Source of the DNA: Tubulanus polymorphus
Lineage: Eukaryota; Animalia; Nemertea
DNA length: 64,000 nucleotides
NCBI RefSeq assembly: GCF_964204645.1
Contig: NC_134035.1
Location: forward strand, 2,604,001-2,668,000
Reading direction: 5' to 3'
Shown here: positions 1 to 64,000 of the stretch, in pieces
Numbering within the stretch: the stretch's first letter is position 1
Layout: each line of letters starts with the position of its first letter
Notes under the pieces: model-generated
Seen by the model: only the letters and a program-made list of their open reading frames with translations
The model's database searches: none
What the model was told of the DNA's origin: nothing
Position numbers and translations under genes: made by a program

Positions 1-1359
1 ATGTCAGATTGGATAGAGTCAATCCTGACAAAATAGTACTTGATTATAATACCGTATGTGGAGAATGGCATGATGATAACGGAAAAAAAATATTAAGTTC
101 GAAAGTGTTTTCTTGAGCTATTTTCTAATAGTCACAACACTAGCATTTTATCAATGGTTAATATTGGTCCTGATTCCGTAGCGCTAAGATACTGTGCTCA
201 GATAGTTTCTGCCGTATATGTGCCGGGTAAATGTATATATGTTACTTTGGAATTAATCGTACGTTTGTTATCATTTCCCGCGAGCCTGGGCTCTCGTCTT
301 CCAGTGACAAAAGCGCTAAATGTTATCTTGTATAGGTTTGTAGGCTTCTAAGTTGGAAGAATGTGCTGAACAATTTATTTAGGCTATATATCGAACATCA
401 TTATTCCAGCAAGTTGTCTTAGCCTGGTGTTCATATTTTCAAAAAGGACGAAAAATAGTAGGTTTAATTTTGGCTCATTAGGGGCACTGGGTACTTCGAA
501 AGGCTCATGAAACTCACTGGAATCCGGCTGTTATTTTCAGGCTTATTTCTCGTTATATTATTAACACCTTTGTTTAGTCGCGAGGTGCTGTAATATGTGT
601 ACATTGTATTTAAATTATAAATAATTGAAAAATTGCTGGGAAAAACGAATTTGATTTTGTTGTTGATTGTAGGAGATATTATTCACAGGATAGCGGTTGT
701 CAATTGACACCTGAAGATTCTATCAGCACCAAATTAAATTGAATATACAGTTAAACGACGTTGATACGATTCTGATAAAGACAAAATCCGTTAATTAAAT
801 CGTACGATGATTTCCAGCATTTCCCAAGTAAGATATTTATATCAATCCAGATTTTGATAATACAACAATATCACTTTCGCCCACAAGATTTGTATGAACA
901 AGATTCCAGTACTAGTTTATCCACACACGGGGGCCTGCGGTACAAACATTTACTACTGGTAGAATCACAGCGGTGGCTAAATTTGGAGAGGGGAGCTGTT
1001 GGGAATCAAGTAATTTATTTTATGCTATGGCCTTATTACAGTTCCACGATATTGTTCAGCTGCCTACTGGCGCGTGTTCAACCCAGTGCAGGAACCTAAG
1101 CTCAATGTAAATCCATTCAACAATAGAAAGACACAATGGTGGTTTTTCATAGTTGTTGATATCATTTACACGTGCTATTGATGACAATTGTGCTCCTGTT
1201 CCTGCTTCCTGAGGAACGACGTCTTTATGTTTTATGTGTTACTGTTCGTCTCCGTACTGTCCTGTACTGTTCCGTGTTTATTAATCCGTTCTATTTTTCA
1301 GGTTCTAATCCGTTTTATTTTTCAGGGCCGATTTCTCTGTCGAATTTCAACGTTTGCTG

Positions 1360-2160
1360 GAACAAAACTAATGTCCGAAAGCGTCAGCTCTCCGTCGCCG
1401 GTCACGTGTCGAGGATGTCAGACAAAGAGCCGGTCAGGAAATGGCTGACCTCTACACGCCCTCATACGGAACATGAAAACCAGGATGACGAGGCCTTACT
1501 CTCCCCACCTATCAACAGAGAGTGTGCTAGGTGACGTCAATGACGGGCAGATCTGTCGGATTGTTTGCAGTGAAAATGGAGTGGTAAAGCTGGACTGTCT
1601 ACTAGTATTCATTGATTCCTTTTCAGGAATTGCTTCGGGCAAAGATTTGTCTCTTGTCTTCCTTTGCGTTCTAGCATTCATTGATTCCTTTTAAGGGATT
1701 GCTTCGGGCGGGGATTAATTTCCCTGTCTTCCTTTGCGTGCTAGGATTCATTGATTCACTGTGGGATCGCTTGCATGCTAGCATTCATTGATTCCTTTTA
1801 AGGGATTGCTTCGGACAGGGATTAATTTCCCTGTCTTCCTTTGAGTGTTAGTATTCATTGATTCCCTGTGGGTTGCTTCGGGCAGGGATAAGTCTTGTCT
1901 TCCTTTGAGTGCTAGTGCGGGCAATCCAGTTGCGCTACTTTATTTTTGTCACAAGCAATCTTGCAGGTTTATCAGTTACTGACGTCACGCAGCACACCCT
2001 GTGGGTAAATGGTGAAAGTAAGGCGTCGTCATCCTGGTTTTTGTGTTCTGTGTGAGGGCGTGTAGAGGGCAGTATATTCCTGGCTGGCTCATTGTCTGGT
2101 GTTCTCGGCATGTGACCGGCGAAGGAGAGTTGTAAAGCTTTCGGACATTAGTTTTGTTCT
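1360..2160 (+). repeat. Long imperfect inverted repeat (arms ~1360-1606 and ~1911-2160) enclosing a tandem array
   Basis: GAACAAAACTAATGTCCGAAAGC at 1360 is the reverse complement of GCTTTCGGACATTAGTTTTGTTC ending at 2160. Similarity continues inward to the ACTAG/CTAGT borders of the array. Each arm carries a TGACGTCA (1532-1539, 1980-1987). Confidence 0.92.
1602..1915 (+). repeat. Tandem array of ~70-bp units (four near-full, one truncated)
   Basis: Units start at 1602, 1671, 1741 (37 bp), 1778 and 1848; consensus CTAGCATTCATTGATTCCTTTTAAGGGATTGCTTCGGGCAGGGATTAATTTCCCTGTCTTCCTTTGMGTG. Confidence 0.93.
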
Positions 2161-2711
2161 GTACCAGGTTTTCATCGCTCTTCTCTTTTTTCATTTCAGG
2201 ACTCCCAAGATGAAGAAGAAGATGCTGAAGGCGACTACAACGAAGACAATGTCGAAAAAAGAACACTGAACTCGGCAATATTGAAAGTTAAGTTGATATA
2301 CGTGTAAATTACGATATATGATACAGAAAGGATTGTGTAACTACAAAATATCATTCTTTTGCTCATTTCAGCTTAATCTGGAAAGGCCCAGCCGATACTA
2401 AACCCAGTTATCTCGAAAGGTAAGTTGACTTATATGGAATTTATTATGATTAATGCTATATATATGAAGAATTATGTATATTTCAAGATATTGTATAATT
2501 ACAGGATATCTTCTTTTACTCGCTAAGTAACATCTATAAGACAAGCTCAGCCTGAGATCAATTAGTCATCTAGATTCTACTGATTAAAACAGCCAACAAA
2601 AGATTCCATCTTGAATTGAACTCATCAACTATCACAGCTAGAAATCTAGATTCAGCCAGCATTGGTTTATCGCCCAATGATTGATTTCTTCTACAATAGG
2701 TGGAGCAGATA

Positions 2712-2882
2712 CAATGCGCGTCTTATATATAAACACTTATTCAGGAGCAGCAGAGACAATGCGTATATTATGAACACTTATTTAGGAGCAGCAGAGACAA
2801 TGCGTATATTATAAACACTTATTCAGGAGCAGCAGAGACAATGCGTATCTTATAAAACACTTATTCAGGAGAAGCAACGACA
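2712..2882 (+). repeat. Minisatellite, ~41-43-bp unit x4
   Basis: AAACACTTATTCAGGAGCAGCAGAGACAATGCGTATATTAT repeated. Confidence 0.9.
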
Positions 2883-4742
2883 GTAGAATATGTGAAGTAT
2901 TGATTTATTCTACGTATCACCTTTTTTCAAACCAGTCTGATGGGTACCATGAGTTTACAAAATTCATTGTCTATTTGAAGGGGTGGAATAAACTATAAAG
3001 AAAGAGTTTTAATGTTGATTAATGAAAATTGAAGTTAGGTAATTTGGGCTCTAGGCCTGAGAAGGAACTATTCATATTTGAATATTTCAATAAAATGGCA
3101 TCCTCCTGATTCTTTATATTGATTAGGCAAACTGTTTTTGATTTGTAAACAGATGAGTCATTAAAGTCCTTAAAGTTTGTTCTTGAAGTCTCATAAAATC
3201 TACGCTCCATTAATTCATCATATTGATCGCGTATAGCGTCTGGGTTCGACTCGTAGGTCAGTTGAAATACACTTAAACTGAGATATAGTATCGACAGGAT
3301 AGTTCAGATAAGCTTCATACATTAGTTAAACATAGCTTTGCATGATTTGTAATAATGACATAGTTTATGGGATGAATACTCTTTTAGTTTTTATGGTTGT
3401 GGGCCATAGACGTTTTTGTTTTATAGAGTCCATGATTGGATTGTTTTTGAAATACAGTCCACGTGTTTGAGGAGCTTACATAATAATTCCTCGAGCACAA
3501 ACCTGGCATTTTTTATAATTGTTGTATGAGAATAAATATGATTGTTTGAAATTCTTCATTTGTTTATTTAATTAGCTATTCTGAACTTTCTTTTCAACCG
3601 ATTTATTTTATTTTAGGGCCTAACATTTTTTCTGCCGAATTTCTGGATATTTTTCTCACAGAAATAAATAAATTTTTTGCGTACATTTGTGATGCATATT
3701 TTGTTGCGTCTTTTTCTTTCACCACAGTTAGTCATGTATTTTTAATTCAAATCATGGTTGAATTTCAAACCCATCATTTATCTATTACAAACTATTTTCA
3801 TTAGATTGAATAGGTTCGCGGATTTTTTACTTCATCATGTTTAGAAATATTTTGGGAAGGATTAGCCATGCATTTACAGTATCTGATGCTATAAACATCA
3901 TCGCTCCGTCATGCTGAGTTTACATTTCACATTCAACCAGTATCTACATGCAGCTGTACAGTGTGGCTGGAATAACAAGCTCACTTCATGTAGGCGAGAC
4001 ATGGGCATGGCACTTATTTGATCCCCTCCTCAAAACACTCAAAATAAAAAGTCAAACAGGCACAGGGTTTATCAAACAAGATGACAGAGAATGAATAATT
4101 ATGAAAGTGAAACCAACCAGTGTGTTTTGACAGATCAGAATGTCGGAAGGCGTCGTGGTAGGCCTATATAATGGTCTGCCGATCACACAGTCTATGGAAT
4201 AGACTGTCTATTCCATCGAATTTATCCATCTGTGCAAATAGAAGCCGGTATCTGTTGATGAATATAAGTCTCTATAAATGGACACGATTGTTAAGAGAGG
4301 AGATGAAGAGCTGTCAGTCGGTAGATGCGCCGGTTAATCAACTTCATTTGTGAAATCCTGATACTTTTTTGCAGACGGAATACGAATATGGTGAAATCGT
4401 TGTAGTGTAGCTACAGTGATTTTTCTATCAAATCGCTCACGTGCCACAGTAGAACAGCGAGCTGCGTCAGATTTAAACAGTCAGGTGCTGTCGCTAGATA
4501 TAACGATAGCGGTGAAAACGCGAACTAACATTTTACTCACTTGCCAGAGTCTTCGAACTGTTAGAACGGACACAATATTTACCGCAAAAAGACGTTCTTA
4601 TGACGTACAGCACTGATCGCTCTAACAGCGGGCCGGACTCGAGAAAAAATTATGAAATCCTTCAAACAGCATTAGAATTACAAACTAGCCAATTTTTCTG
4701 GTTGAAGATCAGTCAAATACGAAAATGGAGAGTGCTAAACAA

Positions 4743-4991
4743 ACTCACTCACTTACTCACTCACCAATTTACTCAATTAACTCTGGTCTCCTCTGGTATA
4801 CATACCCCTGTTTTTAGTCTATATCTCACACCTGACGATGATCTCTAGGTGAGATCGAAACGTCGTGTATTTTATATATTTCAGATTGTTCGAATTAATA
4901 AATTTCTTGTTTTTAAATTCTTTTAATTTGTAGATAGTGGGTTTTCATCTTATTATCCGTTCACCACGTTTGAGTGTAGTTATCGTTCTAT
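4743..4991 (+). mobile_element. Penelope-like element pLTR fragment (249 bp) with hammerhead, flanked by 12-bp TSD
   Basis: AGTGCTAAACAA direct repeats at 4731-4742 and 4992-5003; internal hammerhead core followed by AATAAA, as in PLE pLTRs. Confidence 0.72.
4828..4868 (+). ncRNA. Minimal type I hammerhead ribozyme
   Basis: ACAC-CUGACGA-U-GAUCUC(UAGGU)GAGAUC-GAAA-CGUC-GUGU: stem I ACAC/GUGU, intact core, 6-bp stem II, palindromic ACGU in place of stem III, GUC cleavage triplet. Confidence 0.8.
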
Positions 4992-5358
4992 AGTGCTAAA
5001 CAACATTTTTTGTTTGGCGAAAAGTGGAATTGTATTCATAAAAAAATTATTTTCACACTAGCCATCGAAATGGTCTTACTATTATTGAACGGGCGGGTGC
5101 GTGTTGCTTTTGGACACATTTTCGGTGGCTAATATTTCATCCACTTAGTTGAACTATGGATGACTAAATCCCGGCCCGGATTTTTAATTGATGGCGTCAA
5201 TTAAAGTGACTTTTCCAGCGGTGTGTCTCACTAGAATATTACTTGCTCCAGCTTGCGTCATTAATGACATTTTTTATTCGCCAGTTACTTGAAATTCTTT
5301 CTAAACGAGTGGAGAATTACAAAATAATTCTATCATTTTCGGCCCCCAAAAATATCGA

Positions 5359-5553
5359 TTTTAAAAACAAGAATTTATTTATTCAATCTAAAATATATAG
5401 AATACACGACGTTTCGATCTAACCCTAGAGATCATCGTCAGGTGTGGATCTCTAGGGTGAGATCGAAATGTCGTGTATTCTTTATATTTTAGATTGAATA
5501 AATAAATTCTTGTTTTTGAATTCTTTTAATCTGTAGATAGTGGGTTTTTATCT
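5359..5553. mobile_element. Inverted pair of Penelope-like pLTR fragments, same family as 4743-4991
   Basis: Minus copy ~5359-5446 abuts a 5'-truncated plus copy 5447-5553, making a palindrome with ~70-bp arms. Confidence 0.75.
5404..5445 (-). ncRNA. Minimal type I hammerhead ribozyme
   Basis: Minus strand ACAC-CUGACGA-U-GAUCU(CUAGGGUU)AGAUC-GAAA-CGUC-GUGU. Confidence 0.78.
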
Positions 5554-6149
5554 AATAATGTGTAAAAAGTTCTATTTCGATAAATAGTTTGTCCATGATG
5601 CCTGTTCAAGGACTCTGGCAAGCGAGTAAAAAGTTAGTTCCAGTTTTTACCGCTATCGTTGTACATAGGGGCAGCACTTGATGGTTGGTATTTGATAAGG
5701 CTGGCTAACGCTTGCGGGCCGGATAATTATGAAATTCTTGAAACAATACTGAAACTACTCAACTGGCAATGCATTTCTATCATAAATACTAGCAAAAAAG
5801 AGAAAAAAGCTAATTTGAATTGGGAACAGGAGTGGGTGCCAGTTCACCAGCCTGGTGATTACAATCGAATCGACCAATACAAATATTCATTAGTACATTC
5901 ATCTTTTTTCTATCATCAAAATGTTAATTTTCCCTAAAATCAGAATAAAAACCTCGAAACAAAAGGAAAAATTACTTACCCTACTTATTTACCATTAAAA
6001 TTCAAAAGCTTTATCTTCCATCATGTCCATATGAGGGACAACCATTTCTTCCATATCTGGACCTCGTTGCAACTGCAGTACATACTGGATTTTCGTAAGA
6101 AAATGTCCTTCAAAGTGTAAATTATGGTCTGAACGTCTTCGAGTACTAG

Positions 6150-6400
6150 GCCCACTCAAACTGGCAAATCAAAACGATTGTCTAAGGTGATATACCTTGT
6201 ACACCTCTGGCTACAGCACAGCGACTATTTGTGTCAAAGTTAATGCACAAACGACCATCAAATTCCGCTTCTTTAATTCTCTTTAGACGAAATCTATCGA
6301 ACTGGGTATCGTGCCACAGCCGAGTGATGTTCGACTCGCATATCCAGCCAGAGAAGATTATCGAACCATCCACGCTATACAATACAGGGACTACGGACAT
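6150..6400 (-). mobile_element. Highly degenerate non-LTR RT fragment
   Basis: SVDGSIIFS and AVARGVQG-ISP loosely resemble the RT motifs DSVDR.. and GVPQG..ISP. Confidence 0.3.
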
Positions 6401-7402
6401 TCATGAGTGATCTTCAAGTGAAGAAAATCAGGGCGGAAAAAAGACTCGAGAAAACGAGCGAAATTTTCGTATAAAAATCACTTTTATTCAACTTCGCGAA
6501 ATGTCCTCGCTACAGACATACAATATATATAAATCAGATGAAAAATCATACAATATAATAACAAAATATTGGTCGGAATCTTTAATATGTACATTGTGTA
6601 TACAATAATAATAAATAAAGATAAATATCTCTTTCATGAATTTACAATATTTTTCAGGGTCGGAACGAGGAGATTATGGAATGAGAGAGAATACAAATAT
6701 AAACAGTCTAAGTTTGCGACGAGTAAATGTTCATATATTTGGCACATGATACGCTCGTAAAGTTATCACAGACTGATTATCGATCGATTCATCCGCCTCG
6801 TCGAAAAGATTATCTATAAATCTCGATTAGAAAACCGAGCTAGGGCGACCGGGCGCTATAGGTTCAGCAGATTTCAGTCAATATATCAATATATGTAAAA
6901 ATAAGTAAAGACGATGCACACTTGTGTCCTGGACTAAGTTCTACAGTTCTCGATTAGAGTAAGACATTGGAAATTAACTAAAGCACGGTTTGAATGAAGC
7001 AGTAAGGTTTAAGCGAAAGTTCTGGTAACAAACCACTTTTTAGCACAGCAAAGGTAGCACTTTTTCAGTGAATCGTGCCTATGTTATACGTTTTAACTGC
7101 TCATTATGATTTGTCAAACCGCAATAATCTATGGACAAATCACTTATGTCATTCATGCACTAGTTGCATGTGTCATCCAGAAGTAACGCGTGCTTAGCTT
7201 TTGATTATTCCATCAATGCTTAGTATGTTACAATTATGAATGCTGCGATAAAAAGTTTTCAGATGGTTTGTAAGTCATAAGTAGCACCTTCCAGCACTAT
7301 ACAACATTTTTGTAAAAGGTTAGCGCTAATCAGCAGCGCATCAACAGATCGTTTCTAAAAAGGGACCGGTTGTCCAAAAGTTAGTTACATGACAAGTGAG
7401 TA

Positions 7403-7504
7403 GACAAGAAGTACGCCTGATGATGGCTAACAGTTGTTAGCCGAAATATAATCATTCTGATAAAGAATTTTTCAATCTTGGCTTCGTTATTGTGGGATTT
7501 CTCT
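7403..7504 (+). mobile_element. 102-bp retro-insertion with hammerhead core, flanked by 15-bp TSD
   Basis: CATGACAAGTGAGTA at 7388-7402 and 7505-7519; inside, CTGATGA-T-GGCTAAC(AGTT)GTTAGCC-GAAA at 7417-7446; stem I looks degenerate. Confidence 0.7.
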
Positions 7505-8108
7505 CATGACAAGTGAGTAACCGAGCATTTTACTTAAAATGATATCAATGCCAACAATTTTCTAATGGAGGTATCTACAAAACCTATGAGCACGGAGATA
7601 AATATCGCATACTACCGGTAAATAATATCTATAAATGAAACATGTACGAAAGCGTCCTATTCTATATCTATTCTCTAGCTTGAAATGAGCCACACGAAAA
7701 ATAATCATCGATAACTGACTGATGTACGATTCTTACAAGCATCTCACACAAGCATCATTCATTATCTCACACCGTTTAAATGGCAGTGATTGACATTAAT
7801 TTACTCAGAATCTTTTTCTTTCATTTCTCTTTTTTTCGAGTTAAGAAGTTAACACGACAGAAGTTGTTTTTACTCGGAACATTGCGCAGTAAGAAAGCAA
7901 ACCCTTCACATAGTTCAACTAAACCTTACAGCACGGTGCAACTGACTTTAACCGATGCAATCCTATTGCTGCCATTTCTCGAAATATCTATCGGTAAATT
8001 TTTCAACTGCCATATTTTCGAGACGACGCACGTTTAGAGAGTATTCTCTCCACGCTGAACAACGACGATGACGAATGATATCGCAGTCGTCGCCGTGGTT
8101 TTCATTCG

Positions 8109-8990
8109 CTACATCGAGAACACTTCGCACCACAACGGATGTTTGTTCATTTCCGGCCAGTCGATGCGCAGCTTCGCGATGACGTCCATGTTTTTGATGG
8201 CGAGCTCGCGCACCGACGGCAAATAGCTGAGAATACGTCCGAAAACGCGCGGGTCGTCCGGGTGATTGCGTTTCAACTCGTATTCGAGAGCCTGCGCGAT
8301 GATGATCTGCCACTCGCCGATCGGGTCGGGGTGTTTCAGCGGAAAGTGATCTACGTTGAAAAATAAGATTATCGTCATTAATCAATGATTGTTATGCTAG
8401 TTTCTGTCTTCTGGTTAGCGTTAGATTCGATCCCCGGTGAGTGCACGTAACTTCACCGCACTTCCTAATCGTTACAGTTGCCATAAAAGTCATCCTCCCT
8501 CGGCAGGGTTTCGAACCGGATGGCATTGCTATACTCAGCCATAGCACGAAACCCTGCACGATAGCTGAAGTGCGCAGCTTAGATGATGTCATCGTCAGCC
8601 AATCAGAAATCCTGTTTTATACAGGAAGGGGTAGAGATCTATTTTAATAGCTCGCTAGGCTTTACAAATTGCATCTAATAAAATCTAGTCAAACTCGCTT
8701 CAAAATGCTGTTTCCGTTGAGACTAAACTTTAAAAATCATAACCAACACCCACTTACCGGTGTATAACATGACAAGAGCTTTCAGCAGAGCGCGTTCGGA
8801 CGACAGCAGCTTCAACTTTTGAAATTTGCGACACGTCTGAAACATCGAGTTGCAAAACTCGCTGTCCCAAATCGACGAGAACCGTTCGAGATGCAGCGTA
8901 CGTCCGCGATACGTCGTGAACAAGTCGTGATCGAGACAGACGCCTTGATATACACACATGAACCATACCTCGAACCTCCCAGCTGAAAAC

Positions 8991-9030
<40 letters not shown>

Positions 9031-12000
9031 TAATAATAATATATTTCTTATATGATACAGACACTGCACCGAAAAAGGGCAAGTATCTACTTAGAGCAAG
9101 TGTCTGGAAAATAATGAACTATCAGCGCATCTTAATGTAATTTTCAGTTACCGGTATTTGAGTGAAATTAAAGACAATATAAGTTAAGACTGAGGACGGC
9201 TGACTGCTGCTCTACTTTTAACTAGCGGAAAAATTGCCCTGAATAAAACTGTTTGGAAGATGGCAATGTGAGCGCATGCGATCGGTAAAAGTGACCTTAA
9301 ATCTTAAGGCTGGTCTTAAGTTGTTGGATTGGCTAAAATGATCTTAGACTAGTCCGGAGTCAAAGCCATGGAACCCGTCCCTAGAAGTTTACGACAAGGA
9401 TTCTTCGTCGATTTACCTTTCAGCATTCCGGTTTGTTCTTCTATCGACAGATCTTTGAATCCGGGCAATCCTTTACAGAACTGCACGAACTTCTCGATCC
9501 ACTTTACTAATTCCTGCTGCCAGCCGAACACGAGCATGCGTCTGCAGTCGATGTCGATTCCGGTCTCTTCGAAGAAATCGTTGTACTCTTCTTTTGTCAG
9601 TTGGTTCATCGGACCGAACACTTTCGTTCTCGCCGCTTCCATTTCCTGAAAGAGGAATTTACGTTTTTCAGCAAAACGACGAATCAACGATCGCTAGATT
9701 TTTCCAATTCGAAACAACTTTTCCATTTTTTCCCCTGAAAGCCTGGATAGTGTTTTTGGTTGTAACATGGTGGCCACTATTATTGACTTGCTTCTCCCCC
9801 GACTATTCCCTGACATGCGCATTGTTTTCCCTGACTAGATCTGCTAGGAATCTTATCAATTTACACGGTCAAATATGCAAGATATAGACGAAACCTGTTT
9901 TACGCGCAATCTAGCAATCTCAACAAATTTCCTCGACTTCTAGCTTTTTTTCGGAAATTCCCCGATGATTTTTAAAGAAAAGAAAGTCCCTGACTTGTTC
10001 CCTGATTTCCAGCTAAGTGGCCACGCCGTTGTAACGATAGAAGTGCCTAAAACTAGGAGTCCCAATTTTATGTTTAAATCAGTTAAATTTGAATTGTTGT
10101 CCTCATTGAAAACATGAAGTAACCAATAGCAATTGCAGCAAAAAGTTTAGAAAAACTTTTTCGTGAAACTGGGTCCTGGACTTGCGGCGCTTGGACGCGC
10201 GGAGGTTATCCCGAATTCGAACGTCTTCAAACAAAACGCTACACTTACGAGAAATTCTTGTTGACTTTTCTGCGCTATGAACTCGAAGTCGGGCGGGTGT
10301 CGGTTGATCAGATGGTCTAATTCGATCACCTGGTTGATTATGCTCTGGATTTCGGACACTTTGTTCTCGAGTATCGTCGACGCGACCTTCGCTTTGCGCA
10401 GTTCTTTCATTTCGACGATGTCTTTCGTTTTCTTCGCGTGCGTATATCGTCCAGTTTTTATAGCTGCAAGAGATATTCGAAATAAAACCCGAATGAAAAT
10501 TTTGATGAATTTGATTTAAACGCATTTTGAAAATTTGATCTCAATGCATTATATAACGGGCATGACACCATATTGCATTCATACCGCGGTGCGGTGTATC
10601 GACAGTTACTTATATTCTACTATGTTGCACAGGTGCTGCCATCTTTCAAAAGATTACAACTCATTGATTGTTACATAATTACACCCCAATGCGATGTATT
10701 AGAAAAGTGAATAGCACTGATTCATACACCACCATGCGATGTAGAGACACTGTTCAATAATGATAATGATAATAATAATGAAAATGAATAGATAGACATT
10801 TAGGACTGCAGAAAAGAAATAAAGCAGGAATGAAAACTATGATGAATTTGATTCAAATGAATTTTTGAAAATTCGATCTCAATGCATTGTATAAAGGGCA
10901 TATATTGCATCTACACTATATTGCATCTACAGCATGGTGCGGTGTATCGACAGTTACTAATATCATACTATGCCATCTTTCAATAGTTACACAGATACAC
11001 CCAAATGCGATGTATTAGCAAAGTTAATAGCACCAATTCATACACCGCACTGCAAAGTACTATCTTGACAAGATACATGCATCCCAAACCTTAGACGTAC
11101 CTTTTTTTGACATGCCGACTTCGAGACATTTTTGGTATCGACAGGCCGGGCACGCGCTGCGCTGGCCCGTTTTGATCTGGCACATCCTTTCGCACTGGTG
11201 CGACGAACTTTTGCTGAAGATGTCGTCCTTTTTTCGTTGCAAACACCGTCGGAAGAATCCTTTGCACGCCTCGCACGTGTTGACGCCGTAGTGTAGGCCG
11301 GACGCGAGGGCGCCACACACGCGACACGGTGGTAACAACGGCAGCTGATCGTTACTAACACTTGAACCGGACGGTGAATTCGAAGAGACGTCTGAACAGC
11401 TGTTGAAGCTGTTTGGGCTGCATGGCGACGATGGATCTTTCTGTAAATAATAAATATTCAATATTTAGCTGATATTGTATTGCGTGTAAAATATTGGGTA
11501 TAGACAGCCGATTGTCTGAGGGCTGGGTACAGACAGTAGACTGTCCGAGAGGGTTGGGTCGACTGTCCGAGAGGGTGTAGGGTACAAAGATGCAATAACC
11601 GCACAGGAATTTTGTCAAAGAGTCGTTCTAAATGCTCAGAAATTTTGCAAACTGTCTGAGGGGAGAGTAACGATAGCAGATTGTCCGAAAGAGTACAGAC
11701 AATCTGCTATCTTTTGTCTAAGGGGAGCAGAGTACAGGCATCAGATTGCCTAAAGGTTGATAGTACTGGATTGACAATTAGTGCATCAACCCACTGAAAT
11801 TGTGAATACCACTTTATAGATATGTTTTATAGATAGAAAAAACCAGAAAATATTACTTTATTCATGTCAATTTTCAGGCTTTGTTCAACGACTGAGTGTC
11901 ATGCGCCGATTTGGTTCAAGCGATCAAAGCACGTGGGTGGATATCCATTCAACCGTTAAACCGGTCGATAGAAAAACACTGATCATTGAACGACTCGACA

Positions 12001-15000
12001 TCATTAGTAGAGCGACCTCGCCCTGGTTTATGAAAAAGTGCTTTACTAATTCGAAGTTCATCTATTCAACAGGATCCAGGTTCCGACCAAAGACCGGCGT
12101 CGTCCCCGGGTACTGGTGGCTGCTATCGATTTATGATACTATTGATACTATAAGGGAATGCGCATAGCAAAAAACATCTCTGGTTAAGAGTTACCCGATG
12201 AATGTGACCAAAAGTACATCATCTTTATGTATTTTTGATGTACTAACAATTCGAACTGCATGCGCCGGTAGATACCGTGGTTATTCATCCGATCGTTTTC
12301 TGTAACCGCGTGCAACCAGTCCCGCGCCCAAAAATTTCAAAAACCAACTAGTACCCGGTTTATAGACGCACACTAGACATCTGCGCTAGACGCACTTAAA
12401 AGTGATTGAAATAAGCAACCATTTTGACTCCACGTGTCAAATCTAACTCGGAATACCTTCAGTTAGGCTAAATGAAAATAGGCTGAAACGGGTCCTAGAT
12501 CTTTAGGCAGTAATTGTTTTACCATCGCGCGCGTCGTCAGTCGATACCAGTTGGCACGTTTTAAAAAGATTTCATATCTTAAACGAAAACTAGTTTCAAC
12601 AAAATGCTCGACTTATAGCCGGCTGTTAGCACATGATATCCAGCGGAAAGCTGATCTATAGTGAAAGCATTCACGGGGTGCATTTAACGCATTCAATACA
12701 CGTCGAACTAAGAATTCATAAAACCACCGGTAATGAATGCCAATATTCGACGATAATTGGACTGTAAATTCAACCTTGAGCGTTAAAAAAATGTTTTACG
12801 TAATGTGTAATGTTATATAATATCGCAATTGCGTTTATGATTGTGATAGAAAAAGTCAATGACGGGCTTTCTTTTGAAATGTCTAGAGGGCCAAATTTCA
12901 TGAAACCTTTTCAATCCTTGCCGAGGTTTTGCCCGGAGGAACTCGGTCCAGATCTGTCAGTCGATTTTGATTAAGCTTAAAGCCTAGCGCACATCGACAC
13001 TGCGATTGGAGACAACTAGTTGCTACCGAACGATAACCCCGCGCACATCGAAATCTAGTTACAACCGGTCAGGTGCAGCAACTGCATGGCGCGTGTCGAT
13101 CGTCGAGATCCGGAGCGCGCACATCGACGGATATGACTGCGATTGAGTACAACCAGTTGCTCAAAAGTAGAACATGGGCAACTGGCTGGAACTGGAGATA
13201 CATCGACGCTTACCAATCGTAAGCTCGCTCACATCGACACATTCGAGCAACTGATCGTATCCAGCCAGTTCCTCTCATGCGCCAAAAACTGCCTTGCAAC
13301 TAGTTGTCTCCAATCGCAGTGTCGATGTGCGCTAGGCTTAAGATTTCGATATATCTAATCGACCGACTCCGATGACTGAAGTTCGCTCGAGGCTAATTCT
13401 ACCTGAGTTTCACCTATTTCTTGGGCCTGTGGCGACATTACATTTCTTTAATCATGTCATACGCACGTTGAACTCGGGTGAATCAACCTCGATCGCACCC
13501 GACCGACTCATTCACATTTCACGTTTTATATAACGCGTTCTATTCCCATAGTTTAGTTTAATTGTATCGGTGGAAATAAGTTTTTGTGATCGTATCAACG
13601 AAACCGCAACAATTGTAACCAAAACATTCGCTGTACACAAACCGCTCGTGTTGCTATCAGCTGATTTCTTTTTTCATATTAAGATCAATGGCGTTAATCC
13701 AGGCGTGCTAGCTAACCGGGTTAGAACGTCCTTCAAATGACCGCTAACCAACGGAAATATTCTCTCAATGACCGTCTGACCATTGGAGATCGGAGATATA
13801 CTTGTTGGTTTAATGTTGTTCGGATCTCGGTTTCTGGAACCCTATAACCTTATCGGTATATGACAGAATGGCCTATGCCTGCCCGTACACTGTTAGCAAA
13901 ATGGCCCTCTGGGACTACATGAAGTACCACTATTGCAATTACACCCCCCTTCCCCCACCTCCCCCCCCGATCAATATCCAGATTTTATGAGAGCCACAGG
14001 GGGCATTGTTTCTGATAGATATATAAAAGTTTTTTCTAAACACGATGGCTAACTCAATAGTCAATTGAGTTAGCATCAGTCCATAATCAGGGTGGCCACT
14101 TTCCGTCCCTTTACAAATCCCCTGATTTATTTTCCATGCAATTTTACAAAATTCCCTGAGTGAATCAGAGAAATTTCTAGGTTTAAAGAAACACGTGGTC
14201 AATAACATCATCTGAATTCCCTGAGCTTTCCAGGTTTTTGGTAAAATTTGTCAAATTCCAAAAGTTTGCCCGAATTTTAAAAGATTTTTCTAATCTGGCT
14301 TTTCTGAGCTTTCTAGTTTTTCCAGGTCACCAGATATACCAGCCTATAAATGTAGGCAGCGCCTTCAAGACCAGCCCCTACAAATGGCGAAAATCATGTT
14401 TCAAAGAGAAAATGTCCTTTCCTAAAGCACGTGTACTTGAGTCAATTGTTTGACATTGAATGACATTCAGAACGGACGCACGTGTTCTAAGCCGGTTTAT
14501 TTTCTCTCTGGGAAAAACTGCGCGAGTTTGAATAAATCGAGCGCGACCGGATTGAACTATTCACTCAACTATTGAACAGTTTAAAACGCAGCCATTTTTA
14601 AGAATTAATCAGACTCTATAGATTAGTGAAATAAATTGCCCACGGGCAAAGTGGTTTAGTTTGAAAACAGGAGCTTGTTAGCATGATTCCTCTTAACCCT
14701 TTCAGTGCTGACTAATTAATACACTATAGTGCTGGAGAAAATTTGAAAATTCTCAAAAATTCCACCCTAGTGTGTTGAACAATGGGAATACCACTATAGT
14801 GCGTCTACACCGCAGTGCGGTGTATCGTTAGTTACTAGTATTTCACTATGTTTGACACTTGCTGCCATTTTTCAATAGAGATAATTACAAATTACTAATT
14901 ACATCAATACACCACAGTGCGGTGTACTAGCAAAATCCATCACTGTTTTATACACCGCACTGCGGTGTAGACGCACTGAAAGGGTTAAGAGGTTTAAGTC

Positions 15001-18000
15001 TACAGTGCTAATTAGGGTTTTCTGTTACTTCACAGATAACCCTATTGAGATTCACGTGTTTCTTATTATTATTATTTTATGTCACACTATTTTCACTAAA
15101 ATAACATAGGCTTTGTTGCCTTGCCGCTGTTGTTGATAAAATCCGTATGATATCCTTCAGCTCACTTCGATCTACAAATACTACAAATACGCCGTGCGTA
15201 TTTTGATAAATCAACATAACAAAAGCACAGTCGGGCCGCCGTAAACATCGAAAATTGGGTCCCATTCAATGAGGCGACATGTTTTTCTGAGTCGTCATCC
15301 CGAAATCCACAGGAGGTTGCCAGTCACTTCGATTATCGATTCAAGTGTAAATAAACAAATTCATTGCCGCAGGACTTCACATTCAGCCGCGGGTTTTCAA
15401 ACAGTAATTCATAACCATTACCCATTTTCCTCATCAAATCATATTTCCGATACACAGGAAATTTCCTGCTCTAGATTTTAAAAGCACTGTCGAGCCGTAA
15501 ACATCGAAGAATCGACGTGTGTCACCACATCGTCGTTCCGAGGATCAGCTGCGAGTTTCTCCTCATCATGAGAATCAAATCGAGTACAAATTAATTCATT
15601 ACTACCATTGATTTTGCTGCGGGTTTTAAGCAGTTAGTTTAATAATACCTATTTTTCTTTACTAAATTAACCGTGTATTTACTAAGATAAATCTTTAGTG
15701 TACCGGGGAGTCGTAGGCCTAAACTAAACATATAAGAGATGTAGCGGAGAAAAGCTGTTTTGTCAACGAGGCATCAAAATAAAAGATTATATTACTTTAT
15801 TCGGCCGCGGGCTTCAACCATTTATCAATACTCTATATTTCCTACAGTACATACCGATCATTGTCAAAGGTATTTACTAAATACAAGTATATAACACACT
15901 CAGATCCGTATGCTGGACTCACACTTGACATTCGGAGTAATGTCATTTATCAGGACATTAAAGAGAAGACTACTAAGGATACTACCTTGCATGACTACAC
16001 TTAAGTTAGACTGACTTTTTCCAAGATGAGGCGTTCCGTTGATTTCGGCCACATGTTTTCGTTCAGAGATAACTGCTGAGCCATTTGAGTGACTTATCAT
16101 TAATACTGTTTTCTAATAGCCTTGTTTAGTAATGGCTGATGTTGTAACTTATCAAATGCTTTGTCGAAATCATTAAGAGTAATAATAGCCTAACAGTAAA
16201 TTTTCCAGAGTCAAATAGTCAAATTTCCAGAGTCAAATAGGACCATCCGGTCCAGTTGTCCATGGTTTAAGTAGGTCTAATTGACTGTTTGTCGACCTTC
16301 CTCTTATAAAACTGTGTTAACCATTGAGCAGGATTCTAAGACTGTGCAGAAAACCCGTTATCGCTGCTTTGCAGCTATATTTTACGTTGCATTTTATCTT
16401 TTTCACAATTTCGTTGTCTAGATTTGAACTAATCACATAGAACAGTTCACAACACAGCGATTTAACAGATTCTCAACATATCATTCTCCATAGAATAGTG
16501 AAAAACCACTCATTTCATACACCGGCCAGTAGCATGAGGGGGTTGGGAGTTGGAGGCTGTTGCAAATATTCAGAACATCCGTTCAGTTCCGACTGAATTA
16601 AAAACAAACCCATACTTAAATATTTCTCATGCTGAAGGCCTAGTTATATTGATAAAATATTTTCTAAATTAATCAAAATCAGAGATGTAGATATTTCGAA
16701 CTCTCATCATCGTCGGGTGTCCATCTTTTTTTTTAGACCCGTCCTTCCCTGAAGTACATACGCAGTTCATTAACCAACTAAATCTGAAGGGCGAATAGAG
16801 GTCGAAATGAGTTGAACCCGAAACAGACGACAACCAACAACACATAACACAGCGGTTTAAATTTACGATCGGAAACACAATGAACGAGTAACAGTCTATA
16901 ATTCTGAATACCTCTATTTCATTGACGAACAATCAACGCGGATTCCCAGGTATTTATTTGACCGAACCGGCGGAATGTCTTCCTCATTCGCGTCTGAAAC
17001 CTTGGGAAAATTCGCGAAACTCGTTTTTGAGAGAAATTTTGCTGCAGTCCCCTTGTAACCTATCAAGGGAGGGGCAGCTGAAAATGTAATTTCTCTCAAA
17101 TAGACTTAATCCCAAACCAATGAAGCTCATATCGGAATTGTACATAAAAACTGCCAACGCTGATAATAGTAAAGAACCCGATTATTTTCAAATGGTTGCA
17201 CAGGCTGAGCTACATAGTCTGATTCAGGGAGGGCTGCAACCCCAAATATAGGGCATATCATACAATCAAAATTATAATTAAAATTCGCTAGTTACTATGT
17301 CATTTATCAACTTTATCTTAACCAACTTTTGAGCAACTGCCGCCCCAATATACAATGCCATTCGTCACCGGCCAGAACAAGACCCATGAATTCAAATTCC
17401 CTTATTTTCAATAAAAGAGTCAGAATTCTCTGATTTTCTTTGCAGCACGGGAAAAAATAAATCAGGGAATTCCATGATTTTCCCATTTAGAACCCCTCGA
17501 GTCAAACGACTTACTTTCATCGCGGTTGTCGAGTCAAAATCAACGAACGACCAATCGAAATAACGCGGACATTCAACTGTCTGATGCCACGCTTCGAAAC
17601 TGTCATATCTCGACGATAGTTCACCGACGGCCTCCTCGAATCCGAAGCCGCCCTCGACGAGCGAACAACTCGCCGCCGCTCCGGTTTCCGGCCCCGAGTT
17701 TGACGCCGCTGAAAATACGGGCAAACCGACCGACGGGGTCGGCGTCTGCCACACGTTGAAATCATCGACGATGTCGGAAAGTTCGGTGAGCTGTTGAAAA
17801 ACGTCCGGTAGATCTTGATCGTTCCGATCGGTCTGACTGGAATACGATAAAATCAACGCTTCGATTTCGTCTTTTAAATCAGCGTCGTGCACCTCGACGA
17901 CGTAGTCATCATCCATACACTCGTAGCTGGACGCCGGCGAGTGATATCCGCTATCCGTACCTCGATTAAACGCCGACGACGACGAGCAAGATTTCGTCGC

Positions 18001-18084
18001 GTTAAACCGACGACTACGAGTGACGAGTTCGATGGTCTCATCGTCCAAGTCGTCCAGCTCGTTGACGTCATCGCAAATTTCCAT
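8109..18084 (-). CDS. Nuclear hormone receptor, subfamily NR1 (E75/E78/ROR-related, probably a lophotrochozoan-expanded NR1 group); 6 coding exons: 18084-17515, 11440-11101, 10463-10249, 9645-9417, 8982-8758, 8350-8109; 606 aa
   Basis: C4 zinc-finger DBD CRVCGALASGLHYGVNTCEACKGFFRR...CPACRYQKCLEVGM; T-box SKKAIKTGRYT; LBD signature FVQFCKGLPGFKDLSIEEQTGMLKAGRFE; AF-2 PLWCEVF. All junctions are GT-AG with matching phases (0,1,0,1,1) and sum to 1821 nt. ATG at 18084 has Kozak context AACATGG. The link from exon 1 across a 6-kb intron is the least certain part. Confidence 0.92.
8991..9040. repeat. (TAA)n microsatellite in nuclear receptor intron 4
   Basis: Direct reading. Confidence 0.97.
10488..11058. 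repeat. Diverged tandem duplication (~270-bp units) containing pieces of the piggyBac-type MITE family seen at 14697
   Basis: GATGAATTTGATT...GATCTCAATGCATT...GGTGCGGTGTATCGACAGTTACT...ATTCATACAC occurs twice. Confidence 0.75.
12981..13338. mobile_element. PIF/Harbinger-type MITE (358 bp)
   Basis: Perfect 43-bp TIR AGCCTAGCGCACATCGACACTGCGATTGGAGACAACTAGTTGC, TAA TSD, internal CACATCGA sub-repeats. Confidence 0.9.
14697..14984. mobile_element. piggyBac-type MITE (288 bp)
   Basis: TTAA-CCCTTTCAGTGC ... GCACTGAAAGGG-TTAA. Confidence 0.9.
15870..16370 (-). mobile_element. Degenerate CR1/L2-type LINE reverse transcriptase fragment
   Basis: HSFIRGRSTNSQL, DFDKAFDKLQH and VMQGSILSSLLFNVLINDI motifs, broken by stops and frameshifts. 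Confidence 0.8.
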
Positions 18085-18189
18085 GTTCGACACAAATAAA
18101 AAACAATAATAAAGTTTTCGAAAACACTAACACTTCCGTCGATCAATAGGCGTGGGTGGTTTATGATTTAATGTTCGAGCCAGCGAGCG

Positions 18190-18250
18190 TTACGGTGGTC
18201 TTAGGGTTTGATTATAGTACGTCGACGCTACGCGCGGCCAATGAACGCTC
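18190..18250 (-). promoter_or_regulatory. Putative core promoter of the nuclear receptor
   Basis: CCAAT box at ~18238 and minus-strand TATAAT at ~18211-18216, 130-160 bp upstream of the ATG. Confidence 0.35.
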
Positions 18251-21200
18251 ACCGATCGATCGGTTCGTCCTCGCGGGACAAAACACAACACCTGAATGAC
18301 GCGATCTATTTTTAGCCGATGCCGTAATCGCGCGAATTCAATGTTTTGCTATGATATATGGGATTGTTTTCGATCATAAATACATAAAGACGACTTTACT
18401 TTTGTTGTAAAATAGTCTCCGCAGTTTTGCACGTATTATTATACGTTATAAACAAAACGACCGCAAATCGTTTTATATTTTGACTTTCCATTTTTTTTCT
18501 CGATCACCAGTTTATTACGAACTTCCGCATTATCATTATTTCACTGTTTCAAACGAGTTTTAATTGCGATCGAAACCGATAAATCGACACCCATCTCACC
18601 AGCATTCGTATGATACTTATTTTCAAACGAAACTCGGAACAGCTTATCTTTTTACTGATCTAACCGCCGAAATTTAAATTCGAATTTTTGATCTCGCGCG
18701 GTGGAATATATTTCGATGAAATGGTGCCGCAGCCGCCGCGCGAAAAAAAAAAAAGTCGCAAGCCGGCACTCGCTCCTGGAAGTTTAACAGTGATGGAAAT
18801 ATTTTTCGAAATTTTTTTCCCACAACAGAAAAGGTGTCAACACCATATCCAACGTCCATTGCGCTTTAGGTTCAGTGATTGATAAAATTCATTTTTTTTT
18901 CAATTGATAAAACATTCTTTCCAACTCGTTTTTCATAAGTTCGTCGACCGATTAATGTTTGTTTCTAGCGATTGCGAAACCGCATCGTAAAATAGATTCA
19001 CCTGTTTGTAGAGAGTTTGAGTCGAAAGTTGAATGATTAAAATAAAAAACAGTTCAACGACTTATTATCGCTTATTAAATAACCTATATTCTAATAGCCA
19101 TACTGATTAGCGATGGAGTAAGGGTCTGACTCAGGGAGTCAAAAATAGGGCATATCGTATAATTAACAAAAAGGGCACCTTGAAAACTACAACATTAACT
19201 CATTTTTGAAATATATCTTATGAATTCATAATCTTTTTTTAGTTATCAGTTTAAATATTTCATTTTCCCCTAAATTGCAGGACAACTTGACATTTCTAGG
19301 AGGGGCTGCGCACCCCCTACACGCTCCCCCATGGATCCGTCCCTTACTGAGTATGCCTGATGATAATGATTATCAAAATACAGCTGAAACACTGCAGTCA
19401 AAATCAGGGGCAGATCCAGAGCCCAATTTTGAAGGACTTGTGATATCCAAAAAGGACACTTTAATGCCCAAAAAGGCAATATTAGGTGTAATTCCGCGCT
19501 GAAAAGCACCAATTATCATTGTTGGATATAAAAAGGGCACTGAAAAAAATTGATGGCCTTGTACAAGTCACATATGAACCACTGCGCATAATATTGAACA
19601 CGAACATTTTGTAATAGAATCATAATTGTGGGATTTTCTAACGTGTCTGGCATAAGAATATTTATATTCGTAACAGCAGGGGAGACAGAGTAAATAAAGG
19701 CCTAAATAAGTGACGTTTTGTATGGAAACATATTGCCTATATGCACGCACATGTTGTGCCCTGTGCGCGGAGGGACTCGAGGTCGTTTTCGCGCATGCCA
19801 AGACTTCACTTTTCTAACCCGAACCAATCCCCCCTCTCTCTTTATCTCTCTCTTTCTCGGTCAATGACGTCATTATTTTTAACAGATCCATAATCTGAAT
19901 GGCTGATAGAATATAAACGCATTATCAACAGTCAAATAAAACCACATGACCGGTTCTTCATGAACGACGCACAAAAAAAAAAAAAACGATCTACCTATAA
20001 ATAGCGCGTTGAAAACCGACTCGCCGTCCGCTTGTGTTCGCGCAAGTTTCTCCGTCAAAAGGAAATTTCATTTTTCGGCGACGACAAGGAAACAATGAAA
20101 AACGATCGCGAAATTAGCGCGCATGATGTCATACGTGTATCAGCAACGCGTAAAAACGTATAGAAATGCTCTTCGAAGGTTAAACTAGATTCGTTCAAAG
20201 TTGAAGCTTTCACAACCGGTGAATAGTAGCTTTTATCAGGTGAATGAATACGAGTAGAATCAGAGAATCTAAACGACCGTATCAAAAGGGAGCGACTCTA
20301 ATTACAGCATGTCCGCAACTCTCCTAATGATGTCATAGGGTTTTGAATTCGCTGTTAAACCTCAACAGGACAGTTTTAACCCGATTTATTCTCTTAATGA
20401 TTTATTCCCGGTGCCAGATAATGAACTACCGATGAATATCATATAAAGGTTTTTAAAATCATACATAGAACAGAAGAAGGCGATATAGCCCGACAACAAC
20501 GCACATGAGACAGGGAAACATGAAACATGAAACAATAAGATGTTTACCTGTGTCGTGAGTGTTTACGAGGGAGTCGTATCCAACCCAAGGGACGTAGGAT
20601 TTATCGAACATCTCGTGAATTTGTAAAATAAGGTTATCGCGTTCAAAACACAACCATGTTTTTTTTTTTTATTTACAATCTTACGCTTTGGTCCGACGTC
20701 TATGCGGTACTTTTCCACGCTCGTATAATAAATACAAACTAGGCTAACATCGAAAAAAAAAAAAGGTTTTTTTCTAAGAAAATAATCAACGTCGAAAAAT
20801 ATCATGAGATTTTGAGTCACGGCGCACTTGGAATAGATTTTTCTATTGAGTCGATATTTACTGATATCATCGTTATTCAACGAGTTTTAATGTTTTATCG
20901 AAACACGGCTTGTTCAACCAGGTCAGCGTTGTCAGTTTTTTGAAATGTCATCGATTCATAGGCGACGCTAAAAAAGCGTATGACATCACCGGTATAAGCT
21001 ATGACACCAATAACCAGTCTTGTAAGCGCGCTAACACGGGTGGGATGGGCAGTTTTTGAAATGCTGAAACCAGGGCCCGTTTAACCTTCTACTTATGAGG
21101 GCCCATAGTTGGGCAATTATTGAATGTCAAACCACACTGAGTCAGTTCATGATTTTTAGAAAAAGTGATTAACCTTTTTCCTGATTTGCTCCTCAGAAAA

Positions 21201-21779
21201 TTCATGCTAAAAAACTGCATTTACTATGATACAGAATCAGCTCACTTCAAATTTCATTTTTCACGTATTACAAGTTTTTGTTATTTTTAATAAATAGTCA
21301 GCGCTTGAAAAAGGAATTTCGGTAAATTTACGCTTTTAGATGGCATTTCCTGCATCAAAAATCATTATTTTCAAAAAATAAATTCTGGTATTTTCCCTTA
21401 CATTTTCTTAATGCTTTTTTTTCAACAACATTTGATCCAATAAAGGGATGTCCTTTTAATCTGCAATAGGCCTATCAGTTATTACAACAAATAATGGATC
21501 CTTGTTACAATTGAACATAATCGAACATAACTCCAATACGCTTACTCACTTATCAATCAGGGACGGGGTTGAGCTTATTTGACTAGTTGGATCGAACTTG
21601 TGCTTTCACCAAGACGCCATCTATCAATAAGCATAACCGATGAAAATTTCACTACACGCAAGTTTTACATGCACGCATGCCACCTATTTTCAAACATGAA
21701 CTATGAGTTAAGTCAAACACATGAATAGGGGTTGCCTACTAAAGTCTATCTATTTTTATCAGGGATCGATTTTCTTTGG

Positions 21780-22210
21780 ATATTTCTCTCAATCTTTTGA
21801 ACATGTAGGCTACATTAATTTGGTCTTAATACGACCAATGAAACTGTGCAGTCTGAATAAACCATTGTTTTATATCCATTTTACACCGTATTGAAGGTTT
21901 ATGATTAAAAGAGAAAAGATCAGCCACATTTGAAATTCTAACAATACATTGATGTTTGCATGCTGAAGAACCATGATTTTTGATGATTTTTAATGGTAGG
22001 CATTGAAACATACTGTTAAAATTAATTCAGTTCATAAAATGGAGTCTCTTTTCTGTGATTCAAATGAGTTAGCCTAATGAAGACTTTTTGCCAATTCTTC
22101 AAAACAGTGTATAAAATGGATTTAGAAATCATGGTTAATCTAGACTGCACAATTTCACTGGTCATATTAAGACCAATTAGAGGAATGTGTTCAAAAGATA
22201 AAAAAGAAAT
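21780..22210. repeat. Old foldback element with ~100-bp diverged inverted arms; related copy at ~36880-36990
   Basis: TTGGTCTTAATACGACCAATGAAACTGTGCAGTCT versus AGACTGCACAATTTCACTGGTCATATTAAGACCAA. Confidence 0.65.
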
Positions 22211-24426
22211 CTTTTCAAAAAAATATATCCCAGACAAAAATGATTAGACCTGGCCTAACAACTCAATTCACCAATAGTTGAGTAAACCATGTGGCTATAA
22301 AACTGGTGGAGGGTCAGAAGTTTAAGCCATTGGGTTAAAAGTCTACTTAAAATAAATCGAACGAACCTGACCCTGGACTAGAGGCTATGGAGCTCTGGCC
22401 CGCACAGGCTTGAACTTGAAATCGAAGAATGCATAAGAAGACCTCGTCCTCATATCTAATTTCAAAAGAACTAAGAAATTCTTTCATAGTTTTTAGTTTC
22501 TGATGGCTATATCATGGTTTTAAACATAAAACTTACAGCTCTTAAAGGTTAGGAAGGGCAAACTCTCTGGTCTTACACAACTGTGGTACGTTACAACTGA
22601 CTGAGCGTGGTATAAACAGACTAATTCAATTTCAACTTATTGACGATTAAAACTTTATGCAACTCATTGATTTAACAGCAATACAACTGAACTTACCGCA
22701 GACATATCGGTTTTAACTGGATGAGCGATGAAAATTCCACTTAAACCATTTCGTTTAACATTTTAACGACTTTGAAAAGTTTGAATACTTCCTGGAAAGT
22801 TTGTTTCTGTTGTGGCATGCCCAAAGACACCGTATAGTGCTGCCCCCATCGAGTCATATGCGAACTAAATCATGAGATCGGGTTCGAACCCGTGACTCCG
22901 CTCGAGGATTTTCTTTAGAGTTAAAAAAGTTTTTTTCCATATCCTTTACCTTTAGGTAATAAAACTTATTTTGAAATTTTTTCAATCAGCCATCCAGATG
23001 GCAGTCTGGAACGATTCCCAAGATGCAAGTCCAAAGCCGAACAAAGGGAGAAATCAATAGTCCTCGCATACATACAGTAACGAATACCCAACTGTAGCAC
23101 TTTCCATATTTCCTTAGAAAAAACACCACAAACTCCAGTGTCAAATAAAAAGCTCCACGATCAACTAAGATCAGAAATTGATATTTTCAATTCGTTCAAA
23201 ATCAATTTATTTACAAGAATACGTATCAAATGATATACAATCGGATATGAATAATATCGATATATAGATTTGATATTGTGTATTTACATCATATAGAATT
23301 ATCAAGAATATAATTATACGTACAAAATGATATAGTACAAATTAAACACAGCCGTACGATGAAATATTCAGAAGCGAACTGAACGAAAATAATACAATTA
23401 TATATATAATACATGGTAATAATACAAGGTTTAATTACAGTTATTGAGGTTTATAAAATTAGAGGCAATTTCACAACAACAAAAAAACAAGACTCGAAAC
23501 TCTTCCTTCCTAATTCAGTATAAGGAGTTCAGATTAAAACTCTCTAGAGACCATCATCATCTTTTTGATATTTTCGATTTCAAATCTTGATAAATGAATT
23601 TCGCGATTTTAATCTTCGAAATTCGTAAACGGTGGGTTTTGATCTTAAGATCCGAGTGGCTCTTCCAATATTTAGGAGTTACACCAGGTCGAGGCTCTTT
23701 TAACCCTTTTAGTGCATCTACACCGCAGTGCGATGTATAAATCGGGTAATGGTGAGGGTTTATACGAGTCTCTCCGTCGAAACTTTTCATGGGCGAAACC
23801 AGGCCCCGAATCACCGCCGCCCGGACACCCAAATTCAGAATATTCCCAAATTCAGAATACTTATAAACTATATATACAGACCAGCACAGATTCGGCCGGA
23901 ATTCTTAATTACGCTTTACAAATTATACATCGTATCGTAAATAACTTGAGAAACCGTTGTATACAAAATAGGAATGTTATCAGAAATAGATCATACTTTC
24001 ATACTGTAAATCAGTTGAAAAAAGCGCAGAAAAAATTCTTAAATTTAAAATTCATGCATCATTTATCCGATATGATATAAGTGATATGATGGTAAGATCG
24101 GTTCTAAAAATCATGCTTAAATATAGCGCGTATGTATATGTACGTAGATATATATATATATATGGACGGAATTGCGATTTATATTTCTACAATATGGAAG
24201 AGCGTAAGATTATAATATAAGTTTTTACAAGATTTCACAGTTTGTTTCTAATTCTTTGATTTTAGTAGTCTTAATGACAAACCTCTGCACCAGTTCCAGC
24301 TGGCCCTAGTATCTACATACATCGGTGTCATGGCATAGGTCTTAGAAATGTTCAGTGGACGATGTTTGTTCTATAGCCAGGCAATCTAACAACTTAGGAT
24401 GCAAGGCCATTATTGGACTTAAATCA

Positions 24427-24544
24427 GAGGCTGGTTGCTCAAAAGTTTGTTAGAGTTTACCAGTGGATAGTTGATATAGTGACAATTAAAAGTTCATCGT
24501 TCAATGGTATTTATCTGCTGGTTGTCTTTTGAGCGACTGGCCCC
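24427..24544. mobile_element. ~120-bp MITE; family also at 45407-45535, with fragments at ~7363, ~17320 and ~47350
   Basis: GAGGCTGGTTGCTCAAAAG ... CTTTTTGAGCGACTGGCCCC TIRs. Confidence 0.7.
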
Positions 24545-26634
24545 GGAGGTGTACAACTGGCCTGTCGATTTTAAAAAGTGATCCTTTTCAATTCTATAGC
24601 CAACCATGGAACTGGATGCAGAGTTTCGCTTGCTCTTTTTCCACGCAAAAAATACTGAACTGCTTGAAAATATAATTTTCCCTAAATACAATAAGTATCC
24701 CTGATCTATTCTCTTAGCTAGAACTCCACTCGCGGCTACTAACTAAGGAAACAAACAACACAAATGGACTTTTGTCTTCAAACAACGTCCACTAAAAACC
24801 CCAAGCATTTAAAGCTCTAAAAATAATACGTTTTCCCTCCAATCATTGGGAAATTAATTCTCATCTTTCATTTATTTATTTTTTTTTGGTAAATTTTTTT
24901 TCTTTCTTTATCTTTATGGAGCGGGACCAGCCCGCCTCGCGACGTTTACGAATAAACGCCGCGGATAATTATACGTCATCCGCCGGACCAGCCGGCGGGA
25001 ATACTACAACTCCATTCAACTCACTTCAACTCTATTTTCAACTTAGAGCAACATTTCTTCCAGACTTACAGATAAGGGGCTATTAGACTAACCCCCCCCC
25101 CCCCCCCCCCGATTAGCAGCATCAGAATCGAACTATTTTCTCCGAATCAACAGCTTTAACTTACAGACGGAATGATACTGTACTCATTCACGAAATGAAT
25201 CAACTTTAACTAGAATCCCCCTCTCCTCCCTATCCCTGCTAGCATGAACCATACAAAATTACAAATATACAATCAGAGTCAAAATGAAAATGAAATGAAT
25301 ATTCCGAAAATATCAGACCAGCTGAAGAAAATCTCAATTCAATCATTCAAATCATTTACACCAGATTTTGTATTTGATAATCTGAAATTCGATGCCTTCA
25401 AGGCTAAAATTTACAGCCAGGGCCAACTTCGGTTATCGGAGTTAGTCGACTATTTGCGAACTAAGTGAAACCGAATGTCAGTTAGTCGGAAATGTAGTGC
25501 GGAAATAGTCGACTGCAGGAATGAGCCTGTTCCAAGACGGCTGGCAATGTGAAATGTATGAGACCGAACTACAGCGCGTTGGACCGCTAGTCGAGACTAA
25601 CTACTAGGACCGAAGTTCGCTCAGCTGCTGCAAAATCGATATTCGACTTCGTTATCACGAAACCGATAATAATTAATTAGTTACCAAGCGCGACCTTCTC
25701 ATTTCCTGTGACTTCGAACAGTTGAAATCGAACCTGATTAGTTTTGTGAAATTGGACACCTGAGGAATAATATAATTGGGTAGTTTGTTACGAATTCAGA
25801 ATGCAGTTCCAAGCTCGTTCTGGTCCCGGAACCGATTCAAAAATAAATCAAAAGTTGTCATCAAAAAGGTTCAAATCCACTAAGCGGACTTGAATATATA
25901 CAAACCCTGAGTTTTACTTTGTACAAGTAGGAACCAATTCCACAGCTATGACTCCCAAATCTCGCTAGTTTACCACAACTGTGGATCAGTGTCCTTTTTA
26001 ACATTTACAGTCTTACCGCTTAATTCGGATCAAGTTGGACTGAAAAAATTCATCCGTGTTATGAGAAATCTGAATTAACGTCATATCTCGCATACCGGGG
26101 TACATCTACGTAACAACATGGACTATGCATAATTGGACTGTTATCAAAACCTGTGTTTAACTGACCTGAATAAGGCGGGTTTGACTGTCATAAAGTGTAG
26201 TAGCAAAGAATCATCGAAAATAATAAGTTTGATTCTAAAATGACTAAGATACGAAATACTATTCAGAAAGCAATGAGACATATAAGAATAACTACAGTAG
26301 ACTATTCCTTACGTCCACCCAGTGCTGAAAGTGGCTGGCTCGCGTTTACTGAGAGCTTGCATAATGACCACTGACACTAAAGTACTCAGCGAACTCCCTC
26401 GGTACCGGCCAACTCGATAAACCACTCGTAAGTAGCACTATGAAAACTCGATTTTGTAAAACCAAATATTTCCCTGATTCAGGCTGCTCGAGTCGATGAA
26501 TTTTATTCATATTCATTCACACCGGTCTCCGGACTTGTCTGCGAAATATCGACAGTTGTATAACGCTACCTAGTGAGACAGTATCTACTGTAAAATCAAC
26601 GAATAAATCAGTAAGAATTAACGATCTTGTTTTG

Positions 26635-29600
26635 TCACACGACGGGCACCGGTGTCTGATGGTGTTGACGATGAATTATTTCGGGAAAGAGTTTATCGTC
26701 GACGACACTGGTCGGTGCTGCCACCTGGCGCGACGTAATCGCATTAAAATTGTCATCATCTGCTGCCAGTACTATTGTTTTATTCGAGATACGTTCATCG
26801 CTTGAGTGTTTATTATTGGTTGAACTATCGTCGGTGATCGCAGCATCTACGATCAGCGCCGGTGAACTGGAACCTCGATTCTCGTCGGAGACCTCGCGTA
26901 CGTCGCCGAGCGGCGGTGTAGGTGGCGTTGTCGTCATCGTCGTCGCGTTGTTATTTAGGGTAACCGAAGGCGGCGTATCGTAGCGTTTGCCATTCTCGAT
27001 TGTCACGACTTTCAAACTCACGCGAGACGAAATACCTGGAAATAAACGGAAATTCGAGAAAATGAAATATTTATCTTAGAAAACTGCGTTAAGGTTTTAA
27101 ACATCTGAAAAGTGCTATCAGTAAATAGAGCGCTTTTAGACTTGTTCTTATCAATCCTAGATTCCTTGTATATTAGTCACAGCTATAACGCAATATTGTT
27201 AACTGGTTAAAGCTGGGCAGCTTGAAAAATAGGTTGCATTCAATTACGTATTTAGAAATTGTTGTTAACCACATTTTCAATAACAACGAAGAAAAAAACA
27301 ACAAAATAACATAAATTACAAAAAATGTTTTCTCGAGCTGGTAGTTTATTTCACGTTTTGACTTTACTCTAAATAGGACTTAACATTATTATTTTGTTAT
27401 CATTGCGAAATTCTCTACATATATACAAAAACTTGTTAAACCTATAATCTGCAGTAATTCTGCCTGGTTTTCAGCCAAATAGATTATTGAAGGATTAACC
27501 TATCGCTAACAGACGTCACAGCGTGTGCGCTTATGTTTACTTATTTACGAGTAGTCATGACGAGGACACGTCATTGTCTTAAGATAATAAACTTTCGCAG
27601 AACCGTTAAACCAAACACTGCGTCATTCGTGAAATTATCGATGAAAATTGATCGTCAAAAACATGTTTAAAATATGAAAGCAAATGGATATATGAGATTA
27701 TCCGACTATAAAAAATAAATCGATCGCTACTTTTCAGCTAAACATTTTTGAAGCTCCTAAAATGTTCGTTTTATATAGGCCTTAATTGAAGACAAAAAAT
27801 CTATCGCCTGAAGGATGTTTACTCGTCGAAAATTATTTAGTTTTCATTCTCAATGGGCGTCAAGAACGAATTCACTCTGTAAGAATAACGCGTTTAACAA
27901 AAAAACCTACACATAATTCAATGAAATGTGCGTAAATAATATTTCTCAAAATCGGACCAAAAAGCTGAAGAGGTATCATATCGAGAATTTCAGCTGAGAA
28001 TTGTTAATGAGTGAAACCCACAGTTGATGATTTTAGCAATTTATTTTCTGAAAGTTTTTTTAAGTTTTGAGTTAACTTCTTTATCAGAGAAATGAGAAAA
28101 AAAAGAATAAAATACTCTATGTTTCTTTTCTTTCTCTGATGATGAATTTTGCGACAGTCAGTTAGTTGTTCGTCCTGCGGAGTAATCAATTTCTTAATTA
28201 ATCAAGGCCAACTTTTATAGACCGGTAAGCCGGGGGTGGGGTGGGGTTAAACTCAATTGAAAATGAATTTGGTCAGTCTCCTAGGTTATAAAGTTATTAT
28301 CAGTTTATAAAACCGGCCCCAAATAATTACTCCACAAAGTTGTCCTAAGCTTTAAAACTTGCGGACACAAATTATCGTTACGATATTTAGATAGCAGTAC
28401 TTATGTGAGAAAACTTTGAAAGTGTTTAATACATAATCCCTCAAAGCGCAAGAGGACGATCGGGAACAGTGGTCACGTACTGTAAATATTTATACTCGAG
28501 ATAAAAATTATTGGACTGAATTTCAACGCGTGACATGTCGTACTTTAAAATGTCAATTACGTATGACCTTTGTTGAGGTAGGCTTATCGAAGCGTTCTCG
28601 TTAGACCTTTCCTAGGACAACGCTGACAAACAGAGGCCTTAACCCGTGCCAAACGACACTTCATACGTAAGTGGATAATCCTATATAATGACGCGTAGAT
28701 CAAATATTCCAAATATGCCAATTTAGTCTTAGAAAATACCTTATCGCCGGTGATTTAGATTAAAAACATATCGGAATTAAATTCAACTTCAACCCATTAA
28801 CTGAGAAGAAAGGTTTTTTTTCTTCATAAAACCCTGAGTAATCATTTTAGACCTCCGATAAGATAATAAATCTATAAATGCTAAAAACAGAAAGGTGATA
28901 CCGAGGTGTATTCTGGAGTATATGATATACTGAAAGTGAGGTACATTATCATTAGTATATTGAGCACATTATGTACTCAAGAATGCACCTCACTATCGAT
29001 TTTCTGTTAATTACATTTTTAGTAAAAAGGTGCACAGCCATACCCAGCAAATCTAGGCTTCAATATAGAATATTACACAAGTCTCATAAATCAATTACGC
29101 CATGACTGTCTTTCAGTCGACACAACAACAACATTAAATATTCAAATCTATTTCCACAAATCACCCGGTCACCTAGTAACATCTTATCGAATTAATGAAT
29201 TAATAGCTACCGGTTTGTCGAGATATCAAGCGCTATACCAGCTACACTGAGTTATATTCGATCGATATGTAATCGAAATGATGCAATTTCCGCGATGAAA
29301 GATTTAATAAGTTATAATCTATAAAAGTGACTTCAGCGTGGATTAGTGACAAAAAGAAGTTCTAAGTCTTGAGAAGTCTTGAACTTTAATAATACCTGCA
29401 GTAGCAGCATGGTCGAGGCTTAAGATTTCAAGGCGCGTGTTCACACAAGTTGTTGATACTAAAAATATGCTATCGATGCTGTGGCAAGTGAGGAGAGTCA
29501 CATCTAGCACGCCAAGTTTACCTGTGCCGAAATCTAGCCTGGACCGGGTCCGTTTTTTGTTGCGCCAAACTTGGCCCTTGTCAAACAGGCATGGCCCTAT

Positions 29601-32600
29601 TTGGCACTAGTGCGGGCCAGGCCAGTTTGGTTAACTAGGGTCCAATCTGACTCCGGTCAAATTTGGCCAGTGTCAAAAAAATTCACGCGATCGCGCTTTA
29701 AACCAGTCAAAGTTGACTTTGCTTCCAAAAGATTTAACAACTTAAGAGGTTGTAACTTAGAGAGATGTGAGACTGAAGTACGCACCTCGGTGGTCGTGTT
29801 TAGGAGATCCAGTTCGGGACGTGTTGCGAGACGTCGCTCGGGACCTCGTCGACAACGACAGTCTCTCTTTCTCATCCATTATATAGTCGGACATCTCCTA
29901 CAAATATATAAACACATTGAAAACATTTAAACCCTGCTTTACCACAATACCAGACAACCTGAACTGAGTTACAGTTTCATAAACAGGGCTAAGAGTTAAG
30001 ACCGGTCTTAGAACATATTGATTCTATAGCCAATCCGAAAACTCAAGACCAATCTTAAGACTTAAGATCACTTTTGGACTTAAGTCTCGACCCAGATTGG
30101 TCTGGAGTAATTGAACAGGCAAAGACCTTAGACTAGTCTTAGACCACCTCAATTCTATAGCCAGTTCAATTAGTCAAGATCAAAGACCACTTTTGGACTT
30201 AAGTCTCGACTATGAAACAAAACACAGTATATGAGAATTATCGTCGAATCTGACCTTGGCCTCGTTGAATCGTTTCTTGTGTTTTTCGCGCAGTATCTGC
30301 TCACGCGTCCATTTAGCGTTCGACTTCGACAGCGCGTCACCTTTCAAGGTCAGCGGATCTTTCTTCGCGATCACCACCGGCGACGTCGGTTTCTTCTCAT
30401 CGCCATCGACGTTATCGGGATACGGATAAACCGTCTTATCTGCGCAAACAAAAACAAAACACACAAACTTTAAATCAACCTTCATTGATCAGTACCTTAT
30501 ACCATCGTGCTAACCATACAATACCAGATCACACCCGTCTAAATCTAAAACCACATGGAGCCAAAAATCTTTTGTACAGTCACACCGATATATAGAACTA
30601 CTTTTGCACACTGATAAAAAGAACTACTTTGAAACGAACAGTTCAAATGTTTTGCAGAAATATTAAAAAATCAAACCCTAAAACTTGACGTGATATCTCA
30701 TAAAATGCAGCGATGATTTGAGATATCTGACCGGTCACTCAGTAACACCCTGGTGGCTTCAACTTCAATGCATGATTCAGAGTTAAACATTAATTTCTAT
30801 CACAAATAAGACGCACTAACTTTTTATTCGTTTCACGCGGTTAAGCGTTGAAGAAGGACTCCCCATTTGACCTCGATCAGTATAGTATCGCGGACTCTTC
30901 CGTTTTAGAGTCCTCGCTTGTATCCACAACAATCCATACAAATCGAAACCTAGTCGAGAACTCAGTGAACCCAGACGGACTAAACCTCAATTACGTATAG
31001 AGTCCAGAGTTTGAAATTATCCACCGCGGAAATTACTTTTACGTCGTTAAACTGAGCCATTGCTCGGCTAAAAATGGACGCCGCCATTAGAACACGCTCG
31101 CTTGAATTCAATTCACTAAAACACGTGTAAAATTCAATCCATTTATGTAAACCAGAAAAAGACAACCGATCTGAAGTGACTTATTTGTATTACTAATTAC
31201 GGTTCAAATAGCTGTACTCCAGTGATCCAGTTCAGTTACCACTCGCACTCCTATTGACTGACCACCTGTACATAACAGTCATCTATTATTGTTTAATTAG
31301 TAATTAGCGCTAATTGTTTACTTGGTCATGTGTGTATATATGTTTACTGTGGGCGGATATTTAACAGTTTGTCACACCCGGTAATAAGATACTCTCGAAT
31401 GTCTAAATGAGGTTTTGTAACAAATAGGCGCAAGAAAGGGACGAACCGAATCGAGCTTCCAGATTAACTAGATTATAGTTATTTTTGTTTCGGGAGGTCA
31501 AGTGTCAACGCTCTACCTAATATCAAATTTTGACCCCCCTTCATAAACTTTTATAACTTTTAGTTCTCTGGTAAAATAAAAAGTTTTATAATTAACCCGA
31601 CCACTGGTCATAAAACCAATCTTTTACAGTTATGGCATTTACTGAAAGAAGAGATCTATAGACAATGAGTATTGTATTGATAGGGTGTTGGGGGTGGCAT
31701 GCCATTAGTTTCGTCAATGATGTTGTTATGGAATTACTAATAAACAAAATGTAAACAAATGTGCAACGATTTGAATCAGAGCCAAACATATCTCAGGTTT
31801 TAAGACATGAGGAAAATATGATCGGAGACTTAGAGAAAAGAATATTCGATTCGTGTTAAATCAATTCTTCAAGAGACCCGGGCCAGATGAAGACTAGGTC
31901 CGAGACAATTTCAACGTCAAAGCTCGTCAGTAGCTATGCTCTGACGGCGAACGAAGATCAAATCCGGACTGAGCTCATTTCGTTCCTACAACCCTGAGAC
32001 CAGACTCGGCGAAAATCAAAATTAAATCGTTTTTATCGGACTTCATCTAAAACATACGTAAATGGCTGCAGAAATGGATCCTGGTATAGTCAGATATGGA
32101 CCATTCATTAAAGCGCGCATACTAATCAATAATAACTCATCATTAATAACTCTTGTCTTCCTTATAAGAGCTAATATTTACTGTGCTTTAAATTTGTTTA
32201 TTTTGTAACTGTTTTCACGATGTTTAAACAGTTATCTTTGTTACTCAACGATCCTAGTGTACCCACTTGTGGTACAAGGTGAAGCGTACCCCCCTGCCCT
32301 GAATGAGTATTATGCCAGGCTCAATGAAAAGGACACTGAAAAAATGAGCCCAGAAACGGAATCAGACCGAGAGGTCGCTAGATGGATTCTCAGAGATCAA
32401 CTCAGTTGCCATATCGCGAAATGAAAAGACTCGTCGGCGCGCGAATAATGTGGGCGTGATGCGACAAGTTTCTGGGCGAAACAGGTGGCCGATAAACTGA
32501 ACTGAGCTATTCATTCATTCCATCACACCGGAGCTCGATGATCTGTGAATTCGAGAATACCTTCACAATGTCGCCCGACGAAATTCTTTTCAGCTACTGT

Positions 32601-35600
32601 CCGTCGCGAACAGGTGCACCTTACGATTTATGAGACGTCTTTGAGAATCTTTTTTAAAGAAAATTCCCTCGCGTACCTATATATGTATACAATGAAAACA
32701 TTGAATTCGAATCTCTTCTATGGTTCCAATACAAAACGAATCGGGGCCTTTCAGGACTAATAAAACCGAAAAGGTATTATTCTTACTTGACTTTTGTAAA
32801 ATCAAGATGCCATGATTTATATCTGCGCCGAAGAGTTCGAAAATAGGGTCCACAATAAAATAATGGCGCCATCGCAATTTTAGGCGGTCATAAAATTTTA
32901 GAAGGTCATAAAATTTTTTCTTTGAATCTTAAGATCTTACGGGCTACTCTAGCAGTCAATTGAGAAGAACTTTAATTTGCATCAATAGACCACATCGACT
33001 AAAGACTCCGAGTAACTTGAAAAAACCAATTTGGCAAAATTCAAACTATCAAACTTTCGTGATCGCGTCGCGAAATATCCAACCAGCAAGCTTAACTCCC
33101 CTAAAGTGAAGATGTTTCTAAGCGCTAATAACAAAGAATATCTATCTAACAGACTTAGGGTCTAACGGTCTAATGAAATTATCTATAATACCAACAATTA
33201 ACGTGACAACCTTAATTCATAATGTACAACCATATAGACCAACAGACCGGCTGATATAGACCAACAGACCGGCTACGTTCAAATCGCCTTGAAACGTTCG
33301 CAAATATTTAAACCTCTCGTTCGCCCGATTGACAAACTTTCTCATGTCATCGTTAGATAAACACAGTTATATCTGCGTACATGCCTCTTGGCATGAAATT
33401 GATTTTCTTCAAATTCCGTATAGTCAAATTCTTAAGAAAATATATACTTTTCACGGCACTTTTGATGACTATTATGTACATACAGGCCCAATTTGAATTA
33501 AAACTATCACCATATTCATAAAAAATTAATTGGAAAAATGGCTTCACATAAGGCCTACGAACGACAAGAATTCAACCGTAATTTGATGTTGTACCGAACC
33601 GGTTGGTATTGATCTAAGCTAACCCCGCCTTGATCTATGTTACGATATCAATATGAAAATATACCTAAATCACGAGAGAAATCTTATTCTTTTCCACTGG
33701 ATGAAAACGGATAATTTTAACCTCTCGAAGTCGTACATATTATCAATAGCTTTAAGTAAGATCACAGGGGCCGGTTACATAGTCATGACTTAAGACCTAA
33801 GACCAGTCGAAGGCCATCTTAGATCTACAACCAATCTAACAACTTAAGACCAGTCTGAAGATTTAAGACCGCTTTTGGACCTAAGCCACGACTGTGCAGC
33901 CAGTGAGCCCCCGAGTTAACCTAAGATAAAATTCAATCCTACCTGTTACTGCAGTTCAGACACCTGTTACAACGTTCTCGTTAAGACCCCGCAGGGTACA
34001 GACCCGGCAGGCACACACGGGGAGCCAGCTCCTACATGTCGTGTATCTCCGACAGGTCCGTACCCTACCGGGACCAACGCGCATCTGACACCCGAAATTA
34101 CATCGTACGTTTATTTTATATTTTGCGCCAAACTGCACGCTTGAGCGCGATTGAATAGGCCGAACAAAATCCTATTATGGGAGGCTCTCTCTGTTGACCT
34201 AGAATAGACAGGTTTTACTGGCGAAAATTGATGCCCGTTGAATAGCTAGCTGGGTAGCCTATAACAGGTTGAATCATTTTCAATGAAGACAATAGTTCGT
34301 TGGATCAACAAGAGATATAGATTGTAATTCGTTGTATAGGCCGCTAATGGCACCGTGTTAACAATATATCGAGCTATAATGAACTTTTCCCGCCGAAATC
34401 TCTGAATCCCCGAGATCAAATATGTGCGCAAAAGATGGAAGATATCCGATTACCTCCGGGGTGCGTGTTTTAGTAAACAAATTTGAATGGAACACAAAAG
34501 ACGTTGGTTTTGACTAATGAATGAATAAACAGTTTTAAATCATCGGGTCCTGTATTCTATGTCGCTGAGTAAATATATCGCCTGGTTCCTCGGAGACAGC
34601 TCGTTATGAGATACCCGTACATAATAAAGGGACCAAGGGATGAAGAATGGAGGAACAAACTTTATTTAAATAATTACAAGAAAGATTTACGGAAATCACA
34701 CAGAATGGCCACTTAGCTAGCTTTTCCTTCACTACGGTATAGGCCTACCCTGACATACACGATGTTCTACCTGACTTGATCTGCTAAGAATCCAATCAAT
34801 ACCGGTAATACAGTCCAATATGTAAGACATAGACGCAAACTGTTTGACTTATCCCTGATTTTTAGCTTTCTTTAAGTTTTTTTTTTTTTTTACAAAATTC
34901 CTTGACTATTCCCTGACTTTTTTTAGGAAAAGAAATTCCCTGATTTTCGGGTGAGTGGCCACCCTACGACACTACAGTGGATGTTAGAATATAACTGTCT
35001 TGCTCCGACTCATTGTTTCAGAATCCAGAATTCTTAGAAATCGCATTGCCGGGCAGCTCCAAGAAATATTAGGTAAGCTGAGTCCAGTGTAAACTTTCTA
35101 ATCATCATTTGCGATTAAGTTGCAACAGTTACAGGTTATTTGACACAGGATGTATTAAAAAAATCATTACCCGACCAAGGAGTCAAATTTCTTTTAGTGT
35201 AATTGGGGATTATTCAAATGTACCGCCATAATTAAACTAAATCTAATAGTTATCTAAGGAATACTGAAGTTGAACAAAGTCCATCAAATTCATTTCATGG
35301 AAAGCATATGACAAGCGATATAGAACCATAGAATTTCCATCACCTCAGTTTTCTAGTGAGCTCTCTGTTGAATTCAAGGGTTCCATTAAATCCTGATTAC
35401 ATTAATTCCACTCGGACACTTCAATTACATAATGAAATGCAATCGCTAGAATAATCGGGGCCTATTTCATTCTCAATAACCGAAATTCAATATCATCGGT
35501 CATTAAACCCTGACAACCTGTGATTATATAGTGAATTAATTCAACGTTGAGACCTGTATTCGACTAAAGTTAAACTGCAATTTGAGATTCATTTTCTATG

Positions 35601-37447
35601 TCTACGTCTTAAAACCAGGCAGGAGGTGTTGGTTGCCGATTATAACAATCAAAAGCTTATAAACTGAAGATTCCATTAACTTTGCCACAGATTCAAGGAG
35701 TTTGAACATTTTATAGCGAACTTCAATCATAGGATTTGAATGATCTATGAAGGAGTCAGATCAGATAAACTCAGGAATAGTCACATTTATCACATCCTTA
35801 AATTGGCCTTTTTCTCTTATAAATGTTTTCACAACAAAACACAAGGGCTGGGTTTCATAGATTTGGAAGAAAAATAGTCCCTAGGAAAAATAGGGAATAT
35901 TTTGAAATTCGTCAGTTATAACCAACATGGTTCCTCATTGTTACTACGGTGGTTGTTACCCAGATTGAGGATTTACCCCTAGAGATAACTTTAATACCAG
36001 TCTATGAAACCAGCCCTAGGATTTCTCAAGTTCATTTCATATGATTTAACCAGATTTGTCGCATCCAAGAAACGGTTTACTGATCACGAACTGGATGGAT
36101 TAAAACAAGATTTCACTAACTTAAACGCTGCTTGTGCAGAGATTCTAAGCGCCAGGAGATCCAGACATATACATTAGCCTATATATCGACAGGCACTAAT
36201 TTTCTTGAATTTTTCATACATATTTTGCAAGCAAACATAGGCCTACATCTTCCAGACACGTTTCATACCAGACTCAATGAAATGAAGTGTGTCAATGAGA
36301 TAATTTCAAACTCACCCGGTTTTAACCGATAAATTCTAGAAGCACGTAATCCCATGAAATTTGTGAAACACTTTCGAACGTTTTTCGAATAAGTCGTCCT
36401 ACAACTAGGCTAAAACCACTTCACGGCGTTCAGGTAAATTTCAGGGTACAGAAACTACCAACAAATTCAAACGGTCTATAGGCCTACATGTATAGTGAAG
36501 GTGGTTAGAATCTATCCGTTAGGCTGTTATCCAATAAATACACGTGTGTCTCAAACAACTGATTCAATTAAGAAAAACAGGTCTCGGAGATTTAATATCG
36601 CATTTTCTAACTGAACGTAATCTTATCTGTCAACCGATAAAAGCCTGAGGTTTAAATCCAACCACTTTTCAGGTCATCGCTGATTTTATAGGATTACGGT
36701 TATGTTTATTATCATTATTATGGACTCATGGATAGAGTTCTAATATCTGTCGTGCGGCGACACCGGGTCCGAATAACTCTAATTATTGAAATTTAAGATT
36801 TTAAAGCAGCTTTAAATATTCTGCAACTATGAACTCTACAAAGCATTGTCAACTTAAAAACACATAGGGCCTAATGTCTATTTATTTTCATCTAATATTT
36901 TTGGGATATTGAACTCATACTTCAATTTGGTATTAATAGGACCAGTGAAACTGTGCACTCCAGACACATCACCGTTTTATCTATGAGGGCCAATTTTTGG
37001 CACAAGCCTTAAATGTCAATATGACTTTTCTTACTTTTCCCCTACCAACTAGTCATTGTCAATGGGTTCATTTACACTGTCTAAACGGTAGACCTTAATT
37101 CATTTCATTCACACTTTAACATACACTGAAGTTAATGAGATAACCTACCAAAGGAACCTCTACGACCAGGGAATTTTACCGAGATGACCTGACCTGATAA
37201 ATAAAGCCTCAGTTATCAATCGGTACAATCGAATCTCTCAATCAACATAACCGATTAATTTTTATCGTTTGAGCTACTACTCTCCTACTCTTCATCTCGT
37301 CACACAGACGGACAGTTGATAAGTTAAAAAAGTACCAGAGTCTAGAGAAAAATACCGGGCAGTTAAGTTAGTAGGGTAATCTGGCGAACTGGGTCCAGAG
37401 TAAAAAATCTACTCACCGAATATTTCAACGGAGGCGCTACATCCCAT
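26635..37447 (-). CDS. Uncharacterised, largely disordered protein with N-terminal MGCSAS lipidation motif; exons 37447-37417, 30439-30255, 29897-29786, 27035-26635; 242 aa
   Basis: Four exons with canonical splice sites (G|gtgagt, cag|AT, AAG|gtcaga, tag|GAG, G|gtgcgt, cag|GT). Phases match (1,0,1) and give one 729-nt open frame: MGCSASVEIFDKTVYPYPDNVDG...REKHKKRFNEAKEMSDYIMDEKERLSLS...HQTPVPVV*. No domain recognised. Confidence 0.72.
33768..33912. mobile_element. MITE of a CTTAAGAC-rich family; relatives at ~9290-9370, ~24295-24425 and ~29990-30212
   Basis: Shared TCTATAGCCAATCTAACAACTTAAGACC...CACTTTTGGACTTAAG-like core; imperfect GGGGC/GCCCC ends. Confidence 0.6.
35845..36016. mobile_element. 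MITE (~170 bp)
   Basis: GGGCTGGGTTTCATAGA ... TCTATGAAACCAGCCC inverted ends. Confidence 0.65.
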
Positions 37448-37975
37448 CTTAATCTTGTCTATTCCTCTCTCGACTAATTGGTCAATCAGTCATCCGAATT
37501 TGTTGTGATAAAATCCGTAATATAAGAACGAATTCATGCTTCTTCTTCTGGACACCGAACTTTCTTTTTCACTTCCGCGTTCGCCTGTCAAATGTTACTG
37601 CGACATCTATCGAAAGAAAGGAACACTAAATATTGGGGTAGATAACGGAGGGCTCCGATGTGGACTGTTGAAATGTCCAAGGCACAAAATCGAGCTTAAA
37701 AGGCTTTAAATATAATCAAACAAGTATTGAATTACTAAATCTAGGATTTTATACCCGAGTCAATAGTTTCTTACCAAATTTGATTATGTAAGCCGTAATA
37801 GGTTGCTCCGAAAATGTCAAACTCAAAAAGGCTGTCTTCGTTTTACATCAATCCTTACTCTTAATTATATGAAATATAGAGCAACTAAGTAGAATTCCGA
37901 ATTTAAGCTCATAAACAAAAGAAAGATGTTGATCGATTAATAGGATTCGAACTCGATCAGCAACTCCTATCCAAG
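37448..37975. promoter_or_regulatory. Bidirectional promoter and 5'UTRs between the orphan gene and COMMD9
   Basis: Divergent ATGs 528 bp apart; ETS-like CACTTCCG at ~37570; GCGACATCTATCGA at 37600. Confidence 0.6.
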
Positions 37976-39486
37976 ATGGAGGACGTTGAATTTTCTCACT
38001 TAAATTTCCTACTAAAAGTGAGTTTTTACCATTTGTATACAAAGCAATAAATACTAAGGTTGGCTTCTTTAAAACCCCAGTTTCGGAAGATATCAATAAT
38101 GCTTCATTCTTCCCTGTGACAGGAGCCCCTTTCTCAGGAATTGCGTTATAATCGCGAAAATTATCAATTTTGCGCCGTCTTGTGGGTGTTTTGTGCACTA
38201 ATAATGAAAACTTGTATGGTTACTGCGCCCTATAGCCTTTGGCGTTGTTGGGACTTTAAATATTTCACACAAATTTACCGAGTGGTTCGTTTGGATTAAT
38301 GATCGACGCATTTTGTGAATTTCAGGCGAACTCAAAAGATGTTGTCGTACAGCTGTGTCATGAAGTGTTCAATCATCGTCACGAGAAGAACTTCGTCAAA
38401 CAAGTTATCGTCAAGTGTTCGAATGATTTTGGAGTGTCGCAATTAGAAGCCAAACAGGTAACTCTACTACCCCAGTGTTCTCCACAAGAGATTTTAGAGG
38501 GGTGACTACCCCTTTCATCTTTTAGGCCTACATCCATCCCTCCGAAAATTAGCCACCTCTTATGAATAATATCTGCTGCCTCTACCATACATAGCAGAAA
38601 GGCAGTGAAAATTGCTGTGTCGTCTAAATTTTGTATCTGATAATTTTTCTACAGCTTTTAACATCTCTTCGATCAGTCGTCAAGAGAGCCGTGTTCATCG
38701 GTTCGTCGGAACCTCGCGCGATCCTGGCTATATTTCCGAGTAAGTATTCCCGGGGCGTCGCTGACGAGCTGATGATAGAAAATAAAATTTATCGAATGAT
38801 AATAATTTTGTAAAAGCAAACGATTCTTGTCGTTATCATTTCAGGCGATTTTCACAAGAACCTTCGAGATCTATTGGCGAAGATATTTCTCGAAAATATG
38901 CAGAATTGGCGAAATGCGGCCGTGAACAATTTAGGTAAGAGATCGATAGGATAACTGGTAAAACGTGCTGCAAATTTGGCTTCATTCATTCGGTCAAAGC
39001 CGCTAATAATTGTGCCTGTGCCTTACTTCAAAATTGTCACGCAAAACTGGGCCACAATAGACAGTAAAGTATTAAATGTAAGCGTAAAGGTTGTGAAAAA
39101 TATAAATACATGCATTCTATGGATTCTTTCTTTCAGTTTCGATGCCGAAATTAATCGATTTTGATTGGAGAGTTGATTTGAAGACGTCGACCGACAGTAT
39201 ATCTAGGATGTCCGTACCGACTTGTATACTTCAAATGCAGGTAATGTCCGGTTATTTGTTGCGTGTGGGGGAAGATAGTCGAAATTGTCCACTTCAATTT
39301 CCGAAGTATCGACCGTTTCAATTTCCGAACTCCGTTCGATTTCAGGTTCAAGACGCTCCATCGAAACGAAACGAAGTTCCCGACACGTCGTGTTTAAACG
39401 TCGAACTATCGAAGGAGACGTTGGATACGATGTTGGACGGTTTGAGTAAAATACGCGATCAACTCAGTTCCGTAGCCGGAAAATAG
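37976..39486 (+). CDS. COMMD9: COMM domain-containing protein 9; exons 37976-38017, 38326-38457, 38655-38739, 38845-38934, 39137-39240, 39346-39486; 197 aa
   Basis: MEDVEFSHLNFLLK|ANSKDVVVQLCHEVF...AIFPSDFHKNLRDLLAKIFLENMQNWRNAA...SMPKLIDFDWRVDLKTSTDSISRMSVPTCILQMQ|VQD...VELSKETLDTMLDGLSKIRDQLSSVAGK matches COMMD9 along its length. All introns are GT-AG; total 594 nt. Confidence 0.96.
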
Positions 39487-42400
39487 CCACGACTCGTCAA
39501 AATATAATACTCGTCGACCGTTCTACTGCTGAAACTTTCCCGCCCTTTAATTGTGGAGTAAATTCAACGATTTTTGAAATTTTCACCGCGCGATGCGATG
39601 TACATATATAATGCGATATTTCTATGGATAAAATTTCACGATGTTTGAGGTGTCGCCGACTTTCAAGAGATTTTAACACAAATCAACGATCGAATGGATA
39701 AACGGCAACAGTCGAAGCGGTGAAACGATTAAAATGGTTAGAGTAAAAGTAGTTTACTTATAATGTCACTGTTGGGACCGAGAACATTGTGTTATAACAA
39801 ATTTGTAAGAGTCCTTTATAATTCCACTGTTGTGGCCAATGAAAATATGGCGTTAATTTGACGTTTGGCATATGATATTTCCATTAAATTTGAGTAAGAT
39901 TGGGCAGATTTGATCTCTGAAAAATGTTTGTGTTATCGTGAGCAGTGGTATTAAAAAGGAAAGCTTTAACAAACTTTTACTGTATCTCATGAAGTGAGTA
40001 AGTTTACCATTCATTGCGTGTAAACAACGTTCTTCAATGAATGAAAATTAATAATTGGTGCTAACAAAACTTCTCGATTGATTTGTACATAATGATGATT
40101 GTCCCTAGCTAGCCCATTTTAGGATTGAATTTTAGAATTACAAACTGATTTCGATGTTTGAGTCTAAAGTGAACCCTCAACCGAGTAACTTGCTGCTGGG
40201 GCCGGTTTGTGTAACTTCAACCCTATGGTTTTACTAGAACTGTAACACGGGTTGGTAGATGAATTTACATCGCGGTTAAAGTTCAAACTGGGCATATTTT
40301 AAAAAAACTGTGCTAATATCGCAATTGTTATCATAATAATGTAACTATTACCATTATTATCGTCATTAATGTCAGCATGTTTTCTATGTGATTGTTAAAA
40401 TTATTATAAATCGTAACGATGAATACTCGTAATAAAACGTAAACATTCCTAAAATCATTTCGGTAATAAAACCGTTATTGACTTATGACTTATTTCGGTT
40501 GTTCGAGTTATTTTATCATCGAAATCACCGAGTGGAATTTTATCCCTTTACGAGAAATGAATTATCGTAAGGCAGTAAATGATGCCTTACTAGGAAGGAG
40601 CTCATCCACCCCATATACGAGATAAATCACAGCTGAACGCGGAAATTTAAATGCATAATTCGTATTTCACAGAATGATCAGATTTTCTCATAGATGACAT
40701 CATTGTTAAGCGAGTGACGTCTGCTAATGTTAACATCTGCTGCCAGACGCATGTGATTACATCTGGTGACTCTATTTGTATATTTCAAGCACTGATATTA
40801 ATGTATCTAGCTTGCAATAAGCAAATGAACCATCCGTGGTGCAACTACATTTCCCCTTTTTACAAACAATTATTTGAAATACATACGCATATGCATGAAG
40901 TAGAAATATCATGGTCAATTATCCAATGATGAAGTGAAAGTTTGATATGTATTTCATTTAAGTAGTGCCACAAAAAATGTTTCAACAAACTTGAAATGTA
41001 TATAGCACCAAATAAACTACTGGTATGACCATGTGTATTCCCCAGTCCCCCTGGTTATAACTTACCGTTTGCTGCTTCGAAGTACATTGGTCCTCTACCA
41101 CTTAGACTGATTCTTAGCTTAAGTCTTGCTTTCTGCTTTTACAGACCTTTGCCATGTTGTCGAGACCTTCATCTGCCGAGTGAAGGAATCAATGGGAATA
41201 AGTATCTAGTCGAAAGTGAGATGTTGCTGGTTGGTTTCCTCGATTAGTCTCACACCATGCGCCACTTTCTCCTTGAACTTGCTCCAGCTTACATTTCCAA
41301 GTCTCCCGTGCATGAAGGAGAACATATGTCATGCTTCAGTCCTTTATAATGCCAGTGTTGTTGGTACCAATGAAATACATGGCTTTATATCATATTTTCT
41401 TTGAATTTAAGCAAATTTTCCCCATAAAAACTTCCGGCGTTAAGTGAACACTGCGGAAGAAAGGATGGCAGCATTACGACGGACTTTACGTGTACTGACC
41501 AAGTACTTCCCCAAAAAATCCTTTTTCGTCTCATAATCCTCCGAAAAGAACTTAAACAATTCTAAAAACAATCAATTTCAATGATAAAATTTGTTTTATT
41601 GCATAATACCTGATATGACATCATTATACATTGTACAGGTGAATCATTTAGACAGAAGACTCAACCCAGCTCCTTAAGAAAGCATATCATTCCCCAAATA
41701 ACATCAGATATCTCCCGAAACTCGAAAAAAAAAAAATTCAATAATACGTAACTATATTTTGCACTTAAATGTATCATGGCAAACTCGACAACGTTCAAAC
41801 GTTTGAAATGCAGTGAAAAGGAAAAAATATCAGATCGAATGCAATCGATTTTTAAGTAAACAAAAAAAACCTAGTAACGCGAAAAAAAAATTTACTCTAA
41901 TACAGAAAAAGAACTCTGGAAAAATACATTCATTTCAATGAACACAACAGAATATACAATAATGTTAATAAAGTTGCTTTGAAAGCGATCGCCGCGCTAA
42001 AAACTTCATTCATTCAAAGGAAACATGAAACTAACTGTGGATGGATGGATGGAAACCTAGATCCAGTTCTACGTCCGAGTTAGACTTGACTGTAGTCGAG
42101 TTAGTTTAATTAAAGCCAATGTCATTTATTTCTAACTCGAAATGAGTCAAATGTAACTCGTACTCGTAGAACGGAATCTTACGGATGATTGAACATTTAT
42201 TATGCAATCTGACGGACATACTCGGATTTCACGTACGTATTTGAGAAAATAATTTTTCGCGTCGAAACGAAATACCGTGGAACCGGTCAGTGGAACCTCG
42301 TTAACGACAAACTTCATCAGGGGGACCAGTTGTAAAACCCAACGCACACGACACCGCGAAACATGAGAAACATGTTTTTGAGCATTTCCCTATGTCATGC

Positions 42401-42738
42401 GCGTTCATGGGAAATGAAAAACATGGTTTCTGGACACACACACAATGTTTCAAAGATCAAACGTGATTGATTCCACGTATCTGTGCTTCCCCGCGTCATG
42501 TGCATTGGGCTTAATCGTAATATCAGTTGCAACCGGTATGAAATTAATTCGGTTCACTCAAAATCAGTCACACTCAGCTTGCCTTGGATTTAAGAGACTC
42601 ATTAATTTTCTCTAGAAACAAAGAGAACTTCGGGCAGTCGGACCGAACAGACGGACCGAGCAGACCGAACGACAATGGGTCGTAACTGCATTGGAGTACA
42701 TGAAAATTTGAACACTTTTTTCAGGTGCATACCAATGA

Positions 42739-42901
42739 GGGATCATTCATTTATTACGTACGCATAAAATTTGAATTTTCCAACCCCCCTACCCCCATGT
42801 ACACAAAATCGGCCATTTTTCATATACATTAAGCATTACAGTACGCAATTGCACTGACCCCTCTCCCTCCCCTAATGCGTACGTAATAAATGAATGATCC
42901 C
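42739..42901. mobile_element. PIF/Harbinger-type MITE (163 bp)
   Basis: Perfect 26-bp TIR GGGATCATTCATTTATTACGTACGCA, 3-bp TSD TGA. Confidence 0.88.
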
Positions 42902-43923
42902 TGACTGATAAATCGTCAAATACCCAAGATTGTCGCAAACGATCATTCCACCCTTAGTAATGTCGCACTATATTAGTGAATTCATTTACTATACCCCCTA
43001 AACACCGAACACACACATACACGTGTGTGCTATCAAATGTATATTAATCGTTTCAACGATGAAATGGTTTTAACAATGAAATGTCAGTCTATATTGATTT
43101 AAATCGATATCGACTGCAAATACATGTACATCATTATAGTATAGTATATATTATATATTCAACCCCCATACATGTATATATATATATATACCTGTGTCAA
43201 TAATGTTGTATCTGTTGCCTGAAACAGCTGTGTGGCACCGGCGCCCACAGTAATTCACGACTTCGTTCTAACCATTTCAACGTCGTCGTATTATCAAACT
43301 TCGATATAGATTATTACGATAAGTATTGTCAGAGGCGGTGTGGATCCAGGGGCATGATCTGAGGGTTTTACCAAATAATTCCAGGGCAAATCAATAAGAT
43401 ATCGACATGATTCTGGTAGCGCGTTTTTGACCCATTTTCAAAATTACCAACAAAATTGACGCTTTTTTTTACCGAAATTGCCCTCTTAAAATTTTCCCCG
43501 CAAAATTTAGCCCTTTTTAAAAACGTATTCCCAAAATTTTTCACGACGTTACAGAATTCTCATAACACCGCCTGGATCGACCCGTAGGTTTAAGCAGCAA
43601 TATATATATGAAAATATTTTTCATCTGTTTAAATTTCTCGACGAAATCGCGATTACGAATAACACTCGTATATTGCATAAAGCAGCTTTTTTTAATTGAC
43701 TATCGCAATATATATTTACCGGTATATACAAAATATTCATCTGTTTCACGAGGACAAATGCAAAAATTCTAATCCTATTTGTTAAAATTTGGCATGTTCA
43801 ACTGCCTCCGAGGGGGAGGGGGACGAAGGGGGTGACTGACTCGGACTGTCAGCGTGAAGAGAGCCTTCATCATCAAAAGGAGCCCTAATTATTATTATGT
43901 CAACTGGGTACATCAATGTTATA

Positions 43924-44205
43924 CAGTAAAACCCATTCGATATTGCTCATTACCAGGACTACCTACTAATTTAACATACTTGTATGTACAGTAAAAGTCC
44001 TTTATAACGCCACTGTTGGTACCAATGAAAGACATGGCTTTATAAAGAATGGTATTTCTATTGACTTTCAGTTGGATTGAGCAAATTTGTTCCGGAGAAA
44101 ATGTTGGCGTTTGCGTGAGCAGTGGCATTAAAAAGGATGGCAGAGTTATAACGGACTTTGACTATGGGCCTATATCTAGGCGGATGATAGATGTAGGTTT
44201 GACTG
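43924..44205. mobile_element. Tc1/pogo-type MITE; relatives at ~39750-39985 and ~41335-41390
   Basis: TA-CAGTAAAACC ... GGTTTGACTG-TA ends; shared GTCCTTTATAA...GGTACCAATGAAA core. Confidence 0.55.
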
Positions 44206-44862
44206 TACAGATGGATGTTATAGGCTTTGTTTGCTATCAAAACCTGGCCCCAGTTCTACGGAGAAAGATCTAGAAAGAAACTGAGAACTTTCTTATAATA
44301 TACGTAATCCTAGGACAGGTATTCTCATTTGCGTACAAGAGTTTAACTCATATGTGAAGGAAATTTCCAATGCATCATCTGAATATTTCTATTATAAGAC
44401 AACATAATCGTTATGATGACTATGAACATGTGTATAAAAATACTGAACGCGCGAAGACTAACGACAAGAAATGCAAGATTTGTTTTTCAATAGAAATGGA
44501 CATAATGGAATTGATCTTACACGGATTGAAGCTGGGTTTCACTAGCAAAACCATTTGTCGATATTAAAAGAACAAAAATTCATCAAGAAGGTCATTCACA
44601 AGGCTGCCAACCTGCCAAAAATAATCAACAGTAAGACCCTCGGTAACACCTTTCATATTTCTGTTCAAATTAATCAGTAATCAACAGTAAAACTCCCAGT
44701 GACATCTTTCATATTTCTGTACGCATCAAAAAAATCAAATCAGTATTTTTCATTATTGAATAGTAACAAATACTGAAATTCAGGAACAGTTGGCAGCTCT
44801 GCGATTCATTAGTTAAGATCTCCGGGTAGTGTTATCAAAATCAGACCAAACTTGACTCTACA

Positions 44863-44948
44863 GGACCCAGTTCCACAGTTAAAATCAGTTCATTTTCAAT
44901 GAGTTAACTCAGGGTCAAATTTTAACTCCGAACTGTGGAACTGGACCC
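44863..44948. mobile_element. Small MITE; relative at ~54581-54712
   Basis: GGACCCAGTTCCACAGTT ... AACTGTGGAACTGGACCC. Confidence 0.6.
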
Positions 44949-45406
44949 TCAGTTTACTATGAAAAAATACCTTAAGATTAAGATTTTTTGACACCTTCGT
45001 CGCGCCAGTTCTCAAATTGCATAGTCTAGATTGCGGTGGAAGTGTGCACGAAAACCCAGCTTCATAAGTAGAAATCCTGATACAGTTGAAAACTGTTCCA
45101 ATTTTAGGGAGATACATCGCAGTAATAAGTAGAAGTTACACTAGTTTTGTTCATAGTTAAGTTATTGGACAATTTTGGTCCACTGTTTTAGTACGTTTGG
45201 TGAGTTTGACGTTACAACATAAAATCAGCAGAAGGATTCATATAACTAGGCCCAGTATGTCTAGACCAGAATTTCAAACAAATTTTCAAGCAGTCTGCAC
45301 AGACACACACAAAAGCAGGTGTCGGATTGACGAACTCTGAATTTTCACACGTTTTTGCACCCATACTATTAACTTCGTTTTTACATTTTTCCACAACAAA
45401 ATACTA

Positions 45407-45535
45407 GAGGCCGGTTGCTCAAAAGTTGGTTAGAGTTATCTGGTGTACTTAAACCACGGTAATTATGCAAATTCAATTGTCAGTATGGCGTTTATCCACT
45501 GGTTAGCTGCAACCGACTTTTGAGCAACTGGCCCC
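45407..45535. mobile_element. MITE, same family as 24427-24544
   Basis: GAGGCCGGTTGCTCAAAAGTTGGTT ... AACCGACTTTTGAGCAACTGGCCCC. Confidence 0.75.
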
Positions 45536-46998
45536 AGGATTTTTCACATTTTTTCACCTAATTTAAAAAAAAAATTTGTACGTCAAGGTACAATTACATT
45601 CGAGCAGATAATGATTCCACTGTCCAGATTGAAAACGAAATTTCTCAAACTTTAACACGGCTCGTGGACGTGCAATTTACAAAATGAGGCAGCCGATCGC
45701 GAGAAACAATGTAACGTTTTGTTTTAACTTCATAACATCTGCGCCGATATACAATAGAAATGAAGCAGGTGTCGATTATTTTCAGTGAATTATAACAAGC
45801 TACGAGATTATAACATTTACTAATCTTAAACTCAGTCGTTATAGGCCTAGGATACGGAACAAACATGATGGCCACGAAATTCAATCGAGCAATCAACCAA
45901 CCACTATTGAGTCGGGCCGATATAAACCCGACCCAGCGAACTTTTAGCACCATATCTGAACTTCCTATATCACTACGCATTGAGCAATCGGCCTCTTAAT
46001 CACCGGCGCTGTTCCGTCTCAAAAATACCGGCATGTTCGGTCACAGATGGCAGTAATATTCCTAATCATAACGTATTTGAAACGTAGTTGAAATCCAACC
46101 GGACTACCTGATATCTCTAACCGGACTACCTGATATCTCTGATCGCGGACCAGGCTACCATTATGGTTCCTACAGGACCACAAATTACATGTTTTTCGAG
46201 GGTTTAATCAGCAAATCATACTACAAACTTCGAGTAACTGACCTAATACTTCTAAATACAGTATTTTTCACCGACAATGAAAGTAATTGACTCTGATTTG
46301 AAAAATTGCAGTGATCTGATTCAAAATTCTAATTTCTAACATTTTTAGGACTACATCGAGCTTTTAAACAGGAGTAGAAACTACTCTTAAGCTAGTAGTT
46401 GTAATCAGGCGCGTGAAATGGATGACACAATCGCGCTATCATTATATTTCTTTCATTATGTTTCATATGTCACAAATTTCATCTCCACCAAACGACGCAT
46501 TCAAGCAGCAATACGCGGCGTAAGTTTTTAAAGCAGAAATGGAAATGTTAGATATCGACGACGATGTATTTCCACGCCGAACGACGCATTCTCGACGCGA
46601 GGACGAATTCATCGAAATCAAACGCTCGAAATTCCGCCATTTCTCCGTAGTCCCAATATTCCGCCATCGCGCAAAACGACGGCGCTCACTTTTTAGACTC
46701 GAGTTAACGATACGATAGCACCATGGACGTGGATCGCGTTTTTCTCTCTCTCCCTCTGCGAAAAAGATCGTGCGAAATTTGAAAACAACAGCACGCGCGC
46801 GCGCGCGAACGAACGCACGTTGTTTGATTGGTCCCACGATATCACAAGATATATATATAATTCGCCACAGACCTAACGAATACTGTTATCATTATAAACA
46901 TCGTCCGAGTTCGTTTTTCATTTTTTTTTCACAAAAAAAAAAATAATCAGTTATAATGAGTCTTGATGAGTTTTTTTCTCGTCGGACGGAATTCTTGC

Positions 46999-49052
46999 TC
47001 ATTCTTTCTTGTCCTTCTTTTTCGCGCCGATCGGCACCTTCTCGTAGACGGCGGCGCCGACGTCCGCCGTTTTGCCGGCGACCCACTTAACGCCGCTGAC
47101 GCCGTAGCCGACCGTGCCGGTGACCGCCGACGTCGTCAGACCGACCGCGCCGCTCGTCACGCGCCACAGAATATTGCCCTTCGGCGCCTCGGGTTCTGAA
47201 GTGATGAGAAAAATAATCGACCGTCAGACATAATGATATCATATATAGATATGGTGCTTTCCCCGGTGGCAGTTATATGAACTAATCATTCTGGTTGGCA
47301 TATTGTATTACGGCAGGCTACGTCGTTCTGATTTGGATCGATTTAAACGATCAGTTGTTCAAAAGTTGTTTTTCTCCTAAGATTGAACATTATCATTTTG
47401 TGGATTTAATATAGGACCAGTTGATTCAATGCTGACCATGCGAAATATGATCAAGTATTGGCAAACAATTCCTGTTTAGAAATATTCACCTTGCACTAAA
47501 TGCTTAGACAAATGCATTCAAAATATGATATTTACTTTTTATACAAAATTTGTGTGAATAGTAACTGCCCCCTGATTCAGGGTTTAGAAATGTATTTGTA
47601 CTGGAAATTCCTGATAAAAGCTGATTACAGAATAACAAGGGACACGTAAAAATACTGGAATCTAATCTGTAGATTTTACGATTTAGGCCTAAAAGTAAAC
47701 ATTATAATTCACATGGGAAACCATTTACTAGACAGGAGCGAAGTAAAAGCCTATCTGATAGGTATCAGTGTACAGAATTGATAACCACTTCCAATTATGA
47801 AATTCGATATATACATATAAATAAAGATAGAATAAAAATTCTCATCGATAAAATGGCACCATCTGGGTTCCACATTAGAGTTGAGTAATGAAATACCGCT
47901 ACGACTAAACAGTTGAAACGAAAATGAACTTATTTCTCAACTAACCGAGTTAGCCTTAACTCGAACTCATGAAGTTCTGTGGTCGACATGTTAGAAATCT
48001 AACTAGGCCCCTATAATGTAACAAATTCTGTCATTTTTCCTTATAAAAAGGCTACAGTATATTTAAGAGCAGTTCGAACTGTTTTAGTCCTTCTGGCTTC
48101 AATGACAACTTTTTAAGAATTTCAAGATCTTTTCAATCTTGAGGTCAAACTGTTTGGAATCCAACTAATTTACTACCAAGTTCTCTCATTGGTTGTAACA
48201 ATGACAACTCTTTTTTTAAGAATCACAATTTCAAGATCAAGTTTGGAGTTTCCAATCCAATCTAGAGTCGACAAGCGAAACCCTCTCCTACCTGTTGCAG
48301 CATCGGTCTTTTTGTCAACGGATATTTCAGGAGAATCATTCTCTTTCACCGACGATGGATCCGTCGTGGTAGTGTTTTCATCCTTCTTGTCTGACGCAGG
48401 AGGACTCTGTAATTAATTGAAACAATGCAGTCAACCTACAACTACACTATAGGCCTATACCAGGCTTTAGTTAAGACTAGGAACAACCGGATTTAAGTTT
48501 AGCTAGTATCTGGACTAGCCCTATAGTCTCAGTAACTGGACAGCAATTTAGTCAGTCCCAGTTAACTGCCAACTGGACTAGTTTAGTCAGTAGGCTGCTG
48601 AACAGTCAAGTCAGTAACAGGACGGCAACTCAATCCAAACTGTGGTTTTGTCAGTAAGCGGGCTTAGTCAGTATTCCAACTAATCTAGTCAGTTTAGACT
48701 TGACTACCCGTCTATAGGTATCACCGATCGGACTGCGATTTAACCAGTCCGGACTACAGCGTAGTCAGTATCCGGACTGTGTTTTGGTCAAAAACAGACC
48801 TGCAGTTTTTGTCAGTAAAATAGTTTTAGACAGTATAATCGGCAGTCCCTGAAATGAAAGTGAATTTTGCTTGCGTTGCGACAAAGATCGGCAGGTCTGC
48901 CTTCTTTTAGTAAGTAAAGTTGGGAATGGCACCAATAACTTTCTGTAAGCGAAAATATAGGCCTACCATCTTAAATAAGCTTTATCTGAAATTCATGGAT
49001 AATTAATTACCTTTTGCAGGCAGGATACGACCGATTGGTAAATCCTAGACAT
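46999..49052 (-). CDS. TMEM263: Transmembrane protein 263-like (UPF0444); exons 49052-49011, 48406-48292, 47195-46999; 117 aa
   Basis: Last exon encodes KGNILWRVTSGAVGLTTSAVTGTVGYGVSGVKWVAGKTADVGAAVYEKVPIGAKKKDKKE*, matching the TMEM263 Gly/Val-rich helices and KVP..KKKDK tail. Splice phases 0,1 are consistent. The first exon (MSRIYQSVVSCLQK) is less certain. Confidence 0.88.
48465..48830. repeat. Degenerate minisatellite of AGTCAGTAACTGGACT-like units in TMEM263 intron 1
   Basis: More than ten diverged AGTCAG/GGACT units. Confidence 0.65.
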
Positions 49053-50299
49053 GATGAATTTTTTTGACAAAAAATGGTTCGAGTAGACTTCTCTTCAAAA
49101 ACTTTTCGATTCGACGATAGACCGAGTTAACAGTTCACAATCGTGCCCGATTTTATCGCTGAAGATGTCGTTCCTCAATATTACAAAGCGTCTCGTATCG
49201 CGTCTTACGTCTTTGTATCGAAAAACCGTCGTAAATATCAACTAAATTCTGAGAATTTTCGATTTTACACCATCAACATGCAATACGTGGTTCATAACGT
49301 AAAACACGGGTGCTGATTGGCTGAAACCGTTCATTCGACTCTAGCTGCCATCTATCGACGCTTTGCTGAAATATTCTTCGCCCGATGACTAGTTCGCCAT
49401 CTATCGAAAAAAACATGGGCAATCGCTAGACTGCGGATTTGGAATGTGAAATTCCAACGGACAACTAGGCTCCGAGCCCGGAGTTAGCTCAGTTAACTTG
49501 GAACTGGAATCGGACATCCAAATCTTTTCTCTCTCGCTTTTGCATTCTCAGACTTCCTAGCCTGGGACCCCGTTGTCCAAAGTCACGTGTGACAGTCAGT
49601 TTGGCGAGGAATTCAAAATGGGACACTCAAACGCATTCGGGACGCGCGGCGGCCCGACGGCGCCGAGCCGTGCTCTTTAGTAACCTTTTTGTTTCGGGAG
49701 ATTCTGTCCAGAATTCTTGTGATGAGAGGTAGTAGCTGCGGCCGGGAACTCTCCGTCGTTTGGTCTAAGAACAGGGGAGCGGCGGCCAGGGAAATCGGGG
49801 GGGGGGGGGGTGGCTGAACCCACTAGATCGGCGAAGGGCCCGGAGAGGCTCCAGCTACTCCCAAAACTATCAACCCTAAAATCAGGCGTGGATTCCAATT
49901 ATGATGTCGAATTACTCTTATTTTTGGAAGAAAACTAGGAGATATCAAGTAAAGGACTGGTCCACGTTTTTAATATTCGCGCGAGGAAATGCTTCACGAT
50001 AAATCCAATAGAGGAGCGACACAACCACCACCATTGAACGGAGTTTCGCCGCCTCTGACAATAAACGCGACTGTGAGCACTCTGTATATGTACGCGCAGC
50101 GATCGCTCATTGAAACTACAATGCGACCTAAAATACCATTCGCCACAATCAGGCGTATTGTCGTCGTTCTATGAGGAATAATGCATTCGTTGATACTGTC
50201 AATACCGAGAATGTGGATTAATCACCGTTTCGATCGCTGACGTAAAATACAAATTTTCCAGGTGATCGCCGTGTCCTGCCAGTACTGTCTACCACTCGG

Positions 50300-63365
<13,066 letters not shown>

Positions 63366-64000
63366 GTAAAGAAATAAACGATGACCCGTTGGGACCTTTG
63401 GAAATCGCATTGTCAGTTCATGTCACGTATCCAATGATATTGCGAGCCGATTTCACCGTTTGTAGGATGTAGCGATGGAGAGAGTGAGAGTGAGAGAAAG
63501 CCTAAATGACTTAGTAGCAAGAGAACGGATTATGCCATCATCATTATCGGCTTTTGGAGCGAGGAGAGTCGAGTATACGCCGAGCATTGCAACTTGAACT
63601 CCTTCGCTATTATTGTATATGATTTCAAGAGATCAATCGTTGACAGCACGTAGAGTATCACTCATTCTCTCCATCTCTCTCTCTCTCTCTCGCACTAAAT
63701 GAGACATCACTACTCTCCAGTTACGGCTACAAACACCAGAACGCTGTCACGTGAACCTCCCCCTCCTCGGGGCTGTATCCGTTCGCGAACTCTCCATCAA
63801 CCGCAATCGGTTAACGAACCAAATATAGATGCGTACTAAACGGTTTCGAGATCATGCTGAATCTTATCATCGTCATCCAGAAAAACAGTTGTAATGTAAA
63901 AATAGAATGATCCATTTTTCGAATGATTTTTTTTCCTAAATATTTTTCATTTTTTCCGACGAAACGATTTGTTTTTGAGATCATTATCTTTTCGTTACTG

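Follow-up and report, generated by a model that had tools for sequence, protein, structure and literature searches.

What does a long inverted repeat record when its two arms have come to differ mainly by changes that one strand, folded as RNA, can accommodate as G.U pairs? The question is raised by an ~800-nt foldback near the start of the window, as we call the whole 64,000-nt stretch of Tubulanus polymorphus DNA analysed here (contig NC_134035.1, positions 2,604,001 to 2,668,000, forward strand). The stems of hairpin-RNA (hpRNA) genes in Drosophila are G.U-rich, and the original prediction, made from the letters of the window alone, accordingly saw either a locus of that type, selected to fold as plus-strand RNA or ssDNA, or the trace of a strand-specific mutagen. 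The best reading of the evidence assembled below is that the foldback is a real, selected RNA module present in many copies; it is hpRNA-like in form, and as to identity a candidate hpRNA only.

The foldback itself, with its arms of ~245 bp, was confirmed by formal alignment. Positions 1360-1610 set against the reverse complement of 1907-2159 give 190 Watson-Crick (WC) pairs, 34 G.U pairs, 11 A.C mismatches, 14 other mismatches and 6 gap columns; the excess of G.U over A.C, counted by eye as 29:8 in the original prediction, is thus 34:11 in the formal count (binomial p=8.2e-4). The wobbles are found on both arms (18 with G on the left, 16 with U on the left), and the stem of ~245 bp includes unbroken WC+G.U runs of 46, 29 and 24 bp. 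A comparison of the folding energies of the two strands, proposed as a check, favours the plus strand by 132 kcal/mol when the foldback is treated as RNA (MFE -472 for plus, -340 for minus). With DNA parameters the values are approximately -199 and -174 kcal/mol, a plus advantage of about 26; because this difference is small, the strand advantage is chiefly a property of RNA. Two other inverted repeats in the window, taken as controls, have no such bias, with G.U:A.C of 18:14 (49 transversions) and 7:9 (12 transversions). The first belongs to a nest of palindromic MITE-like repeats (4456-5706) with a DNA-run depth of ~70,000 (about 2000 copies); the second is an inverted repeat of ~155 bp, 75% alike between its halves (21744-21896 and 22097-22249). 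The acceptor-like TTTTTCAG sites predicted just 5' of the left arm, at ~1301 and ~1325, do end at 1301 and 1325, and belong to a 24-nt tandem duplication. The foldback had no match in Rfam and ARAGORN found none; no description of a module of this kind was met in Rfam or in the literature searched. Coordinates are collected in Table 1.

Table 1. Features of the window copy and of the boundary motif in related copies (window positions unless a locus is named)
Feature	Position	Strand	Remark
Window copy of the repeat	948-3592	+	internally deleted member of a ~9-11-kb non-coding, gene-like repeat family
24-nt tandem duplication	1282-1326	+	two acceptor-like AGs ending at 1301 and 1325; in most copies
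Foldback, left arm	1360-1610	+	from the arm alignment
Loop	1602-1915	+	four three-way-junction units of ~68-74 nt and one short single-hairpin unit
Full loop units	1602-1674, 1671-1744, 1778-1851, 1848-1915	+	predicted three-way junctions
Short loop unit	1741-1781	+	single hairpin
Foldback, right arm	1907-2159	+	overlaps, at its inner end, the stem that closes the last loop unit
Exon-like segment	2200-2286	+	TTTCAG acceptor, GT at 2287; acidic reading frame
Exon-like segment	2372-2419	+	ends AAG before GTAAGT; crosses the internal-deletion junction of the window copy
Acceptor AG (2503-2504) and following candidate exon	2503-2752	+	match to a contig of run X1
41-bp tandem repeat in the element	2724-2876		
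[quoted passage not shown]
Boundary motif TAGACTGGT	L024:2421-2471, L026:1820-1864, L028:3216-3240, L029:1854-1934, L032:3585-3623, L036:~3670-3690	element orientation	

The reading of the foldback as a single locus has to be given up: it is the internal module of a dispersed repeat of ~10 kb, with some 300 copies. The nearest named matches, in Lottia and Helobdella, are weak evidence for a lophotrochozoan host. Matches to the left arm mark at least 316 candidate places in the 268-Mb genome, the best of them 88-94% identical, and the depth of a DNA run on the arms (~10,000, vs ~33 on unique DNA) gives, as a rough measure, roughly 300 copies. The genome-wide search with the arms, suggested as a source of both copies and targets, yielded the copies; no target was found. 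In all 20 loci that were cut out, left arm, loop and right arm follow in the same order between flanks common to all; the shared unit exceeds 6.5 kb among the ten-kb loci and comes to about 9-11 kb by coordinate searches. A deletion near 2390 has removed about 5 kb from the window copy relative to L029. The family is mosaic, in that copies 94-97% alike in mid-element bear different hairpin subfamilies; for this reason, and because copies were picked by the left arm, a low divergence of the hairpin relative to the mid-element was not counted as evidence.

Some features of individual copies may be recorded here. The full-length copies L029 (8320-9380) and L033 and L038 (8500-10000) contain a 116-bp tandem array and tandem exon/intron-like modules of ~240 bp; in each module ~24 nt separate two acceptor-like AGs, just as in the pair before the left arm. 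The matching parts of one copy (G000:C4:24559130-24582690) span about 23.5 kb, twice the usual length, and could hold an insertion or autonomous cargo. The 3' region of L005 (G000:C4:~26202020) enters a long (TA)n tract, and many copies have a perfect 12-bp hairpin close to the 3' end.

In its repeated acceptor/donor modules the unit resembles a gene, and in the window copy splice motifs occur on the plus strand only. It is not now a protein-coding multigene family: 11 of 22 copies retain an intact ~149-aa frame across the left arm, exon lengths vary modulo 3, and no homologue was found. The frame of the exon-like segment at 2200-2286 is shifted among copies, so this is not a kept coding exon either. 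Searches for a protein from which the arms might derive gave sub-cutoff matches only in Pfam and none in a 5.8-billion search; one profile-search match, P0001, was rejected as the translation of a tandem repeat that scores through 30 weak stretches. No long ORF was found in L029.

When the bias arose can be read from the way it is divided among copies. All 21 measurable copies have more G.U than A.C and fold better on the plus strand; they are not independent observations, because they share one common ancestor, and they were sampled by likeness to the left arm of the window copy, a further large and diverged subfamily (bit scores ~112-125) lying outside the sample. Their consensus has 33 G.U, 10 A.C and 13 transversions. 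Changes of WC pairs that are private to a copy comprise 23 G.U, 23 A.C and 43 transversion mismatches; those that are shared comprise 23, 12 and 7, respectively. The consensus differs from the private changes (33:10 vs 23:23, Fisher p=0.015), the bias of the shared changes by themselves being weak (23:12, p=0.09). At paired non-CpG sites, 18 transitions and 4 transversions are shared vs 34 and 35 that are private (p=0.012), to be read beside some excess of transitions among shared changes in the element flanks too. A neutral simulation, in which a perfect repeat was mutated, with the spectrum of the family, until equally diverged, gave means of 15.1 G.U, 13.3 A.C and 27.6 transversions; 33 G.U, or as few as 13 transversions, were reached in 0 of 1500 runs. 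Finally, the subfamily of the window copy (L001-L005) differs from the rest at 22 paired columns, and these differences include 11 WC/G.U toggles, 2 WC/A.C toggles and 4 double changes. The shared and private changes, the simulation and the subfamily data together indicate that the bias was built up on the lineages that founded subfamilies, and that the sampled copies have since decayed neutrally.

Selection on pairing of the plus-strand RNA is the best account of this pattern, and we consider it probable. The predicted selection for a plus-strand fold is upheld in this sense, with RNA favoured over ssDNA as the folded molecule (an advantage of 132 vs 26 kcal/mol). It makes a clear case of RNA-structure selection read from repeat copies, with the bias on internal branches and the private changes neutral. 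The simplest rival is chance: one ancestral inverted repeat, biased by luck, was then amplified. That the 21 copies share an ancestor agrees with it, as does the choice of this bias from among many inverted repeats examined; however, luck has to contend with the simulation (p<1/1500) and with the fact that subfamilies (11:2) and loop units have gone on to differ by changes that keep pairs, and we regard it as extremely improbable.

A strand-specific mutagen, the other branch of the original prediction, is disfavoured: the flanks are symmetric over 3.4 kb, and an ADAR or APOBEC neighbour signature is absent. Outside the paired part of the element, over 3.4 kb, the rate of C>T is similar to that of G>A (0.061 and 0.063 for shared changes, 0.113 and 0.106 for private ones), and the rates of A>G and T>C are equal. 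Such equality argues against ssDNA deamination or a transcription-linked asymmetry over the whole unit; transcription-associated mutation asymmetry was rejected on this ground, since it is absent from 3.4 kb of the same ~10-kb unit. No APOBEC-type TC context was found at the changed positions.

Symmetric flanks do fit an agent that acts on the stem alone. A-to-I editing of the stem by ADAR, fixed by reverse transcription of master copies, would give an excess of G.U without any selection, and the observed A.C:transversion ratio of 10:13 is near neutral, as this explanation would have it. ADAR disfavours a 5' G, but a 5' G precedes 10 of 33 wobble Gs and 24 of 87 unedited As (p=0.82); new changes from WC to G.U, among those shared, are mostly C>T (17, vs 6 A>G); and run X1, treated below as RNA, has no excess of A>G over the DNA run X2. 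Stem-specific editing therefore seems quite unlikely. An ADAR hyper-edited retrocopy was rejected as a separate candidate: it should have A>G only and a depleted 5' G, and the wobbles are mostly C>T.

Selection or biased repair could instead have acted on a plus-strand ssDNA intermediate, as in Helitron-like rolling-circle replication, or the ssDNA could have been deaminated. The family resembles Helitrons in its ragged ends, in its captured exon-like pieces and in the tandem repeats that it contains, and the genome has 58 Helitron Rep matches. On the other side, C>T and G>A do not differ off the stem (shared changes), the fold advantage as DNA is just 26 kcal/mol, and no Helitron ends (5' TC, 3' hairpin and CTRR at A|T) were found at 20 5' and 5 3' similarity boundaries; the Rep loci are central on chromosomes (35 of 43 in the central 30%), whereas the family avoids chromosome centres (6 of 110 in the same interval). 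The loop, moreover, shows no flip-flop among copies, an observation that also led to rejection of a parvovirus-like rolling hairpin. We think an ssDNA explanation very improbable.

The loop is itself a structured array. In its predicted fold, each full unit (~70 nt) is closed by a stem and contains two hairpins, with pyrimidine-rich linkers that are invariant. The number of units differs between family copies, and the loop has the lowest divergence within the aligned 4.8 kb (2.3% in the best alignment window). The units differ from one another mostly by exchange of WC and G.U pairs, one column having G-C, G.U and A-U; this pair-keeping lends modest support to selection on pairing, because only three unit types exist. 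No hammerhead core was found in the loop, the minus strand of one unit being only loosely like a type I core, and searches with the loop motif returned 0 matches in viral and metagenome contigs and 0 in phages.

Plus-strand transcription, also part of the original prediction, has indirect support. Three sequencing runs bear on it. Run X2 covers unique sequence evenly and is DNA; X3 resembles a shallow DNA run. Run X1, made from the sample that also gave X3, shows zero depth in three unique bins (4052-4445, 5037-5233, 5825-6415) and a depth of 406 on the 3' region of a neighbouring nuclear-receptor gene, and hence behaves like an RNA run; its kind is judged from depth rather than from its record, and its contigs carry neither strand nor level. 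The gene that supplies this RNA control lies on the minus strand at ~6460-11461 (zf-C4, E 5e-23). X1 covers both foldback arms, and one of its contigs matches 2503-2752 at 248 of 250 positions; as the closest other copy found is 90% identical, the contig most likely comes from the window locus. The match begins exactly at the AG at 2503-2504, with 78 unaligned letters upstream; splicing from the donor that follows 2419 would place the start at 2503, where the contig has it. The joint from 2419 to 2503 is deduced from these positions rather than displayed directly, its depth of 41.4 falling just under that of the lowest joint displayed. On this indirect evidence the window copy appears to be transcribed and spliced on the plus strand; alternatively, the start at 2503 may reflect a structural allele. 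Also present in a deep X1 contig is a short repeat of the dispersed type that immediately follows the element on its 3' side (3793-3965).

How the family has moved is the next matter. No transposase, reverse transcriptase, TIR pair, TSD, Helitron end or hammerhead could be tied to it, so an RNA step in its mobility is a proposal; if the family moves as DNA, the fold would need another purpose. The search for a hammerhead CTGANGA-stem-GAAA core covered both strands of the fetched element parts, which include few true 3' ends, and found none. The 5' boundaries of the copies are staggered. The motif TAGACTGG marks 6 of 20 of them, the boundary lying within ~250 nt of the motif starting TAGACTGGT. 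The latter has 2332 exact copies in the genome, which frequently lie in tiny inverted pairs or in 31/96-bp tandems; at this frequency, chance would give about 0.04 boundary cases. Of the six motif-bearing loci, three belong to one clade, yet their flanks beyond the motif differ. TAGACTGG is also found inverted, 5-14 kb downstream of three plus-strand copies, with no TSD seen; the window copy is without it. As a lead, the boundary motif may be where a mobilising element ends (with the 3' end of a PLE-like element, or with the TIR of a DNA transposon), or else the mark of an adjacent deletion.

One way to understand the fold is then to place its function in the spread of the element. We tentatively favour, with a little less than even confidence, the view that the foldback acts in cis, as a structure in the RNA transcribed from the plus strand of a ~10-kb non-autonomous mobile element. 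On this view, a ~245-bp piece of a decayed intron-containing gene would have given rise to an inverted copy of itself, with a tandem array of junction units between the two; masters that founded subfamilies, on the statistical evidence, kept pair-preserving changes (C>U or A>G to G.U, reversions and a few doubles), with A.C and transversion mismatches relatively purged in the same lineages; the ~300 daughters inherited the bias, and the later decay of the 21 sampled copies has been unbiased; copies, that of the window included, would be transcribed and spliced on the plus strand, as the indirect evidence suggests; finally, and this is the weakest step, the fold most likely would help the RNA of the element to persist or be mobilised, the long stem presenting repeated, sequence-conserved junctions as putative protein-binding sites. 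A role in persistence or mobilisation is suggested because selection acted on copies that spread. Should the fold serve mobility, a large non-autonomous transposon that keeps its introns would here possess a cis-acting RNA element of a kind not yet described.

A second perspective keeps closer to the original prediction and supposes an amplified hpRNA-like family. One or a few functional source genes would give rise to a spliced hairpin, to be cut by a single Dicer into siRNAs for a siAGO-type Argonaute, and so silence a cognate selfish gene or transposon; most copies would be by-products. The ~245-bp stem with its long unbroken paired runs suits this role, as does an apparently spliced plus transcript from decayed coding-like exons. 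In Drosophila, hpRNAs originate from mRNAs and their copy number is variable (PMC10317233), Nemertea are reported to retain siAGO (PMC11114477), and six Piwi-domain loci are present in the genome. However, neither target nor source was found, searches of the own genome being saturated by family copies and protein searches for a target being blank or artefactual; and the genome has one Dicer_dimer locus (this, like the Piwi-domain loci, is a domain match and unclassified). Dicing is not known to need a conserved junction array. Moreover, Nemertea are reported to be without DICER2, with no endo-siRNA signature in the Notospermus gonad (PMC11114477), and the copy numbers given for hpRNAs in PMC10317233, from 4 dispersed to 20 tandem, are far under 300. 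We take the amplified family to be possible, though unlikely. The unique Drosophila-type locus first predicted is not supported: the window has one internally deleted copy of ~300, private changes in the sampled copies are unbiased, and there is the missing target and the one Dicer_dimer locus.

A more far-reaching reading, which we hold unlikely, is of a mobile hairpin-RNA family of ~300 copies: the single Dicer would cut its long duplex, the orphan nemertean siAGO would take up the products, and the junction array would be a recruitment platform. If true, this would be an endo-siRNA system that spreads by itself, in a lineage from which endo-siRNAs are believed to have disappeared. What nemertean siAGO is loaded with, given that DICER2 is absent, is left open by PMC11114477; an apparently transcribed 245-bp duplex in 300 copies is a direct place to look.

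Returning to the selected, multi-copy RNA module of our best reading, four kinds of known system resemble it in part. Like Foldback/Mutator-type elements and MITEs, it has long inverted repeats with internal tandem repeats; unlike them, its inverted repeat is internal, with no TSD seen, and its arms are strand-biased (the MITE-like repeats at 4456-5706 have 18:14). With non-autonomous Helitrons and Helentrons the family shares captured exon-intron modules, tandem arrays (116 bp, ~240 bp, 41 bp) and the lack of a TSD among the copies searched; it differs in that no TC/CTRR termini or terminal hairpin were found and the fold advantage is RNA-specific. Penelope-like elements, with their non-autonomous partners and Terminons (PMC6431247), are also large, ragged units with kept introns, captured gene pieces, structured RNA motifs and a bias to chromosome ends, but here no hammerhead core in the fetched parts, no RT/GIY-YIG ORF and no telomeric-repeat junction was seen. 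From the Drosophila hpRNA genes (hp-Nmy/Tmy, hp-CG4068, hp-ODox; PMC10317233) the family is set apart by its ~300 dispersed, mobile-type copies, by the conserved junction array in the loop, and by a host lineage reported to lack Dicer-2; what it has in common with them is a long imperfect duplex within an apparently spliced, gene-derived transcript, and a labile copy number.

What the first reader, a model, noticed from the sequence alone, without database searches (positions are those of the whole stretch)
1602..1915. Tandem array of ~70-nt three-way-junction motifs with structure-preserving variation, forming the loop of the foldback
Seen: each unit folds on the plus strand as P1 CUAGCAUUCA/UGMGUGCUAG (the CUAG palindrome is shared with the next unit), P2 GAUUCCU-loop-AGGRAUU, linker GCUUC, P3 GGRCRGGGA-loop-UCCCUGUCU, linker UCCUU. 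Differences between units fall mainly in loops (UUUG, UUAAUU, UAAG; UUUC, UUUA, UGU) or are A/G swaps opposite U, while both linkers are invariant in the four full units. I recognise no known ribozyme or Rfam family. Inference: a repeated functional RNA or ssDNA module such as a protein-binding, packaging, processing or origin element. It is loosely analogous to baculovirus hr arrays of ~70-bp palindromic repeats.
Basis: partly seen in the sequence, partly recalled or inferred. Interest (0 to 1): 0.8.

Follow-up and report, generated by a model that had tools for sequence, protein, structure and literature searches.

The report
Branched tip of a repeat-borne RNA hairpin
The five short repeats are real and form the branched tip of an 800-base, one-strand-only RNA hairpin, but this is one worn copy of a protein-less repeat scattered over the genome, and no RNA could be examined.

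Summary
The array is real: four full units of about 70 nt and one half unit at 1602-1915, at the tip of a fold-back spanning 1355-2165. As plus-strand RNA it folds far better than chance (z -7.7). The minus strand and single-stranded DNA do not. Only units 2 and 4 form the proposed three-way junction on their own; units 1, 3 and 5 pair with each other and frame them.

It is not a unique gene. The 314-nt array recurs at least 44 times in this 268-Mb animal genome, 23 times in full at 94-97% identity. It sits inside a large repeat with no protein match, and the window's copy is truncated and internally deleted. Other notes of this scan describe the same module at other copies.

Variants shared by several copies never create A.C mismatches in the array stems (17 to 0). 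Single-copy variants behave neutrally. Diverged subfamilies keep the closing helix and show compensated changes in hairpin P2. However, shared variants in the flanks are also strand-biased, so the G.U excess in the long arms may be mutational.

My best reading is a selected RNA structure serving the repeat itself. Its function is unshown. It matches no Rfam family, ribozyme or tRNA, and nothing in the viral or metagenome collections.

The parts
1602..1670 (+). Unit 1, the 5' half of the frame. Its P2 hairpin forms locally. Its P1 5' strand and its purine-rich half pair with unit 5.
1671..1740 (+). Unit 2, which folds alone as a three-way junction (P1 of 9-10 bp, P2 of 7 bp, P3 of 9 bp).
   Evidence: -27.0 kcal/mol, z -3.9
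1741..1777 (+). Unit 3, a 37-nt half unit. In the fold of the whole array it pairs with the 5' part of unit 5.
1778..1847 (+). Unit 4, which folds alone as a three-way junction. Together with the start of unit 5 it is the second copy of a 107-nt duplicated block.
   Evidence: -30.1 kcal/mol, z -5.8
1848..1915 (+). Unit 5 plus the closing CTAG, the 3' half of the frame. Its 3' end forms the outer 10-bp helix with the start of unit 1.
1355..1601 (+). Left arm of the fold-back, including the spacer next to the array.
1916..2165 (+). Right arm of the fold-back.
1532..1539 (.). TGACGTCA palindrome in the left arm (CRE-like; the naming rests on my own knowledge).
   Evidence: The right-arm copy is kept in most fetched copies of subfamily C; the left-arm copy reads TGATGTCA there.
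1980..1987 (.). TGACGTCA palindrome in the right arm, the pairing partner of 1532-1539.
967..3727 (+). The window's copy of the dispersed repeat. It is cut off on the left near 967, lacks about 110 bp near 1182, and carries a 4.4-kb internal deletion at 2390 relative to the copy on contig 4.
2724..2876 (+). A 41-bp tandem repeat (3.7 copies) that belongs to the same repeat element.

Best explanation
The array is the branched cap of an approximately 800-nt RNA hairpin encoded on the plus strand of a large, protein-less, gene-like dispersed repeat. Units 1 and 5 form a frame: an outer 10-bp helix (CUAGYAUUCA with UGAGUGCUAG) plus a long inner helix. Self-folding 70-nt three-way-junction modules sit inside the frame, one in the 3-unit copies and two plus a half unit here, after duplication of a 107-nt block. 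About a quarter of the pairs are G.U, so the RNA stays paired while the DNA is only a poor palindrome. The lineages of the repeat that kept multiplying preserved this pairing. That suggests the structure acts in cis on the repeat's own sense transcript, most plausibly as a module bound by double-stranded-RNA-binding or RNA-processing proteins. What is shown: the anatomy, the strand specificity, the copy number and the pattern of substitutions. What is inferred: transcription, folding in the cell, and any biochemical role.
For: Folding is specific to the plus strand. The array gives -124.4 kcal/mol (z -7.7) against -64.8 (z -1.4) for the minus strand. The whole fold-back gives -470.5 against -337.1. 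ssDNA folding is weak and the same on both strands. The array fold has 30 G.U pairs and no A.C in single-mismatch loops. Among 23 full copies, transitions shared by two or more copies at array stem positions all keep pairing (17:0; 16.2:0.1 with leave-one-out structures). Singletons split 14:7.5, as expected by chance. Against a null taken from the flanks (64% pair-preserving) the 17:0 result gives p = 5.6e-4, or 0.015 if two possible A.C sites are granted. Diversity at non-CpG sites is lowest in the array: 0.020, against 0.026-0.033 in the arms and 0.036-0.056 in the flanks. The 3-unit copies fold the same way, with one inner junction. Subfamilies B and C keep the arms and the closing helix and still fold only on the plus strand (-63 to -95 kcal/mol against -40 to -50). 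P2 differs between subfamily A and subfamilies B and C by two changes on both sides of a pair. Within subfamily C one P2 pair switches U-A to A-U in perfect linkage (15 copies against 6). Another pair runs U-A, U.G, C-G, and no shared variant breaks a pair. In the inner arms, 17 columns show changes on both sides across four subfamilies.
Against: No RNA data of any kind were available. The copies are 94-97% alike, so there is no change on both sides of a pair within subfamily A and only one between unit types. Shared variants in the non-hairpin flanks are also strand-biased (C>T plus A>G at 32 of 163 sites, against G>A plus T>C at 19 of 203; p = 0.006), while singletons are symmetric. Against that null, the arms' 34:11 excess of G.U over A.C (p = 0.076) and the whole hairpin's 36:16 (p = 0.28) are not significant. 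The array result rests on 17 sites and on predicted structures, and a tandem repeat gives a folding program freedom to avoid mismatches. Compensated changes in the long arms could come from DNA conversion between the arms. In the most numerous subfamily the three-way junctions are not kept.
Confidence: 0.5

Rival explanations
1. The structure is a neutral by-product. A short self-complementary unit was duplicated at the tip of an inverted repeat. The G.U excess arose from strand-asymmetric mutation (C>T and A>G on the plus strand) in the lineage that multiplies, for instance through transcription or a single-stranded RNA or DNA copying intermediate. Under this reading the structure has no role.
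For: Shared variants in the flanks carry the same asymmetry while singletons do not. In the arms, changes polarised with subfamily C as outgroup are 20 C>T or A>G against 10 G>A or T>C. With that null the arms are not significant. The plus strand is G+T-rich: 64% in the array and 58% in the hairpin.
Against: The remainder of the window's copy (2200-3700) is only 52% G+T, so the skew is concentrated in the structured part. The array shows 0 of 17 A.C-creating shared transitions where about 6 are expected. Transversions on both sides of a pair in the short P2 stem cannot come from a transition bias, nor from conversion between long arms. The array is also the least diverged segment.
Confidence: 0.25
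2. The array acts as double-stranded DNA. Under this reading it is a row of palindromic protein-binding sites: the 16-bp imperfect palindrome at each unit junction, the P2 and P3 palindromes, and the flanking TGACGTCA sites. It would serve as an enhancer or promoter element of the repeat.
For: Unit junctions and linkers are conserved in sequence, not merely in pairing (0 of 14 linker columns vary among the units here). The sequence of the closing helix is kept across subfamilies without covariation. Two TGACGTCA palindromes flank the array. Palindrome-rich regulatory regions are known in transposons, for example in maize Sirevirus LTRs (PMC4728375).
Against: At the DNA level the stems are poor palindromes, since about 26% of the pairs would be G.T mismatches. 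The one-strand bias and the switching between G.U and Watson-Crick pairs have no meaning for duplex DNA. The promoter-like 5' end of the repeat lies 0.9-5.5 kb upstream of the hairpin.
Confidence: 0.12
3. The hairpin forms in single-stranded DNA of the plus strand while the repeat is being copied, as in rolling-circle (Helitron or Helentron type) transposition, and acts there as a recognition or origin structure.
For: The repeat has one defined 5' end, with no inverted partner, at 262 sites. It carries several internal tandem repeats, as non-autonomous Helentrons do (PMC4067079). A single-stranded DNA intermediate would also produce a strand-specific C>T bias.
Against: With DNA energy parameters the array folds weakly and equally on both strands, and the junctions are not predicted. 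I did not find or search for a Rep/helicase partner. The 3' end, target-site preference and subterminal repeats were not established.
Confidence: 0.06
4. This locus is a unique functional RNA gene, such as a self-cleaving ribozyme array, a microRNA cluster, a tRNA-like array, or a host hairpin-RNA gene.
For: The only support is the strong fold and the unit size of about 70 nt.
Against: There are at least 44 copies of the array, and more than 140 units were found with the covariance model. No Rfam family matches at E <= 1 in 900-3800. ARAGORN finds no tRNA. The stems are 7-10 bp, too short for microRNA precursors. The window's copy is truncated and internally deleted.
Confidence: 0.02

Closest known systems
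Long hairpin RNA (hpRNA, endo-siRNA) loci, and engineered G:U hairpin transgenes
   Same: Both have a stem of several hundred base pairs on one transcript strand. In this window's copy 62 of 332 predicted pairs are G.U (19% overall; 26% within the array). Engineered G:U hairpins with 18-26% wobble pairs keep the RNA paired while disrupting the DNA inverted repeat (PMC9263138).
   Different: This is a multi-copy module of a dispersed repeat, not a single host gene. No small RNAs, targets or transcripts could be examined. The tip is a branched tandem array instead of a simple loop.
Palindrome-rich regions of transposons, such as maize Sirevirus LTRs
   Same: Both are families of mobile or dispersed elements with a conserved, complex cluster of palindromes able to form hairpins (PMC4728375).
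   Different: The Sirevirus palindromes lie in the regulatory part of the LTRs of a coding retrotransposon, and small-RNA data exist for them. Here the carrier has no LTRs within 20 kb and no protein match, and the structure is specific to one strand.
Foldback-type transposons
   Same: Both combine inverted repeats with tandem sub-repeats in a non-coding mobile element.
   Different: In foldback elements the inverted repeats are the two ends of the element. Here the whole fold-back is an internal 0.8-kb module, 0.9-5.5 kb from the 5' end and about 8-13 kb from the 3' region.
Baculovirus hr regions
   Same: Both are tandem units of about 70 bp with internal imperfect palindromes.
   Different: hr regions are duplex-DNA enhancers and origins in a virus genome (my own knowledge). 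Here the signal is specific to one strand of RNA, the sequence is a chromosomal repeat, and no viral contig matches.
Non-autonomous Helentrons (HINE, DINE-1)
   Same: Both are protein-less and dispersed, have a defined 5' end, and carry internal tandem repeats and palindromes (PMC4067079).
   Different: Subterminal inverted repeats at both ends, the short palindrome near the 3' end and insertion into TT were not shown here. The elements here are also far longer, more than 15 kb.

Membership tests
hpRNA / endo-siRNA gene | A long inverted repeat able to fold as one RNA | tested here: met
   The plus strand of 1355-2165 folds to -470.5 kcal/mol, z -33.
hpRNA / endo-siRNA gene | A single or low-copy host locus | tested here: not met
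   The array gives at least 44 matches in the genome, and related subfamilies give 146 candidates.
hpRNA / endo-siRNA gene | Transcription, and Dicer-dependent 21-22-nt small RNAs with targets | not testable with these tools
   No RNA or small-RNA data are held.
Self-cleaving ribozymes and other Rfam families | A match to a curated covariance model, for example a hammerhead core | tested here: not met
   cmscan of 900-3800 at E <= 1 gave only a chance snoRNA-like hit of 17 bits against a 36-bit cut-off.
Foldback transposon | The inverted repeats form the two termini of the element | tested here: not met
   Homology among copies continues for kilobases on both sides of the fold-back.
Baculovirus hr | Located in a large dsDNA virus genome | tested here: not met
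   The copies are spread over the contigs of a 268-Mb assembly, and viral contigs give no match.
Neutral minisatellite | Substitutions spread evenly over the unit, and variable copy number | tested here: not met
   All 23 full copies share the same five units, and about ten copies form a second, 3-unit class. Shared transitions in stems all preserve pairs.
Helentron / HINE | Subterminal inverted repeats, a 3' palindrome, insertion in TT, and a Rep/helicase partner | tested here: inconclusive
   The 5' end is defined at 262 sites. The 3' end was not reached. No partner was looked for.
tRNA or tRNA-derived array | A cloverleaf recognised by ARAGORN | tested here: not met
   No tRNA was found in 1-5000.

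The most novel reading that the evidence does not exclude
The repeat is a non-coding mobile or amplifying RNA-gene-like element that depends on a viroid-like, wobble-rich RNA rod. The branched tip would be a modular platform of three-way junctions, gained and lost in 107-nt steps, that recruits a host or partner protein needed for the element's spread or for evading dsRNA surveillance.
Probability: 0.15. Interest if true: 0.7.

Novelty: new variant of a known kind. Interest (0 to 1): 0.42.

Why it matters
If the pairing is truly selected, this is a repeat family of more than a hundred copies, with no protein match, that maintains a long one-strand-only RNA rod with a modular branched cap. It would be a natural counterpart of engineered G:U hairpins. 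It would also be a candidate for a new way in which a non-coding element uses RNA structure, in a phylum (ribbon worms, according to other notes of this scan) where RNA biology is almost unexplored. If the pairing is not selected, the family is still a clean example of how strand-biased mutation in the propagating lineage of a repeat can mimic selection on RNA structure. That is a caution for the many similar hairpin findings in this genome.

Tried and rejected
- Rfam scan of 900-3800 at a permissive threshold found nothing.
- ARAGORN found no tRNA in the window's first 5 kb or in the 3' repeat region of another copy.
- Folding as ssDNA gave weak, symmetric structures, so I set aside the ssDNA reading.
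- Pfam scans of the few open frames in the repeat and of the window's one long ORF gave no family. Other copies have no ORF of 100 aa or more apart from one of 111 aa on the opposite strand and two overlapping ones (161 and 101 aa) on the plus strand, inside the fold-back's left flank and arm, of which the longer was scanned.
- Self-comparison found no LTRs within 20 kb around six copies.
- A search for an inverted partner of the 5' terminal motif found none in the sequences I hold. In the genome the motif shows no nearby partners in opposite orientation.
- Pattern scans of viral and metagenome contigs for the closing-helix motif gave no hits.
- I tried to delimit the whole element. The left end was found, but the right end was not reached, because homology among subfamily C copies runs past the sequence I could fetch.
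- My first substitution test used an RNAalifold consensus, which is circular. I repeated it with leave-one-out single-sequence structures and then with a mutation null taken from the flanks. That removed the signal in the arms but not in the array.
- The species name given by other notes was not verified here.

Full report
**Observation.** The sequence at 1602-1915 is a tandem array.
- Tandem Repeats Finder gives a 107-nt period over 1664-1872 (92% matches) and a 64-nt period over 1776-1916.
- The two most conserved motifs occur 5 and 4 times there, against 0.34 and 0.03 matches expected in the whole window.
- Units start at 1602, 1671, 1741 (a 37-nt half unit), 1778 and 1848. A closing CTAG lies at 1912-1915.
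- The array sits between inverted arms (1360-1524 with 1993-2159, extending inward), so it is the tip of a fold-back at 1355-2165.

**Structure.**
- As plus-strand RNA the array folds to -124.4 kcal/mol, against -86.6 for shuffles (z -7.7). The minus strand gives -64.8 (z -1.4).
- The whole fold-back gives -470.5 on the plus strand and -337.1 on the minus strand.
- With DNA energy parameters both strands fold weakly and alike (-33.5 and -30), and the junctions disappear.
- Only units 2 and 4 fold alone into the three-way junction (z -3.9 and -5.8). Units 1, 3 and 5 do not.
- In the fold of the whole array, the 5' end of unit 1 and the 3' end of unit 5 form an outer 10-bp helix. Their purine-rich and pyrimidine-rich halves form a long inner helix. 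Unit 3 pairs with the start of unit 5. Units 2 and 4 are the two junctions inside this frame.
- The fold has 45 A-U, 41 G-C and 30 G.U pairs, and no A.C in single-mismatch loops.
- Among the four full units here, 18 of 52 stem columns vary, 7 of 10 loop columns vary, and none of the 14 linker columns varies.

**It is a dispersed repeat.**
- The 314 nt recur at 44 places in the window's own 268-Mb, 77-contig assembly. Twenty-three copies are full length at 94-97% identity.
- About ten copies carry a 3-unit version that lacks one 107-nt block. It folds the same way, with a single inner junction (-67.9, z -3.8; minus strand -38.6).
- A covariance model of the unit found 144 units in the genome.
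- Homology among copies runs for kilobases on both sides of the fold-back.
- The window's copy spans about 967-3727. It is cut off on the left, lacks about 110 bp near 1182, and has a 4.4-kb internal deletion at 2390.
- Fuller copies reach a sharply defined 5' end, a 29-nt motif found at 262 sites in one orientation per element. It is followed by two CCAAT motifs, a GCCATCTTCC motif, a CACGTG motif and a short ATG-led frame. Reading these as promoter-like rests on my own knowledge.
- That 5' end lies 0.9-5.5 kb upstream of the fold-back on the same strand. The distance varies because of internal deletions.
- The 3' region lies about 8-13 kb downstream and ends in a ladder of 76-nt repeats. The true 3' end was not reached.
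- There are no LTRs within 20 kb and no Pfam match. The longest ORFs are 161 and 101 aa on the plus strand and 111 aa on the opposite strand.
- The element carries several tandem repeats, one of which also forms long arrays elsewhere in the genome.
- I could not classify how it spreads.

**Is the pairing selected?**
- Within the 23 full copies there is no change on both sides of any pair, because the copies are too similar.
- I therefore compared variants shared by two or more copies, which passed through lineages that multiplied, with singletons, which reflect decay after insertion.
- At array stem positions, shared transitions all preserve pairing: 17 to 0 on an alifold structure, and 16.2 to 0.1 on leave-one-out single-sequence structures. 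Singletons split 14 to 7.5, which matches the 64% expected by chance.
- In the arms, shared transitions split 38.5 to 13 and singletons 44 to 31.
- I then asked whether a mutation bias could give the same picture. In the flanks outside the hairpin, shared variants are also strand-biased (C>T plus A>G at 32 of 163 sites, G>A plus T>C at 19 of 203; p = 0.006), while singletons are symmetric.
- Arm changes polarised with subfamily C as outgroup show the same 2:1 bias.
- With this asymmetry as the null (64% pair-preserving), the arms' 34 G.U to 11 A.C is not significant (p = 0.076), nor is the whole hairpin's 36 to 16 (p = 0.28).
- The array's 17 to 0 remains significant (p = 5.6e-4, or 0.015 if two possible A.C sites are granted).
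- The array is also the least diverged segment at non-CpG sites (0.020, against 0.026-0.056 elsewhere).
- The G+T skew is concentrated in the structured part: 64% in the array, 58% in the hairpin and 52% in the rest of the element.

**Diverged relatives.**
- The covariance model and a follow-up DNA search found two further subfamilies in the same genome: subfamily B (a few copies) and subfamily C (146 candidates).
- I fetched 25 arrays from these.
- They share the arms, the TGACGTCA site of the right arm and the outer closing helix, but the inner units differ.
- Subfamily B keeps one clean three-way junction (z -4.4).
- In subfamily C the tip is a nested, long-range rod and not a row of junctions. 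It still folds only on the plus strand (-63 to -95 kcal/mol against -40 to -50).
- Hairpin P2 has a different sequence in B and C than in A, with two pairs changed on both sides.
- Among 21 subfamily C arrays, one P2 pair switches U-A to A-U in perfect linkage (15 copies against 6). Another pair shows U-A, U.G and C-G. Three more columns switch between G.U and Watson-Crick pairs. No shared variant breaks a predicted pair.
- In the inner 150 nt of the arms, 17 columns change on both sides across four subfamilies. In long arms this could also come from DNA conversion between the arms.

**Comparison with known things.**
- No Rfam family matches at E <= 1, ARAGORN finds no tRNA, and viral and metagenome contigs hold no match to the closing-helix pattern.
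- The nearest known kinds are long hairpin-RNA loci and palindrome-rich regions of transposons (PMC4728375).
- The wobble-rich design parallels engineered G:U hairpin transgenes, in which 18-26% G:U pairs disrupt the DNA inverted repeat but keep the RNA hairpin (PMC9263138).
- It is not a foldback transposon, because the arms are internal and not terminal.
- It is not like baculovirus hr regions, because it is a chromosomal repeat with a one-strand RNA signal.
- Membership in non-autonomous Helentrons stays open (PMC4067079).

**Relation to earlier notes of this scan.** Other notes describe the same hairpin module and its branched tip at other copies, inside a protein-less repeat of 10-15 kb. 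They name the animal as the ribbon worm Tubulanus polymorphus. I reached the anatomy, the copy number and the strand bias independently, and I did not verify the species. My addition is the flank control. It shows that the arms' G.U bias need not be selection, whereas the tip's pairing signal and the P2 covariation survive that control.

**Verdict.**
- Confidence in each reading:

| Reading | Confidence |
|---|---|
| Selected cis-acting RNA structure of a non-coding dispersed repeat (best) | 0.5 |
| Neutral product of tip duplication plus strand-biased mutation | 0.25 |
| Duplex-DNA regulatory array | 0.12 |
| ssDNA structure | 0.06 |

- This locus is one decayed copy. Any interest lies in the repeat family, not in this place.

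Noticed in passing
window 745-908: A different short dispersed repeat of about 160 bp abuts the truncated left edge of the hairpin-bearing repeat. It has 370 first-look candidates at 70-78% identity.
   Followed up: no
window 2724-2876: A 41-bp tandem repeat (3.7 copies) in which each unit carries an acceptor-like TTCAG and a GT just after a 19-nt core. It belongs to the same repeat element, and other scan notes describe much larger exon-like arrays in this family.
   Followed up: partly
window 4753-4990 and 5357-5523: A high-copy repeat of about 240 bp, 89-92% identical at many loci. The stretch 5357-5523 matches itself on the opposite strand, so it is a 167-bp palindrome. This looks like a MITE.
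   Followed up: no
L035:4541-5300 and alignment A3: The repeat's 5' end is a 29-nt motif present at 133 forward and 129 reverse sites in the genome (0 in the reversed control), once per element with no inverted partner. CCAAT, GCCATCTTCC and CACGTG motifs and a 67-codon ATG frame with no Pfam match follow it.
   Followed up: partly
L035:5812-6023: A unit of about 212 bp inside the repeat also forms long tandem arrays elsewhere in the genome, for example on contig 10 near 13.1-13.8 Mb. This links the repeat to a satellite.
   Followed up: no
L040:9230-9656: The 3' region of the repeat is a 76-nt tandem repeat that holds a tRNA T-arm-like GGTTCAAACCC. Copies end in a ladder with 76-nt steps. In many subfamily C copies an inverted block of about 230 nt of the same units follows, which would make a second fold-back. 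ARAGORN finds no tRNA there.
   Followed up: partly
G000 contig 8, 14731622 and 14761358: Two copies of the repeat's upstream region lie 29.7 kb apart in the same orientation. On contig 3 six copies of the 5' motif lie 44-75 kb apart. Both suggest large segmental duplications that contain the repeat.
   Followed up: no
window 58977-59087 and 57733-57774: There are two perfect (AT)n microsatellites, of 55 and 21 repeats.
   Followed up: no
window 17392-18093 (-): This is the only ORF of 150 aa or more in the 64-kb window (233 aa). It has no Pfam family above the curated cut-off.
   Followed up: partly
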